Positions 1 to 64,000 of a DNA stretch of 64,000 nt are shown piece by piece (within the stretch, counting starts at the first letter, position 1; each line of letters starts with the position of its first letter). The stretch comes from Candidatus Bathyarchaeota archaeon (GTDB lineage: Archaea > Thermoproteota > Bathyarchaeia > 40CM-2-53-6), in the NCBI GenBank assembly GCA_963726255.1, contig CAVSBL010000002.1, forward strand, positions 2,299,726-2,363,725, given 5' to 3'. Under the pieces are notes generated by a model. That model worked only from the letters and a program-made list of their open reading frames with translations. It was not told the DNA's origin and did no database searches. Made by a program: the position numbers and the translations under genes.

Positions 1-525
1 CCTCCGGCTCAGTGGATCCAAGCCTATTGTTGGCTCGTCAAGAAAGATGAGTTCCGCGTCACAGGCGATAGCCATTGCGATTAGAACCCGCTGCTTCATT
101 CCACCCGACAGGTCCTCGGAACGAGTCTTCTCGACCTCCGTCAGTTCAAGTGTCTCAATAATTCGCTTCGCCTTGTGTGCCGCTTCGGAATGGCTTACCC
201 CTCTCATCATGAGCGCGAGGACGATGTGGTCCTTCGCGGTGAGGGTCCAAAGCGGCCGACCTTCCTGGGGTGCGATCGCAATCCGTTTTCTTATCGCCTT
301 AGCATCCTTCAGCACATCTAGGCCGAGGACGCTGACTGAGCCGGAGGTAGGCAACAATTGGGTCGTGGCTATGCGGAGGAAAGTTGTCTTTCCGGCCCCG
401 TTTCTCCCAAGAAGAGTGAATATTCTGCCCTCGTTCACTGTCAAGTCTAGGCCGTCTAGTGCCGGGATTTCGCTTTTCCCGTAGTACTTGACAAGCTTGC
501 GTACTTCGATAATCGAGGAGGGCAA
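1..525 (-). CDS. ABC transporter ATP-binding protein (3' end beyond window edge)
   Basis: Manual minus-strand translation from TTG 525: MPSSIIEVRKLVKYYG...GRNGAGKTT (Walker A)...LSGGMKQRV (signature)...IFLDEPT (Walker B). Not in the ORF track because it is truncated. Confidence 0.9.
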   Translation of the reverse strand, partial: MPSSIIEVRKLVKYYGKSEIPALDGLDLTVNEGRIFTLLGRNGAGKTTFLRIATTQLLPTSGSVSVLGLDVLKDAKAIRKRIAIAPQEGRPLWTLTAKDHIVLALMMRGVSHSEAAHKAKRIIETLELTEVEKTRSEDLSGGMKQRVLIAMAIACDAELIFLDEPTIGLDPLSRR

Positions 526-668
526 TGATGATTCACGCTTGGTTCCGACTCGAAAACACGCATGGTTCTATTGAAGATTGAGTCGGAGGTCTGCATTGAC
601 TTTCCTTGCTCTCACACTGTGCGGAAGCGAATTATGTGGCCTCAAAGTAGCCTTGTTTCCGTGTTCAA

Positions 669-1319
669 ATGGGCGACGAGAAGTTCGAAATCGACCTCGG
701 GAATCTTCTCTCAAGGCTCCTCCCCGACGAGAAAGACTCGGCTTTCAAGAAGTTGGACGCTGTCAAAGCGAAGCTTGTGGAGATGCACGACCGGAATCTA
801 GTGAAGATCAATCATTCGGCTATGGAGGTTATCTGTGCTAAGGATTTGATTTTGAGGGGCTATGAGGTCGATGTTGAGCACGGCTTAGAAGAAGCGCTTG
901 TCTGCGACCTGCTGGGAACCAAGGGCGGCGGAAGGGCCATAATTGAAATCGAGACGGGTTTCGTCCCCCCAGAGCACGCATTGGATCCCACAGCCTTTTG
1001 CTCAGCTAGAATTGCCAGCAAGATAGCTCGGTACAGTAGATTCGCGGACAAATTCAGCTTAGCTTCACCCCTCTACCAAGTCCTGCCAATTCCTTCACTC
1101 TTCCTGAAACCGCCGCGAGTGAGAGAGCAAGCGGAGCTGTTGGAAATGAAGACGCTGTGCGATCGCTACTACGATAATCCACCCATAGTCCTGAAGGCGA
1201 TAGCTACCGGTAGACTTCACTCGCTCTTCTTCATTGATGTGGACAGCGGGACACTGAGAGAGGTGGACCCTGAAACTTATTCTGAGTCACTGAGTACGTG
1301 GGATAAGTTGAGAAGGTAA
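669..1319 (+). CDS. Hypothetical protein, PD-(D/E)XK nuclease-like fold
   Basis: 216 aa; E..GY.V.VE...CDLLGTKG...IEIETG pattern resembles a restriction-endonuclease-like core. Confidence 0.65.
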   Translation: MGDEKFEIDLGNLLSRLLPDEKDSAFKKLDAVKAKLVEMHDRNLVKINHSAMEVICAKDLILRGYEVDVEHGLEEALVCDLLGTKGGGRAIIEIETGFVPPEHALDPTAFCSARIASKIARYSRFADKFSLASPLYQVLPIPSLFLKPPRVREQAELLEMKTLCDRYYDNPPIVLKAIATGRLHSLFFIDVDSGTLREVDPETYSESLSTWDKLRR

Positions 1320-1320
1320 T

Positions 1321-1549
1321 TGCTGCCCAACTTTCGAGGCAGATGTGGCTTTCCCTTCGCGAGGGACTTTCGACCTTTCCCTCATCCAACGCCTTGGTTT
1401 TCCCTCACTCGGGCATCACGGAGTTTCTGCGGTTTCCCGCTAGCGTCGTAGCGCTACGCCCGAGCGCTCATCGATCCACATAACGACCCAAGGCAAACCC
1501 TGGGACGGAAGCCGACCGACGAATCTACCCCTGTCTCGGTTGAGCAGCA
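1321..1549 (-). ncRNA. Candidate structured non-coding RNA (~230 nt), family unrecognised
   Basis: 11-bp terminal helix (1539-1549/1321-1331), nested helices (1509-1515/1370-1376; 1488-1494/1391-1397; 1456-1466/1406-1416) and a GCGG-GAAA-CCGC hairpin (1429-1440). Most mismatches are G-U on the minus strand. Confidence 0.65.
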
Positions 1550-1765
1550 GACTATGATTGTCGTTGCAGAGATATGGGGATTGTGGTTGAGCCCCAAACA
1601 TCAGGTGTGATTTCCAGTGGAATGGAACATAGCTGGGTCCACCGACTCGCTACCTTCAAAAAACCAAAGCATGACGACTCAATCAGGATGAATCAACCTA
1701 TGTCTAGTTCAAACCCTCACCATTGCACGAAAAGTTCTCTCACGATGGAATTCTCATGAGCAAGG

Positions 1766-1939
1766 TTGCAATGGCTAGGCTTCAAGAGGTCTTACCTCAT
1801 TGACGTTGGAAAAGTCTCCTGCAAGAAATGCGGACGAATATTTTCTATCGAAGAACACACTGTTCAGAAAGCCTTGGCGAAAAGAGCAGCTGAGTTCAAA
1901 GAAGACCTTCAGGAAATCGCGTTTGAGCGCAAAGGCTAG
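1766..1939 (+). CDS. Small (57 aa) CxxC protein, possibly a decayed Zn-ribbon gene
   Basis: TTG start: MQWLGFKRSYLIDVGKVSCKKCGRIFSIEEHTVQKALAKRAAEFKEDLQEIAFERKG. Below the ORF-track cutoff; an upstream in-frame ATG (1745) is separated by TGA 1757-1759. Confidence 0.4.
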   Translation: MQWLGFKRSYLIDVGKVSCKKCGRIFSIEEHTVQKALAKRAAEFKEDLQEIAFERKG

Positions 1940-1976
1940 GGTCCGACGGGTATTTGCGGGCTGGCTCTTGGACGGG

Positions 1977-2999
1977 CTAGACGGATTCCATTAGGCTCGC
2001 GACTTTTTCTTCATCAAACACTTGATCTGAAATCTTACGTAACTTCATGGCGAGAGTCGCATCTCGGCCGTTTCCCAAAGCCCATTTCATATCTGAAGCT
2101 ACAAACCCACTGTCCCTGAACATTCCTCTCGCGGCAAGTACGAATGGGCATGAGGTTAGGGGGTGGCCTTCTTCAAGGAGTAGTTTGAGGACGGGGCTGT
2201 AACGATAATTCTTGAACCGGAATCTGGCTTCTGAACGTGACAGGTCGATATTGATCTTGTCCGACAACCCTTGGTTTACATAGAATTCCGCTAGTTTGTT
2301 TAGGGATTCTTTGTGTCCTTCGGGAAGTTTCGTGTGGAATTCGTCTCGTAGAAATTCGATGATTCCGTGGCCGATGTTATCGAGGAGGAGTTGGGCTTGT
2401 GCTCCTAGGTATTCGAAGCCACACGCTAATCCATACTCAACAGTCTCGAACGCAGGTAACCCCACTTTGGTATTCGAGTAGCCTGTTGGTGGGACTGTGC
2501 TAAGGTCTGCGTGCTCCGGTGCAGTGAGAACTGAGTCGGCAGGCGGTACATTCCTGAATCTGAGGCTGTATGTTCCATCTGGGGACAATCCTTCGGACAG
2601 AACTTGTGATCCACGGTGTTCTTCTCTCTCGATTGCTCCCCGTGCGAGGCATAGGGGGCAGGTTAAAAGGAAGCAATTCTGGTTCCGGAGTTTCTTCATT
2701 AGGCCTATGAATCTCCAACCGTGCATCTTAACGAGGAAAGCCTCTCCGTCAGGTGAGAACTCGACTCCGCTCACGTAGCCAGTGTCCTTGAAGAAGCGGA
2801 TAAGTTCGGAAATGGATTGGTATGGGTCTTGTGAGAGCTGTAGGTAATTCAGTTTCACTCCGTAGTCAATGATTCCAGTCCCGATTCTGTCGAGCATCTC
2901 TTGGCCGCGTTCGTGCCCAAGATAGTCGAAGGCTCTTGCTGCTCCGTAAATAACAGAATCCAACACGGCGAGCTGAATTGATTCCGTTTTTTCCGCCAT
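1977..2999 (-). CDS. Protein with two tandem V4R/H-NOX-like ligand-binding domains
   Basis: Internal duplication: YGAARAFDYLG..LDRIGTGIIDY...TCPLCLA versus YGLACGFEYLG..LDNIGHGIIEF...SCPFVLA. Confidence 0.55.
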   Translation of the reverse strand: MAEKTESIQLAVLDSVIYGAARAFDYLGHERGQEMLDRIGTGIIDYGVKLNYLQLSQDPYQSISELIRFFKDTGYVSGVEFSPDGEAFLVKMHGWRFIGLMKKLRNQNCFLLTCPLCLARGAIEREEHRGSQVLSEGLSPDGTYSLRFRNVPPADSVLTAPEHADLSTVPPTGYSNTKVGLPAFETVEYGLACGFEYLGAQAQLLLDNIGHGIIEFLRDEFHTKLPEGHKESLNKLAEFYVNQGLSDKINIDLSRSEARFRFKNYRYSPVLKLLLEEGHPLTSCPFVLAARGMFRDSGFVASDMKWALGNGRDATLAMKLRKISDQVFDEEKVASLMESV

Positions 3000-3565
3000 T
3001 ATATTTTCACAACTTTGTCGCAGAAGGGTGCGAGTTGTGATACTACGTCCCGTTCCGCATTCATCTCAACGGTGAGAAGTGAGCCTGAAGTGTTCCACCT
3101 GCGCATCTTCTCCGTCAATAGGTGAGCAAATTTGGCGACGGATTTTGGGTCATTGTATATGAGAAGGGTTGAGAGGCTGTCCAAGACTAGGAACTTCTCT
3201 CCAGTAATCCCGTTAATGGCCTTGGAGATGCCAATGCAGAGGTTACTTAGGTCTACACCCGACCCCAAACAAGCGTGATCGTTCTCTTCCTGAATTGATG
3301 GGACGTTCGTAATCCCGTCTACAAAGAATAATGAGCTGGATGGGATTCCAGCCTTCTCGAACGACTTGGTCAGAACGGCGAACGGTTTGTTTAGGCTGAC
3401 GTAGACCCCCCGGGAAACCTTAGCTGTGAAGTAGCGTAGGAGCTGAAGAACCGCGTCCTGATACTTGATTGGGTCGATTAGCGCGAGTATTACCGGTCGC
3501 TCTAACCCGTCCAAGCTCTCGCCAATACTGACCGAAAGATCAACGGTCAACGGGAAATCTGACAA
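2999..3565 (-). CDS. Inactive KaiC/RecA-like ATPase domain protein (DUF835-like)
   Basis: GVYVSLNKP, FFVDGI, LVLDSLSTLLIYN and FCDKVVKI motifs; no Walker A; stop overlaps the start of the next gene. Confidence 0.7.
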   Translation of the reverse strand: MSDFPLTVDLSVSIGESLDGLERPVILALIDPIKYQDAVLQLLRYFTAKVSRGVYVSLNKPFAVLTKSFEKAGIPSSSLFFVDGITNVPSIQEENDHACLGSGVDLSNLCIGISKAINGITGEKFLVLDSLSTLLIYNDPKSVAKFAHLLTEKMRRWNTSGSLLTVEMNAERDVVSQLAPFCDKVVKI

Positions 3566-3679
3566 TCATGATTTGCACGGACATAAAACCTTTCGATAAC
3601 TAGCTAGAGCAGCTGTCGTGTGAATCTTAATAGTTGACCTTGCAGTTAGCGGATTGAGTATTCTGTGGATTGACGATCA

Positions 3680-4150
3680 ATGGCTGAAGATAAGATTGGC
3701 CAGGTAATGAGTAAACCCGTCCGAACAGTCAAGCCCGACGAAAAGCTCAGTGCCGCGATGGTAATCATGGAGAAGAACAACGTCGGCAGCGTCGTTGTCG
3801 TTGAAGGCGAGAACCCTATTGGAATCATAACCGAACGCGACGTTATTCGGCAAATCCTGAAAGGAACTCAAATGATTCAGGGAGCAGTAACACAAGTGAT
3901 GTCAAAGCCTTTGATCACAGGGGGACCTGATATGCTTGTTCAGGACGCCGTGGACCTGATGCTTGAGAACAAGATTCGTCAACTTCCCGTGGTTGAAGGA
4001 AACAAATTGGTTGGCATAGTTACGGACGGAGACTTGATGCGGTCGGTTCTCCGCGTTTCATACGAGAAGCTGAGCAAACTTAAGCTTCGGGAATTGGAAA
4101 TTGAAGCGGCAAGGATAGCAGCCCAGATAGTTACATTGCTAAATCTCTAA
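3680..4150 (+). CDS. CBS domain protein
   Basis: Two CBS repeats (GIITERD, LPVV..LVGIVTDGD). Confidence 0.9.
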   Translation: MAEDKIGQVMSKPVRTVKPDEKLSAAMVIMEKNNVGSVVVVEGENPIGIITERDVIRQILKGTQMIQGAVTQVMSKPLITGGPDMLVQDAVDLMLENKIRQLPVVEGNKLVGIVTDGDLMRSVLRVSYEKLSKLKLRELEIEAARIAAQIVTLLNL

Positions 4151-4167
4151 CACTCATATTCGGAGTG

Positions 4168-5538
4168 TTATCGCCGCCGCGACAGCACGACGGCGGATAC
4201 AACCGCAACAGCGGCCACTAATCCAGCAATTAGTATGAGCCCAACACCCGAATGAGGGCCGGGTGAGGATACAGTGTTCTCGGTCGGCTGCGTTGTCGTT
4301 ACAGTTGTAGAGGCAGCAGGGCGGATTCCCGTAATCTGAGCGTAGAGTAGCCCCGTGGAGGTGAATTGGTCGGTTAGCATGCTCTGGGACGCAACCTTAA
4401 CGAGCGATGCTTCAAGGTCTTGGTAGGATAAGGCCGCAGTGTCCGAACCGTAATCGACGTACCCAAAGAATTGCAATGTCCAGAAGGGTGAAACGTAATC
4501 GATTCCCTCAACCTTCGCAGAGTTAACAATTGCCGCTAGGAACTCCTGATCCAGAGGCGCCCAGAAGCTGAACACGTCGTTCCGGAACACGTCGATATTT
4601 GTAGCCAAGCTTTGGCTCACCAGCGTTCCAGCCTTGTACAACCAAGCCTCATCCATGATGACCCGCTTCCCATGTTGCTTCGCGATGTCGGAGAATGCGA
4701 GGATACGTTGTAGGGTCGGGCCAACGACTGGATAGACGTGTAAGGCTATGAAGTCTAGGCTGGTATTGGCCGCAAGGCTCTGCACATACCCATCGTTAAC
4801 CCATGTTCCACTTCCCGCCCCCACTTTCGTGCTCCCCCTGTTCAGGCCATTGAGAATGTAGTTCACGTACGCCGTGTACGAGTCGGGAGAGTTGAATTCG
4901 GTGAAACCCGTCAGCCTGTATTGCGTGTCCGGCTCGGCGCCCAAATCCAAGTAGTCAGGTTGCAGGTCCTGAATGAGTGCCACAATCATCTGCTTCCTCT
5001 GCAACTCGAAATCCTGGAACGTTAGCTTCGAGTAATCGAACGCTATCGGAGAGAAGGGGGTATTTGCGAATAGCACGGACGACTCAATCTCAACCACCAT
5101 ACCCCTTTTCCTAACTTCCTGCACGACTTGTTTGTAGAATTGCACGTAAGCTTGGTAGTTCGGAAAGTTGGGTGTGTATAGTGGTTAGCCTACTGGGAAG
5201 GTGACGCCGCCAACGCTCAACTCCTTCAACCGATCCAGATACAGGGTTACAGCCTGCATCGTGTTCGGCGAAAGCAACGCGTCTCCCCGATTCGCGTTTG
5301 CGGGTAGCAACTCTGCACCGAAAATCGGCGAACCCGTCCCAGGCCCCATTGCGGCTAAGGTGGTGTTGAAACTGTCCAAACTCGATTTGAGGGTAGAATA
5401 GAGTTCCTGGTATTCGGGCGGAACCTGAGCCTGACCTACCCCCGAGAACGCAGAGGCACTTGGAATTAGTAGGAGGCTGAACAGAAAGAGGCTGCTGGCC
5501 AGATAGGTTTTCGCGGAAACTCGACCCCGGCCCATCAA
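4168..5538 (-). pseudogene. Secreted, C-terminally anchored glycoside-hydrolase-like protein interrupted by an in-frame TAA
   Basis: ORFs 5185-5538 and 4168-5145 are in the same frame (FPVG*PLYTPNFPNYQAYVQFY). Signal peptide, AEPD, DFIALHVYP and VIMDEAW motifs, Thr-rich linker, TM helix followed by RRR. Confidence 0.7.
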
Positions 5539-5582
5539 CCGGCCAGTTTCAATATTAGGGGGTTGTGAACGAATCGTTCAAG

Positions 5583-5948
5583 TTACGCAAGTTCGATTGC
5601 TATGAGCTTGGATAGGGAGAACCAGTCTTCGATAACCTCCTTCGCAGCCTTTCCATAGTACTTCTCGTAGAGCGCAACCTTGCACCGCCAAGCCTCGTCC
5701 GTGGCTTCCTCAATGTAGTAGGCTTTTCCCGTGAAGTTCTTTCCACCTATTTCGAATGAGACTGCGCTGTTCTGCTTGAGGTTCTTCATCCAGTCCGTCT
5801 CGCTCCCCTCGTGGCTAAGGTACACCTTACCCTCCCCAAGCGCAAACCACAACTCTACCGTGTGCGGCCGCCCCGTCTTCCGCCCCTTCGTCGTAAGATG
5901 AATGAACTTCTGGGACCTAACCTTCGCCAAATCGTCCTTGCTGGCCAT
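5583..5948 (-). CDS. Deazaflavin (F420)-dependent nitroreductase / split-barrel oxidoreductase
   Basis: LTTKGRKTGRPHTVELWF and DWMKNL motifs. Confidence 0.8.
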   Translation of the reverse strand: MASKDDLAKVRSQKFIHLTTKGRKTGRPHTVELWFALGEGKVYLSHEGSETDWMKNLKQNSAVSFEIGGKNFTGKAYYIEEATDEAWRCKVALYEKYYGKAAKEVIEDWFSLSKLIAIELA

Positions 5949-6044
5949 GAGGTCTCATCTGGGGGCGTCTCTATGGCGGATCGTACTAATTATGATTGGA
6001 AACCGACGGTATGAGGAGGGTTGCGTCAGCTAAGGCTGAGGGCG

Positions 6045-6572
6045 TTAGTCGGTTTGTGGGAAGTCGCCTTGAAAGATTTCCTCTAGTGCCCTTCTAGGTG
6101 AAGGTTCAGGTTGCTCGGCCGCATAGCCTAACGAGAACATTGCCACGGGACGAACAGACTTGACGCCTAGAACCTGCTGCACTTTCCCTTCGTCAAAGTC
6201 TCCGACCCAGACGGTTGCCAAGCCAACGTCGACCGCCGCAAGCACAGCGAAGGCTCCAGCGATCGTCGCATCCTGAATGCTGTAGAGCTCCTTACCCCTC
6301 TTCCCGTATTTCGCAGCCGAACGTTCGGGGTCAGCGCAGAAGACCAAGCAGACGGGAGCCTGCGCGATGAACCCTTGATCATGCGCCGCCTTCGCAAGAG
6401 CATCCCTCTTAGCCTGATCACGAACCACAAAGACTTTGTACGCTTGCAGGTTCCCGGCTGAAGGCGCCATGTTGACGACTTGGAAGATGTGCTGCAGTTT
6501 GCTTTCCTCAACGGGTTGAGGCTTGTAGGTGCGCACTGAACGCCTCTGGGTTAGAACTTCAACGAACTCCAT
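6045..6572 (-). CDS. Nitroreductase family protein
   Basis: RRSVRTY, APSAGNLQ and GLATVWVG motifs. Confidence 0.9.
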   Translation of the reverse strand: MEFVEVLTQRRSVRTYKPQPVEESKLQHIFQVVNMAPSAGNLQAYKVFVVRDQAKRDALAKAAHDQGFIAQAPVCLVFCADPERSAAKYGKRGKELYSIQDATIAGAFAVLAAVDVGLATVWVGDFDEGKVQQVLGVKSVRPVAMFSLGYAAEQPEPSPRRALEEIFQGDFPQTD

Positions 6573-6688
6573 TAGGAATCATTCTGAGGTTGAAGACGGG
6601 CCGATTAAAGGGGAATTCTTGGCACCCAGAATTGCAATCCAGCGAGCCCAGAATTTACCACCAAACCCGTAACCCCACACGATTTCCC

Positions 6689-7735
6689 ATGCCGATTCAT
6701 TTCGAGTCGGTTAGCAGAGAAGCACAACTTCTCAGCCCCCTCCAGAACTTTGAACGGGTCAGCCAAACCATCGAGCACAGGGGGGACCCGCTTACCGGCC
6801 GACGCGTGATTGTGCTCCGAGGACGGTTGGACTATGTTAAGCGGTTCATAGAGTCGGATGAGAGCGCCATTGACGGCTTGGCGGATTCAACGCAACAGGA
6901 CTGCCCCTTCTGCCCCGCATCTGTGGAACAGAAGGCGCCAAAATTCATTCCTGAAATCTCACCCGAAGGCCGGATACGGGTGGGTGATGCGATCTGCTTC
7001 CCAAGCCTCTTCGCCCACGAGGACTTCAACGCGGTCGTCGTCCCAACACGTTCACACCGTGTCCCGTTAAATCAAATGCAGCCCTCCATGTTCGTTGATG
7101 CATTCAAGGCGTGCATTGAGTATTTTCGCCGACTGTACGCCTATCAGCCCGCGGTGAAGTACAATGCGATTGCTGTGAACTTCTACCCACCTGCTGGCTC
7201 AACTGTCGCCCATCCACATGTGCAGGCTCTCGCGAGCGACCTGCCCCTTCCCGGGACCGAGCAGCTTCTGGACGCGAGTCTAGAATACTTCCTGAAACAT
7301 GGTTCCTCGTATTGGGCCGAGCTGGTTGAGGAGGAAAGGCGCCTCCGGGAAAGGTACCTTGGGACGATGGGTGGGGTGTGTTGGTTGACGCCGTTTGCGC
7401 CTTTCGGTTTGAATGAGGCCCAGGCCATCGTGCCCCGCGTTCCAAACTTAAGCTCGATTTCCGACGAAGACCTTCAAGGCCTCGCCGAGGGCCTCGCTAA
7501 AGTTCTGAGGTACTACCACGACACCGGCGTGAGAAGCTTCAACATGGCGCTGTATTCGGGGCCGTTTGGTGAAGCCCTCGATTACTTCGACGTTGGGCTT
7601 CGAGTTGTCTCCCGCTATGGGTACAAGCCTAAGTTTGTGAGCGACGTTTGGGCGCTCCAGTACCTGCTCGGTGGCCAAGAGGCCTATGAGGCGCCGGAAG
7701 AAACTTGCAGCAAGCTCAGAAAATACTTCGAATAG
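6689..7735 (+). CDS. Galactose-1-phosphate uridylyltransferase-like (GalT/HIT superfamily) protein
   Basis: DPLTG, CPFC and AGSTVAHPHVQ (HxHxQ) motifs; start placed at ATG 6689. Confidence 0.75.
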   Translation: MPIHFESVSREAQLLSPLQNFERVSQTIEHRGDPLTGRRVIVLRGRLDYVKRFIESDESAIDGLADSTQQDCPFCPASVEQKAPKFIPEISPEGRIRVGDAICFPSLFAHEDFNAVVVPTRSHRVPLNQMQPSMFVDAFKACIEYFRRLYAYQPAVKYNAIAVNFYPPAGSTVAHPHVQALASDLPLPGTEQLLDASLEYFLKHGSSYWAELVEEERRLRERYLGTMGGVCWLTPFAPFGLNEAQAIVPRVPNLSSISDEDLQGLAEGLAKVLRYYHDTGVRSFNMALYSGPFGEALDYFDVGLRVVSRYGYKPKFVSDVWALQYLLGGQEAYEAPEETCSKLRKYFE

Positions 7736-7751
7736 CTGAGGTTGGCTAGGC

Positions 7752-9056
7752 GTGAAGCTCATTTCCGCTGAAGAAGCGGCTAGGGTGGTCAAGTCTGGCG
7801 ATAGGGTTGTTCTGAGCAACCTTTGCTCTGAACCGAGGCTTCTGCCCAGCCTTATCTTGGAACGGGCTCGGGAGCTGCGTGCGGTTAGGTTCTTTCATTG
7901 CAGGCCGATGGGCCGGTTTGTTGAACGTTACTTGGAGCCTGGGATGGAGGAGCATGTGAGGTGTGCGACCGCGTTTGCTGGCGGTGTACGCGCCATTATC
8001 GAGCTGATGAAGGAGGGGAGGGCGGATTTCTACCCGATTCCGCTGAGCAGGCTGCCCTGGCTCTTCAGGTCGGGCCTTTACAAGCCTGACGTATTCATCG
8101 CGACAGTGTCTCGACCCGACGAGCGCGGTTACTGCAGCCTGGGAATTTCGGTGGATTATGGGCGTGCGGCGTTGGAGACCGCTGGGGTTATGATTGCTGA
8201 GGTGAACGAGAATATGCCGCGAACCTGCGGGGACTCAGAGGTGCACGTTTCCAAGATAGATTACATGGTGGAAGCCTCGGCTCCGATCTACGAGCTGCCC
8301 TCAGCAAATGTTTCCGAGGTGGGGCGCCGTATCGGGGAGAATGTTGCTGAGCTGGTTGAGGACGGTTCGACGATTCAAATAGGGTTCGGGGCGACGGCGG
8401 AATCGATTCCTCCCTTCCTGAAAGAGAAGAAGGACCTGGGGATGCATAGCGAGATGTTGCCTGAGAGTGCGATGAAGCTGGTTGAAGAAGGCGCCTTGAA
8501 TGGGAAGGAGAAGAGCGTTGACAGGGGGAAGGTTGTGTGCGCGTTCAGCGCGGGAACACGGAAACTCTACGAGTGGTTGGACAACAATCCCAGAATCGAG
8601 ATGCGGCCTTTCGATTACACGAACGACAGCAGAATCATTGCCCAGAGTCATAAGATGACGGCGATAAACACGGCGTTGCAGGTCGACTTGTACGGCAACG
8701 TCTACTCGGATATGCTAGGGTTTGATGAATACTCAGGCGCGGGAGGCCAACCGGACTTCATCCTAGGCGCGATGTTGAATCCTGAGGGAAAATCCATCAT
8801 AGCCCTACCATCCACAACCTCCAACAACAAAACCTCTAGGATAGTTTCCTTCCCAAACCTAGCGCGCAACCCCAGATCCCCTGCGATGCCGACTGTCTCA
8901 AGGTTCTACGCGGATTACGTGGCCACCGAGTGGGGAATTGCCTCGCTCAGAGGCAAGACAAGAGGGGGAAGGGCGAAAGCTCTAATCGATGTAGCCCACC
9001 CGAACTTCAAGGACGAACTTTGGAAAGAAGCACGAGAAATGAAGTTCACAACGTAA
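7752..9056 (+). CDS. Acetyl-CoA hydrolase / 4-hydroxybutyrate CoA-transferase family
   Basis: AEVNENMPRT, DLGMHSEM, SGAGGQPDF and YVATEWGIA motifs. Confidence 0.9.
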   Translation: MKLISAEEAARVVKSGDRVVLSNLCSEPRLLPSLILERARELRAVRFFHCRPMGRFVERYLEPGMEEHVRCATAFAGGVRAIIELMKEGRADFYPIPLSRLPWLFRSGLYKPDVFIATVSRPDERGYCSLGISVDYGRAALETAGVMIAEVNENMPRTCGDSEVHVSKIDYMVEASAPIYELPSANVSEVGRRIGENVAELVEDGSTIQIGFGATAESIPPFLKEKKDLGMHSEMLPESAMKLVEEGALNGKEKSVDRGKVVCAFSAGTRKLYEWLDNNPRIEMRPFDYTNDSRIIAQSHKMTAINTALQVDLYGNVYSDMLGFDEYSGAGGQPDFILGAMLNPEGKSIIALPSTTSNNKTSRIVSFPNLARNPRSPAMPTVSRFYADYVATEWGIASLRGKTRGGRAKALIDVAHPNFKDELWKEAREMKFTT

Positions 9057-9165
9057 GAGCGATTCTAATCTAGGAGAGAGACTGAGGAGTCTCCGTCGGT
9101 ACTAGCAGGGTGGGGAATGTAAAATAGTCATTAATCTTTAGTCGAAAGTGGAAGAGTGTTCGCTC

Positions 9166-10116
9166 ATGAATTTGGTGATTGGTTCGACGGGTTCGATTGG
9201 AAGCGCAGTAGTCGATCAGTTGTCATCCCAAGGGCGGCCGGTCAGAGCGCTTGTTAGGGATCCTGGTAAAGCTAAGAGAATTTTCACACATCCAGAGAAA
9301 GTTGAGTTAGTCGAAGGGTCGGCGGAGAACCCTGAGGCCTTGAAAAAGGCGTTTGATGGCGCGAAGCTTGTGTTCAATTGCCTGAACCTTCCCTACCCAG
9401 AATGGAGTAAGCTCCCAGAAATACACAAGCGGATCGTTGAGGCTGCAAAGCAGGCGTCGGCGAAAATGGTCTTCCCAGGAAATGTGTACATCTATGGCCA
9501 CGCCCAATCGGACCGCGTGAACGAAGCCCATCCGAGAAATCCCTGTTCGAGGAAGGGTGTACTCCGCGTTCAGTTGGAGGATATGTTCATGGAATCGTCG
9601 CGAAGGAACGAAGTTCCCACAGCCATTGTACGTTTTCCCGATTTCTATGGACCGAACGCAAGTGGGGCAAGCTCCCTAACAGGGAACATCTTCAAAGCAG
9701 CGCTTGACGGTGGAACCGCACAATGGTACGGCGACTTAGACGTCTTGCATGAGTTCATCTTCATTGAGGATGCGGGGAAGGCGATGGTTATGGCTTCGGA
9801 ACGGGCGGATGCCTACGGACAAGATTTCAACGTTCCCGGCCCCGAACCCATCTTGGCCAAGGATTGGATAAGCTTGGTTTTCAAAGAAGCGGGTACAGCG
9901 CCAAAGATGAAGGGAACCAGTAGGGTGAGCATGCGATTCTATGGAATGTTCAACAAAATGGCGAAGGAATTCGCTGAGATGCAATACCTGACCCAAGAAC
10001 CATTGATCCTGGATGGAACGAAATTCATGAAATTCTTCGGCACAAAATGCCCAACACGAAACTATTCTGAGGCGATACGTGAAACGCTCGCGTGGATGAA
10101 AACGCAACATGGCTAA
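9166..10116 (+). CDS. NAD-dependent epimerase/dehydratase (atypical SDR)
   Basis: GSTGSIG Rossmann motif; RFPDFYGP. Confidence 0.85.
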   Translation: MNLVIGSTGSIGSAVVDQLSSQGRPVRALVRDPGKAKRIFTHPEKVELVEGSAENPEALKKAFDGAKLVFNCLNLPYPEWSKLPEIHKRIVEAAKQASAKMVFPGNVYIYGHAQSDRVNEAHPRNPCSRKGVLRVQLEDMFMESSRRNEVPTAIVRFPDFYGPNASGASSLTGNIFKAALDGGTAQWYGDLDVLHEFIFIEDAGKAMVMASERADAYGQDFNVPGPEPILAKDWISLVFKEAGTAPKMKGTSRVSMRFYGMFNKMAKEFAEMQYLTQEPLILDGTKFMKFFGTKCPTRNYSEAIRETLAWMKTQHG

Positions 10117-11086
10117 CATCTTGGTTACGTTCCGGGCTGAGAACGAGCAAAGGGAAATTCTCACGAAAGCCTTGGACGCAGTTACACGCATTGCCTTCCT
10201 ATCTGACTTAACCGGCAAGGAGCGCGCAAGGGAACTTGCCAGCGCCGACATACTGATTTCATGGAGCCCCAGGCGGGAACTGCAGCCTGAGGAATTCCGG
10301 CTAATCGCTCATGCGAAGATGATGCAATTACTCTCCGCTGGCGTAGACAGCATACCCTTCTCCCAGCTCCCGCCAGGCCTTATGATCGCAAGTAATGCTG
10401 GGGCCTACGCGGAGCCTATGGCGGAACATGTACTCGCAATGATCTTGGCTGTATGGAAGAACCTTGTTGACCGGCACGTGAAACTTAGGGCCGGCAACTT
10501 TGACCAAGAGAACGAGAACCGCATGCTACGAGGTTCCACGTGTGCAATCCTGGGTTTCGGTGGGATAGGGAAAGCAACCGCACGCCTCCTGCGCTGCTTC
10601 GGAGTCAAGATAATGGCGGTGAACACGACCGGCCGAACCGATGAGCCAGTCGACTTCATCGGGACCCTGAAGGATCTAGAGCATGTACTACGCCAAGCCG
10701 ATATCATCATAATCACGCTTCCGCTAACCAATTCGACTCGAAAGCTAATCGGAAGAGAACAGTTGGGATGGTTGAAGAATGATTCGATGCTTGTCAACGT
10801 GGCCCGCGCGGACATTATCGACGAGGGTGCACTATACGAGAAGCTGAAGGGGAACCCTCAGTTTTCGGCCGCGATTGATGCTTGGTGGATTGAACCTTTT
10901 CGCCACGGGAAATTCGCCACAGATTACCCCTTTCTGGAGCTTCCGAATGTTCTCGGTTCGCCGCACAATTCAGGCGTAGTTCCCGGTTCCTTCCTGCGGG
11001 GCACGAAGTACGCAGCCGAGAACGTGAAAGGGTTCCTGAACAACGAACCCGTGTTGGGCGTTGTTAAGAGAACTGACTATTCGTGA
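10109..11086 (+). CDS. D-isomer-specific 2-hydroxyacid dehydrogenase
   Basis: SAGVD, GFGGIG, VNVAR and SPHNSG motifs. Confidence 0.9.
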   Translation: MANILVTFRAENEQREILTKALDAVTRIAFLSDLTGKERARELASADILISWSPRRELQPEEFRLIAHAKMMQLLSAGVDSIPFSQLPPGLMIASNAGAYAEPMAEHVLAMILAVWKNLVDRHVKLRAGNFDQENENRMLRGSTCAILGFGGIGKATARLLRCFGVKIMAVNTTGRTDEPVDFIGTLKDLEHVLRQADIIIITLPLTNSTRKLIGREQLGWLKNDSMLVNVARADIIDEGALYEKLKGNPQFSAAIDAWWIEPFRHGKFATDYPFLELPNVLGSPHNSGVVPGSFLRGTKYAAENVKGFLNNEPVLGVVKRTDYS

Positions 11087-11099
11087 GAGCGGCTAACCT

Positions 11100-11552
11100 T
11101 CAAGTTGATGTGCTGTTGGACCATGATTGAATCCGTAGGGTGGATGGGGTCCAGAGCATTTGGGCCGTGGCGTGAAGTTCGACGAGGACGGGCCCGCTAT
11201 AGTAATTCTTGGCCTCCGTGCTTGTGGCGTTGAAGATTGTGAATTGGAAGGTGTGTGTTTGGAGGGGGAGTAGGGCTAGGCTTTGTGCTGGTGATTCTGA
11301 CGTGTCCCAATACATGTAGATTCCCTGGTTCGTGACCAACCATACTGCCCGGTTGAGCGCCATTGGCCATGGGGTTGGGTTAGTTAGGCTAACTTCGTAT
11401 GTGGGCACTTTGCTGGGCAAGAGTTGCACGGTAAGCGTTGGATTGCGGCTAGTGCTCGGCACAACCCATGGTGCAACCGCATACGCGAGAAATATGAAGA
11501 GCAAGACGTACCCGATTGCCCTCTTACTGTTCATTTTCGTTCTCTTGCTCAT
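11100..11552 (-). CDS. Hypothetical membrane-anchored protein with beta-rich ectodomain
   Basis: N-terminal TM helix followed by beta-strand-like sequence. Confidence 0.55.
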   Translation of the reverse strand: MSKRTKMNSKRAIGYVLLFIFLAYAVAPWVVPSTSRNPTLTVQLLPSKVPTYEVSLTNPTPWPMALNRAVWLVTNQGIYMYWDTSESPAQSLALLPLQTHTFQFTIFNATSTEAKNYYSGPVLVELHATAQMLWTPSTLRIQSWSNSTST

Positions 11553-11809
11553 GAACTATCGGTGTGCGTGACTTCCACCCTCTGCTATCAACCTTAGGGC
11601 GAGAGCTGAAACGTTGAGGGTCAACTATCGGAGAGGCGCGTCGTAGAGACTGGGCTTGGAAGCGTTAGAGAACTGGAGCAACGGTGGTTCGTATACCAGC
11701 GTATGCGTTCACATACGACTAAACGGTATACTTGCTTTCCCTCCATCCTTCAAATATAATGACCGACATAATGCTGGAGTTATCTAGTTTCAGGGAGGTG
11801 TGTGATCAA

Positions 11810-12187
11810 ATGGATAGGACGATTGTGCACTTCGAGATTCCCGCGAACGACCCAGCTAAGCTTTCGCAGTTCTATTCGAAGCTGTTCGGGTGGAGCTTCG
11901 AGAAATGGGAAGGCGCAGGCGCCGGGGCGGAATATTGGATGATCAAGACTAGGGCTAAGGACGATGCGATGGGGGTTAATGGTGGAATGATGAAGAGGAT
12001 GGACCCGAACCAGACCCCGCTCAACTATATCATGGTTGAATCGGTTGACGACTTCAGCAAGAAACTAGTCCAACTAGGCGGGAAAATCATAATGCCAAAA
12101 ACGGAGATACCGAACATGGGCCACTTCGCCGTGGCGCTGGATCCGGAAGGCAACGGCTTCGGCATCTTCGAAACAAAGGAAGAGTAG
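11810..12187 (+). CDS. VOC/glyoxalase family protein
   Basis: IVHFEIPA...FYSKLFGW...DPEGNGFG; GGAGGTG ribosome-binding site upstream of ATG 11810. Confidence 0.9.
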   Translation: MDRTIVHFEIPANDPAKLSQFYSKLFGWSFEKWEGAGAGAEYWMIKTRAKDDAMGVNGGMMKRMDPNQTPLNYIMVESVDDFSKKLVQLGGKIIMPKTEIPNMGHFAVALDPEGNGFGIFETKEE

Positions 12188-12395
12188 AACGAACTATGGA
12201 GATGGGACGAGCCCAACTCCACCCAACTTATTTTCGTAACTGAGCACACACATGAAAATACGTGGTAATTCCATCGTTGAATATCTAATTCTGGACCTCA
12301 ATGCCAGACAAACCAAGCCTCTCGGGTTTCTATGCGGTAGACCAATCCGTCAAAGTAAAATTCCACAGTCCTGTATGCCGACAGCGAGTTGATAG

Positions 12396-13580
12396 TTGTC
12401 GCACCCAATCCGCATTTTGCCCTTTCGGCGTTTGCTTGGAGTCCTGGCGATGCTGGTTTTGGCGTTTGCAGTAATCTTTCCTCCGTTTGTAGGACCGAAT
12501 TCATTGCTCAACGCTTTTCTTCAAGCATTGACGCTCGCCACGCAATTGAACGGGCAATATCGGATCACTGGCATTCTTTTGATTCTAGGCGTCTTGGGTT
12601 GTTTGGTGATCTTTGTCGGATTGATCTTGGCTCTAGCTCTCTTCTCATATGGAAAGAGGGCGACCTGGGTCAGAGCGGTAGTGCTCCTCTCAGTTGTCGG
12701 CATGCTTGTGGCAACTGTATCCTTGTTTGATTATAGCGGAGATTTCATCAGCGAGATTGTGACCGTCACGAAGGTCGGGTTCTGGCCGAGCCTCAAGTTC
12801 TTCGGAATCGGATACTTCATCTCTTGGATTATGATCGCGCTAGCATTGTATTCTTCGCGAAAGGTGCCTGTGTCTGCGGTTCAGGAATTCAAACTACCAG
12901 TCGCCCCGAGCCCTACGGAATTGATACCGATGGGGTACTCTGCTTTGGATAATTTGCTGATCGGGGGCCTCCCAGTTGGTGCCGCTGTGGTCTTGACTGG
13001 TCCACCGTGCGATGAGAAAAAACTGATTGTCAGACGGTTCCTGGAAACTAATCTTAGGAATGGCCGCCCTTGCATACTCCTCTCCAGCAGCCTCGACGCT
13101 GTAACAGACTTGATTCCTATATACCGTAAGGAGCTTCAGGTCATAATCTGCCACCCCCAGGCTGAAACAGTTGCTTCCAACTTTGACAGCATTGTCAAAC
13201 TGAATTCGGTTGATAGCCTGACCGAAATCAACCTTGAAATCAGTAAAGCTCTCGCAAGATTGCCCTCCGGCAAACCGTCTGTCCTTTGCTTGGACATTCT
13301 TGATGACGTTCTGCTCGAACATCATGAACGGGCAAGAAGATGGCTCATGGACATCCTAGGGAGAGGAAAATCAACCCGTGTCACCTATCTCGCGACACTG
13401 AATCCGGCAATGCACTCTGACCAGGAATCCCAAGCGGTTCTAGAGACCTTTGACGGACACATCGAACTGTTCGAAGGAGAAATCCAAGTGAGGCCCAAGC
13501 TCATCAGAATCAAGAAACTGGCTGGGCGCAAGTTCCTAGATGAAGAACTACTCGTTCGAAGAGAAAGAATTCAGGAATGA
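12396..13580 (+). CDS. Membrane protein (about 4 TM) fused to a KaiC/RAD55-like domain with degenerate Walker A
   Basis: Hydrophobic N-terminus; GYSALDNLLIGGLP, GPPCDEKK and FDGHIEL motifs. Confidence 0.8.
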   Translation: MSHPIRILPFRRLLGVLAMLVLAFAVIFPPFVGPNSLLNAFLQALTLATQLNGQYRITGILLILGVLGCLVIFVGLILALALFSYGKRATWVRAVVLLSVVGMLVATVSLFDYSGDFISEIVTVTKVGFWPSLKFFGIGYFISWIMIALALYSSRKVPVSAVQEFKLPVAPSPTELIPMGYSALDNLLIGGLPVGAAVVLTGPPCDEKKLIVRRFLETNLRNGRPCILLSSSLDAVTDLIPIYRKELQVIICHPQAETVASNFDSIVKLNSVDSLTEINLEISKALARLPSGKPSVLCLDILDDVLLEHHERARRWLMDILGRGKSTRVTYLATLNPAMHSDQESQAVLETFDGHIELFEGEIQVRPKLIRIKKLAGRKFLDEELLVRRERIQE

Positions 13581-13735
13581 ATTGGACTTGATCGACGGAA
13601 GTTTCATCGGCGACTACACGGAAATTTCAGTCGGTTCTGACAACGCTTTTCACGCTCTCTGGACGGACATGAACAAACAGTAGCTTGGTCGTACGGGTTC
13701 CAGTTAGTTCCAATTAGTATCCACCAACAGGACAT

Positions 13736-13990
13736 CTACCGGTCTTCACTGAGTATTTCGGGAGGGGTGGTTGAAAAATTCCTTGTAGCGTTATCGTATT
13801 CATGATTCTTGAATGCGGCTACAGATTCTCGCCTGCATCGGGGACAGATCCTAAGCTGATATCGATTGCTTGGCAGCGGGCGCTTACACCATTCGCAACA
13901 CCTAACAACGAGTGGTTTCTCAGCCTGTTGTTCGGAGTCAAGTAGTAGCTCCTCAAGATCCTCAGCCAAATCCATCATCCACAACCTCAA
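13736..13990 (-). CDS. Small Zn-finger protein
   Basis: CEWC...CPRC pairs. Confidence 0.45.
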   Translation of the reverse strand: MRLWMMDLAEDLEELLLDSEQQAEKPLVVRCCEWCKRPLPSNRYQLRICPRCRRESVAAFKNHEYDNATRNFSTTPPEILSEDR

Positions 13991-14032
13991 GTCGAAGTCA
14001 GCGGTTGCTCGGGAGAAACGAGCTATGAGACA

Positions 14033-14194
14033 CTACCGCGAGCGAGAGGATTGTGTTGCGTGGGGCTGCGTGATAATGGGCTTGTGTAAGAGGAAAGTGT
14101 CGTAGGCAGTATCCAAATCTTTGAGATGCCTTATCCAACCAGCATATTCCGCGTCAGTTTGAGCGAACCGTTTTGCAGCCGCCTCAATTTGCAT
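14033..14194 (-). CDS. Small hypothetical protein (53 aa)
   Basis: Manual translation MQIEAAAKRFAQTDAEYAGWIRHLKDLDTAYDTFLLHKPIITQPHATQSSRSR; amphipathic helix; below the ORF-track cutoff. Confidence 0.35.
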   Translation of the reverse strand: MQIEAAAKRFAQTDAEYAGWIRHLKDLDTAYDTFLLHKPIITQPHATQSSRSR

Positions 14195-14306
14195 TGTCAA
14201 TCTGGACGGTTGATCGGTCTCTCCTTTGGTTATTCATTGTGTCCCCTAAGGTTCAAAGCTTTGGTGACTGAAAATTCGGTACTGACCTGGAGGTAGAAGT
14301 GGTGCG

Positions 14307-14942
14307 ATGAAGTTCATACCTTTCAATAAGGATGCCTGGGTTGACTGGTACAAGGATGGAAGAGTAGCCGAACATATACCCGTCCTTGCGAGGCTTCTAA
14401 AGGAAGCCAACGCAGAAAGGGTCCTTGACTTCGGCACAGGTACAGGAAGGCATACCGTTTACCTAGCCAAGATGGGATTCGAGGTCTATGGTTTCGATTG
14501 GTCGGAAGCTTCGGTAAGAGTTGCCAACCGCGAATTAGCCAGACAAGGGCTTTCGGCTAACCTCAGGGTTTGGGATATGACTGAGACTCCGCTTCCCTAT
14601 GCGGATTCTTTCTTTGATGGCGTGATCGGAGTCCGCGTACTCCACCACACGTACGCCGAGAAGATTAGGCGGATTGCATTGGAAATTGAAAGAATCACGA
14701 AGGTTGGGGGCTTGGTGTACGTGGAGGTTCCGACGTACGAGAAGGCACTGAGGCAGAAGCTTGAGGGAATGAGGTCGAAGGAACCTGAGCCTGGAACGTT
14801 TGTGCCTTCGGAGCGTGACGAAGCCGGGATTCCGCATCACCATTGCACGAGAGTCGAATTGTTGAAGTTATTTCCAAACTTCACTGTTCGCACATTTGAG
14901 GAGTACGACGAGCACTACTGTTTTACTGGAATCAGGAATTAA
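14307..14942 (+). CDS. Class I SAM-dependent methyltransferase
   Basis: VLDFGTGTGRH motif I. Confidence 0.9.
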   Translation: MKFIPFNKDAWVDWYKDGRVAEHIPVLARLLKEANAERVLDFGTGTGRHTVYLAKMGFEVYGFDWSEASVRVANRELARQGLSANLRVWDMTETPLPYADSFFDGVIGVRVLHHTYAEKIRRIALEIERITKVGGLVYVEVPTYEKALRQKLEGMRSKEPEPGTFVPSERDEAGIPHHHCTRVELLKLFPNFTVRTFEEYDEHYCFTGIRN

Positions 14943-15010
14943 CTTGCACTACGCGCAAAGATAAGGGGGACAGGTCTCGCACATAACACGATTTGATTCC
15001 AACTTCGCAA

Positions 15011-15967
15011 TTAGCCAGCCCCGACGCCCTTTAAAGCGATATAGGTGAAGAGCAAGAGTAATCCAATGATAGTTCCCCTCTTCACCACCGCAGGCGCTAG
15101 GTCCTGCTCGTTTTGCTCATAACGCAGAGCATTGATTATGGGCGCTACAAGGAATATGATGCATGGCGAGAAGACGAGGAGAATCCAAGGTAGTCTGCCA
15201 ACAAGCACAACGCTGACGAATAACGCGAAAGCCAAGAAAAGCAGTACGATGCATGCCTTGAGCGCCACCTTCTTGCCAACCAAAGTCACTGTTGTCCTTA
15301 TCATGTCTCTATCAGAATCATGATCTCCAATCTCATTGACAAGCTCTACAAACATGGACAACAGGAAGAGCATACCGCTGAACGCTACTCCCACGAAGTC
15401 AAGGGGACGATAAACGGAGTAAGCCATTAACCCATATGTGGCACTCCAGGAAGCGTGGCAGACAATATCAAGACCAGGCCTAGCCTTTGCCCTCAGACCG
15501 AAAGAATAGCCAGCAAAAAGCAGAATCACCAGAATCCCAAGCAACCTATTCAGAAAACTAAGCAGATAGACCGATACGATCCCCATTCCCAAAAGAACCA
15601 AAACAAGATCCCAAGCCGCACCCACAGACAAGTCACCCGAGGCTACAGGGTTGCTTAGCTTGCCAGCCTTTCTGTCAAGTTCTGTATCGGCAATATCGTT
15701 AATCACGAAGCCAAAAATGGAGGACGCTGCAACGAAAAGAAGCACTGGCAGAATTCTGCCATCGACTGGAAATCTTGCCACAAATGCACAAGCCGAGGCG
15801 GAAACCAAGTAGGATGGTCCGTACTCATGGAACCTTACGATTCGCACAATCGCGTACCACAAAGGAATTCGCTTCGTAGAAGCGAACGCTCCAACCTCGA
15901 CGTTGTTCACTAAGTGATTCCCCAAATGGAAAGAGACACCAATGCCTGGTCTTCCAGCACTAACCAT
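15011..15967 (-). CDS. UbiA family prenyltransferase (start uncertain)
   Basis: NDIADTELD and NEIGDHDSD Asp-rich motifs; multiple TM helices. Confidence 0.85.
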   Translation of the reverse strand: MVSAGRPGIGVSFHLGNHLVNNVEVGAFASTKRIPLWYAIVRIVRFHEYGPSYLVSASACAFVARFPVDGRILPVLLFVAASSIFGFVINDIADTELDRKAGKLSNPVASGDLSVGAAWDLVLVLLGMGIVSVYLLSFLNRLLGILVILLFAGYSFGLRAKARPGLDIVCHASWSATYGLMAYSVYRPLDFVGVAFSGMLFLLSMFVELVNEIGDHDSDRDMIRTTVTLVGKKVALKACIVLLFLAFALFVSVVLVGRLPWILLVFSPCIIFLVAPIINALRYEQNEQDLAPAVVKRGTIIGLLLLFTYIALKGVGAG

Positions 15968-16266
15968 TCAGCGCATCAGACCAGCAACTATCATGCCAAC
16001 ACCAATTAGACCACGTAGAATTCTGCCCGCCTGAAAAGCCCAGGGCTGATCGGACGAACGCCAGTAGAATGTGTTTAGAAATCCGTCGGCTGACAGGTAA
16101 ATGCCAGCTAACATGAGGAAAGTTGGTAGAATCAAGCTGAGTCGAAACAGCTTGCATGTTGATGAAACTAATCTGCTTTTCCTAATGACGTCAGCAGAGA
16201 AAATGCCAGTTCAAAGCAGTAACCCAGCGAGCTGGAGAGGACATTGACCGTGTTTCAACAGAAGGC

Positions 16267-16806
16267 TTAGGTCACGCCGGCCGCGAACGAATTGTGAAGT
16301 TTCTCGAATGCGACATAGCCTTCCTCTTCACCGTAATGTTCCCGGACTCCCGAGACGAAGTCCTTCATGGATCGCCATGCCAGGTTGGTTGCGAACATGT
16401 CGGTGATGATGTCCAACTTGACAATTCCTCGGTCGACGAGCACTCCGAGAGATTCGAACAGTGCACCGATCTGGAAGAATGCTACTTGCTCTGGTTTGTT
16501 GAGTTTCAGGAAATCCTCGAAGGATGATATCTTCGAGTTGAGTACGGTTAGCCATGCAGATTGAACCTCGGCTGTGTTTGCGAATTCGTACAAGCGCATT
16601 ATCAAGTCCATGTTTGCGAGTTCGTGGTTCTGCTTCAACTGATCTGTGGTTACCTTGGCTTGTATGCTGGCGGCCCGTGCTTGCTCCGTCGCAGCCTCGA
16701 TGAGTGCGTTGTTCTGCCTGAGCTGAACCACAACGAAGACAACGCCGACTATTATTGCGAGCGAGCTTACGAGCGAAAGGTCGCTCGTTACGCTTCCCAA
16801 ATCCAA
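16267..16806 (-). CDS. DUF4760-like membrane-anchored protein
   Basis: N-terminal TM helix ending VQLRQ; FESLGVLVDRGIV motif. Confidence 0.6.
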   Translation of the reverse strand: MDLGSVTSDLSLVSSLAIIVGVVFVVVQLRQNNALIEAATEQARAASIQAKVTTDQLKQNHELANMDLIMRLYEFANTAEVQSAWLTVLNSKISSFEDFLKLNKPEQVAFFQIGALFESLGVLVDRGIVKLDIITDMFATNLAWRSMKDFVSGVREHYGEEEGYVAFEKLHNSFAAGVT

Positions 16807-17005
16807 ATCATCGAACCCCCATCTTGTTTGGTTAAGGTGCGTTTACGGTGTTTGGTCCTTGATTAAGTAGAAGCGGCAGTAGCCCAGAGCGCATAATTTC
16901 CAAATGCAATCACTAAACCAATTGAACGAATCCATATATTGACTACCTAGGACGAACGCAGCCTCGGACGCCGAATTACCCAATTTGAGAACAAAAGGCG
17001 CTACG

Positions 17006-17225
17006 GCGTGCGCACGCTTGGAGGGACCCCCCGGGGGGGTGACTCGGTTTTCCGAGTCTGACGGGGCTTGTTTTGGCGTTTTCTTGGGATGTGGGTAATA
17101 TGGCCACGTACGAGTCCAGGCGTGGACTGGTGAGGCTGTTCCTATGCTGAGCTCGTTCGCGGTGGGTGAGCATTTCGGTTACCTCCCTACCCACAAACTT
17201 GGCTTCAAGAGTAAACTCGGCCGAG
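17006..17225. repeat. Cluster of palindromes and hairpins
   Basis: GCGTGCGCACGC (17006-17017), C6G7 (17027-17039), GACTCGG-TTTT-CCGAGTC (17041-17058), AGTCCA-GGCG-TGGACT (17113-17128), TGTGGGTA/TACCCACA (17090-17097/17188-17195), CTCGGCCGAG (17216-17225). Confidence 0.7.
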
Positions 17226-17229
17226 CAGG

Positions 17230-17628
17230 GTGATTGAGCACCCGGTGGAGGAGTTGGCCCAACAGACCCCAGGTGCGAGCGGCAAAACGCTGGTGGTTTC
17301 GCTATCCGATGACGAGTTTGATGAGTTGCGACGAGCCATTGGCGAAGCCAACCTTCCGAACCTGTCGCTACTGGTCTTTCAGGCGATTCAGGCTGGGTTG
17401 GAGAGCGATGAGGCGCAGTGGATCCAGAGGAAGCGAACGCGAACCGTGAACATCCACGTTTCGAGAAAATTCTGGGAGAAGATTAGGTTGAAAGCACGTA
17501 TGTCCTGTGTAACGCAGCAAGCACTCATCATGGTATGGTATCGTTCGCTCGACGATGTAATGAACACTCAACTCAAAATCACTAGATCCGATTTTCGGCG
17601 AACAGCGACAAACATCTCAACGAGATGA
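17230..17628 (+). CDS. Putative tandem ribbon-helix-helix DNA-binding protein
   Basis: Two strand-helix-helix-like segments: KTLVVSLSDDEFDELRR... and RTVNIHVSRKFWEKIRLKA... Confidence 0.45.
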   Translation: MIEHPVEELAQQTPGASGKTLVVSLSDDEFDELRRAIGEANLPNLSLLVFQAIQAGLESDEAQWIQRKRTRTVNIHVSRKFWEKIRLKARMSCVTQQALIMVWYRSLDDVMNTQLKITRSDFRRTATNISTR

Positions 17629-17704
17629 AGGTCAGAAACGCAAACGACAAGGTGGTTTTAAGGATAAGACCTGTCACTTTGACAAGGAACAGACTTCGAG
17701 GAAA

Positions 17705-18922
17705 ATGATGCAAATGGTAACCTCGCGAAAAAGCGGAAAGCGAACGTACCGAAGAATCGCCTTCCGAAAAGGAGAAGATCTCTACCCATGGTGCGCTCCC
17801 ATGCCCGTTGTCAGAGTCAGAGGCAATTATCGAGAGATGGGAAACCAGCATGGAAGCCAAACCAAGAACTTGGTTCAGAGAGCCGTTCAGCACGCGTGGG
17901 CAAGTTTTCCGTCTCTTTCGAACATGAACAAATCTGAAATTTCGCAGGACCTCGAACAGTACGCCGGGAACATCAAGAAACTAAATGTTGGCTTTCTAGA
18001 CGAAATGGAAGGATTAGCCACGGGCGCAGGTGTTTCCCTTGAGGACATTGTCTTCCTTAACTCACAATACGACATGCTCCTAATGAGATGTGGCGAGAAA
18101 GCCCTACAAGCCTTGCTCTGTAGTGCGTTCGCTGCATGGGGCGACGCGACTAAGACTGGCGACCTAATCCTAGGACACAACGATGACGGTGCACGTTTCA
18201 CGGATCAATTCCTAGTTCTCCTTGATGCGACCCCGCAGACTGGACACAATTTCTGCGAGCCCGTCGTCCCAGGTATTTTGGGATACCATGCGGTTGTAAA
18301 CGACGCCGGTTTCTGTGCTGTCGGGAACGCACTCGAAAAATGCCCCCTACCAAACGAAGCCAAAGTTGGGGTTCCAATCTGGGTGATATTTAGGCAACTC
18401 GCACAATTCGGAAACAACGTGGAATCAGCTATTCAGTTTCTGCGTGGCATTAACACGGGAACGGTGTTCAGTTTCCTTTTGGCTGACAGAGAGCGAAACG
18501 CTGCTATTGTTCACCGTTCACCGGAGGACATGGTTGTAATCAGACCGAAGCAAGACTACCTTGTGATGACCAACCACGCGTTATCGGATGAGATTAAGCC
18601 CAACCTCGTCCTGAGAGAAATTCCATCCAGTACCCATCACAGATTTGAATCGATGCAAAAGGCTGTGAAGGCTAGACTCGGAAAGATTGACGAGAAGGCA
18701 GGAATCGAGATCATGAGCAATCACTATGATGCTTCAACGGGCAAGACCAGCCCCAGCGGAAACACTCCCTGCAGGCACTACGAATACGAAGGCCGACTCT
18801 CTGGAACATGCAGAAGCGCAGTTGTCAAATTCGGCAAAGGCAAGTCGACTCTACACATCGCCCTCGGAAACCCATGCATAGCTCAATGGATTGAAACCAA
18901 CATAAAGTATCGGCCCTCATGA
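17705..18922 (+). CDS. C45 family autoproteolytic Ntn-hydrolase/acyltransferase
   Basis: GNYREMG.QHG, CSAFAAW (nucleophilic Cys), GHNDD and TNH motifs. Confidence 0.85.
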   Translation: MMQMVTSRKSGKRTYRRIAFRKGEDLYPWCAPMPVVRVRGNYREMGNQHGSQTKNLVQRAVQHAWASFPSLSNMNKSEISQDLEQYAGNIKKLNVGFLDEMEGLATGAGVSLEDIVFLNSQYDMLLMRCGEKALQALLCSAFAAWGDATKTGDLILGHNDDGARFTDQFLVLLDATPQTGHNFCEPVVPGILGYHAVVNDAGFCAVGNALEKCPLPNEAKVGVPIWVIFRQLAQFGNNVESAIQFLRGINTGTVFSFLLADRERNAAIVHRSPEDMVVIRPKQDYLVMTNHALSDEIKPNLVLREIPSSTHHRFESMQKAVKARLGKIDEKAGIEIMSNHYDASTGKTSPSGNTPCRHYEYEGRLSGTCRSAVVKFGKGKSTLHIALGNPCIAQWIETNIKYRPS

Positions 18923-18948
18923 TTGGCATATGCGAGTGATGAAGGATT

Positions 18949-19467
18949 CTAATGTTTTTTCGTTCCTCGAGCCAGTCGTGGGTCGACATATTTCCAGTCT
19001 GTACTCAGATTCATGAAGTCATTTCGTTCCTTTTCAGTCGTTGGTATTTCCTCGAACGTACAGTACTCGTCGCCGCAGGCGGCGCAGTCATTGTGAACCT
19101 GCTTTCTACTAGGATCTACCTCCATTGTCTTGGCCGGGTCGACGTAGCAGTAGAGACCACCTAGATCAAGTTCACCGTATTCCCGAAAGATCTTGGCGAG
19201 AACGCAGTCGTAGACCCTTCCGTTCTCACGTTCGACATAGGCGCCATACTTTGCAATGGGGTAGTCCGGCAGCCCGCGTTTCATCCTCTCACCTACCCAT
19301 CGGCCATATCGCAGTATGGACTTCGTAATCAACTGTTTTCCCTTCTCTGCGCCAAATTCTTCCACAAGTGTCTTGGAGAACGCCAAATGGAGAAGCGCTA
19401 TCCTCGTTATAGCCATCTCAACTTGCTCCCTTGCTTCTCCGATGAGAACGTGCTCTTCCTGTGCCAT
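18949..19467 (-). CDS. L-2-amino-thiazoline-4-carboxylate hydrolase-like (V4R-like) protein
   Basis: CVLAKIF...YCYVDPA...GDEYCTF Cys pattern; GAGGAGG ribosome-binding site before ATG 19467. Confidence 0.75.
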   Translation of the reverse strand: MAQEEHVLIGEAREQVEMAITRIALLHLAFSKTLVEEFGAEKGKQLITKSILRYGRWVGERMKRGLPDYPIAKYGAYVERENGRVYDCVLAKIFREYGELDLGGLYCYVDPAKTMEVDPSRKQVHNDCAACGDEYCTFEEIPTTEKERNDFMNLSTDWKYVDPRLARGTKKH

Positions 19468-19730
19468 TCGTTCAGTCCTCCTCAATGTTCAAGCAAGGAA
19501 CCGGAGTATGAACCCGTGAGCTTAACCATTTCGAGCTATTCTCGTAGCCTGGAACACAGCGAGTCCTAGGCGAATGAGAGACACTGCAAATCGCGTGCTG
19601 GGCTACCAGCGCGAAGTTGTGACAGATGAAGACAGTCCAAACTGGGTTAGGTTGCTTGAAGATATCGTGAAAGAAGCAGACGTCGAGGGTGAAGGAAGTG
19701 GTGAAATATCGACCGTTCCAATTTCTTGGT

Positions 19731-20930
19731 TTAGATGCTGCCATTCACTGCTCGTATCTGACCTTTTCGCACCACGTGAAGTATATTGCGCGGTGACAGA
19801 TTTTCCGTGTTCTCAATCGGATTTCCCTTTGCAATTACAAGATCCGCATCATATCCTGGCTTTACCAATCCAGATTTTTTTAGTCCCAAACAATCCGCCG
19901 CCCTGGATGTTGCCGCGATTAGCGCTTCGTTATTTCCGAGGTGCTTGGCTAGATTGACTATCTCGCGGTAGTTCTCTCCGTGAGGCTCCGTCTCGCATCC
20001 TACGTAGTCTGTGCCGGCTACAACTTTAAGGTGGAATTGTTTTGCGATATTCATGTCCTCGGTAAGGTGTCTCTTTGTAAGCCTGTCTCGTTCTTGATTC
20101 GTTGTGGGTTTCATGGCTAGGTAGGCGCTGAGGGTTGGCACATAGAACATTCCCCTATCGTGAATCCTTTTTGCCAGCTCAGGTGTGAGTCCGATCCCGT
20201 GTTCGATTGAGTCTACGCCTGCCTCGATTGAGTTGGCCAGAGCTTCTTCTCCGTAAGCGTGGGCTGCAACCCTCAACCCTGCAGAATGCGCTTCCTCCAC
20301 GATCGCCTTGAGTTCTTCCGCTGTAAATTGGCGGCGGACCTTGCTTCCTTGAGCGAAGCTCCCGGACGCGTAAACCTTCACCAAGTCTCCACCATCTCGT
20401 ACGACTTTTCTAACTGCTTTGCGGCATTCCCACGGTCCGTCGCAATAGTAGGAATAAGAGAGACGTTCAGCTATATCTAGAGGAAAGATGGATGCGTCAT
20501 CATTTCCTCCGGTTTGTGACAGAGATTTGGCCGCTGATACTATTCTCGGCCCTTCGATGATCCCCTCTTCGACCGCCCGTTTCAGAAATGTGCTGGCTTT
20601 GCTGCCCAAGTCTCTCACCGTGGTGAATCCGGCGTTCAAGAGTCGGCGCATATCTGCTACGGATCTCAGAGCGACAAGGGTTTCCGGTGTCGTCACCCAC
20701 TCCATCAAATCATATCTCTTTGAGCCGAAGAAGTGCATGTGCGCGTCAATAAGCCCAGGAAGAATCGTTGAGCCCTGAATGTCTATAAGGCGCGTATCCT
20801 GCGGTTCATTCACCTCGCCTTTTCGTCCTACTTCCACTATTACGCCTCGGGACTGATCTACGACAACGCACCCACCCTCGATGAAATCGTCGCCAGTGAA
20901 AATCGAGCCACGCAGAACTAAACTTGCCAT
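19731..20930 (-). CDS. Amidohydrolase (Xaa-Pro dipeptidase/carboxypeptidase-like)
   Basis: PGLIDAHMH, GFTTVRDLG, AAHAYG, SIEHG and GTD motifs. Confidence 0.9.
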   Translation of the reverse strand: MASLVLRGSIFTGDDFIEGGCVVVDQSRGVIVEVGRKGEVNEPQDTRLIDIQGSTILPGLIDAHMHFFGSKRYDLMEWVTTPETLVALRSVADMRRLLNAGFTTVRDLGSKASTFLKRAVEEGIIEGPRIVSAAKSLSQTGGNDDASIFPLDIAERLSYSYYCDGPWECRKAVRKVVRDGGDLVKVYASGSFAQGSKVRRQFTAEELKAIVEEAHSAGLRVAAHAYGEEALANSIEAGVDSIEHGIGLTPELAKRIHDRGMFYVPTLSAYLAMKPTTNQERDRLTKRHLTEDMNIAKQFHLKVVAGTDYVGCETEPHGENYREIVNLAKHLGNNEALIAATSRAADCLGLKKSGLVKPGYDADLVIAKGNPIENTENLSPRNILHVVRKGQIRAVNGSI

Positions 20931-21139
20931 GTCTCCTTTCTTCCTATAAGAGAAGTTAAACTCTTGCAGACAATGATAAATGCGCAATTCGGCTGTCCCT
21001 AATCAAAGGTGAGATTGCGACAGCGAACGGGTCTGGGTCACGTGATGGGCAAGCTATTGGTTTGCGTCCAAAAAGCTCGGTAGCCAGTTGTGTGTTTTCC
21101 ATCGATGCTACCAATTTATTCGAATCTTGTCCATATATA

Positions 21140-21171
21140 CTAAATATATTTAGCAAGGCAAGATTGCAATC
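21140..21171. promoter_or_regulatory. Divergent promoter with palindromic TATA-like element and a second dyad
   Basis: Perfect palindromes CTAAATATATTTAG (21140-21153) and GATTGCAATC (21162-21171) between divergent genes. Confidence 0.5.
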
Positions 21172-21220
21172 CAAACCCAAACCAATTATACCGAACCCAA
21201 TCCGATTACTCTGAAAAGAT

Positions 21221-22972
21221 ATGACGAAACAACTATCGATTCCTAAACTGACAGCTTTCGTGATCCTCTCCTTGTTGATGCTTGCGCAAGGAACCTCAAC
21301 GGGCTTTGCGCACACATCTCCACTTCAGCAAACAAGTACTACGACGACCCTGCATGTTGCGTTGACAATTGAACCCGATACATTCAACGTTTACACATCT
21401 ACGCTCGCGATTGAAGACGTTTTCATAAACGCGTTCTACGACACGCTGTACGTTGAAGGATTAGATTACGCGATGCATCCGAAATTGGCTACGGGCTATA
21501 CGATTAGCCCCAATGGGACTGTTTGGACGGTCAGTATCGTCCACAATGCCACTTTTTCGGACAATACGCCCGTGACAGCAGAAGACGTCAAGTATTCCTA
21601 TGACCTTGCAGGAATGTCCGAAATAGATCACATGCAAGTGGTCGACAGTTACACATTACAGTTCTACTTCAAAGCTCCGTATGTCGAAGACTACGTTCTG
21701 AGAAGCATCTTTGCAAACTATTACGGAAAGGTGTTGCCTGAGCACATATGGTCCAAAGTGAGCGACCCATACTCATACAGAAACAAGGAAGCCATCGGCA
21801 GCGGACCCTGGATACTGGACAATTGGGTCGAAGGGCAATACCTCAAGATGAGAGCCAACCCCAACTACTGGGGTGGAAGACCAAAACTTGACTATGTGAT
21901 CTTCAATTTCATCCCAAGTTTGGACACCCAAGTACTCTCTCTTGAGAGCGGAACTTCTGACATGATCTACGTGGATCCATCATACGTAGCAACACTGATC
22001 GGAGTACCAAACATTAACGTGACCATTACCCCTCAGTTAAGAAACAATTACATATCATTCAACCTAAACCGATACCCAATCAACGTCAAAGATTTCAGGC
22101 ATGCTTTAGCTTACGCGCTTGACCCGAATACTCTCGTCCACAACGCTCTGTTCGGGTTCGGGATACCCGGGCAACAAGGCTGGGCCACTCCAGGCGACCC
22201 TGTATTTTACAATCCGAACATCACACAATACCCATACAGCCTCACAACGGCCAATCAAATTCTTGACAACCTCGGATGGAAAATGGGCGCCGATGGAGTA
22301 CGTTCCACGACCAACGGAACGAAACTCGCGTTTGACCTTCTAACCCCTTCAGATACTCCAACAACTATTCGGATAGGCGAGTTCATACGAGATCAGTTTG
22401 CGAAAATCGGAGTGAAGCTCAACGTTGTGGCCATGACAACAAAAACAATCATCTCCCAAGAGTTCAAAGGGCAATACTCACTTGCTATGATGGGATGGTT
22501 CAGCATATCGGTCGAGCCCTCAGTCGATATGAGATGGCACTTCCTCCCCGGTGCATTCTTCAACGTCTACGGATATGACAGCCCAGAATTCAATACGCTG
22601 TTTGCCGATTACAAAGTTGCACCGACCTTTGCAGACTATCGGAACAAAATCCTCCAGATGCAACAGGTACTCTCCGACGACCTGCCAATATTGATCTACT
22701 CATTCTCACCATCTATAAGCGCCTATAGAACTGACAAATTCCAGGGATGGATCACTCCAGTTATGTCCGACGATACACTTCAAGGCGTCTTGAATTGGTA
22801 TAGTCTACAAAACCTTCACCCTCCGACAGCATCAGAAACTATGACGCAAAGTACAGCTATGCAGCCTACAACCGCGACTACAATTCCTGACTGGGCATGG
22901 TGGGTCGTGGGAATAGTCGTCGTCGCAGCACTAATCGTTGCAGTAGTGTCAAGGCGGAAAAAACGAAGCTGA
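21221..22972 (+). CDS. Peptide/nickel ABC transporter substrate-binding protein (family 5)
   Basis: Signal peptide, FSDNTPVTAEDVKYS and GSGPW motifs, Thr linker, C-terminal TM followed by RRKKR. Confidence 0.92.
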   Translation: MTKQLSIPKLTAFVILSLLMLAQGTSTGFAHTSPLQQTSTTTTLHVALTIEPDTFNVYTSTLAIEDVFINAFYDTLYVEGLDYAMHPKLATGYTISPNGTVWTVSIVHNATFSDNTPVTAEDVKYSYDLAGMSEIDHMQVVDSYTLQFYFKAPYVEDYVLRSIFANYYGKVLPEHIWSKVSDPYSYRNKEAIGSGPWILDNWVEGQYLKMRANPNYWGGRPKLDYVIFNFIPSLDTQVLSLESGTSDMIYVDPSYVATLIGVPNINVTITPQLRNNYISFNLNRYPINVKDFRHALAYALDPNTLVHNALFGFGIPGQQGWATPGDPVFYNPNITQYPYSLTTANQILDNLGWKMGADGVRSTTNGTKLAFDLLTPSDTPTTIRIGEFIRDQFAKIGVKLNVVAMTTKTIISQEFKGQYSLAMMGWFSISVEPSVDMRWHFLPGAFFNVYGYDSPEFNTLFADYKVAPTFADYRNKILQMQQVLSDDLPILIYSFSPSISAYRTDKFQGWITPVMSDDTLQGVLNWYSLQNLHPPTASETMTQSTAMQPTTATTIPDWAWWVVGIVVVAALIVAVVSRRKKRS

Positions 22973-23023
22973 ACTCCAAACAGTATGTGCTACATGCCTC
23001 TCATGAAAGGTATTTGGTACATA

Positions 23024-23036
23024 CCCTTTTTCTTCC
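23024..23036 (+). terminator. Oligo-T tract after the substrate-binding-protein gene
   Basis: CCCTTTTTTCTTC between the binding-protein and permease genes. Confidence 0.35.
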
Positions 23037-23078
23037 TTAACCCTGTAAAGGTCTAGAATAGTTGGTGGAGATGCTTCC

Positions 23079-24053
23079 ATGGGAGCAGCCTCATTCATTC
23101 TGAAAAAAGCTCTCATGATGGTCGTGACCTTTTACGTTATATCGACTGTGATTTTTCTCCTTCCTAGGCTTACGCCGGTTGACCCGAAGAGTCTGTTAGC
23201 GGACAATCCGAGAATACCGGAAAGTATTCGCCAAAATCTAATTGCATCCTTCGGTCTCAACAAACCGTTGATTGATCAATACGTAAGCTTCTACGCGAAC
23301 TTGTTCAGGGGCAACCTAGGATACTCGTTCTTGTACCGTGATCCCGTGGTCACGGTTCTACTAACAAGACTTCCGTGGACGATTTTGCTTCTGGGCACAT
23401 CAACTGCGATTTTCATTGCGCTTGGCATCGTCATCGGGGTGCTCCAAGCCTCTAGGTACGGAAGCAAGTTCGACGTAGCTACCTTGGTGACGTCGCTCGC
23501 CGCAAGTTCATTCCCATTCTTCTTCGTCGGAATGATTTTCATATACCTATTTGCGTTTGTTATGCCGATTTTCCCAACCTTTGGAGCAATGTCGCCAGGA
23601 GTGACCTTTGCGGCCCCCTTGGACATGCTGAAGGACATTGGTTGGCACCTAGTGCTTCCTGCGATCACCATCGTGATCGTTAACATCTCGAGGTACTCAT
23701 TCTACCTAAGGAACATCATGGTTGGAGTCCTATCAGAGGACTACATCATAACTGCAAGAGCCAAGGGTCTAAGCAACACGAAAGTTCTCTTCAAACACGG
23801 TCTCCGGAACGCGATGTTGCCAACGATGACCATGATGGCCATGGATTTCGGATTCATACTCGCAGGCGGAATCTTTGTAGAGACTGTGTTTTCCTACCCA
23901 GGTGTAGGGAGCCTAGCTTACGAGGCCATCTTGAATGCCGACTATCCCCTAATGAATGGCGAATTCATTCTTCTCTCACTAGTGATACTGGCTGCAAACT
24001 TCACTGCTGATGCACTCTACTCGGTTCTGGATCCTAGAATCAAGAAGGGGTAG
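23079..24053 (+). CDS. dppB: Peptide ABC transporter permease (DppB/OppB type)
   Basis: EDYIITARAKGL EAA-like loop; DPRIK C-terminus. Confidence 0.9.
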   Translation: MGAASFILKKALMMVVTFYVISTVIFLLPRLTPVDPKSLLADNPRIPESIRQNLIASFGLNKPLIDQYVSFYANLFRGNLGYSFLYRDPVVTVLLTRLPWTILLLGTSTAIFIALGIVIGVLQASRYGSKFDVATLVTSLAASSFPFFFVGMIFIYLFAFVMPIFPTFGAMSPGVTFAAPLDMLKDIGWHLVLPAITIVIVNISRYSFYLRNIMVGVLSEDYIITARAKGLSNTKVLFKHGLRNAMLPTMTMMAMDFGFILAGGIFVETVFSYPGVGSLAYEAILNADYPLMNGEFILLSLVILAANFTADALYSVLDPRIKKG

Positions 24054-24061
24054 GGAAGATC

Positions 24062-24961
24062 ATGGCTAAGAACAAAAACCAGTTAAGTCGAATTCACCAC
24101 ATTCGAGATGAACTCTCAGGATTCTGGAAATCTTACCGCAGAAGCAAACTGGGCCTTGCCGGACTAGTATTATTCGTGGTTATTGTAGCAGTTGCTTTGA
24201 CTGCTCCAATCATAGCCCCCTACGATCCATTTAGCCGCGTAGGGCCTCCCTTCGGCGCACCGAGTTTCAGCCATATTCTTGGGACGAACGACGCAGGCCA
24301 AGACATATTCAGTGAGCTCTTGTACGGTACAAGAACATCTCTCCTTGTTGGGATATCTGCCGCTCTAATAGTTTCAGCACTTGGCACCCTCGTCGGCCTT
24401 GTTGCAGGCTATTCTGGCGGAATGGTTGAGAGCACTTTGATGCGAATTACTGACATATTCCTACTTGTTCCTGACCTGCCATTCATAATGATTCTCGCTC
24501 TCTACCTAGGTCCAAGCGTGTGGAACATAGTCTTAGCAATTGGCATACTCTGGTGGAGCGGAACTGCAAGAGTGATCAGGTCAATTGTTTTGACAATAAA
24601 GGAAGAGCCCTTCACCGAAGCCGCAAGAGCGATTGGCGCGAGCAACACGCACATAATGCTATCTGAGATTTTGCCGCATACGATTCCGGTTATAATCGTT
24701 GGCGTGATCAGGTTCACAGGGTTCGGAGTCCTATACGAGGCTGGACTGAGCTTCCTCGGCCTAGGAGACCCAACCGCGAAGAGCTGGGGGACAATGCTTC
24801 ATTTCGCCCAATCCCGCGGAGCCTTCGTGAGGGGTATGTGGTGGTGGTTTATGCCTCCGGGGTTGTGCATCTCTCTAACTATCATCAGTTTTACGTTGAT
24901 TTCATTCTCGCTAGACCGAATCCTGAATCCCAAAATGAGAGGAATGGGAAGAGGCAGCTAA
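24062..24961 (+). CDS. dppC: Peptide ABC transporter permease (DppC/OppC type)
   Basis: LGTNDAGQD, EAARAIGAS and LSFLGLG motifs. Confidence 0.9.
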   Translation: MAKNKNQLSRIHHIRDELSGFWKSYRRSKLGLAGLVLFVVIVAVALTAPIIAPYDPFSRVGPPFGAPSFSHILGTNDAGQDIFSELLYGTRTSLLVGISAALIVSALGTLVGLVAGYSGGMVESTLMRITDIFLLVPDLPFIMILALYLGPSVWNIVLAIGILWWSGTARVIRSIVLTIKEEPFTEAARAIGASNTHIMLSEILPHTIPVIIVGVIRFTGFGVLYEAGLSFLGLGDPTAKSWGTMLHFAQSRGAFVRGMWWWFMPPGLCISLTIISFTLISFSLDRILNPKMRGMGRGS

Positions 24962-24965
24962 TTCA

Positions 24966-25949
24966 ATGGCTTTATTGGAAATCAAGCAACTCAAGACCTC
25001 TTATTTCACTCCAGAAGGAACGGTGAGGGCCGTAGACGGAGTCAGTCTCAAACTCGAAAAAGGACACGCACTGGGATTGGTTGGAGAGTCCGGCTGCGGT
25101 AAGACAACTGTTGCGCTATCAGCAATGAAACTGCTCCCCTCAAATGCGAGGATTACCGGGGGAGAGATCATGTTCAACGGAGAAAACTTGGCGGCGAAGA
25201 CCGATGACGAAATGAACAAGATCCGGTGGAAAGAAATGTCGCTGATTTTCCAGGGCGCCATGAACGCGTTGAACCCCGTTTTCAAAGTTGGAGACCAAAT
25301 CGTCGAAGCAATAAGGACTCACAATAGGAACATGACTAAGGGCGAGGCGGAAAAGAGAACACGAGAGCTACTGGAACTGGTCGGGGTAGACCCCTCAAGG
25401 GCACAGGACTATCCGCACGAATTCAGTGGAGGGATGAAGCAGAGAGCAGTAATCGCGATGGCCCTCTCCTGCGATCCGGATGTCTTAGTAGCGGACGAAC
25501 CGACAACAGCACTAGATGTCATCACTCAAGGACGAATCTTGGAGCTGATAAGAGATTTGCAAGCCAAACTCGGGCTTTCAATGATCGTCATCACACACGA
25601 TTTGTCACTCACTGCTGAGATATGCACCGAAATTGCAATTATGTACGCGGGGAGGGTCGCTGAGTTCGGGAAGACAAGTGACATTTATGATGAGCCAATG
25701 CATCCCTACACCAACGCTCTCCTAGGAGCTTTTCCAAGCATTCTAGGCCCGATTAGAAAGATGGAGACCCTTGCTGGGTTTCCACCCGACTTACGCAACC
25801 CTCCGACAGGTTGCAGGCTCTTTCCAAGATGCCCATACGCGGAAAGCCGATGCGAAGAAAGAGAACCTGAACTGGAAGAGGTCAAGCAGGGGCATTTCGT
25901 AGCCTGCTACAACTGGGGACTAGTGAAGCAATCATGGAAGAAACCCTAG
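24966..25949 (+). CDS. dppD: Peptide ABC transporter ATP-binding protein (DppD/OppD)
   Basis: GESGCGKT, FSGGMKQR, DEPTTALD and C-terminal Cys cluster. Confidence 0.92.
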   Translation: MALLEIKQLKTSYFTPEGTVRAVDGVSLKLEKGHALGLVGESGCGKTTVALSAMKLLPSNARITGGEIMFNGENLAAKTDDEMNKIRWKEMSLIFQGAMNALNPVFKVGDQIVEAIRTHNRNMTKGEAEKRTRELLELVGVDPSRAQDYPHEFSGGMKQRAVIAMALSCDPDVLVADEPTTALDVITQGRILELIRDLQAKLGLSMIVITHDLSLTAEICTEIAIMYAGRVAEFGKTSDIYDEPMHPYTNALLGAFPSILGPIRKMETLAGFPPDLRNPPTGCRLFPRCPYAESRCEEREPELEEVKQGHFVACYNWGLVKQSWKKP

Positions 25950-26920
25950 AAGTTCAAGACCTTCAGAAACGGTTTCCAGTGAGTCGAGGAATCTCCCTAT
26001 TTGGTGGGGAAAAACTCTGGGTGCGCACAGTAAATCGCGTAAGCTTCACGATTAAGAGGGACGAAATTATGGGCCTGGCCGGGGAAAGCGGTTGTGGCAA
26101 GACGACAACTGGACGAACGGTGCTCAAACTTTTTGAACCCACGGGCGGGAAAATTCTCTTCGAAGGGCATGACATAACGAACCTGAAACCCAGCGAGATG
26201 AAGCAGTATCGTCCGTACATGCAGATGGTGTTTCAAGATCCCTACAGGTCTTTGAACCCTCGGAAAAACGTGATGGACATCTTATCGCTTCCAATCGACA
26301 CTCACGGACTTGCCAAGAGCAGGTCAGAGAAACTAGACATGATAATGAAGGTTCTAGCAGAGGTGAAACTGCATCCGCCCGAGCGTTATGTGTACAAGTA
26401 TCCTCATGAGCTGAGCGGCGGGGAAAGACAGCGGGTTGCCCTAGCTAGAGTACTTGTTCTCAGACCGAGGCTGATAGTTGCGGATGAACCCGTATCCATG
26501 TTAGATGCGCTCGTGAGAATCGGCGTGCTTGATCTGCTCCTAGACCTGAAGAAGAAAACAGGTTTTGCTTGTCTCTTCATAACACATGATCTAGCGCTGG
26601 CTCGTTACACTTGCGATCGGATCGGAATAATGTATCTTGGAAAGATTATCGAAATAGGCTCAAAGGACGCTGTAATCGGTAACCCGGCCCATCCTTACAC
26701 GAAAGCTTTGATTTCAGCAGTTCCCGTCCCGAATCCATCTGCAAGAAAAGTGCAACTCAAAGTAGAAGGCGACGTGCCCAGCCCCATAAACATACCTTCC
26801 GGATGTCCGTTCCATCCGAGATGCCCATACGCAGATGATCGCTGTCGTAAAGAAGAGCAGCAATTGGTTAGCATAGACGCAGACCACTACGTAGCCTGCT
26901 ACAAACACAATTTCATTTGA
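25934..26920 (+). CDS. dppF: Peptide ABC transporter ATP-binding protein (DppF/OppF)
   Basis: GESGCGKT, LSGGERQR, DEPVSMLD and GCPFHPRC motifs. Confidence 0.92.
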   Translation: MEETLEVQDLQKRFPVSRGISLFGGEKLWVRTVNRVSFTIKRDEIMGLAGESGCGKTTTGRTVLKLFEPTGGKILFEGHDITNLKPSEMKQYRPYMQMVFQDPYRSLNPRKNVMDILSLPIDTHGLAKSRSEKLDMIMKVLAEVKLHPPERYVYKYPHELSGGERQRVALARVLVLRPRLIVADEPVSMLDALVRIGVLDLLLDLKKKTGFACLFITHDLALARYTCDRIGIMYLGKIIEIGSKDAVIGNPAHPYTKALISAVPVPNPSARKVQLKVEGDVPSPINIPSGCPFHPRCPYADDRCRKEEQQLVSIDADHYVACYKHNFI

Positions 26921-27035
26921 TGCTTCTTTTGTGCTCGTTATCACCTCTTGTTACCAGTAGGTCACCAACGTCTGTCAGTTAGTTCTCACGCGGTGGAAGA
27001 CGGCTCGACGCCGAAGAATGACGCAAAGGCACAAG

Positions 27036-28196
27036 CTATTGTAATGCATACTTCTTGAAAGCTACCTTGCAAGGATTATCACGTGTGATGTGAATCTCTC
27101 TCTTTCCGGGAGAGAACACCATCGAGTCCATAGTTTTCATGGCCATTTCAGGAGGCAGGTCTTCGTTTGGATGAGTACAGATTGAAGTAGGGTAGCTGAC
27201 ATGATCCTTTAGGAATTCGAAGCATGTGTCGACTTTGATTCTTCCAAAATTCTTGTTGAGGAGCTTGTTCATCCTGTTACACCGGACTATGGTGCCGGCT
27301 CTCTGTGGAACGACCCGATCCCCAGAAGTATTCCTAGCCAAGTAGTGATTTGCGTGGGCAAAGCATTTGTCCACATAAAAGTAGTTATAACTCTTGGCGG
27401 TTGTTTCAATATCGTAACATTCCCCATTTTCATCCGCTATTAGATAATTCGCGCCGCCTCCTCTCTGCGGCGTAATTACCGCATTAATTGCTTCTCCAAT
27501 ATTCTTAGACCCAAGCACGCCCCTGGTGATTACGGAAAACGGCACACCAACCGTAAAGTCTCCGTCGCTCGTTGCGTTTATGCACAGACCTATTCCCTTC
27601 GAATTCAACCCCACGAACGCTGGGCAGCCCATAATATTCAGAGTTAGGAACTCAACACCGGAATCTGTCCTCATCTTCATCAGGAAATCAAATTCGTCAA
27701 GGTTCGGATGCAAACTGCCGTCATTGTTTTGCCCTATGATCGTCTCACCCTTTTCGGTGGCTTCTCCGGTCGCACAAAATGAGGTGCACCCCGCGGGTCT
27801 GCCGTATCTTGAGGCTCTTGCAGAGGCGTAATAGAATTGAAGCTCATTGAATGAGGTTAGGAGGGTTATTTCCTCGAGTTTTCGTTTTGATCCTTCGCTT
27901 AGCCCTTTCAATTCCTGAGCAATTTCACCAGAATAATCCTCGATGTAGGGCCAGAATTTGCTAGCAGTCTTGAGTATCTCATCCTTCGAGAGATTCGCCG
28001 CGTCCTTGTAGAAGGAAAGGCTGCGGTTGATCATTTCTGAGATATCTTGCGCAAACTTTTCCCCGTATTGAAAGCCTCTTTCGTGAGCGGAGCCAGTAAA
28101 TTCAATAATTCCGAAATCGGGATGCCGAGTATCAATCATAGTTGTCAGGGCGTCCTGGATGTTCTCGTTGTATGAAGCGAGGCTAGGCATAAACAC
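27036..28196 (-). CDS. C45 family autoproteolytic Ntn-hydrolase (start possibly 28139)
   Basis: ERGFQYG, GCTSF (nucleophile), GQNND and HANHY motifs. Confidence 0.85.
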   Translation of the reverse strand: MFMPSLASYNENIQDALTTMIDTRHPDFGIIEFTGSAHERGFQYGEKFAQDISEMINRSLSFYKDAANLSKDEILKTASKFWPYIEDYSGEIAQELKGLSEGSKRKLEEITLLTSFNELQFYYASARASRYGRPAGCTSFCATGEATEKGETIIGQNNDGSLHPNLDEFDFLMKMRTDSGVEFLTLNIMGCPAFVGLNSKGIGLCINATSDGDFTVGVPFSVITRGVLGSKNIGEAINAVITPQRGGGANYLIADENGECYDIETTAKSYNYFYVDKCFAHANHYLARNTSGDRVVPQRAGTIVRCNRMNKLLNKNFGRIKVDTCFEFLKDHVSYPTSICTHPNEDLPPEMAMKTMDSMVFSPGKREIHITRDNPCKVAFKKYALQ

Positions 28197-28219
28197 TTTC
28201 TTACATTACCGGTGCACGT

Positions 28220-28579
28220 TCAGATTCTCGCGAGCTTTCGTCGTGTACGCTCATTCCGCACGTTGCCCGTATTCAATGTGGACGCCGGTTCAAACAGAAG
28301 AATCTGCGCTTCTTCTTCGGCAACGGGTCTGTGGTCCAAGCCGCGCTTAACGACAATGAACTCCCCTTGCTCAACCCAAAGATGCCTATTCCGAAACTCC
28401 ATCCGGAATCTTCCCTTGACGACTAAGAACATCTCGTCTTCCTTATCGTGGCGATGCCAGATGAACTTACCCTTGAGCTTGACAAGCTTTACCTGCTGCC
28501 CATTCAGATCGGCGGCGACGCAGGGCTTCCAATATTCTCGGATCTGCTTGAATTCCTCCGCGACGTTTACTTTCTTCAC
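28220..28579 (-). CDS. Cupin domain protein
   Basis: FIWHRHDKEDEMFLV...HRP motif. Confidence 0.9.
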   Translation of the reverse strand: MKKVNVAEEFKQIREYWKPCVAADLNGQQVKLVKLKGKFIWHRHDKEDEMFLVVKGRFRMEFRNRHLWVEQGEFIVVKRGLDHRPVAEEEAQILLFEPASTLNTGNVRNERTRRKLARI

Positions 28580-28726
28580 AAGTCTACCTTCTATTGATTC
28601 AGTTGCCTGCGAGATTTCGGAGCAAAACTCTGTGAATTCAATTCGATTGCGAGCCGACTAGCCAACTGAATTCATGACGCACACTAATGATTGCGTTTAC
28701 AACAATTTGCATGTAATTCAAATCGG

Positions 28727-30094
28727 TCATGTTCCTATGATATCTGGCATTATTCGTGGTTTCGATTCCCCCTTGTAATCTGTGAATTGTGTTAGCATTT
28801 CCATGAAGCGCTGCACGTCCGCCTCGTTGCTTGCGATTCCGAGCGATGCTCGGAGTGCTCCGACTGGTTTGTCATTCATGCAAGACGAGAATTGTTGAAG
28901 TGAGAAGTTTTCAGGGGAAAGTGAGTCGAAGCACTGGTATGCTCTCACTGCGGGATATTGAAATGCTGCTTCGGCTGCCCCGGGATTGCAGAAGCAGCCT
29001 GTTCGAATCGAAATCTTTTCCTTAATGGCGCGTTCTTCGATGAGCCTGTAGTCTAATTCTTTATCAGTTGGGGTCAGCATGTTCAGAGCTATCGTTGCTC
29101 CGCGACGTTCGTTTGTCGTTGGCCCATAAATCTTGATAAGCGGAGTGCCATTGGAATTTCGCTGTTCCTGTAGTTTCTTGAGCAGAAGTGCGTTGAGCCT
29201 CGTTACATGGTCATTTATGCGCTGCATACCAACTTGATTCAGAAAATTAAGACCCATCGTGACGGCGGGTATACTGAGGAAGCTAGGAGTTCCATCCTCG
29301 TGAGCTTGACTGGATGTCTTGAGCAGATGGACACTATTTTGGGCCGATACGAATCGCACTGTTCCGCCCCCGAACCAAGGTCGACATAGTTCGCGCAACG
29401 CTTCGCGTTTCGCTATCAGCGCTCCAACGCCTGTTGGGAAACCAAACATCTTGTAAAAGGAAATCACGATGAACTCCGGCTTCACTTCTTGAAGGTTCAA
29501 GACGCTGGTAGGCACGTACGCCGCTGCATCGAGCAAGACATCGTAGCCCTCCTCCTGCGCAACTTGAATCCAGTTTAACGGATGTTTGACTCCTGAGAAA
29601 TTCGATTGCGCCGGATACGCGAACAAGTTGTGCTTGGATCGATTGGGCTCGGGGAGGGATAGGGTCTCTATCCGCATTTGGGCGTCTACCGGAAGGTAAG
29701 TCACTGTTGCTCCTCTGGCTTTCGCGAATTCACGGATTCCGTTCACTGAATTGTGGTTGTCCGATGTGAGGGCGAGGTGCGATCCCGGTGTGAATGGGTA
29801 GCTTTCGCCAACCAGCTTGAGTCCTCCGCTCGCATTTAGAGTGAAGATGACCAAGTATTCGTCTGGCGGAGCGTTGAAGAAGTTCAGGATGGAGGTTCGG
29901 GCAGTGTCAATGTCATGAGTGCTGGCTGTGGAAGCAGGACTTAGCGAATGCGGGTTACCATATATGGCACCCGTGAGCCACTGGTTGTACTCACGTATGA
30001 GCGATTCGGGATACAATCCTGACCCGGTATAGTCCAAGTACACTTGACCAGTTGCGTCTAATCGTGAGAATTCTGTTTTCCGAAGATGCTGCAT
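28727..30094 (-). CDS. Class V PLP enzyme, molybdenum-cofactor-sulfurase-like (no MOSC domain)
   Basis: YLDYTG, GNPHS, SFYKMFG (PLP Lys) and RTGCFCNPG motifs. Confidence 0.85.
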   Translation of the reverse strand: MQHLRKTEFSRLDATGQVYLDYTGSGLYPESLIREYNQWLTGAIYGNPHSLSPASTASTHDIDTARTSILNFFNAPPDEYLVIFTLNASGGLKLVGESYPFTPGSHLALTSDNHNSVNGIREFAKARGATVTYLPVDAQMRIETLSLPEPNRSKHNLFAYPAQSNFSGVKHPLNWIQVAQEEGYDVLLDAAAYVPTSVLNLQEVKPEFIVISFYKMFGFPTGVGALIAKREALRELCRPWFGGGTVRFVSAQNSVHLLKTSSQAHEDGTPSFLSIPAVTMGLNFLNQVGMQRINDHVTRLNALLLKKLQEQRNSNGTPLIKIYGPTTNERRGATIALNMLTPTDKELDYRLIEERAIKEKISIRTGCFCNPGAAEAAFQYPAVRAYQCFDSLSPENFSLQQFSSCMNDKPVGALRASLGIASNEADVQRFMEMLTQFTDYKGESKPRIMPDIIGT

Positions 30095-30259
30095 TGAAGC
30101 AACCTCCCACGGTTATGTCCACGCAGAATGCTCGTATAAGCCATTAGGCGATCAATCCATGATGAGATTGGCCCTTTTGGAAACGAGCCGAATCAATCTT
30201 TCTTAAACCTGGGGTCGACATCCTTGGTGGGCATCAAATGGCGGGTTCCCAGATTTTTT

Positions 30260-30970
30260 CTAGTCCTCAGGAAGCTGGTACCATCTCTTCTTCTCGCCAA
30301 GTCTAGCGCGTAACTTCCATTTCGTTGTCTTGGCCGTTGCCTCAATCTGGGTCAATAACGCATCGCATCGTTTGATAACAGTAGAGCGCATGGCGTCGTC
30401 TTGGCTGAGTTTGTCCAGATTTCTTAGGACTCTGTTGAGGTTCATTGTGAAAGTCTTGTAGATGCCCCAATCGTTGGAGCACAAGTCTGCGATGTATTTG
30501 CTGTTGATCTTCTCTGGACGGTCGTCGTTTGCAAGTTCATGGTCATTCAGGAGGCAGATCATGTCCTTGACATCTTTTTCGTTCAGCTCGGCAATTTGGA
30601 GTTTGGTCATTAGGAGATCAGTTAGCGGGATCGTTGGGTAGTCCAGCTCTAGTCGGCCGCGCAGGTCCAGCTTATGGGACATGGAGAGGACGTCAAGGAA
30701 GACGTCGATTCGTAGCTTATCCTTTCCGAAGAATAGCAGGCGCTCCGAGCCGTGGAGCAAATTGAAGTCCTCATCGCCAGAGTAGCCGAGTTTCTCGAAT
30801 AGTCGCATGATTTGCTGGGATTGTGAAGAATAGCCAACGAAATCTATGTCCGTCAAAGCCCTGGGGATGACTTGGGCACGTGCGCTTTGACTGTGGATTC
30901 TGGTGGCGATGGATCCTATTAAGCGGAGTATTACATCGTTCGCCTTCGCTGTGTCTAGGACTAATTGCAT
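30260..30970 (-). CDS. Nucleotidyltransferase-fold protein, copy A (possible CTG start at 31000)
   Basis: GSIA...DIDFVG...RIDVF (G[SG]..DxD..D pol-beta pattern); C-terminal WKLRARLGEKKRWYQLPE. Confidence 0.75.
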   Translation of the reverse strand: MQLVLDTAKANDVILRLIGSIATRIHSQSARAQVIPRALTDIDFVGYSSQSQQIMRLFEKLGYSGDEDFNLLHGSERLLFFGKDKLRIDVFLDVLSMSHKLDLRGRLELDYPTIPLTDLLMTKLQIAELNEKDVKDMICLLNDHELANDDRPEKINSKYIADLCSNDWGIYKTFTMNLNRVLRNLDKLSQDDAMRSTVIKRCDALLTQIEATAKTTKWKLRARLGEKKRWYQLPED

Positions 30971-31005
30971 ATTCCCGAGAAAATCTTGTTCCGTTATCAG
31001 TTGCT

Positions 31006-31977
31006 TTAGCCTTCTACTCGGTAGAATTCTCGAATGCTTTTCTCGTCAAGGTCGACGACATACCCTCTCAGTATACCCTCGGTGTACTCGCTTCCAGGGT
31101 TTACGCAGAGTGTTTTGCCAATGAACGTGTCTCCACCTGATTCATGTATGTGCCCGAATAAGCCCAACTTCGGTTGATATTTCTCAATAATCTTACGAAC
31201 CGCGGTGCTACCTACCGGAATCCGCATGAATTCTCCGCCGACCAAGACTGGCTGAAGTTGCTCGTTGAGCTTCGGGGCTACGTCAAGCCCGGAGTCATAG
31301 GGGGGAACGTGCAGATTCAAAACGCAGTTCTTCACGTTCTTTACGCCGGCAACCATTCCCTCTAGCATGCTCTCAAGTTGTTCCTCAGTGTATTCGCCAG
31401 GTGTCTTCCAGGGCGTGTGGTTGCTCGCTCCTGAACTTATCATCTCGTGAACTCCATCGAGAACAACAACCTCGTTCTCGGGGTTCTTGACATACTTGGA
31501 TGAGCGAATTACGTCACCGCATTTGGGGTCATCATCGTTTCCAGGTAACATGAAGAACTGGGTTCTCAAGCCTGCCAATCGTTCATCCGCAAGTCTCATC
31601 CATTCCTGCATTCGTTCGAGAATGAGTCGGTTGATTAGGGCATCGAATTTGGGACGGTTTGTCCTGAGTTCTTCCACTTCCTGCGGTTCTGTAGGATGGG
31701 GATAGAATCCGGAGTTCTCAATTAGCTTTCGCATGTCAGCAACTTCTTCACTAGTTTTCATCACGTGATCTTTTTCTAGAAAGTTGCAGGTATAGTCGCC
31801 GTTCGCTTGTTTAACCATTGGGATAATCCTTTTGCCAGTCAGGTCTCCGCCTATGATTACGATGTTCGCTTTGTAGACATCTAATTTCGCGACATTCAGA
31901 GCCTTCTTGAAGCATACGTTTGATGCGTGAATGTCGCAACAATAGTAGATACGGGTCTTTTGCATTACCACTGCCAC
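31006..31977 (-). CDS. Calcineurin-like metallophosphoesterase, copy A
   Basis: DIH, GGDLTGK, GNDD, NLHVPP and GHIHE motifs. Confidence 0.88.
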   Translation of the reverse strand: MAVVMQKTRIYYCCDIHASNVCFKKALNVAKLDVYKANIVIIGGDLTGKRIIPMVKQANGDYTCNFLEKDHVMKTSEEVADMRKLIENSGFYPHPTEPQEVEELRTNRPKFDALINRLILERMQEWMRLADERLAGLRTQFFMLPGNDDDPKCGDVIRSSKYVKNPENEVVVLDGVHEMISSGASNHTPWKTPGEYTEEQLESMLEGMVAGVKNVKNCVLNLHVPPYDSGLDVAPKLNEQLQPVLVGGEFMRIPVGSTAVRKIIEKYQPKLGLFGHIHESGGDTFIGKTLCVNPGSEYTEGILRGYVVDLDEKSIREFYRVEG

Positions 31978-32001
31978 ACTATGATGTTTTCGTCAGTAGA
32001 G

Positions 32002-32022
32002 AAAAAAAGGGCGGTAAAAAAA
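32002..32022 (-). terminator. Two oligo-U tracts between the permease and phosphoesterase genes
   Basis: Plus-strand A7 runs at 32002-32008 and 32016-32022. Confidence 0.45.
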
Positions 32023-32042
32023 GGTGAGGGAAGGCGAAGCGG

Positions 32043-33722
32043 TCATTCTGGTGGGATCGTCTTGAAGATTTGGTTGAAGTCGATGCCGCGTCTAATGTTG
32101 TACCATCGTACGGCTAGGTAGATGATGATGCCGGCAAGAATTGTCACGCCAGTGGCGATGAGTCCTGTCGAGATGGCGTACTCTGCGAATGAGAGGCCTG
32201 GGGTCAAAGGCGGAACCGAACCGATGACTCCTGCGAAGAGGTAGAAGGGTACTATGATTATCAACCAGATTATTGCGAGTGGAAGCAGCCACTTGCGCCA
32301 AGGTACTGCTTTTGTTAGGTCGGGGCGTCTTCTAGGCAGGAGTAGTGCGCATATTGCAGGGAACATGTACGAGGGCATGAACATCAGTGTGTTCCACCAC
32401 GCGTAGTTGACTGGGTTAAAGTCCGGTGCATAGATTAGGAGCAGATAGAATATCACTCCAAGGATTCCTTCGATGAGTACTATCTTCATTGGTTGTCTGT
32501 ATTTTGGATGAACTTCTGAGAACGATCTGGGAATCATTCTGTCTATGCCCCAGCTAAAGACGAGCCTATTGATGTACAGCATGCTTGCTGGGATGACGAC
32601 CCAAACACCGATGATCGCGGCTAGTCCTGCAATAACCCAAACGGGCCAGAGACTCGGCAAAGCAATGTCTAGCAGCAGCGCGTTTATCGGGGGCAGGCTA
32701 AGCGGCGCATCTCCCCGGGCGTTCCAGAATAGGAAGCTCCAACCTACAGAAAAGTGGTAGCCGAACACCGTTAGCATCAGCCAGATGAGTCCAAGTGAGA
32801 ATATTATGAAAAAGGTCAATGATCCGAGTATTGATATCGTTAGGCTCTTTTTGACGTTGCCTCTGAGTTCTCCAGCGATGGATGCCGAGTACTGGAAACC
32901 GCCCATAACGAAGAGTATGTAACCAGCCAAACCGGCCGTAGCAGCGAAGTTGTATCCGCCGTTCGGGTCGTAACCGTCCTTAATCGCGGTCTGGACGAGT
33001 TCACTGGGTGAGACTCCAACAAGCGTTTTCATGTTGCTGGCTAGGGCTGTCGAATTGACTCCGAGTGCCCCAACTCCAATGAGAATGAGGCTTGCGATAG
33101 AGATCACACCGAGCCCAGCAATTAGTCTGTAGTATTTTCTCGGGGGCATCATAACAACTAACATGCCTACTATGATAACGGCACATCCGAGGTAGATTGA
33201 AGTTGGTGAATCCATAATCCATGGCGCTGTACTCGTGGTCACACCAGCAATTCTGAGAATGTCAACCATCTGTTTGATGTTTCTGACAGTCACCCACGCC
33301 ATCCAGCTCCACACCGGAGTCCAAGACCAGACGATCATCCAAGAGTTGATCCAGCCCCAGAATGGTCCCATAAGTCGAGCCGGAATAACGTAGTCAGCCC
33401 CGCTTCTTGGCATAGTTGTTGTGAGCTGAACGTATAGGATTGCAAGAACGTAGCTCGCCAGACCAAACAGCAATACGCCGAGTAGGTAGGGGGGCCAGCC
33501 TAGTATCAAGCCCGCGGGGAATATTCCCAAGTAGGCTACTGACCACGCGAACTTGCTCCCCATTATGTTGCCAATGTTGAACAGTGTGGCTTGGCTTGTG
33601 TTTGCTTCCTTTATGAGCCCTGATGCTTTGCGTGCGAAGAGTTTCTCTTCAATCGATCCTGAATTCGAAGTCGAAGTGAAAATCCTCCCGAATTTTCCAA
33701 ACCGCCGATGAGATTTCCGCAC
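32043..33722 (-). CDS. APC family amino acid permease, copy A (start uncertain)
   Basis: LFARKASGLIKE, MPRSGADYV, about 12 TM helices, C-terminus GIDFNQIFKTIPPE. Confidence 0.88.
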   Translation of the reverse strand: MRKSHRRFGKFGRIFTSTSNSGSIEEKLFARKASGLIKEANTSQATLFNIGNIMGSKFAWSVAYLGIFPAGLILGWPPYLLGVLLFGLASYVLAILYVQLTTTMPRSGADYVIPARLMGPFWGWINSWMIVWSWTPVWSWMAWVTVRNIKQMVDILRIAGVTTSTAPWIMDSPTSIYLGCAVIIVGMLVVMMPPRKYYRLIAGLGVISIASLILIGVGALGVNSTALASNMKTLVGVSPSELVQTAIKDGYDPNGGYNFAATAGLAGYILFVMGGFQYSASIAGELRGNVKKSLTISILGSLTFFIIFSLGLIWLMLTVFGYHFSVGWSFLFWNARGDAPLSLPPINALLLDIALPSLWPVWVIAGLAAIIGVWVVIPASMLYINRLVFSWGIDRMIPRSFSEVHPKYRQPMKIVLIEGILGVIFYLLLIYAPDFNPVNYAWWNTLMFMPSYMFPAICALLLPRRRPDLTKAVPWRKWLLPLAIIWLIIIVPFYLFAGVIGSVPPLTPGLSFAEYAISTGLIATGVTILAGIIIYLAVRWYNIRRGIDFNQIFKTIPPE

Positions 33723-33760
33723 GTATTTAATACTTGCCGTATCTCAGCAGAACTGTTCCA

Positions 33761-33780
33761 AATACAATACAATACAATAC
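33761..33780. repeat. (AATAC)4 tandem repeat in a divergent promoter
   Basis: aatacaatacaatacaatac read directly from the sequence. Confidence 0.8.
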
Positions 33781-33861
33781 ACCTCGTAAATGCATTTTGT
33801 CCGTCATTCCTTCTTCCAGTGCACTAGCCGTCATTGCGCTAGTGTTTTTCAGAGGGGGGCC

Positions 33862-35670
33862 ATGGGCGAAACCAACATATCGACGCCCTTTGTGACGAGG
33901 GCCAGTGATACGCAATTGTCGGAACCAGATGCGGTCGATGTCGTGATCATCGGAAGTGGCGGCGCTGGTCTCAGAGCTGCAATCGAAGCAGCCGACCGTG
34001 GCGCCTCCGCCATACTTGTTTCGAATGGTGGTGTAGGAAAATGCGGGGCCACAATGATTGCTGGGGCTGACATAACGTTAGATGGCGGCGGGGCCTCGCG
34101 GATTGGTCTCACTGGAAACGAAGCTGATACCGAGAAGGCTTTCTTCCATGACATAATGGTTCAAGGATATTACCTTAACAACCAAAAACTAGTTGAGGCA
34201 TATGTCCGCGACGCCCCAGCTAGAACAAAGGAGCTGATAGATTGGGGAATGAGATACAGCTGGGACGGAAAACGAGCAGTTCTAAGCCAGGGTCCGGAGA
34301 TCAATAGGGTACTTACTGAGCAAGTGAAGAAACGCAACATCACTCTCCTAGAAGATGTGTATGTTACGGATCTCTTGACCCAAGGGAACACGGTTGTAGG
34401 TGCCTATGGAGTCGATGTTGAGCGGGGGATATTCAAGGAATTAAGAGCGAAAGCTGTAGTCATCGCAACTGGAGGTTGGCAGAGAGCATACTCATTCACG
34501 AGTGCCCCTGGGGGGTTATCAGGCGGGCTTCACGCAGCGGCATATAGAGCCGGAGCCGCCTTGGTCAACATGGAGATGGTTACCTTTTGCCCTAACGTTA
34601 TACTATGGCCTCCAGCATTGCGCGGCGACATTTTCCCCTACATTCTAATTGAGATGTTTGGAGACCTACTTGACAAGCGCGGACGCCCATTCTTAAGAGA
34701 CGAATACGATCCGTTGATCTACAAAATCGCCACTACCACTGAGTGGAACAAACTGATCTTCTCACTAGCAGCGACCCGCGTAGTCCTCAGAGGAGATGGG
34801 TCGCCCACTGGGGGAACATACTATTCCATCAAGACGGTTCCGCTCAATATCGTCGCAGAGGCCGAGAATATGTATCCAGGCTGGAGGTGGATTCGCACAG
34901 ACTTCTCTGAGCTCATGGATTGGTTGAAGGAAGGAAACGCGGTGGAAGTCGCGCCAGCGGCCCATTATATGGAAGGTGGCATACTAGTCGACGAACACGC
35001 GGCGACTACGCTAAAGGGTCTCTACGCTGCAGGGGAATGTTCCGGGGCATTGTTCGGAGCAAACCGTGTAGCTTCTGCGATAACGCAGATACTTGTCCAA
35101 GGAGCAATCGCAGGCAAGTCTGCCGCAGCTTCGGCCAAGAAAGTGAGCCTCCAAGCTCCTGACAAAGAACAACTAGCGAAGATTCAGTCACGACTCACAC
35201 GACCGTTCACCCAGAAAAATGGCCCGCGCTCCATAGATCTGAAAAAGAAAATCAGGGAGATTGCCGACAAACATCTATGGGTTATTCGGAACAAGAAAGG
35301 GCTTGAGGAAGCTATAACCAAACTTCAATCGATTATCAAAAATGAGCTACCCCGAGTTTCAATACAGACCAAAACGCGGGTTTACAACAAAGAATGGATT
35401 GATACAATAGAGCTCGATGGCATGGCTCTAGTGTTGCAAGCATCTGCGCAGGCAGCCCTGATGCGAACCGAAAGCAGAGGAGTTCACAACAGGGCCGACT
35501 ACCCTAAGGCCGACAACGACAAATGGCTCAAAGAGATAATAGTCAGGCAAGTAAACGGCAAATTGGCTCTAAAGACCCGGCCGGTCACGGTGACAAAGAT
35601 GAAACTTCCAAGAGGGAAGTTTGGTTTCGAAGAAGGAATAGTCAAAGCCGTTAAGGAATTAGGAGAATGA
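33862..35670 (+). CDS. Succinate dehydrogenase/fumarate reductase flavoprotein-like oxidoreductase
   Basis: IIGSGGAG, AHYMEGG, GLYAAGE, GANR and RTESRGVH motifs. Confidence 0.85.
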   Translation: MGETNISTPFVTRASDTQLSEPDAVDVVIIGSGGAGLRAAIEAADRGASAILVSNGGVGKCGATMIAGADITLDGGGASRIGLTGNEADTEKAFFHDIMVQGYYLNNQKLVEAYVRDAPARTKELIDWGMRYSWDGKRAVLSQGPEINRVLTEQVKKRNITLLEDVYVTDLLTQGNTVVGAYGVDVERGIFKELRAKAVVIATGGWQRAYSFTSAPGGLSGGLHAAAYRAGAALVNMEMVTFCPNVILWPPALRGDIFPYILIEMFGDLLDKRGRPFLRDEYDPLIYKIATTTEWNKLIFSLAATRVVLRGDGSPTGGTYYSIKTVPLNIVAEAENMYPGWRWIRTDFSELMDWLKEGNAVEVAPAAHYMEGGILVDEHAATTLKGLYAAGECSGALFGANRVASAITQILVQGAIAGKSAAASAKKVSLQAPDKEQLAKIQSRLTRPFTQKNGPRSIDLKKKIREIADKHLWVIRNKKGLEEAITKLQSIIKNELPRVSIQTKTRVYNKEWIDTIELDGMALVLQASAQAALMRTESRGVHNRADYPKADNDKWLKEIIVRQVNGKLALKTRPVTVTKMKLPRGKFGFEEGIVKAVKELGE

Positions 35671-35676
35671 AATACG

Positions 35677-35997
35677 ATGACAACTAGGACAGTGCACGTT
35701 AAGGTCTCACGGTTCGAACCAAGCACGGACAAGGCACCGCACTTCCAGACCTACGAAGTGCCGTGGCACCCTAGGATGACGGTGATGGACGCTTTGGATT
35801 ACATATACGAGAACCTGGACCCATCCCTAGCATATCATTCCCATACATCCTGCCACAGAAGAGCCTGCGCCCGCTGCAACCTAACCGTGAACTCCAATCC
35901 AGGCCTCTCCTGCCACACAGAAATCAACGGAGACATCACCTTAGCACCATTACCCCGCTTCAAAGTGATCCGCGACCTCGTCGTTTCAGGACTGTAG
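35677..35997 (+). CDS. Stand-alone 2Fe-2S protein (SdhB/FrdB N-terminal domain only)
   Basis: MTVMDALDYI...SCHRRACARC...LSC...VIRDLVV; 106 aa. Confidence 0.85.
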   Translation: MTTRTVHVKVSRFEPSTDKAPHFQTYEVPWHPRMTVMDALDYIYENLDPSLAYHSHTSCHRRACARCNLTVNSNPGLSCHTEINGDITLAPLPRFKVIRDLVVSGL

Positions 35998-36113
35998 CGA
36001 AGGCACGCGGCCAACAGCCACATTAGCACCTGTGATCTTGGCGGTATCCACAGATTCCAAACTCACTCACAGGTTTTCTTTATCTACATGCTATCGACCC
36101 CCTATGATGGAGT

Positions 36114-37259
36114 CTGGCTGCACTGAAATCTCCAATTCCCAAAGTTGAATTTGAGCGGAGGCTGAGCACAACTCGCCAAGCGTTAGCTAATTCAGGATTT
36201 GACGCAGCGCTTGCAGTGTCTGGTTACGGTGAGCGGGACGGGAATGTGTGCTATTTGTGTGGGCACAAGAACGCTTTCCCATACAGTATGCGGAGCGAAA
36301 GTATCTCTGGTTTGGGGTACAGCGCTCTTCTGGTCCCCGCTGAGGGCCCAACTACCCTAATCTCGCCTCTAGGCTATAGACCGGATTTGGTTGTAGGTGT
36401 GGACAAAGCCAAGACTGGCACAAACCTGGCTCACGAGCTGGTTGATGCAGTCAAGGAATCCCACCTCGACCGCGCGAAACTCGCGGTCGCAGGAAGCGAC
36501 ATTATCCCCGTAACATACATTGGAGACCTGAACCGCGTTTTTCCCGAACTTACCGTGAAGTACGCTGACGAACTCATCGTGCTCCAACGGATGGTCAAAA
36601 GCGAGAACGAACTCACGGCGATTAGACAAGCTTCACGGGTAGCCGACAAAGCTCTCCATGCAGCTGTGGACTCAGTCAAGCCTGGAATGAAAGAGAGCGC
36701 AATCGGAAGTGTCGCAAGGAAAGTTGCGATGGAGGCAGGTGCTGATTACGTGGTCAGAGACCGGGTTCAATCGGGGCCAGAGATTGGAACACTCCGCTGG
36801 CCGTTTGCGTCCCAGAAAAGAGTTCGAAAGGGGGAACTTGTCTCAATTGACTTCGTCGGATGGGTAAACGCGTACGGATTCGATATTCTCCGGATGGCAA
36901 GCGTTGGGCGACCAAACAAAGAACAACGAGCTCTCATCGAGGCTGCCGGGGAAGCAACCAAGGCTATGACGGACGCATTATCAGACGGCGAGGAGATTGA
37001 GACGTCGATGGCGCAACTGAAGAGATTCAAGGAAGAAGGATACAAGGTTGAACCTTTCGGGCACGCTATAGGGCTGGAGATTGTTGAAATTCCATACCTA
37101 CTGCCCGGCGCCAACGGCAACGTGAAGAAGGGTATGGTCTTCTGCGTCGAACCCGAATTACGAAAAGGAAAGAGCTGGGCGTCTATTGAAAACGAAGTTA
37201 TTGTGACCGGCTCCAAACCAGAAGTCCTTACGAGACTACCAGTGGAATTCTGGCACTAA
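36114..37259 (+). CDS. M24 family (Xaa-Pro aminopeptidase/creatinase-like) peptidase
   Basis: RMVKSENE, SIDF...FDI, GHAIG, VEP and IEN motifs. The frame is open upstream of GTG 36216 (LKSPIPKVEFERRL), suggesting a CTG start. Confidence 0.85.
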   Translation: MAALKSPIPKVEFERRLSTTRQALANSGFDAALAVSGYGERDGNVCYLCGHKNAFPYSMRSESISGLGYSALLVPAEGPTTLISPLGYRPDLVVGVDKAKTGTNLAHELVDAVKESHLDRAKLAVAGSDIIPVTYIGDLNRVFPELTVKYADELIVLQRMVKSENELTAIRQASRVADKALHAAVDSVKPGMKESAIGSVARKVAMEAGADYVVRDRVQSGPEIGTLRWPFASQKRVRKGELVSIDFVGWVNAYGFDILRMASVGRPNKEQRALIEAAGEATKAMTDALSDGEEIETSMAQLKRFKEEGYKVEPFGHAIGLEIVEIPYLLPGANGNVKKGMVFCVEPELRKGKSWASIENEVIVTGSKPEVLTRLPVEFWH

Positions 37260-37324
37260 TCCGACACTGGCACCGATGAAAGGCACTAGAAGTTATAAGG
37301 GCACTAGGGAGTGATGGAGTAGTC

Positions 37325-38314
37325 ATGAAACCATCGTTCGGTATTGTTCTACCGACTAGAGGCATACTGTTCTCAAAGAGTAGCGCCCGTCAGGATATAG
37401 TCGAGCTCAGCAAACTGACTGAAGATTACGGCTACGACTCCGTCTGGGCTGGAGATAGCGTTCTGGCAAAACCCCGCCTCGACTCAATTTCCGTGCTCTC
37501 TGCTGCAGCAGCCGTAACCAATCGCGTCAAACTGGGCACTGCCTGTTTCGCGAGCTTTCCGCTGAGGCATCCGATATTACTCGCCTACCAATGGGCAACA
37601 CTTGATGTCATCTCTGAGGGCCGGAGCCTACTCGTCATCTGCCAAGGTACCCCCACGTATCACGGCAAAATATACCGCAACGAGTTTGACGCACTCGGCA
37701 TTCCGCCAAAAGAGAAAGTGCAACGAATCGAGGAGGGCATGGAGATTCTCAGAAAGCTGTGGGAAGGAGATGATGTCACCTATGACGGTCAGATCTACAA
37801 GTTCAAGAACGTAACAATGCTCCCCAAACCCTCGCAGAAGCCCTGCCCGATATGGATAGCGTCAAACCCAAGGTCAACGGGAGAACTCGAAGGCCCACCA
37901 GGAGAGATTGAGAAAAACTTCGAAAGAGTCGGCAAGTACGCGGATGGCTGGATGACCACGATGGTTGACCCAGGCGAGTTCCAGGAAGACGCCAAGAAAG
38001 TCCTAGACGCAGTTCGTAAGCATGACAAGAATACGAAGAGCTTCGGCATGTGTCTCTATTACAATATCAACATGAAAGATAACAGGGACGAAGCAGCGGC
38101 GGAATCAGGCGACTTCCTGCTGAAATATTACAGGGAAGACCCATCGGGAATTCTCGATAAATGGGTAGCATTCGGAACAAGGAAAGATTGTGTGGACAAA
38201 ATCGAAAAATTCGTTTCAGCAGGCGTAAACACTTTCTCAATTCGGTTCGTTGCGTGGGACCAATTGGAACAACTGAAACGCTTCAGTAAGGAGGTACTCC
38301 CAAGTTTCCAATAG
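37325..38314 (+). CDS. Luciferase-like (LLM) flavin/F420-dependent oxidoreductase
   Basis: GYDSVWAGD, RVKLGT, TLDVISEGR and PKPSQKPCPIWI motifs; TTATAA box at 37293. Confidence 0.88.
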   Translation: MKPSFGIVLPTRGILFSKSSARQDIVELSKLTEDYGYDSVWAGDSVLAKPRLDSISVLSAAAAVTNRVKLGTACFASFPLRHPILLAYQWATLDVISEGRSLLVICQGTPTYHGKIYRNEFDALGIPPKEKVQRIEEGMEILRKLWEGDDVTYDGQIYKFKNVTMLPKPSQKPCPIWIASNPRSTGELEGPPGEIEKNFERVGKYADGWMTTMVDPGEFQEDAKKVLDAVRKHDKNTKSFGMCLYYNINMKDNRDEAAAESGDFLLKYYREDPSGILDKWVAFGTRKDCVDKIEKFVSAGVNTFSIRFVAWDQLEQLKRFSKEVLPSFQ

Positions 38315-38419
38315 GTTGACCCCCCGTAAGTAACTGGGAGGTTCAGCACAAACAGAAGTGAACCCCAAACCACATCCGTCCTTCTCCAATTCGTGCAACA
38401 TCGTTCGGAATGGGGGCTA

Positions 38420-38550
38420 ATGGAGGCTAAAGTTCTGTACAATTCATCAGACCGCAAGAAGCTAACAGACCTTTCGTTCCCTCTATAGGAATACGAAGCC
38501 AGAATTCAGAATGCGAGAAGGCTGATGCAGCAACACGACCTTGACCAGTC
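38420..38550 (+). pseudogene. Remnant of a creatinase/M24 peptidase N-terminus
   Basis: MEAKV...LSFPL*EYEARIQNARRLMQQHDLD; in-frame TAG at 38486-38488; similarity is lost thereafter. Confidence 0.55.
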
Positions 38551-38717
38551 TTTAAGCCAATTACTCGATCTTACTGATATCAGTCCAAAAGAACCCGTTG
38601 TCACCATTAATCAGGAGGGTTGTTGTCAGAGGCCGGAAGCTTTGAAGACTTGGTGGGTCGGTTCAATATGAATAAGCGTAAGACGAGCATTCTTTTGCTG
38701 ATAGGTCGTGACTTGAT

Positions 38718-39731
38718 ATGAATTATGTTAGACTTGGAGACAGTGGATTAAAAGTTTCTGAGATTTGTCTTGGTACTTGGCATCTTCCAAGGTTGAAGGA
38801 AACTGATCCGTATGGGATACCGAGAGTGGACGCTGAAGAAACGAGAAGGGTAGTGAATCTGGCTTTTGATCATGGTATAAACTTCATTGATACTGCGAAC
38901 CGATACCATGGAGCGATGGCTCCAGTTGATTTGAATCATTATGGGTACGCCGAGAAAGTTCTGTCAGAAATACTCAGAGACCACGAAAGAGAGAGCTTTG
39001 TGTTGGCAACAAAGGTGGGGAACGAAATGGCACCCTGGCCGAATGGACGAGGCCTGTCAAGGAAACACGTGTTCTGGCAAATAACCGCAAGTTTGAAGCG
39101 ATTAAAACTGGAATACGTGGACGTATATTTGGCTCATCTCCCAGATGAGGAAACTCCGCACCTAGAAACTTTGCGAGCCTTCAGTGACCTAGTCACAATG
39201 GGGAAAGTTCACTATATCGGTTGTTCCAACTTCACGTCAGAACAGGTCGTAGACTTCATGGAGCTTTCCAAAGTGCATGACCTAGTCAGTTTTGCTACAC
39301 TCCAAGACCCATATAGCCTGGTCAACCGAAGCATCGAATCCAACAAGCTACCCCTAGTTAGCAAGTACAACTTCACAATTATGGCGTATTCTACGCTAGC
39401 TGAAGGATTACTATCCGGCAGATATCTGGACGGAGTTCCAGTTGGATCAAGGGCAACATATTCCCAGAGCTTCAAGAAAGCGTTATCTGAGAAGAACTTA
39501 GACTCCTTGAGAAAACTATCCACTTTAGCCAGCGAGAAGGGCATCTCGTTATCCCAACTCGCGATTGCATGGGTACTTCACAAGCAGAGAAAACTTGGCG
39601 TCAACATAATTCCGATCATTGGAGTATCAAACAGAGAACAGCTACTAGAAAACCTTCAAGCATTAGAAGTCCACCTATCCGAAGATGACATGTCAAAAGC
39701 GGAACAGATTGTGCTCCCAATCCAAGTCTAA
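38718..39731 (+). CDS. Aldo/keto reductase
   Basis: LGDSGLKVSEICLGT, FIDTANRY, LATK and YIGCSN motifs. Confidence 0.92.
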   Translation: MNYVRLGDSGLKVSEICLGTWHLPRLKETDPYGIPRVDAEETRRVVNLAFDHGINFIDTANRYHGAMAPVDLNHYGYAEKVLSEILRDHERESFVLATKVGNEMAPWPNGRGLSRKHVFWQITASLKRLKLEYVDVYLAHLPDEETPHLETLRAFSDLVTMGKVHYIGCSNFTSEQVVDFMELSKVHDLVSFATLQDPYSLVNRSIESNKLPLVSKYNFTIMAYSTLAEGLLSGRYLDGVPVGSRATYSQSFKKALSEKNLDSLRKLSTLASEKGISLSQLAIAWVLHKQRKLGVNIIPIIGVSNREQLLENLQALEVHLSEDDMSKAEQIVLPIQV

Positions 39732-40017
39732 CTTTCACTAATGCGTGTTACGAAACGCTGGACTTGAGATTTCATTCAGTTTCACGCAACACTCACATTG
39801 GCCTTTCATGGAGGTCGCGATTCTAACTACCGTTTAGTATGGACCACCTCATTGGTGTGTTATGGATTGCGTTCCTGCGTAACCGAGTGTTTACCGTGTG
39901 GGTTGCAATTGCTGCACATGGACGAAAGTCTTTTACAACTCTCGGAGCAAGCGAACGAACCCGAACCAAAGACTCCCTTTGCACAGAGTCTACAGCGTAT
40001 CGATTGGGGCCAAGTAA

Positions 40018-40971
40018 GTGAGGACCAGAGTATTCTTCACGTCAGACGTGCATGGTTCTGAAGTTTGTTTTCTGAAGTTCCTTAATGCCGCCAAATTCTA
40101 TCAGGCTCAAGTTCTGATTCTGGGCGGAGATATCACCGGAAAAATGATTGTTCCGATAGTGCGACAGCCCGACGGAACGTTCACGTCAGAATTCCTAGGA
40201 ACACCACAGACTCTCAGGACCACGGACGAACGCGAGAGCTTAGAGAAGAATATTCGAAACAGCGGCTATTACCCTTACACTACAAATCCAGAAGAGACAC
40301 AGGCACTCTCGAACGATAAGAAACTGCTCGATGAGTTGTTCTCTCGAGTTATGGTCGAAGGGATTAGGCGTTGGGTTCACATAGCCGAGGAACGATTGAA
40401 AGGAACCAACGTGAAGTGTTACATAAGCCCCGGCAATGACGATCGACTCGACATTGATGACATATTGAAATCCTCACCCGTCGTGCTGTATCCCGAAGAC
40501 CAAGTTGTATCGATAGACGAGCACCACGAGATGATTACCACGGCGTGGACTAACCCAACTCCTTGGAAAAGTCCACGTGAAACTACGGAAGAGCGCCTAG
40601 CTCAAATGATAGAGTTGATGACAGGGAAAGTTCAGGGGATGGATTCCTGCATATTCAACCTTCATTGCCCTCCCTACGATACACCATTAGATGTCGCTCC
40701 GGAGCTCGATGAAAATCTCAAACCAAAGGTCAGCGGTGGCGGGGGCGTTAGTACGATACACGTCGGGAGTCTTGCAGTACGGCAAGCAATCGAGAAGAAC
40801 CAGCCACTTCTCGGAATTCATGGACACATACACGAGTCTCGAGGTTTCGCAAAGATAGGGCGGACCCTTTGCTTAAACCCGGGAAGTGAATACTCTGAAG
40901 GGATTCTGCGCGGCGCCATAATAAATCTCGACGAGAAGGGCGTCAGAAGCTACCAGCTTATACAGGGATAA
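40018..40971 (+). CDS. Calcineurin-like metallophosphoesterase, copy B
   Basis: DVHGS, GGDITGK, GNDD, NLHCPP, GHIHES and NPGSEY motifs; clear paralog of 31006-31977. Confidence 0.88.
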   Translation: MRTRVFFTSDVHGSEVCFLKFLNAAKFYQAQVLILGGDITGKMIVPIVRQPDGTFTSEFLGTPQTLRTTDERESLEKNIRNSGYYPYTTNPEETQALSNDKKLLDELFSRVMVEGIRRWVHIAEERLKGTNVKCYISPGNDDRLDIDDILKSSPVVLYPEDQVVSIDEHHEMITTAWTNPTPWKSPRETTEERLAQMIELMTGKVQGMDSCIFNLHCPPYDTPLDVAPELDENLKPKVSGGGGVSTIHVGSLAVRQAIEKNQPLLGIHGHIHESRGFAKIGRTLCLNPGSEYSEGILRGAIINLDEKGVRSYQLIQG

Positions 40972-41142
40972 CGAAAACAGTTTACTGTACATTACCGTTG
41001 ATCAGCCACGGCCTGACTAGGTCGTCGATGCCTTAGACTGAAGTTCATCGCAGCGTGAAGTAGGTACCGTCTCGAAGAACAGGGTGTACTCTAACGCTAA
41101 CGAAGATTCCTCGATATCGAGAGTGTTGTTATTGCTCGCGAT

Positions 41143-42753
41143 CTACTCTGGAGGTAGTTCCTTGAATGACAGCGATAGGTCGATTCCCTTGCTCTTTTGG
41201 TATGCTACGGAGATGAAGTAGACAACGAAGCCAACAACTATGATCCCTAGCCCAATAATCATGCCCGTCACAGTCAACGAAGTAATGAGCGGATTGGTGT
41301 AAGCAACGTAGCCCATGTAACCGTACGAAACTGCGGCTATTGCTCCAAGAATGCTGAGCACTGGAACTCCTGCAATTCTCTTGCCCATGAAAGCCGGTGC
41401 ATGTGCAAGAAGTTCTTTCTTCTTGTATGGGAGGATTACCGCAGCCGCAGACGGAACCACATAGGAAATCACCCATAGAAAAGTGCCAAGAGCAAACGCG
41501 TTCGACCACCCAGCATATGCAGTCAGCCCTAGCAACACTACGGCCAGTACGACGATTCCCGCTATCGAATAGTTAGGTGAATGGAATCGATCACTGACAC
41601 TCGCGAATTTTGATGGAAGAATGCGGTCAAATGACCATGCGAAGAAGTATCTACTGGGTACCCAAAAGTAGACGAAGAGCGCCTGAAGCGACCCAATAAG
41701 CCATGTGAAGAAAACTATTGCGATTAACAACGAGTTCGGGTAAGCGAGTATTGATAGGAAAAGAGGCAGGGAAGGCGGAAAAGGTAGGTTATACGCTGCC
41801 GGCTGCACTTCCCAGATGTACGCCAAAGCACGAAGCCAATCACCACCAACTGCGCTTAATTCGAGATATCCACCGACGGCCCAGAAGACTACCCCTAGCA
41901 CGAGCGAGAGGAATAGGGCGATGGGCACCGCCTTCTTGATTCCCTTGACTTCACCCAGAATGACATTTCCACCGTAGTTCCCCCCGAACATAAAGAGCGC
42001 CGCCAGCGGTAAAGATGCGATTACTGCACCGAACGTCTGGGGTGTCGGCGTCCAGCCAGCACTCTTAGCCGTATCCGCTATGGCTTGGTACGTAGGATAA
42101 CCTGTCATCACTGAGTTCCACTTGGCAGCAAAGATTGCTGGAGTCGTAGAGCCTAACATCCACCACGTAACGCCGACGCCTACCAACGCTACAACCCAAG
42201 AAACATAAATCAAACCCTTGATAAACCGCGAGCCCAAAATCGCGAAAACAGCAAAAACTACCGTAAGAAATACCGAGAAGAAAAACGATCCATTGGACGA
42301 GCTGAGAAAAATGCCGATGTTGGAAAGCGAGGGCGAATTGTAGAGCATTCCCCAGATAGTGAACCCGCTTGAAAGAAGATAAGTGAACGGAAAACAAATC
42401 GAAACGTAAGAAGCTGTGAATACCACGAACATGTAAAACAGCGACCAAGCAAATCCGACCGCCGGGTGAATGATTCGACTGACCCACACATAATCAGATC
42501 CTGACCGGGGCATTATGACACCAATACCCCAGTAGACAAGCAAGAGGAATGCGAAGGGGATGGCAGCTATCGGAAGGGCCAGGCTAAGGTCTGAGCCCGG
42601 GTTGAACCCATAGAACCAGGCAAATTGCGTAACCATGTAAGTAAGTGCCCAGATCATGGAAGTTGCAATTAGGACGACGTCGAACGCGCCGTATCCTTTC
42701 ACGAAACCTGTTGCGTCTCTGACAAAAAGTGACTTTGACTTCAACCAAGCCAC
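41143..42753 (-). CDS. APC family amino acid permease, copy B
   Basis: LFVRDATGFVK, MPRSGSDYV, C-terminus GIDLSLSFKELPPE. Confidence 0.88.
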   Translation of the reverse strand: MAWLKSKSLFVRDATGFVKGYGAFDVVLIATSMIWALTYMVTQFAWFYGFNPGSDLSLALPIAAIPFAFLLLVYWGIGVIMPRSGSDYVWVSRIIHPAVGFAWSLFYMFVVFTASYVSICFPFTYLLSSGFTIWGMLYNSPSLSNIGIFLSSSNGSFFFSVFLTVVFAVFAILGSRFIKGLIYVSWVVALVGVGVTWWMLGSTTPAIFAAKWNSVMTGYPTYQAIADTAKSAGWTPTPQTFGAVIASLPLAALFMFGGNYGGNVILGEVKGIKKAVPIALFLSLVLGVVFWAVGGYLELSAVGGDWLRALAYIWEVQPAAYNLPFPPSLPLFLSILAYPNSLLIAIVFFTWLIGSLQALFVYFWVPSRYFFAWSFDRILPSKFASVSDRFHSPNYSIAGIVVLAVVLLGLTAYAGWSNAFALGTFLWVISYVVPSAAAVILPYKKKELLAHAPAFMGKRIAGVPVLSILGAIAAVSYGYMGYVAYTNPLITSLTVTGMIIGLGIIVVGFVVYFISVAYQKSKGIDLSLSFKELPPE

Positions 42754-42787
42754 CGGCGCAACTTCGCCTTGTCCAAATATTTAACGC

Positions 42788-42815
42788 AACAGTATGAACA
42801 GTATGAACAACATTG
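42788..42815. repeat. Direct repeat AACAGTATG x2 plus a degenerate third copy upstream of permease B
   Basis: aacagtatg-aacagtatg-aacaacattg next to the minus-strand TATA-like TTAAATA. Confidence 0.6.
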
Positions 42816-42834
42816 ACCCAGCCGAACCAATCTT

Positions 42835-44094
42835 TCACTCGTTCGCTAACCGAAGCACTGCTGTTCCAACGACATCAGCCACAGCCTTCAGGTCATTCGG
42901 ATTGACTCGGTCGTACGTATCGTCTGTGGTATGATAACACGGATCATCTGGTTTCCAAAGCCACGCTGATGGAACCCCGGCTTTGAGGAACCGCCCCTCG
43001 TCGCTCGTCCCAATGGTACACACACCGTACCCAATACTGTAGCCTAGAGGTCGTGCCGCATCATGCAACAATCTGTTCAGCCGTTTATCAGTTCTGATTC
43101 TTGGTCTATCCGGCCAAGATCCTTGAGTGATTATCTTAATCTGGCTTCCAACCCCGATCATGTCGACATTTATGAGCCCATCAATTCGGCGCAGCTCTGA
43201 AGCGTGCGCCTTGCAGTAGTGTTGCGATCCTAACTGGCCGTAGACCTCTTCGGCTCCAAGGGATACCAGCTCAACGCTGCGCGCCATCTGATGTTTCGCG
43301 AGAACCCTAGCGAGTTCCAAAAGAACAGCTGTGCCTGAACCATTGTCGTTGGCTCCAGGCGTGTTGGCGCTATCTCTATGGGCAGTGATGAGAATCTTTC
43401 GATTGCTTTTTCCTCTGCCTTTCATAAGGCCCCGAACATTTCGAGTAACTAGCATTTTAGAAAACACGTTTACTTTGAGACGCGCCACGACACTTCTATT
43501 CTTCATCGCTTGCAGTAAACGGTGACCGTCGTCTCGAGTAATTCCCACGACCGGGATATTTCGCGGCTTGATTGCACGGAACCGTCTCGCGCTGTTGAAA
43601 AGGCCTGTTTCCATAGTCCCGGTAAAGATACACGGGTTGACGTCGATGACAACTAGGGCGTGTGCGCCTCTCTTAGAGGCGAGAGAGGCTTCGTCCCAGT
43701 AGGAGTCTTTGTCTGCAGGTCTGTCAATCAAAACAATCCTATGTCTGACGTCAACACCGTTGTAGTTCGAGCGTTTTCCCTGACCAACGTAGGCAAGTTC
43801 ACTTTCGATACCTCGTGGTGAGGTTGAACAAGTGTAAAGCATCGCTCTAGCTTTCAACCCCCGCTTTACAGGACTAATAATCTCCAACGTGGTGCTTTTT
43901 TCTTGGAACGATAAGGCCCTGAATCTATCGCATCTTACCTCCAAACCTGCGTGCTTGAAAATTCTTACGATGTATTCTATCGCACGCTTGTCGCCTTCCG
44001 TCCCGGCAATCCTTGAGGGTGTTGACGTAAGCTTTTTCACATCTGCAAACGCCCTCTCGGCGCGAGCGTGAACAATTGGTTCGAATCGGCTCAA
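42835..44094 (-). CDS. M28 family aminopeptidase with PA domain
   Basis: AHRDS, GANDNGSG, GAEE, NVDM and YHT motifs. Confidence 0.88.
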   Translation of the reverse strand: MSRFEPIVHARAERAFADVKKLTSTPSRIAGTEGDKRAIEYIVRIFKHAGLEVRCDRFRALSFQEKSTTLEIISPVKRGLKARAMLYTCSTSPRGIESELAYVGQGKRSNYNGVDVRHRIVLIDRPADKDSYWDEASLASKRGAHALVVIDVNPCIFTGTMETGLFNSARRFRAIKPRNIPVVGITRDDGHRLLQAMKNRSVVARLKVNVFSKMLVTRNVRGLMKGRGKSNRKILITAHRDSANTPGANDNGSGTAVLLELARVLAKHQMARSVELVSLGAEEVYGQLGSQHYCKAHASELRRIDGLINVDMIGVGSQIKIITQGSWPDRPRIRTDKRLNRLLHDAARPLGYSIGYGVCTIGTSDEGRFLKAGVPSAWLWKPDDPCYHTTDDTYDRVNPNDLKAVADVVGTAVLRLANE

Positions 44095-44225
44095 TCTTTA
44101 CCTCGAGTCATTCCTACGACACTTTCAATTAAGCTTGGGATATTCTACCTGAAAATGAAAACGAGTAATACGGACTGACGAAACGTAGATTAACTGTCGC
44201 GATAAAATCAAAATTGGTGTTTATT

Positions 44226-45341
44226 ATGCAAACGCGCTCGTTGGATTTCTGTGGTAGGTTCCTATTCGGAGATAACGTCGTTGATCAGGTCGGAGACATG
44301 TGTCAGAAGCTGGGAATCGCCAAAGGAAGTGCGGTGATAGTTTGTGATTCCGTCACTTGGGAAATCGCAGGAAAGAGAATCTCCGAATCACTGGGCGCGA
44401 ATGGATTCGAAACAATCGCGAAAAACATGGTCGAAAAGGGCGCGATTCGGGAAGAAGTTGACAAAGCTCGAGACGTGATCAAGTCGAGCAAATCGGCTGT
44501 GGTTTTCGGGGTCGGGGGAGGAGTCAACATCGATATCGCAAAAGCCTCCGCCTTTTTGGAGGGCGCGAGATGGATAACGGTTCCGACGATTTTCGCAGCA
44601 GATGCGATGACTGGAATTAACGCGACTTTCAGGGGAGAGGAGAAGGGCATCGATGGTAAGTCCCACCAGGGCGACTATGACTTTCGTGTGGGTCCCCCGT
44701 TAGCATGCGTTGTCGACACAGAAATTATTAGGAGCGCTCCGTGGAGATTTCAAGCGGCTGGTTTTGCTGACTACATAGCTAAGGCATGCGCAATTGAAGA
44801 CTGGAAGCTTGCTTATTCACAGAAGATGACTGACCACTACAGTGAATATGGCGTAGCCCTCGCCAAAGCTCAAGTCGACTATCTAATTCAAAATGCTTCA
44901 AGAATCAGGAAAATGGAGAGGCCCCCATTTGAAGCGTTTCTAAAGGCTCTAATGAACGACGGGTTCCTAACCCAAATGTCAGGAGACTCACGAATACTCT
45001 TCGGCAGCGAACACGTGGTCGGTCAGGCATTGATGGAGGAGCCGAGCAGGACGAAGTCTCTTCACGGAGAACAAATTGCAATCGGAACGATAATTATGTC
45101 TCGACTCCAGGGAATCGACTGGAAAACATTGAAGAAATCACTTGAAGAAATCGGCGCACCAACTACTTCTGCGGCTATCGAATTAGATGCGGATGCAATC
45201 GTAAGAGCGGTAATGAGAAGCCCAGTAATCAACAAGTCATGGATGCATGACAGACCGGATTTCTACACCATACTCATGCACAAGGAGCTTAGCGAACAGG
45301 GCGTAAGGAGAATCGCAAAGGAAACTGGAGTCATTGAATAA
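44226..45341 (+). CDS. Glycerol-1-phosphate dehydrogenase (EgsA)-like paralog
   Basis: GVGGGVNIDIAK, VPT, GSEH and LHGEQ motifs; DHQ-synthase-like/Fe-ADH family. Confidence 0.75.
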   Translation: MQTRSLDFCGRFLFGDNVVDQVGDMCQKLGIAKGSAVIVCDSVTWEIAGKRISESLGANGFETIAKNMVEKGAIREEVDKARDVIKSSKSAVVFGVGGGVNIDIAKASAFLEGARWITVPTIFAADAMTGINATFRGEEKGIDGKSHQGDYDFRVGPPLACVVDTEIIRSAPWRFQAAGFADYIAKACAIEDWKLAYSQKMTDHYSEYGVALAKAQVDYLIQNASRIRKMERPPFEAFLKALMNDGFLTQMSGDSRILFGSEHVVGQALMEEPSRTKSLHGEQIAIGTIIMSRLQGIDWKTLKKSLEEIGAPTTSAAIELDADAIVRAVMRSPVINKSWMHDRPDFYTILMHKELSEQGVRRIAKETGVIE

Positions 45342-45386
45342 CCTTATGCGTTTGCGGCGTCTTTCTCGTGTCTTGAGGAGGCTTCT

Positions 45387-46187
45387 ATGAAGCTAGGTGA
45401 TAGAGTCGCTATCGTAACGGGAGCTGCGCGAGGCATTGGAGCCGGCATAGCCCGAGTATTAGCTGAGAATGGTGCCAACGTTATCCTAACGGATCTGTTG
45501 AAAGAAGTTGCGCAAACTGCGAGCGCGATGCAAAGTCAAGGTTACACTGCTCAGTCGTACACGATGGATGTCACGAATTCCCATCAGGTAAACCAAGTCG
45601 TTTCAGAGGTTCTTATAAAATATCGAAAAATAGACATTCTCGTCAACAATGCAGGTATCTATCCACGATGTAACCTAACTGAGATGTCTGATGAATTCCT
45701 ACAAAAAATGTTTGACATCAACGTTTTTGGCATGTTCAGATGCACGCGAGCGATTCTCCCAGGCATGCTTCAGAGGAAATATGGAAAGATACTGAACATG
45801 TCTTCCGTAACAGGTCCCTTTGTCGCAGACGCGAGTGGAGGCCAGACAGCCTATGCATCCTCGAAATCGGCCGTATGGGGATTCACCACCGCTTTAGCAC
45901 TTGAAACTGCCCAATATGGCATCAACGTCAACTGCCTTTGCCCAGGCCATATCGACACGCCTGGAGGAGAAGATCAAACAAAAACAGATTCGAAATTTCC
46001 AGATCGAACCCTTGCTGATCTGGGGCGGACTGTCCCACAAGGAAGGATGGGAACACCAGAAGAGGTCGGTAGATTAGCACTATTCCTAGTTTCTGATGAT
46101 GCTGCGTACATCACAGGCACTCACGTTGTCATTGACGGTGGCAACATAATTCAGGAAACGTACCGAGGCCCGTACATTCCAAAGTAA
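45387..46187 (+). CDS. Classical SDR oxidoreductase
   Basis: TGAARGIG, NNAG and YASSK motifs. Confidence 0.92.
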   Translation: MKLGDRVAIVTGAARGIGAGIARVLAENGANVILTDLLKEVAQTASAMQSQGYTAQSYTMDVTNSHQVNQVVSEVLIKYRKIDILVNNAGIYPRCNLTEMSDEFLQKMFDINVFGMFRCTRAILPGMLQRKYGKILNMSSVTGPFVADASGGQTAYASSKSAVWGFTTALALETAQYGINVNCLCPGHIDTPGGEDQTKTDSKFPDRTLADLGRTVPQGRMGTPEEVGRLALFLVSDDAAYITGTHVVIDGGNIIQETYRGPYIPK

Positions 46188-46405
46188 AGGTTCTCAAAAG
46201 AACAACAGCGTGTACAGCTCTCTGGCATAACTAATCCAGCCCGAGATAACGCGATTGAATCATTCCTTATAGAGAAGCAAGCTATGCGTTGAATTATCAC
46301 CGTTTTCAGATAACCAACCACTGATCAGCTTAGAAGTTATCATCTTAAAGACTGAAGAACAAACGATATTTCGCGAAGATCTTAGCGAGTCCTAGGCTAA
46401 ACATC

Positions 46406-47791
46406 TTGACTACCCATCCGTATATCCCAAATAGTGTCCCAGAAATCAAACGCAAAATGCTGAGTGAGCTGGGATTCAATGATGTCGAACAATTGTTCAA
46501 GGTCATTCCAGAAAGGTTGCGATTCAAGGGCTCGTTAGGTTTACCAGCAAGGCCCATGTCCGAATTCGAAGTAAGACGCCGCGTTGAGGCTACTCTTTCT
46601 AAGAATAAGAGTCGTCTTGAAATGCGCAGCTTCGTAGGGGCAGGATGTTGGCAACATTGGATTCCGGCCGCCTGCGATGAGATCAATGCAAGGTCTGAAT
46701 TTCTAACAGCCTATGCCGGCGATGCATATTCCGACCTGGGAAGATACCAGGCCATATTCGAGTTTCAGAGCATGATTGGCCAACTGGTCGACATGGACGC
46801 TGTCATGTTTCCACTTTATGATTGGCCGACGGCGTCAGGAGATGCTATTCGCATGGCCGTGACCGTCACAGGTAGGAAGGAGGTTCTGTATCCAAAGAGC
46901 CTAAGCCCTGAAAGGCTTGCGATAATGAAATCTCTGAGCGGGTCGATAGCCAATTTCCGACCAATCGCATATGATCCAGTTACAGGTCAAATTGACATCG
47001 GCAGTCTGAAACACATTATTTCCGATCGTACTGCAGCCGTGTATTTGGAGAATCCAAACTATCTTGGCCCCATTGAATCTGAGGCTGAAGAGGTAGGCAA
47101 GGTCGCTCACGATCGCGGCGCATTGTTTGTTGTAGGCACGGAACCTATCTCACTCGGCGTGATAACTCCACCCGGCGAATACGGCGCGGACATCGTGACT
47201 GGAGAAGGTCAACCGTTAGGCATACACCCTTTCTACGGTGGCGCACTTGTAGGGTTCCTTGCCTTCCGAGACGAGGAAAGGTTCGCAATCGCGACGGGGC
47301 ACAGGCTCGTCACCATAACGGAGACAGAGCGTGAAGGACAGTGGGGCTTCACTCAGATCCTGCCGGAAAGAACGATGTATGCCGCCCGGGACAAGTCGGT
47401 GACGTTCACAGGAACCGCAACCGCCCTTTGGGCAATAACGGCCGCTGCGTATCTCTCACTTCTGGGCCCTGAGGGAATCAGGGAACTGGCAACCACCATC
47501 ATGCAGAAGGCGAAGTACGCCATGACAAAACTCTCAGAGATCCAAGGCATCAAGACGCCCATTTTCCATTCGCCACACTTCGAGGAGTTCACCATAAACT
47601 TCGATGCGACGAAGAAGACCGCTGCCAAGGTAAACAAATTCCTTCTGGAACGGGGCATCCAGGGAGGAAAATCATTGGAAAATGAATTTCCTGAACTAGG
47701 CAATACCGCCCTATGTTGCGTCACCGAGGTCCACTCGAAATCTGACATCGACGATCTCGTTCAAGGTATTGAGGAGGCAGTCGCCAAATGA
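46406..47791 (+). CDS. gcvPA: Glycine cleavage P protein subunit 1-like
   Basis: HPYIPNS, RSEFLTAY, QAIFEFQS and GEGQPLG motifs. Confidence 0.85.
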   Translation: MTTHPYIPNSVPEIKRKMLSELGFNDVEQLFKVIPERLRFKGSLGLPARPMSEFEVRRRVEATLSKNKSRLEMRSFVGAGCWQHWIPAACDEINARSEFLTAYAGDAYSDLGRYQAIFEFQSMIGQLVDMDAVMFPLYDWPTASGDAIRMAVTVTGRKEVLYPKSLSPERLAIMKSLSGSIANFRPIAYDPVTGQIDIGSLKHIISDRTAAVYLENPNYLGPIESEAEEVGKVAHDRGALFVVGTEPISLGVITPPGEYGADIVTGEGQPLGIHPFYGGALVGFLAFRDEERFAIATGHRLVTITETEREGQWGFTQILPERTMYAARDKSVTFTGTATALWAITAAAYLSLLGPEGIRELATTIMQKAKYAMTKLSEIQGIKTPIFHSPHFEEFTINFDATKKTAAKVNKFLLERGIQGGKSLENEFPELGNTALCCVTEVHSKSDIDDLVQGIEEAVAK

Positions 47792-49343
47792 CAACAGCAA
47801 CAGAATACCACGCAGTTTCATGGAACGAACCTATAGTATACGAACTTTCACGGAAAGGAAGACGAGCGTCGATAATTCCAGGCGTTGAATCCGAGATACA
47901 AACAGAGGTGGGGACCGAACTGCAAATCCCTGTTCAGATGCGAAGAAAGAAAGCGCCAAACCTACCAGAACTATCTGAACCCCAAGTCATTCGACACTAC
48001 CTGCGTCTATCCCAGCAAACCTTCGGAGTCGACTCGGGTATTCACATACACGGAACCTGTACAATGAAATACAACCCGAAAATCAATGAGGCGATTGCAA
48101 GATCCCCGAAAGCCGCTGACATTCATCCACTCCAAAGCGAAGAAACAGTGCAAGGGACACTGGAGATAATGTTTCAACTAAAGAGGTGGCTTTGTCAGAT
48201 TTCAGGAATGGACGATTTTTCTCTTCAACCCCGGGGGGAGCTCACGCAGTACTTACCAACGCACTAATGGTCCGCGCCTATCACAAATCCAAAGGAGAAG
48301 GTGAGCAGAGGAATGAGGTTATCACTACCATTCACTCGCACCCATGTAACGGCGGTTCGGCCGCGGTAGCCGGCTTCAAGGTCATAACATTGTATCCCGA
48401 TCAAGACACGGGATGCCCAGACATAGAGGCCTTGAAGGCTGCAGTTTCCAAGAACACTGCCGCGCTTATGGTGACCGACCCCTACGACACGGGAGTCTTT
48501 GACGCGAAAATCGATGAGTACATCAAGATTATTCACGAGGTGGGCGGTTTAGTGGCTGTCGATCAGGCAAATGCGAATTCGCTTCTCGGAAAACTTAGGA
48601 TAGGCGACGTTGGTGCCGATCTTTGTCACTTCAATCTCCACAAAACATTCTCGGCTCCGCATGGCTCAACTGGGCCTGGCAGCGCACCCGTGGGAGTTAA
48701 GGCCCATCTGGCAAAGTTCTTGCCTGTGCCAACCGTTGAGTTTGACGGAAGCAAATACTATCTCGACTACAACAGGCCAGAAAGCATCGGCAAAGTAGGG
48801 CAATTCTTCGGTGTTGTGCCAAACATTCTGAAAGCTTACACGTGGATAATGAGTATGGGTGAAGAAGGCTTGCGTGAAACTTCTGAGATCGCTGTCCTGA
48901 ACAACAATTACTTGATCAAGAAGCTGAGCGAGGTGAAGGGTGTTACGCTACCTTGGGCAGAGAATCAACCTCTGCGGTTGCAGGAAGCACGTTTCAGCCT
49001 GGGCAAGCTGAAGGAAGAGACCGGTATAGGGGTCAACGATCTGAACCATAGGATAATCGATTTCGGCATACAAGATTCCGAGACCAGTCATGAACCATGG
49101 TTCATCCCCGAACCATTAACACCAGAGCCTCCTGAAAGCACTTCCATGGAAGATATCGACACCTTCGTTCGAACCATTGACGCGGTTTGTAAGGAATCAT
49201 ACTCAAACCCGGAGATCGTGAGAAGTGCGCCTCACCGCGCTTCAATAGCCAAAATGGATTTGACGCCGTCGTCGGATCCTAGCAAATGGGCTATGACATG
49301 GCGAGTCTATGTCAGGAAACATCGCCATTCAGAAACGGTCTGA
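47788..49343 (+). CDS. gcvPB: Glycine cleavage P protein subunit 2-like (frameshift in G-run near 48235)
   Basis: GTCTMKYNPK and NLHKTF (PLP Lys) motifs; adding one G to CCGGGGGGAG restores QPRGGAHAV. Confidence 0.85.
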
Positions 49344-49556
49344 AACCGTCGTGAATTGCAGGATTGTTCAGAAACTCGTCCCTTTTCCTAACTTTCTTGG
49401 CGAGAGTTTGCATGCAATCATTTCTTACGAGTATACGGCCCAATAATCTTGCAGGTGTGTGTAGCCGCGGTATTACGATTGGATATGTTCCGAGAATTAA
49501 ACGCTATCCGTAATCCTATCTTCTTTCCTTACTCATGCAATCCCGAGTTGGCCGTT

Positions 49557-50351
49557 TCAAAGGTCATCAGCTGCAGGAACGGTTGACCGGTCTTTACTTA
49601 CGAATTGCCAATCCACGACTTCCACATCTGATTCAGGAAGCTCGTACCATCGCTTCCGTTCGCCTATGCGAGCCCTCAACTTCCAACGCGAGGTTTTAGG
49701 AATGGTTTCTATCATGTTCTGCAAGTCTCGGAGGCGAATACTAACAACCTTCGCTGCTTCGGGGTCCAACTCATACCGAGAAACCTCCGAGAGAATATTA
49801 GCGATGTTAACGGTAAGTGTCTTGTAGATACCCCAATCGTTGGCACAGAGCGACGCGATATAGGTTCCATTGATGATTTCAGGAGCGTCCGTGTCACCAA
49901 CTTCATGATCGTGAACCAGAGCGATGATGTCCTTGTACTCACGCTCTGTTATTTCAACAACCTGTAGCTTGGTGACAAGTAGATCGGCGAGTGGAATCGT
50001 GAATTTATCTAGCCTTAAGCGATCCTTCAAGTCCAACTTGTGACACATCTCAAAGACATCCAGGAAAATGTCAATTCGTCGATGATGCTCCAGGTCGTTA
50101 AAGATTAGGCGCTTGTCGCCCTGGAGAGCGTTGAAGATCTCGCGAGGGGCGTATTCGAGCTCGATGAAGAGCTTTTTGATACCACGAGTTTGGTCCCTAG
50201 GGCCCATGAAATCTATGTCGGCGTATTCTCGGACCAAAGCTCTGTGAGTGGCGCTTGGACAATGGAAGCGCACCGCAAACCCGCCGAATAGCCTTAGTAT
50301 TATCTTGTGATTGTCAGCAGCATCAAAGATTCGCTTTGTTTCATTCATCAT
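49557..50351 (-). CDS. Nucleotidyltransferase-fold protein, copy B
   Basis: GGFAVRFH...DIDFMG...RIDIF; WKLRARIGERKRWYELPE; paralog of 30260-30970. Confidence 0.78.
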   Translation of the reverse strand: MMNETKRIFDAADNHKIILRLFGGFAVRFHCPSATHRALVREYADIDFMGPRDQTRGIKKLFIELEYAPREIFNALQGDKRLIFNDLEHHRRIDIFLDVFEMCHKLDLKDRLRLDKFTIPLADLLVTKLQVVEITEREYKDIIALVHDHEVGDTDAPEIINGTYIASLCANDWGIYKTLTVNIANILSEVSRYELDPEAAKVVSIRLRDLQNMIETIPKTSRWKLRARIGERKRWYELPESDVEVVDWQFVSKDRSTVPAADDL

Positions 50352-50499
50352 GTCTTTGAGGGGCGTTCGAAACTCACCCTTGCGAACAAACTTGTTGCTC
50401 GTGTAACGAGACTCGGTAATTTAAGATACAGGGTTCAAAGTTTCGTTTGTTGGCCAAGATTGACAGTTCACTCTGTCACCGGGCATTCATGCTCATTTT

Positions 50500-51246
50500 C
50501 TACTTTAGTCGTTTGAAGCTCCATGTCCCGATTCCAATCATCACAGCTGCGAACCCGGATAGGATTAGGAAGTTGAGTGCGATGGGCAATTGCGACGAGC
50601 CTAGGATCAATCCTCGAAGGCCGTCTACGGCGTAGGTGACTGGGTCGAGGATTGTGAAGATGAACAGGTATGGTGGCAGGTTCTTGAGCGGGAATAACGC
50701 GCCGCTAAAGAAGAACATAGGAAAGACGAGAAAGCTAACAATCAGTTGGAACCCTTCCACGCTCTCCATGTTCGACCCTATGATTAAGCCCAAGCTTACA
50801 AGCGCCGACGCGAGAACGAACATGAAGACAAACGAGAAAACCACTACGAGGAATGTGTAATTTATTCCTAGGACTAGGCCGAACGCAAGCATCGCACATC
50901 CCTGAATCAACGCGTCCACGCTGCCCCCAACCATTTTCCCAGCAAAAATGGTCGTTCGCGACAGTGGCGCAACGAGCACTTCCTTGAAGAAATCTATCTT
51001 CCTATCCCAAACAATGTACAGCCCGAAGAAGACGGACGAGAAAAGGATCGACATTGTCAGTATGCCTGGGAAGATGAAGACTTGGTAATTCACTCCACCC
51101 AACGACACTGCAGAGCCTAAGCCGCCGCCGAATACGACAATCCAGAGTAGGGGTGTGATGAGGGACGAGACGATACGCGACTTCTCCCTTGAAAAGACCT
51201 TGAGCTCTCGGTACCAGAGCGCGTAGAATCCTTCCAGTTCACCCAT
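50500..51246 (-). CDS. ABC-2 type (DrrB-like) permease
   Basis: About 6 TM helices; FFFSGALFP and DPVTYAVDGLR motifs. Confidence 0.88.
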   Translation of the reverse strand: MGELEGFYALWYRELKVFSREKSRIVSSLITPLLWIVVFGGGLGSAVSLGGVNYQVFIFPGILTMSILFSSVFFGLYIVWDRKIDFFKEVLVAPLSRTTIFAGKMVGGSVDALIQGCAMLAFGLVLGINYTFLVVVFSFVFMFVLASALVSLGLIIGSNMESVEGFQLIVSFLVFPMFFFSGALFPLKNLPPYLFIFTILDPVTYAVDGLRGLILGSSQLPIALNFLILSGFAAVMIGIGTWSFKRLK

Positions 51247-52213
51247 TCAGCGTCCACTCCTTACTCGGGCGATGCGTTCGAACACGCCTCCCTCACCCGA
51301 CTCCTCCCTAATCTCACGCCCAGTATAATGCAAAAACACATCGTTCAGTGTGGCCGTGCGAACCTCCACAGAGTCCACCGCGCCAACCATGCCTAGAATC
51401 TCCTGCAGATGCACGCTCGCATCCTTCACCGTCAATCGGAGTGTACTCCCCGACTGCTCCAAGCTGAGCACATAATCCAACCCCTTCAACGCCTCAAGGT
51501 TCGGCGACCGGACGCGGAGCTTGATAATCTCACCGCCCACCTTCGACTTCAACTCCCGCGGGCTATCCAAAGCAGAAACCTTCCCATGGTCAATTATCGC
51601 AACCCGATTACACAGCCTATCCGCCTCATCCATGTAATGCGTCGTAATGATAACCGAGACCTTCTCGACTTTGACCAGGTTCTCAATGTAAGCCCAAATG
51701 TGCTCACGGGTCTGCGGGTCCAGCCCCAGTGTGGGCTCGTCAAGAAACAGAATGCGCGGGTTATGCAGCAAGCCCCTCGCCAACTCCAGCCTTCTCCGCA
51801 TCCCGCCGGAATATTTCTTCACAATATCGTCCGCCCGGTCCTGCAGGTCTACGAGGCTTAGGACGTAGTCTATCCGCTTCCGCCGCTCTTCCCTTGGAAC
51901 CCCGAACATCAACGCGTGCAGGTACAGGTTCTCCCGGCCCGTTAGTACATCGTCGCTGCTCGGGTCCTGAAAAACAATGCCAATGGAACGCCGTACGTCG
52001 GCAGGGTGTGAAAGAATGTCATATCCATTCACCCGTCCCAGAGGTTGGCTTCACTAAGGTGGCGAGCATCGACAGCGTCGTAGTCTTCCCCGCCCCATTA
52101 GGGCCGAGGAGCCCAAAGATTTCACCCTCCTCAATGCTCAGGTTCAGCGAGTCCACGGCGAGCAAGTCGCCGTAACGCTTCGTCAAACCTTCCGTCTCAA
52201 CTGCATGAACCAT
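51247..52213 (-). CDS. DrrA-like ABC ATP-binding protein (frameshift near 52035)
   Basis: GPNGAGKTT in 52019-52213; YSGGMRRR and LDEPT in 51247-52032. Confidence 0.85.
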
Positions 52214-52300
52214 TGAGCATCAACCCGCCAAACATGGGACTACGCTATGTTCCTTAAATTGACTAAGCTACCCATTCGCCCTGTAACAAGGCATGTTCCT

Positions 52301-53971
52301 TTAGGCGGCTGTTCCTTTGAGTCTGGCAGCATCTACGCTTGGTCCTGCTTGGCGCAGTTCTGGGGGGCAGTCTGTTTCGTACTTTCTGAAATTGTCTATG
52401 AAGCGGAGTGCAAGTTGGCAGTATTTCTCCATGTAAGCAGTTACGTTGGGCCAGGCTTCTGCCGGGTTCAGGATTTTCGCGGGAACGCCTTCGCAGCTTT
52501 TCGGAATCTTGAAACCAAAGATGGGGTCGGTGCGGAACTCAGCGTGTGCAAGGGAGCCGTTCAACGCCGCGTTGAGCAAGGTGCGCGTGTAGGCGATGCT
52601 GATTCGTTTGCCGACGCCGTACTGTCCCCCAGTCCAGCCGGTGTTCACAAGCCAGCAATCTGGTTTGTAGCGCACGACCTTGTTTTTCAGCAAATCCAGG
52701 TATGTGTAAGGATGCTGTACCATGAACGGTGCGCCTAGGCATGTGCTAAAGGTTATTTCAGGTTCCTTGCCAAGTTCAATCTCGGTTCCTGCGATCTTCG
52801 AAGTATAACCTGAAATGAACTGGTACATCATCTGCTCGGGTGTCAACCTTGCAATAGGGGGCATCACTCCAGAGGCATCACAGGTTAGGATTACGATACT
52901 TCGAGGAGGCCCGCCCTTCCTTTCGGGAACCCAATTGTCAATGTAATCAATTGGGTAGGACGCACGAGTGTTCTCCGTATAACCCTCATCGTCCAGGTCG
53001 ATGATCCGTGTGGCCGGGTCGACTGCGACGTTCTCCAAAATGGTTCCAAACCGATGTGTAGCAGCATAGATTTGAGGTTCAGCTGAAGGAGATAATCTGA
53101 TGGCTTTGGCGTAGCAGCCTCCTTCGAAGTTGAAAATCCCATTCTCGTTCCAACCGTGTTCATCATCGCCAATTAGGCGTCGTTGAGGGTCGGCTGAGAG
53201 AGTTGTTTTTCCTGTGCCTGACAACCCGAAAAATAGGGCGGTGTCCCCGTCTCTGCCGATGTTCGCGGAACAATGCATCGGCAGAACGCCTAGCAACGGA
53301 AGTCGATGGTTGAGAAAAGTGAATACCGACTTCTTGATCTCGCCTGCATAACCTGTGTTACCAATAATGCAGAGGCCTTGCGCGAGGTTTAGGGCGATAA
53401 ACGTCTTTGTATTTACACCGTCAATTTGTGGGAGCCCTTGGAACGACGGGGCAGAGATCACGGTGAAATCCGGGACATGGTGTTTGTATTCCTCGCGGCT
53501 GCGGGGGAGAAGGAACATGTTGCGGGCGAAGAGGCCGTGCCATGCATACTCTGTAATGATGCGTATTGGTACTCGTTGTTCCTCGTCGGCGCACACGAAA
53601 CAGTCTTGGACGAAGATGTCCTTACCTTGAAGGAAGGCTTGTAAACGGTCGAAAAGTCCGCTGAAGTTCTCGGGGCCTAAGGGCCTATTGTATTCTCCCC
53701 ACCAAACTTGCGTATCCGTTGAACTCTCTCTTACAATGTACTTGTCGTTTGGCGAACGGGCTGTGTGTTTTCCCGTGTTGACCACCATGGCGCCTCCTTG
53801 GGATATCTTGCCTTCGCCTCGGAAGACTATCTCCTCGTAGAGTGCGGCTCTTCGCAAATTCCAGTAGGTTTCATGAAGGTTCGTTAAACCATGATTCTCG
53901 AGCCCATGGTCAGCCTGGAGTGTGTGAGCCTCCTTTTGGGCTGGTGTCTGAACATTCAGTATGCTATTCAT
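52301..53971 (-). CDS. pckA: Phosphoenolpyruvate carboxykinase (ATP)
   Basis: GKHTARSPNDK, FFGLSGTGKTTLS and LIGDDEHGW...FNFEGGCYAK signature. Confidence 0.95.
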   Translation of the reverse strand: MNSILNVQTPAQKEAHTLQADHGLENHGLTNLHETYWNLRRAALYEEIVFRGEGKISQGGAMVVNTGKHTARSPNDKYIVRESSTDTQVWWGEYNRPLGPENFSGLFDRLQAFLQGKDIFVQDCFVCADEEQRVPIRIITEYAWHGLFARNMFLLPRSREEYKHHVPDFTVISAPSFQGLPQIDGVNTKTFIALNLAQGLCIIGNTGYAGEIKKSVFTFLNHRLPLLGVLPMHCSANIGRDGDTALFFGLSGTGKTTLSADPQRRLIGDDEHGWNENGIFNFEGGCYAKAIRLSPSAEPQIYAATHRFGTILENVAVDPATRIIDLDDEGYTENTRASYPIDYIDNWVPERKGGPPRSIVILTCDASGVMPPIARLTPEQMMYQFISGYTSKIAGTEIELGKEPEITFSTCLGAPFMVQHPYTYLDLLKNKVVRYKPDCWLVNTGWTGGQYGVGKRISIAYTRTLLNAALNGSLAHAEFRTDPIFGFKIPKSCEGVPAKILNPAEAWPNVTAYMEKYCQLALRFIDNFRKYETDCPPELRQAGPSVDAARLKGTAA

Positions 53972-55185
53972 AACCAGTTCCTGACCATTTTCTTGTCGCC
54001 GATGTAGATCTCTTCAGGAGAAGAAGCGTCAAGGGCCCATTTCATTCTGGCCACTCCCTCGACCAGGTCGTTCACCGAACCTGCAAAGCTTAGGCGCAAC
54101 CGCCCCTCCATTCCAAATTCCTTACCTGGCACCGTAACCACAAGCGCCTTCCTCAGAAGAAATTCTGATAATTTGACTGAGTCCGGCTCATATGCGCTAA
54201 AGTCTGGAAAACAGTAGAATGCACCATCAGGCTGGATTGTCTTGACGCCGCTGAACGACCCCAATTCTTGCATTATGATGTTTCGATTGTTCTCAATCGT
54301 CAATCGCAAATTCTCAACGCCGCTTTGGATGCCAGTAAGCGCGCCCTCCGCTGCGGCTTGCAGAATTACAGACGCGCAAGATGTTGTCTGCGCCTGAACA
54401 TTCGTCATAACTCTAACCAGGCGGCTTGGTGCGATGGCCCACCCTATCCTGAATCCTGTCATGCCGTATAATTTCGAGACTCCATTGACGGATATGACGC
54501 GGGACTCGTCGATATCTCGTTGTGTGAACTCGTAACATGATACGGTTTTCTTGCCGTCAAAAACCAGTTTGTGGTAGATGTCGTCCATGATGACGTAAAT
54601 CTGCTTCTTCTCACAGAACTCCACGATCTCTTTGATGAAATCTTTCCTGAATACTAGTCCGGATGGGTTATTGGGGCTGTTGACGATAATCACTTTCGTA
54701 GACGGAGTCACAGCTCTAGTAATGTCTATCATTCGTGGATGGAGGCCACCATCCTCAGGCGTAACAAATACTGGAGTACCATAAACCATTCTCACGATTT
54801 CAGGGTAGCTTACCCAATAGGGTGCTAAGATGATCACTTCGTCCTGTGGGTTCAAGAGTGCGAATAGAAGATTGTAGATTGCTTGCTTAGCCCCTGACGT
54901 GACGATTATGTTCTCAGGTTCCACGAGCTTACCATAATTCTCTTCCGTGTATCTTATGATCGCCTTCTTTAGTGAAGGAATTCCGTCTGTTGGGGAGTAT
55001 TTGATATCGCCCGTGTTGAGCTTCGCGGCTGAGTTCAGGATGGCGTTGATCGGCGCTCTATTCTTTGGTTCGCCGATCCCGAGATGAATCACCGGCTCGC
55101 CACGTTGGCGCAACAGTTCTGCTTCTTCATTCAGTCGGAGAGTGGGAGATTCAGCGATTGATGAGGCTAAGAGGCTTACAGTCAA
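53968..55185 (-). CDS. Class I/II PLP aminotransferase (aspartate aminotransferase-like)
   Basis: NSPNNPSG, DDIY and SKLYGMTGFRIG motifs; stop overlaps the pckA start. Confidence 0.9.
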   Translation of the reverse strand: MTVSLLASSIAESPTLRLNEEAELLRQRGEPVIHLGIGEPKNRAPINAILNSAAKLNTGDIKYSPTDGIPSLKKAIIRYTEENYGKLVEPENIIVTSGAKQAIYNLLFALLNPQDEVIILAPYWVSYPEIVRMVYGTPVFVTPEDGGLHPRMIDITRAVTPSTKVIIVNSPNNPSGLVFRKDFIKEIVEFCEKKQIYVIMDDIYHKLVFDGKKTVSCYEFTQRDIDESRVISVNGVSKLYGMTGFRIGWAIAPSRLVRVMTNVQAQTTSCASVILQAAAEGALTGIQSGVENLRLTIENNRNIIMQELGSFSGVKTIQPDGAFYCFPDFSAYEPDSVKLSEFLLRKALVVTVPGKEFGMEGRLRLSFAGSVNDLVEGVARMKWALDASSPEEIYIGDKKMVRNWL

Positions 55186-55414
55186 CGAAGGTCACACACC
55201 TTAGCCGGAAAGAGATTTGAAGCTTATGTAATGATAATATGCACATCGACTAATCCTAGCACAGAGAGTTAAGGCTCATTGCCTTCGCCTTCTTCCTCCG
55301 AATACTATCCGCAAGACAAGGTCGGTTAGGCGGCGCGTCTAGCTTTTCTTGAACAGAAACCATCCATTAGCCGTAAATAGTTCGTGTTTCAAACAATTCG
55401 ATTGGCAAAGGAAA

Positions 55415-55885
55415 ATGCAAGCAAGCACTATACGGTCTACTGTAGAAGAGTGCGCGCACGAAATTCTAGACGGCGTCCCCATGGTCTTCCGGGTGATTCG
55501 AACCGAGTTGCGAAAATACGGTGCTAAGGAAATGTCTGTTCCGCAATATCGAACGTTGGCTTTTGTGTACAGAAACGAGGGCGCATCGCTGTCCGAAGTA
55601 TGCGACCACATTGGATTAACCCTTCCAACCATGTCAGCGCTAGTTGACGGATTGGTTGCTCGTGGATTGGTCAACCGCCGAACAGACCGTGAGGATCGAC
55701 GACGCATGACACTAACTCTTACAGAGCCTGGGCGCGCCAGACTTCAATCCGCACGTGCGGCGACCATGGCATACTTGGAAGAGAGGCTCCGCCAGCTTTC
55801 TGCATCTGACCGTGCCACTATTACACTGGCCATGCGAATGCTTAGAGAACTCTTTACGGGAGAGAAGAATTCTGCAAAGAACTGA
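55415..55885 (+). CDS. MarR family transcriptional regulator
   Basis: SVPQYRTL...VDGLVARGLV.R...DRR...LTLT motif. Confidence 0.9.
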   Translation: MQASTIRSTVEECAHEILDGVPMVFRVIRTELRKYGAKEMSVPQYRTLAFVYRNEGASLSEVCDHIGLTLPTMSALVDGLVARGLVNRRTDREDRRRMTLTLTEPGRARLQSARAATMAYLEERLRQLSASDRATITLAMRMLRELFTGEKNSAKN

Positions 55886-56708
55886 GTGGGTAGCTCAACA
55901 AGAGGCCAAAGGTGGCTGCATACTTCAAACACAGTCGCTCACAAAACGTTTCGGCGATCTTATCGCTGTTAACGAATTGACAATCTCTATCGAGCCTGGT
56001 GAAATCTTCGGATTGGTTGGCCCCAACGGAGCAGGTAAGACTACCGTAATCAAAATGCTTACAACTTTACTGCCTCCAACCGCTGGAAATGCTTCTGTGG
56101 ACGGCCACAGTATTACCCGTGAAGCGGTGGGAGTGAGGAGAGTAATCGGGTATGTTCCACAGTTTCTCTCGGCCGACGGCGCCCTAACAGGCTACGAGAA
56201 TCTGTTAATCTTCTCTAAACTCTACGATATCCCACGCCAAGAACGCAAACAACGAATTAGCGATGTTCTCAACTTCATGGGACTATCAGGGTTCTCAGAT
56301 AAGCTTGTGCGAACATATTCCGGCGGCATGATTAGGCGGCTGGAAATCGCGCAAGCCATGCTACATAGACCCAAAGTCCTATTCTTAGACGAACCTACCA
56401 TAGGCTTAGATCCGGTGGCTCGCAAGGCAGTATGGCAACACGTTCAGCAACTGCGAGCGGATTACGGGACGACCCTATTTCTAACCACGCATTACATGGA
56501 CGAGGCTGACCTACTGTGTGGTCGCATTGCAATAATGCATCTTGGCAAAGTTGCTGCGATCGGTAGCCCGTCCGAACTGAAGTCGTCTGTCGCAGATGAT
56601 GCCACACTGGATGATGTATTTGCATACTACTCGGGCGCTGAGGTTGACGCAGGCGGAGGTTATCGTGAGACATCGAGAGTAAGGCGAATAGCAAGGAGGG
56701 TGGGTTAA
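55886..56708 (+). CDS. DrrA-like ABC ATP-binding protein (start uncertain)
   Basis: [17 protein letters not shown] and LDEPT motifs. Confidence 0.88.
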
Positions 56709-57512
56709 TGCAAAGGCTTGGAATCATCGGCTATTTTGGCGTCATAACTAATTTCATAGGGAAAACCCTGACAATCGCTGAACTGGAAGCTCGCAAGCTT
56801 CATCACGACTTCACCGAACTGCTAACCCGTGCGGTGCAACCGGCTCTCTGGCTGTTAATTTTCGGGGAGGTATTGGCTCGGGTCAGGGCTATCCCAACCG
56901 GCAACCTGCCGTACATTGATTTCATGGCTCCGGGAATCTTAGCACAGAGTGTCCTCTTCATCGCCATCTTCTACGGCATAGCGATCATTTGGGAGCGTGA
57001 TCTCGGTATCGTTCACAAATTCTTGGCCACGCCGACTCCTCGATCAGCGTTAGTTCTCGGAAAAGCGCTTTCCGGGGGAACGAGGCCTAGCTCAGGCAGC
57101 TATCGTCTACGCTCTCGCTCTTGCCCTCGGTGTACACTTGAGTTGGAGCATTATTTCGCTCCTATTGGTTGTGGTGGTCGTAATTCTGGGGGCCGCTTTG
57201 TTCTCCACGTTCTCTTTGATCATAGCATGCTTGGTGAAAACACGCGAGCGATTCATGGGAATAGGCCAAATTCTTACCATGCCACTTTTCTTTGCAAGCA
57301 ATGCGATTTATCCGATCTCGATAATGCCAAGCTGGCTGCAGGTCGTTTCCCAAGTTAACCCATTAACCTATGAGACTGACGCGCTGCGGGCATTAATGCT
57401 CAGCAACGGACCCACCGTGTACGGAGTGCCCTTCGACTTACTGTTCCTAGTGGTTGCCACCGCGGTGAACGTTGCCATCGGCGCCAAACTGTACCCGAGG
57501 GTTGTCATCTAA
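56708..57512 (+). CDS. ABC-2 type permease (frameshift near 57080)
   Basis: ORFs 56708-57358 and 57138-57512 join after TCCGGGGGAAC to give a complete DrrB-like protein. Confidence 0.8.
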
Positions 57513-57541
57513 CCCGGCAGGCTTCATCATACTGCTATGCA

Positions 57542-57709
57542 ATGTTCTCTTCCCTGATCGTCTTCTTTTCGCCAACTATCGGAGGGGAGATTAGGAATCG
57601 CATAGATAGCAGGATAAGGAAGGAAGACATCAAAGTCCGATTCGTCGAGCTTGACAGAATCGAAATAGAGTTGCAGCGAAGGCTCAGCGAAGAGATTCCG
57701 ATGATTTGA
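57542..57709 (+). CDS. Small ORF or gene fragment (55 aa)
   Basis: MFSSLIVFFSPTIGGEIRNRIDSRIRKEDIKVRFVELDRIEIELQRRLSEEIPMI. Confidence 0.3.
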   Translation: MFSSLIVFFSPTIGGEIRNRIDSRIRKEDIKVRFVELDRIEIELQRRLSEEIPMI

Positions 57710-57724
57710 GGTGATGCATGAACT

Positions 57725-58391
57725 TTGCCAAGTTGGTGGGATCTGGCTTACTGTTCTGGACCACCTTGGGATTCAGGTCTTCCAGCGGACGAGTTGGTGG
57801 AGCTCGTCGAAGGTGGTCGCATAAGAGCTTGCAGAGCGCTTGATATTGGCTGCGGGACAGAAAGCAACGTGGTATATCTCGCCGAGAAAGGCTTTGACGC
57901 GTCCGGAGTGGATATCTCGAGGGTAGCTATTAGAAAGGCCACCGCGAAGGCCCGAGAACGAGGCTTAAGGTGCAGCTTCTATGTCCTTGATTTTACGGAG
58001 ACTCAAAAGGTCTCAAAGTCTTTTTCAACTTTTAATCTTCTTTCTTTTGGATTTCGGATGCTTCCACAGCCTATCACCGCAAGACAGAGATAGGTATGTT
58101 TACTCGCTAAAGCTTGTCTCTCACCCAAGCAGCCTTTATTTGCTGTGGTGTTTCCTGCGTGGCTCACGTTGGAGCTATGGACCACCGGGTGTCAACGAAG
58201 ATGAAGCTGAGAGAACGCTGTCAAAGGAGTTTAGGGTAATCGAGAAGCGTATACTTGACACCTCATTTCGCGAAATGCTCTTCTATATCATGCGTAGAGA
58301 CGCCAATCGAGCGAAGTGTCTTGCTGGACATCCTAATTCTAGGATTGAACCCAGTGATTCTTCTAATTTCGACAATTACTCGGGCGAATAA
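57725..58391 (+). CDS. TPMT/TehB-like SAM methyltransferase (frameshift near 58040)
   Basis: PPWDSG and ALDIGCGT in the first frame; LDFGCFH in the second; break in a T/C run. Confidence 0.75.
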
Positions 58392-58484
58392 AACAGCTGA
58401 CAGAATGCGGTGGGCAGACCCTTTGCTTCATAACCATGAGACGAATGCCATGCATTCGAAAGGTATGAAACGGAGAGCACCATA

Positions 58485-58789
58485 ATGGCTCAGAAGAAGT
58501 TCAGGCTATCGGCACGATTAAACAGTGATAATCCATCTGGCATCCGGCCAATCCTCAAGAGGCTCATTAGTGGTAAGGGAACAATGAAATCGATCGAGAA
58601 CGGATTCGAAGTTGAAGCGGACCTCGAAGGAGAAAGCGCGCGAGCCCTCAATCGCATGCTATTGTCAGAATTGCGCAGAGCGGAGAAAAGAACCAGAATC
58701 CGCGCGAATGGACGTCGGGCAACACCGTGGAAAAGTTCTTCGATTATGTGCCAAAGGGAACTCGTAGGCTAAACCAAAAAGGCAGTTAG
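58485..58789 (+). CDS. Hypothetical protein (probable frameshift near 58706)
   Basis: An alternative frame continues plausibly RIRA-EWTSGNTVEKFFDYVPKG to TAG 58789. Confidence 0.5.
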
Positions 58790-58818
58790 TACGCCAGCAG
58801 AGTCTTTTGCTGATATTC

Positions 58819-59519
58819 CTAGCCCAGACTAGCCACGAAACCCTTAACCTTCTTGGAGGCATCCGTAAGGATAGGCGGGCCGTGACCGGAAGCAAGAGCT
58901 CGAATTCATAGGACGCAATCTTTCTTATGGAATTCTTCGCCTCCTCAATGTTGAACGTCATGGCAGCCAAAGGAAGCCTGGGCATTCCGTTTTTGCCGGT
59001 TCTAAGAGCGTCGCCTACGAAGATGGCTTTCAGTCTTTCACTGTACAGGCATATGCTACCTTGCGTGTGGCCGGGAGTATGGATCACCGTTAGCCCGTCT
59101 ACCTGTTCTCCATCTTTGAGTAGAAGATCTGGCGTTACAGGCTTGAACTTCATGAACGGAGACATTGCCTTGAATAGGAAACCGGCTAGTCCTCGTACTT
59201 CTTTGAGCGGCTTTTCTCCGGTGAGGCGTGGAGCATCAGCTTCGTGAATTGCTACCTTTACGTTTCCTAGCTTCTCTTTGAGTTCTGCAACGCTCCCAGA
59301 ATGGTCTATGTCAGGGTGGGTGAGAATAATAGTGAAACTGCCCATCTGCTCCTTGCCGAGCGACTTGAGAAACTCAACTATCCTAGTAGCGTTCCCTGGC
59401 ATACCCGTATCAATCAATGTTAGGTGGCCGCCGCCTCCAACTTGAGTCTCCTCTCAGACCACGTAGGTGTTTGCTCCTCGTATCTTCGGTATCAGGTGGA
59501 TGTTCTGTCCAAGCTCCAT
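58819..59519 (-). pseudogene. MBL-fold metallo-hydrolase with in-frame TGA (59454-59456) and a frameshift near 58888
   Basis: MELGQNIHLIPKIRGANTYVV*EE...IDTG, THPDIDH, HTPGHT and GD motifs; LP/GHG restored by one extra base. Confidence 0.75.
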
Positions 59520-61063
59520 GACTTACACCCTAGCAATGACGATGTAACGTGCCTTGTCTCTCTAATGTTGGGGGGCGCAGGAGCTTTCTCGTCAAGGTTA
59601 GTTGCTTCAGGGGCCAACTGGGCTTCTAAAGTGGGTTGTGCAGGTAGGGTTTGCCTGCTTTCCTTTCCTCTGACTAGCGAGAACAATGTAGATACAATAG
59701 AGCAGGACCGCTGATATTTCGAACGCGTAACTTTGACCCGAGAGATATGCGGAAGCGTAGTTAGGCGCAAGTCTACCTGAGAATGTGCCGATGAAGAGCT
59801 GGTAAACGATGTTGGTGGGCATTACTCCCGTGATGGCTGTCAACGATAACGCGAAGCTCATCACCATTCCAGTATTCCTGAAAGTATTCATTATCCCTGA
59901 GCTTACACCGTAACGGGCAGGCGGCGAGGACGCCATAATCGCGCTCGTATTCGCTGGCCAGAACAGCCACCTCCAACACCATAAATGGCTTCTATGATTC
60001 CCACCTGAACAAGTGAAGTTGTGGTTGTAAGCCCTCTCAACAGAAACAGGACAGCTACCTGTATTGTCAATCCTAGAGAAGCTATTATTCGAGCTCCAAA
60101 CCTGTCTGAAAGTCGGCCAGCAAACGGTCCGACCAATGACAGTGCAACCGCCATCGGGATTATCAGGTAACTAGCCGTGAGTACCGAAAGCCCTGCAATG
60201 CCTTCTAAGTAGAATAGGAGAAGGAAATCCACGCTGAACAAGGCCAAGGACTGCAACATCGCAGTCATCAGTGATAGCGTAAAGACCCTGTTCTTCAGCA
60301 GAGCGAAATCAATCACGGGATCCTTGCTACGTTTTGTCTCCCAGTACACGAAGAACGCAAGAATGAACGGAGAAAAAGCGATCGAAAGAAGGGCGATGGT
60401 ATCGCTCCAGGAGTAGATGATACCCCATGTGACCCCGAACATCAAAGCGAGCAAGCCGATTGTGAATGACACGGTTGCAGGGAGGTCGATGTACCTGCTG
60501 GTCAGGTCGGTCCTAGTTTCTTTCAGGGTTCGGTATGCCCAAATCGTTCCAAAGGCGCCAATCGGCAAATTGATTAGGAAAATCAAACGCCAGCTCGTGT
60601 ACGTTATGATGAGGCCACCTAGTATTATTCCGAGAACGACGCCAGAGCCCAGACTATCGAATTAGCACCAAATGCTTTGCCTCGCTCGTTCCTTGGAAAG
60701 GCTTCGGAGAGGATGGCGAATGAGTTCGCAGCCAGTAGTGCTGCACCTATGCCTTGTATGGCTCTGAAACCCACAAGAGTTGGACCAGACGGGGCAAAGC
60801 CGCAGAGCGCTGAGCCCAGTATGAAGACAACGAAACCAACATTGTACATCCTCTTTCGCCCGTATATGTCCGAGACGGCCGAGGCTTAGGGCCAATGCCG
60901 TGTTGGCTAGGATGTAGGCGACTACGACCCAAACCATCGTAACATAGTCAGAGTTGAGTTCTTCGGCTATTGGAACAAGTGCCAAGAGGACAATGGTGCT
61001 ATCTACCGCTGACATAAGCGAGCCAACCGAAGTCACCGAGAAAGTCTTCCACTTGTATTCCAT
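59492..61063 (-). pseudogene. MFS (DHA2/EmrB-like) transporter broken by about 4 frameshifts
   Basis: Consecutive fragments 60662-61063, 60625-60849, 59903-60586, 59607-59936 and 59492-59770 carry DSTIV, GRL.D.YGRK, GRLSDRFG and NTFRNTG motifs. Confidence 0.8.
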
Positions 61064-61666
61064 TTCACCTCATCTCTCCTCAGCGTAATGGTCTCCCCTG
61101 ATTGTCATCACACATCTTCCCGCCTGTGTTCTGGCGGTTGCGTTCGACGCTAAGACCGTACGTAGGTGTCTTGACGCATGGAACGCCTCCATTCTCATTC
61201 AACGGATGTCTGACATTGGGGCAGGGTCGTCCTCTTACGCTAGCTCTCGGCCGAACCCGTACGCAAGCTCTTAAGTTTCATCTCTAAGTCTCAAGTCACC
61301 TGTGTGATCCCCAGCTCCATGCGCCTATTGCTTAGCGCTTCAGGAAAGCTTAGGCATGTTCGATGTTTCGGATGCTAAAGATATTGACTTACTTGCGTGA
61401 TGCCCAGTCAGAAGTAGTCAGTATTCAAGGGTTCCATTTGTTACATCACTCGCGATGTGAAAAAGCGACCATCCTGGAGAGGAGCGCGCTACAGAAATTT
61501 GCGGATAACAATGACCGCAATGTTCGTCGAGAGAAAGCAAGCGTCGGCGCCGCTAATTCACGCCAGACGTAGTGGGGCCTATGGGATTTGTACCCACCAA
61601 TATCGTGGGTACAATGCCTGCCATGCTTCAGCACGAGCCTGAGTCGATACAAGGGGCTCGCCCAAA

Positions 61667-61694
61667 GCGCCAGAGGTGGAATTTGAACCCCCGC
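61667..61694 (-). other. Degenerate tRNA 3'-half-like sequence
   Basis: Minus strand GCGGGGGTTCAAATTCCACCTCTGGCGC resembles a T-arm plus 3' acceptor strand; no matching 5' half nearby. Confidence 0.3.
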
Positions 61695-61798
61695 AGTTCC
61701 CTGCTTCACTCCGCGAACATAGGATGATTGTCGTTAAGGAGCCGCTTATCATCAGGGGTATTGTCGTCTACTAGAATCCGATGTGAATGGAGGTTTTG

Positions 61799-63673
61799 CT
61801 AAGCGTCTTCGGGTGGATTTGATGAGCCATCGTCACCGATTATTGGGGGAATGGGAGTCTCTACTTGAGCATCGACACCTTTTTCTTCTCTGAATTGCAT
61901 TCTATAGAATGAGCTGTACAATCCGTTCGTTCTCATTAGGTCCTTGTGCGATCCTCGCTCCACTATTACGCCGTTATCGATGACGATGATTTCGTCGCAG
62001 AGCCTTACGGTGGAGAGTCTGTGAGCTATTATTATCGCCATTCGTTTTTCGAGTAGTTTGCGTCAGCGCCTTCTGAACGACAAGTTCCGTGTAGGGATCG
62101 ATGCTTGACGTTGCTTCGTCTAGGATTAGGAGACGCGGATTCATCAGGAGGCTTCTGGCGAAGCTGATGAGTTGCCTTGCCCAACGGAAATATTCGATGA
62201 TCCTTCCTCAATGATGTGGTCGTACCCTCCTGGTAGTTTCATTATGAATTCATGTGCGCCCACCGCTTTGGCGGATTCTACGATTTCTTCGTCTGATGCT
62301 TCTGGTTTACCGAATCTAATGTTGTCCTTCACGCTCATTGGGAATAGGAAGGAGTCTTGTAGAACTACGCTGATCTTTTCGCGTAGGGATTCTATTGAGA
62401 TTTTGTTCACGTCGTATCCGTTTACGGTTATCCTTCCGCTCGTTGGGTTGTAGAATCTTGTCAGTAGGTTGATGATGGTGCTCTTGCCAGCGCCTGTTGG
62501 GCCCACGATGGCGAGTCGCTTGTTCTTCTCAAGTTTGAAGCTGATGCCGTGGATTACTGGGTTCGCTGGATCGTACCCGAAGGTGACGTTGTCGAATGCT
62601 AACGTTTCAATTGTGGGAACCTTGATCTCTTCTTCAACCTGTGGATTCGTGACCTCAACTTTAGTTTCAGTCAGGTCGAACATTCTTTCCAAACCCGCCA
62701 TGGCTGACTGGTATTGGTCGTACACGGTTGTTAGGTCAATTAGTGGCGTGAAGTATGCGAATTGGTACTCGATGAAAGCCACAAGTGTGCCTATCGTAAG
62801 CTCACCGGTTCTAATCATTAGGGCGCCGTACCAGAGGATTAGGGCTGTGCCGATTATTCGCATGAGCATCACCGTAGGTGAATAGAGCGTTGACACCTTC
62901 ATGGCTCGAAGGTTGGCGTCAACAGCCTGATCTTGTTTGATTTCGAACTGGGAACGCGCTTTCTTTTCGTGGACGAATGATTTTATGACCTTGATACCTG
63001 CCAAGTCTTCCTGTATTCTGCCCGTGAGTCCTGCGAGGGCTGAGAGAGATCTTCTGTAAGCCTTCCTGGAGTATGATCCAAGGAACCACCCTACCACTAC
63101 TGCGAATGGTAAAATCGCTACAGCTATGGTTGCCAGTTTCACGTCAAGGAGGAATACCACAATTAACGAGCCGAGTATGGAGGTTGTGTCAACCAGTATC
63201 TGTGTGAGCCCTTGTCGTATGAATATTCGGACTGTGTTTGCGTCGTTGATTAGCCGTGACATTATTCTACCAATTTCGCCTTCGGAGAAGTATCGTAGCG
63301 AGATGACTTGCTGTTTTGTCATCATGTCGTCTCGCATTTTGGCTACGACGTTTTCGCCAACGATTCGCATTTGGTACACTTGCACGTATTGGAGCATGTA
63401 GTTAGCTAGTGTGATGACGACAAAGAGGGGAACCCACCAGATGAATCCTGAGAGATTCATGGCAAGAATGATTTGGTCTATGGCGATCTTGTGCAGATAT
63501 GGAGAAGCCAGTCCTGTCAATGAGCTGAGAACGATTGCTGCAACGCCGATTGCCAGGTTTCTTCTGTAACCTTTCGCGTACCTGTAGACTTTTCGAACTA
63601 TGAGCCGGTCGGATGATTTTCGCTTTCTAGATTCTTCATATTGAGTTGAGAAGACGCTGTAGTGACTTGCCAA
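61799..63673 (-). CDS. ABC exporter, fused permease/ATPase (frameshifts near 62180 and 62060)
   Basis: TM domain, [13 protein letters not shown], then ILDEATS and IAHRLST in other frames. Confidence 0.85.
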
Positions 63674-63674
63674 C

Positions 63675-64000
63675 TTATTTCACTCGGATCTCTTGGACGG
63701 GTTCAGGGGAGGTTTGTAGGAACTGAGTTTCGTAGATTCGCCTGTAAACTCCATTCTGAGCTAGCAACTGTTCATGTGTGCCGAGCTCAATGATTTCTCC
63801 ATTGTCAAGGACCATGATTCTGTCCGCGTTCTTGATGGTTGACAGTCTTTGGGCGATTATGAAGCATGTTCTTCCTTTCATGGCTTCGTCGATTGCGGTT
63901 TGGATCTCTTTCTCAGTGTTGGCGTCGACAAATGATAATGAATCGTCAAGGATCAGAATCCGGGGGTCGGTCAGTAGGGCTCTGGCTATGGTTAGCCTCT
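63675..64000 (-). CDS. ABC exporter ATPase C-terminus (5' part beyond window edge), probable heterodimer partner
   Basis: IARALLTDPRILILDDSLS...IAQRLSTI (degenerate consensus site). Confidence 0.85.
   Translation of the reverse strand, partial: RLTIARALLTDPRILILDDSLSFVDANTEKEIQTAIDEAMKGRTCFIIAQRLSTIKNADRIMVLDNGEIIELGTHEQLLAQNGVYRRIYETQFLQTSPEPVQEIRVK

Follow-up and report, generated by a model that had tools for sequence, protein, structure and literature searches.

We describe an archaeal RNA gene whose mature product, on the basis of assembled metatranscriptome contigs, is apparently a circle of 200 nt. The gene lies on the minus strand of the window, a 64,000-nucleotide stretch of Candidatus Bathyarchaeota DNA, next to a gene for a nuclease-fold protein that we call c0. 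As a whole, the data are best explained by a dedicated gene from which a circular ncRNA is excised through a BHB motif, and we hold this explanation to be very likely. They also support the view that minus-strand transcription yields an ncRNA of a new archaeal class, possibly a partner of the adjacent protein.

We propose that a TATA-like promoter of its own would drive a minus-strand precursor of about 230 nt from 1321-1551. The ends of this precursor would pair as a 10-bp helix (P1) beside a CGAG/CUCG helix and two 3-nt bulges, forming the BHB. The tRNA-splicing endonuclease would cut both bulges and RtcB ligase would join the ends, releasing the 200-nt ring (1532 to 1333), with the short exons of ~15-20 nt discarded. 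Once the 5' exon is gone, CUC would re-pair with the first GGG of the ring, adding 3 bp to P2, and the ligation joint would become a GAAA (GNRA) tetraloop. The ring would then fold into the branched arms P2, P3, P4 and P5 around the joiners GGGNNAAC and AAAGCCRCAU.

The RNA gene and its relatives

~1321-1551, minus strand: stand-alone RNA gene (covariance-model match 1318-1551 at 267.6 bits)
1570-1575, minus strand: TATA-like box AUAUCU, read from the sequence, 22-27 nt upstream of the P1 helix
1333-1532, minus strand: apparent mature circular RNA of 200 nt, with a joint linking ...CUCGAA to AGGGG... and a GAAA tetraloop on P2
669-1319, plus strand: 216-aa protein c0, with a predicted PD-(D/E)XK-type nuclease fold at residues ~46-201 and an N-terminal helical hairpin

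The minus strand of 1320-1551 folds at -106.6 kcal/mol (z -4.6), and 0/200 shuffles fold as well, confirming the strongly folding element that the first-pass annotation had placed beside the open reading frame at 669-1319. The plus strand of the element reaches -84 kcal/mol (z -2.46). In the consensus fold, the minus strand of the window forms 10 G-U pairs and no A-C pairs, indicating that minus is the RNA strand; this count and the lower energy both agree with the earlier proposal of a minus-strand transcript. The gene is present once in its own genome and its flanks show no conservation beyond P1. The box at 1570-1575 may serve as its promoter. Clearer TATA-like boxes (AAAAGTTTATATC and TCTTAAATG) occur in other lineages at an equal distance from P1, and promoter-like boxes are found 25-30 nt upstream in all lineages.

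Homologs of the RNA occur in Bathyarchaeia and Nitrososphaeria. Among 105 genomes of the order 8 gave strong matches, and nhmmer found the RNA at 19 of 80 protein-anchored loci (Bathyarchaeia, Nitrosocaldus, Nitrososphaerales), to which a motif regex scan added no further loci. Genomes of Nitrososphaeraceae carry 1-7 RNA copies with 68-97% identity, several of them at contig ends, and each copy has a promoter-like box and compensatory stem changes. Dispersed copies, named earlier as an observation that would count against a functional ncRNA, therefore exist in this family, but they are not MITE-like. A MITE-like dispersed repeat was rejected as an identity for the element given its one copy in this genome and the promoter-bearing, diverged paralogs of Nitrososphaeraceae. 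Two protein-less genomes of the same genus (89% and 83% complete) hold a 187-nt weak relative (23 bits) without a BHB. A phylum-wide search with R2, a sequence-only RNA model, matched 2 of 151 genomes, a result of little weight since 14 candidates per genome were scored. With model R1, 1 of 5 genomes from other lineages matched, and none did among the Nitrosopumilus, Nitrosarchaeum, Hecatella and Bathyarchaeota BA2 genomes.

The window has no match to any Rfam 15 family at the gathering score, in keeping with the earlier remark that neither the SRP helix-8 motif, RNase P P4 strands in the correct order nor a tRNA cloverleaf is seen. A search of 1100-1900 at E<=10 returned chance-level rows only, and a literature search found no description of this RNA.

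Circular contigs, BHB motif and fold

We examined assembled contigs, not raw reads, from RNA runs X1, X2, X5 and X9, which are metatranscriptomes of relatives and mixed communities; runs X3, X4, X6, X7 and X8, with small shares, were left out. In all four runs, which come from four studies, contigs cover 1330-1532 only and have both ends joined. The back-joints are 1530>1331 (X2, X5), 1526>1330 (X1) and 1532>1334 (X9), and this range (1526-1532 to 1330-1334) fits a joint of 1532 to 1333 given a 2-nt ambiguity and strain differences. One 230-nt contig consists of the 200 nt plus a 30-nt overlap. Depth of the junction contig is 62.9 in X2 and up to 3090 in X5, where the body ranges from 1670 to 14047, and the ring reaches very high levels in environmental RNA. 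Despite depths in the thousands, no contig in the four runs reaches the P1 arms or further, leaving the 5' arm of P1 and positions 1322-1329 of its 3' arm uncovered.

1539-1548, minus strand: 5' arm of P1, GCUGCUCAAC, exon-side helix h of the BHB, not in the mature circle
1322-1331, minus strand: 3' arm of P1, GUUGGGCAGC, pairing with 1539-1548
1535-1538, minus strand: CGAG, 5' strand of the BHB central helix (H), in the 5' exon, pairing with 1335-1338
1335-1338, minus strand: CUCG, 3' strand of the central helix, with an alternative pairing in the circle
1532-1534, minus strand: 5' bulge B1, ACA, 3 nt in 23/23 homologs and mostly of pattern A-N-A; predicted cut after C1533
1332-1334, minus strand: 3' bulge B2, AAA, 3 nt in 23/23 homologs; predicted cut after A1333

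A BHB is defined as a 4-bp central helix with a 3-nt bulge on either side, the two bulges lying on different strands (PMC7714728). The element in the window has this form, with CGAG/CUCG between the bulges ACA and AAA, and the layout of a 10-bp helix, a 4-bp helix and two opposite-strand 3-nt bulges is kept in 23/23 homologs. On the exon side, where helix h takes at least two Watson-Crick pairs, P1 supplies 10 bp. On the intron side the strict hBHBh' form needs at least two pairs in h'; a first pair is possible in 23/23 homologs and a second in 17/23. In the window just 1 bp can close the 5' bulge on that side, and thus the motif is relaxed rather than strict hBHBh'. Relaxed BHBs are tolerated by TACK (alpha-beta)2 endonucleases (PMC7714728). 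The genome encodes two EndA-domain genes and one RtcB gene, the candidate processing enzymes. The canonical rule for a 3-nt bulge is a cut between its second and third letters (NN/N). We predict a cut after C1533 on the basis of this rule, and it fits the observed joint within the 2-nt ambiguity. Circularity through this motif had been missed by the first reading.

Pairing of the precursor helices is strongly conserved. All 10 pairs of P1 (1548-1539 with 1331-1322) are compensatory across 23 homologs and 96.5% of cells are paired, which bears out the closing helix drawn in the first-pass annotation. The CGAG/CUCG helix is paired in 23/23 homologs in 8 helix versions, and 3 of its 4 pairs covary; the CAG/CUG pairs that had been drawn as its extension found no support. 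Together P1 and H are 97.5% paired. The alignment behind most of the pair counts was fitted to a model with P1-P5 and without H.

1523-1531, minus strand: 5' strand of P2, GGGGUAGAU, pairing with AUCUGCCUC at 1336-1344
1468-1522, minus strand: P3 arm, with outer helix 1514-1522/1468-1476 and apical hairpin 1498-1507/1484-1493
1406-1466, minus strand: P4 arm, with helix 1458-1466/1406-1414, inner helices and a GAAA-capped hairpin at 1427-1443
1398-1405, minus strand: joiner J4/5, AGGGAAAA, of near-invariant letters (family pattern GGGNNAAC)
1359-1392, minus strand: P5 arm, with helix 1384-1392/1359-1367, 88.3% paired and 8/8 pairs compensatory
1345-1353, minus strand: joiner J5/2, GAAAGCCAC (family pattern AAAGCCRCAU), the most conserved stretch of the family

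In the circle, CUC at 1338-1336 takes GGG at 1529-1531 as its new partner, forming the uppermost pairs of P2, and the GAAA junction loop then starts with G1335. Counting the 3 pairs in competition with H, P2 has 96.9% of cells paired and 7 of 9 pairs compensatory. Both pairings of the CUCG columns, with CGAG and with P2, are conserved, and the result is a three-way covariation, which would record the refolding from precursor to product. In 23/23 homologs a GNRA loop (GAAA or GAGA) is predicted at the junction, with predicted ring sizes of 192-218 nt; the site of ligation would itself be a structural element by design.

The arms are likewise supported. In P3 the outer helix is 91.5% paired (9/9 pairs compensatory) and the apical hairpin 98.3% (7/8), with conserved G..G.C letters in its loop. 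The P4 helices are 90-95% paired; the interior of this arm is the most variable part among homologs, and its variation is compensated among paralogs. A guide-like variable single strand was ruled out, as paralogs differ by compensatory stem changes and their loops are constant. GG at 1403-1404 may pair with CC at 1347-1348, where all four letters are invariant and hence give no covariation signal.

RNAalifold on 21 sequences finds 52 of 61 pairs compensatory. Across 23 sequences a branched fold has 62 of 70 pairs compensatory and 91.7% of cells paired, where shuffles reach 66.2%, so the covariation that had been suggested as a check near homologous genes is present. This branched fold with local hairpins fits in place of the fully nested fold proposed earlier, whose pairings CAG/CUG, UCGGCUU/AGGUCGA, GCCUUGG/CCAAGGC and UCCCU/AGGGA are 54.3% paired against 53.8% in shuffled alignments, a level matched by 187 of 500 shuffles. 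Two parts of the same proposal are supported, the helix CGCUCGGGC/GCCCGAGUG and the hairpin with the GAAA loop. Both conservation and covariation are found mainly within the ring; of the exons, only the pairing is kept.

Other readings of the RNA are hard to reconcile with these data. An ordinary linear structured ncRNA, with the back-joints as assembly artefacts or minor by-products, would suit the very stable P1-containing precursor fold, and contigs give no proportions of linear to circular molecules. Yet the contigs stop short of the P1 arms, the junction contigs are deep, the 2-3 letters common to the ring ends would not deceive an assembler working with 31-mers, and both the BHB geometry and a GNRA loop across the joint are kept in every homolog; we judge a linear RNA very improbable. 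Slightly less credible still is a circularly permuted SRP-like or RNase P-like RNA, which linear covariance models would not see. The permuted SRP RNA of Thermoproteus (PMC4731332) is a precedent, and the Rfam scan covers the linear order, a permuted one being invisible to its models. Against it, canonical full-length RNase P RNA (173.6 bits) and SRP RNA (163.6 bits) are encoded elsewhere in the genome, 13 diverse homologous loci gave not even a partial Rfam match at E<=1, and the patchy distribution (8/105 and 19/41 genomes) is unlike that of an essential housekeeping RNA. Least credible of all, to the point where we nearly dismiss it, is that the element is a BHB intron with the joined exon hairpin as its functional product, or has no role as RNA and is a dispersed repeat or a DNA palindrome. 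Ligated exons would indeed give a 10-bp hairpin, and Nitrososphaeraceae genomes have up to 7 copies, several at contig ends. Opposing this are the covariation inside the ring where exons conserve pairing only, the promoter-like box and compensatory paralog differences of each copy, the single copy in this genome, and the G-U pairs confined to one strand. The reading that we retain is the dedicated gene with a BHB-excised circular product.

The nuclease-fold neighbour and its possible link to the RNA

The genes for c0 and the RNA are convergent, with the c0 stop codon 2 nt away from the 3' arm of the RNA gene. The c0 protein has no Pfam, NCBIfam or PADLOC match and no PDB sequence match. Its family counts 2601 proteins in 249 clusters at 50% identity. 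It is single copy and ~50% identical across classes in at least 582 species genomes, and thus looks vertically inherited. An AF2 model built from 69 sequences has a pLDDT of 97.0 (an earlier 14-sequence run, at 59.1, was discarded). Structure comparison (VIA) of this model gives Z 9.2 to 3dnx, 9.0 to XisH 2okf and 8.3 to AF1548 1y88, with rmsd 2.4-3.2 A over 97-113 residues; further matches include NucS, Can2 and many members of the PD-(D/E)XK superfamily. The predicted core is a restriction-endonuclease-type alpha-beta fold, as the first-pass annotation had read from the open reading frame.

Residues 46-201 align with XisH (2okf), SPO1766 (3dnx), AF1548 (1y88), NucS (2vld) and Can2 (7bdv) at Z 9.2-6.7. 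The c0 family keeps acidic residues and a lysine that may form a D...(D/E)xK-like active site: across 69 sequences E70, D80, E93 and K118 never vary, and E95 is almost invariant. In contrast to the superfamily, c0 stands outside Pfam and NCBIfam families, has an extra N-terminal helical hairpin, and carries an ExE strand with the lysine displaced further along. Foldseek matches have weak E values (1e-3 to 0.1). In the ESM Atlas c0 falls in unnamed archaeal clusters only, the nearest named one, PDDEXK_14 at 0.86, serving as no more than a lead. Viral contigs held no relative of c0. Among 1491 longer candidates for fused forms one matched; it carries a PRTase domain and is probably a merged gene call. 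A conserved gap beside c0 in genomes of family f8 was considered as an RNA and set aside, as it reads as a small protein-coding gene, possibly HypC-like.

We examined how closely the RNA and c0 travel together. At 8/8 strong loci c0 adjoins the RNA while the other flanking genes differ. Three arrangements occur (convergent and abutting; tandem, 45-95 nt downstream, seen in Ca. Nitrosocaldus genomes; 1.3 kb apart), and adjacency is kept in different orientations across Bathyarchaeia, Nitrosocaldales and Nitrososphaerales. In the order, all 8 RNA-bearing genomes of 105 fall within the 25 that have the protein (Fisher one-sided 3.9e-6, uncorrected for kinship); in a sample of 41 Nitrososphaeraceae genomes all 19 fall within 29 (8.2e-5), statistics that MAG incompleteness and kinship inflate. 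One further RNA-bearing genome, G138, also has the protein. Within the same genus, the protein is encoded in 5 of 22 other genomes, and the RNA accompanies it in 4 of the 5. A full BHB-bearing copy was found in a protein-less genome in 0/8 cases in the order and 0/19 in the Nitrososphaeraceae sample. The association is one-sided: the RNA is absent near the c0 gene in 17 of 25 protein-bearing genomes of the order, model R1 found it anywhere in the genome in 0 of 5 such genomes, and 10 of 29 in the Nitrososphaeraceae sample are without it. The RNA copies of Nitrososphaeraceae genomes mostly show no linkage to the single c0 gene.

Adjacency and one-sided co-occurrence give moderate support to a partnership. 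The link suggested by the first-pass annotation stands in so far as the two genes adjoin and co-occur, and is weakened by the many protein-bearing genomes without the RNA. Our tentative suggestion, for which we claim somewhat less than an even chance, is a stable ring that binds protein and works with or regulates c0; we make it because no genome without c0 was found to hold a full copy of the RNA. A stronger form, in which the ring would be an obligate RNA subunit or regulator of c0, and the pair a new archaeal type of ribonucleoprotein built on a purpose-made circular RNA, with several ring paralogs per protein in some genomes, seems to us rather unlikely.

A circular RNA that is real but independent of c0, with adjacency as inherited synteny and co-occurrence as an effect of lineage and MAG completeness, is a serious contender that still falls a little short of an even chance. 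The protein-bearing genomes without RNA and the unlinked Nitrososphaeraceae copies favor it. So does the placement of c0 beside an XPB-type helicase at Nitrososphaera loci, a hint that c0 may have a separate role in DNA repair. It does not readily account for adjacency held in three orientations across three lineages as other neighbors change, nor for the failure to find a BHB-bearing RNA outside protein-bearing genomes, G138 included. We regard as improbable a mobile or defence two-part module, for example a type III-like toxin-antitoxin system with the ring restraining the nuclease. Such a module would fit a pair that is patchy within the genus and lies in differing genomic contexts, a nuclease fold retaining its invariant acidic and lysine residues, and a best Foldseek match, weak at E 1.2e-3, to a CdiA-CT toxin domain. 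It sits poorly with the lack of PADLOC matches and of relatives in viral contigs, with the apparent vertical inheritance of a single-copy family, and with the many c0 carriers that have no RNA.

Known circular and abundant archaeal RNAs

Circles made by splicing in archaea are known mainly as introns or pre-rRNA intermediates, with one repair case known, a permuted SRP RNA. Circular tRNA introns and pre-16S/23S rRNA circles likewise have a 4-bp helix and two 3-nt bulges, a circularised excised part and the same presumed enzymes, but are by-products or intermediates of a host RNA (PMC7714728; PMC12918454; PMC12558985), whereas the gene described here has no conserved product other than the circle. 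The SRP RNA of Thermoproteus tenax is circular and permuted and, like the ring here, comes from a stand-alone ncRNA gene (Plagens et al. 2015, PMC4731332). It has known protein partners, whereas the ring matches no known family and its genome keeps a normal SRP RNA.

If our interpretation is true, the ring would be a widespread, very abundant and purpose-built circular ncRNA with a conserved complex fold, carried by Bathyarchaeia and Nitrososphaeria, which are environmentally important groups. It would explain one source of the small, abundant RNA rings seen in metatranscriptomes of soil, peat and sediment. The family would also provide a new entry for RNA databases and has a concrete candidate protein partner.

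Marine group II Euryarchaeota, which belong to a different phylum from the carriers of the ring, have a highly abundant ncRNA of 229 nt, Tan1 (PMC5069720). Compared by description only, and so as a lead, it resembles the ring in length, metatranscriptome abundance and a complex conserved fold (PMC5069720).

Circularity and strand of the RNA

Contigs of four metatranscriptomes, each from a different study, were mapped onto window positions 600-2000. In all four, contig cover is restricted to about 1330-1532, the inner part of the RNA gene (1321-1551, minus strand, precursor of about 230 nt). No contig covers the neighbouring 216-aa ORF (669-1319, plus strand), the arms of the precursor closing helix P1 or the upstream spacer in any run, despite a depth of 1670-14047 in run X5. 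Back-joining contigs are present in each run:

1530>1331: back-joint in runs X2 and X5, ambiguity of 2 nt
1526>1330: back-joint in run X1, 3 variant letters
1532>1334: back-joint in run X9, 1 variant letter

Junction contigs are themselves deep (X2, 62.9; X5, 3090). A 230-nt contig of X9 consists of a 200-nt single turn plus a 30-nt overlap, which we infer to reflect 31-mer assembly of a closed cycle. DNA repeats do not explain the joints, because the gene is single and not tandem in the genomes examined. The back-joints in all four runs indicate that the RNA is circular; as contigs, these data carry neither strand nor linear-to-circular ratio.

On the minus strand, 1320-1551 folds at -106.6 kcal/mol (z -4.6, with 0 of 200 shuffles as good), and folding of the plus strand is clearly weaker (-84 kcal/mol, z -2.46). 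The family consensus fold applied to the window contains 10 G-U pairs and no A-C pair on the minus strand. Because of this better fold and these pairs we take the minus strand to be the RNA strand, as the first-pass annotation had proposed. That annotation also called the RNA unrecognised, and comparison with Rfam 15 agrees: the whole 64-kb window gave no match at gathering score, so that tRNAs and other RNA genes of known families are absent from it; region 1100-1900 gave rows of chance level only at E<=10, and 13 homologous loci gave no match at E<=1. Outside the window, the source genome carries an RNase P RNA (173.6 bits) and an SRP RNA (163.6 bits), both canonical. It has one copy of the RNA gene.

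A bulge-helix-bulge motif and the predicted ring

The contig joint sits exactly at the place predicted by a motif of bulge-helix-bulge (BHB) type, whose elements all lie on the minus strand:

1548-1539 GCUGCUCAAC with 1331-1322 GUUGGGCAGC: P1, precursor helix
1538-1535 CGAG with 1338-1335 CUCG: 4-bp helix
1534-1532 ACA: 5'-strand bulge, 3 nt
1334-1332 AAA: 3'-strand bulge, 3 nt

A canonical BHB is cut after the second bulge letter. Such cuts would release a ring A1532..A1333 of 200 nt, and predicted rings across the family measure 192-218 nt. The CGAG/CUCG helix, already drawn in the first-pass annotation, is the 4-bp helix of the motif; it is paired in 23/23 homologs in eight versions, including CGAA/UUCG, CGAG/CUCG, CAGG/CCUG, CAGC/GCUG, CAAA/UUUG and CGGG/CCCG. 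Since this helix is absent from the alignment model, its conservation is independent of alignment fitting. Both bulges are 3 nt long in all 23. Passages of PMC7714728 define the BHB likewise, as two three-nucleotide bulges flanking a four-base-pair helix. Intron-side closing allows one pair in the window, a relaxed motif, and two in 17/23 homologs; according to the same passages, TACK-type (alpha-beta)2 endonucleases tolerate such relaxed variants.

In the precursor, the 5' exon is the pairing partner of the 3'-strand letters CUC/UUC/CCU; in the ring, its own three leading letters take that place, and both pairings are conserved. Because these letters pair differently in the two forms, the helix of the first-pass annotation and that of RNAalifold compete for them. 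Ligation would leave P2 capped by a tetraloop spanning the joint, predicted as GAAA (9 homologs) or GAGA (the other 14), and thus GNRA in 23/23. The source genome encodes two EndA-domain (tRNA-splicing endonuclease) proteins and one RtcB (ligase), which would presumably cleave and ligate the RNA.

The route from BHB cleavage through ligation to a circle is already known. The SRP RNA of Thermoproteus, described as circular in PMC4731332, is the nearest precedent for the ring; excerpts of PMC12918454, PMC12558985 and PMC7714728 describe other archaeal circular RNAs, namely introns, rRNA intermediates and omega-RNA isoforms. Tan1, an abundant 229-nt ncRNA of marine group II archaea, is a possible analogue by its description in PMC5069720. 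In the main text of open-access articles we found no description of this family, which we read as one of purpose-built circular ncRNAs that have a protein as candidate partner.

Homologs, fold and distribution

BLAST found full-length relatives in 6 other genomes among 41 relatives searched (identity 78-100%). Searching all 105 genomes of GTDB order 40CM-2-53-6 with R1, a covariance model built from 6 sequences, gave 8 strong and 2 weak matches. We also sought homologs by anchoring on the neighbour protein: 19 of the 80 loci fetched contain the RNA, under the labels Bathyarchaeia, Ca. Nitrosocaldus, Nitrososphaerales and Nitrososphaera.

Covariation supports a structured RNA. RNAalifold on 21 sequences predicted 61 pairs, 52 of them with compensatory changes. 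In a 23-sequence alignment, fitted to the very model that holds the helices scored, 91.7% of cells are paired vs 66.2% in shuffles and 34-39% in slid controls, and 62/70 pairs are compensatory. The long-range inner helices of the first-pass annotation (CAG/CUG, UCGGCUU/AGGUCGA, GCCUUGG/CCAAGGC) and its UCCCU/AGGGA hairpin fell away, being 54.3% paired vs 53.8% in shuffles. The homologs support instead a branched fold: two conserved joiners, GGGNNAAC and AAAGCCRCAU, with P2, P3, P4 and P5 arranged about them.

A TATA-like box lies 25-30 nt upstream of P1 in every lineage (for example AAAAGTTTATATC and TCTTAAATG; weaker CCCATATCT in the window), and T-rich sequence lies downstream of the gene. 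Across homologs we found no conservation outside P1, so that the exons are only ~15-20 nt and the ring is the sole conserved product. The family is patchy, occurring in 8/105 genomes of the order and in 19/41 of the Nitrososphaeraceae sample (18/40 without the unpublished genome G296), there in 1-7 copies each. Copies within one genome are 68-97% identical. Every copy retains a promoter-like box, and differences are mostly compensatory stem changes, especially inside P4; we regard the copies as paralogous genes rather than MITE-like repeats. No guide-like variable single strand was seen among the paralogs.

One Nitrososphaeraceae copy (L132, G260:C19:655386-658617) lies within more than 2.3 kb lacking any ORF of >=100 aa; this unusually low coding density may reflect further non-coding genes. 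A weak 187-nt relative (23 bits) occurs at L020:1501-1687 (minus strand, G010:C93) and L021:1501-1687 (minus strand, G006:C11), with 98% mutual identity. It keeps P1 and several conserved stretches, and a 2-nt deletion turns the BHB into a symmetric internal loop; the element is perhaps a relic in decay, or else a linear variant.

The neighbour protein as a candidate partner

ORF 669-1319 has no match in Pfam, NCBIfam, PADLOC or PDB sequences. Its family has 2601 members, encoded by at least 582 species genomes. The AlphaFold model (pLDDT 97.0, 69-sequence alignment) aligns over residues 46-201 with PD-(D/E)XK proteins (3dnx, Z 9.2; XisH 2okf, Z 9.0; AF1548, Z 8.3), and with NucS, Can2, YaeQ and restriction enzymes at lower rank; Foldseek E-values are weak (best 1.2e-3). 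Residues E70, D80, E93 and K118 are invariant in 69 sequences. The earlier label 'PD-(D/E)XK-like' is thus sound at the level of the modelled fold.

The protein gene adjoins the RNA in 8/8 strong loci of the order, and other flanking genes vary. Among the 19 protein-anchored loci we found three arrangements:

Convergent, abutting: 4 loci, Bathyarchaeia
Tandem, 45-95 nt downstream: 11 loci, Nitrosocaldales and Nitrososphaerales
1.3 kb apart, with a 3-hydroxyacyl-CoA dehydrogenase gene between: 4 loci

All 8 RNA-bearing genomes of the order fall within the 25 that encode the protein, as do all 19 within the 29 of the 41 Nitrososphaeraceae (one-sided Fisher 3.9e-6 and 8.2e-5, both inflated by kinship and MAG completeness). 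Genomes G138, chosen independently of the protein, and G258, G259, G260 and G107, chosen through it, have one protein gene each. Since the RNA occurs only where the protein does, and not the reverse, the ring may depend on the protein or act on it. Against such a link, 17/25 protein-encoding genomes of the order and 10/29 of the Nitrososphaeraceae lack the RNA, the genes are usually unlinked in Nitrososphaeraceae, the protein adjoins an XPB-type helicase in Nitrososphaera loci, and the 187-nt relative, its BHB destroyed, occurs in two genomes lacking the protein (G010 and G006, 89% and 83% complete). We hold such a link, by dependence or by action on the protein, tentatively, as a possibility somewhat short of probable.

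In the Nitrososphaera-type loci L049, L053, L056 and L063 an XPB/Rad25-type helicase gene stands next to the protein gene, the two tail to tail (domains ResIII, Helicase_C and ERCC3_RAD25_C checked in L056, the others grouped by BLASTP clustering). The weak fold matches include Bax1 (6p4o_B, 8gy8_A), a nuclease known as the partner of XPB in archaea, and a function in repair as a nuclease is conceivable for the protein. In genomes of family f8 (L111:2160-2490, L112:1160-1484, L122:1123-1475), a 300-nt gap after the protein gene contains a conserved small ORF beginning MCLAIPAK, which may be HypC-like.

In the window, a 57-aa ORF (1766-1939, plus strand), a putative gene, carries a zinc-ribbon-like CxxC motif (weak match to Pfam Zn_ribbon_4, E 0.038); the two closest relatives keep it beside their RNA gene (identity 96% and 81%). 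An apparent two-gene operon follows (1977-3565, minus strand), its stop and start overlapping, which encodes a 188-aa KaiC-like protein (DUF7504, E 1.9e-11) and then one of 340 aa that neither Pfam nor PADLOC matches.
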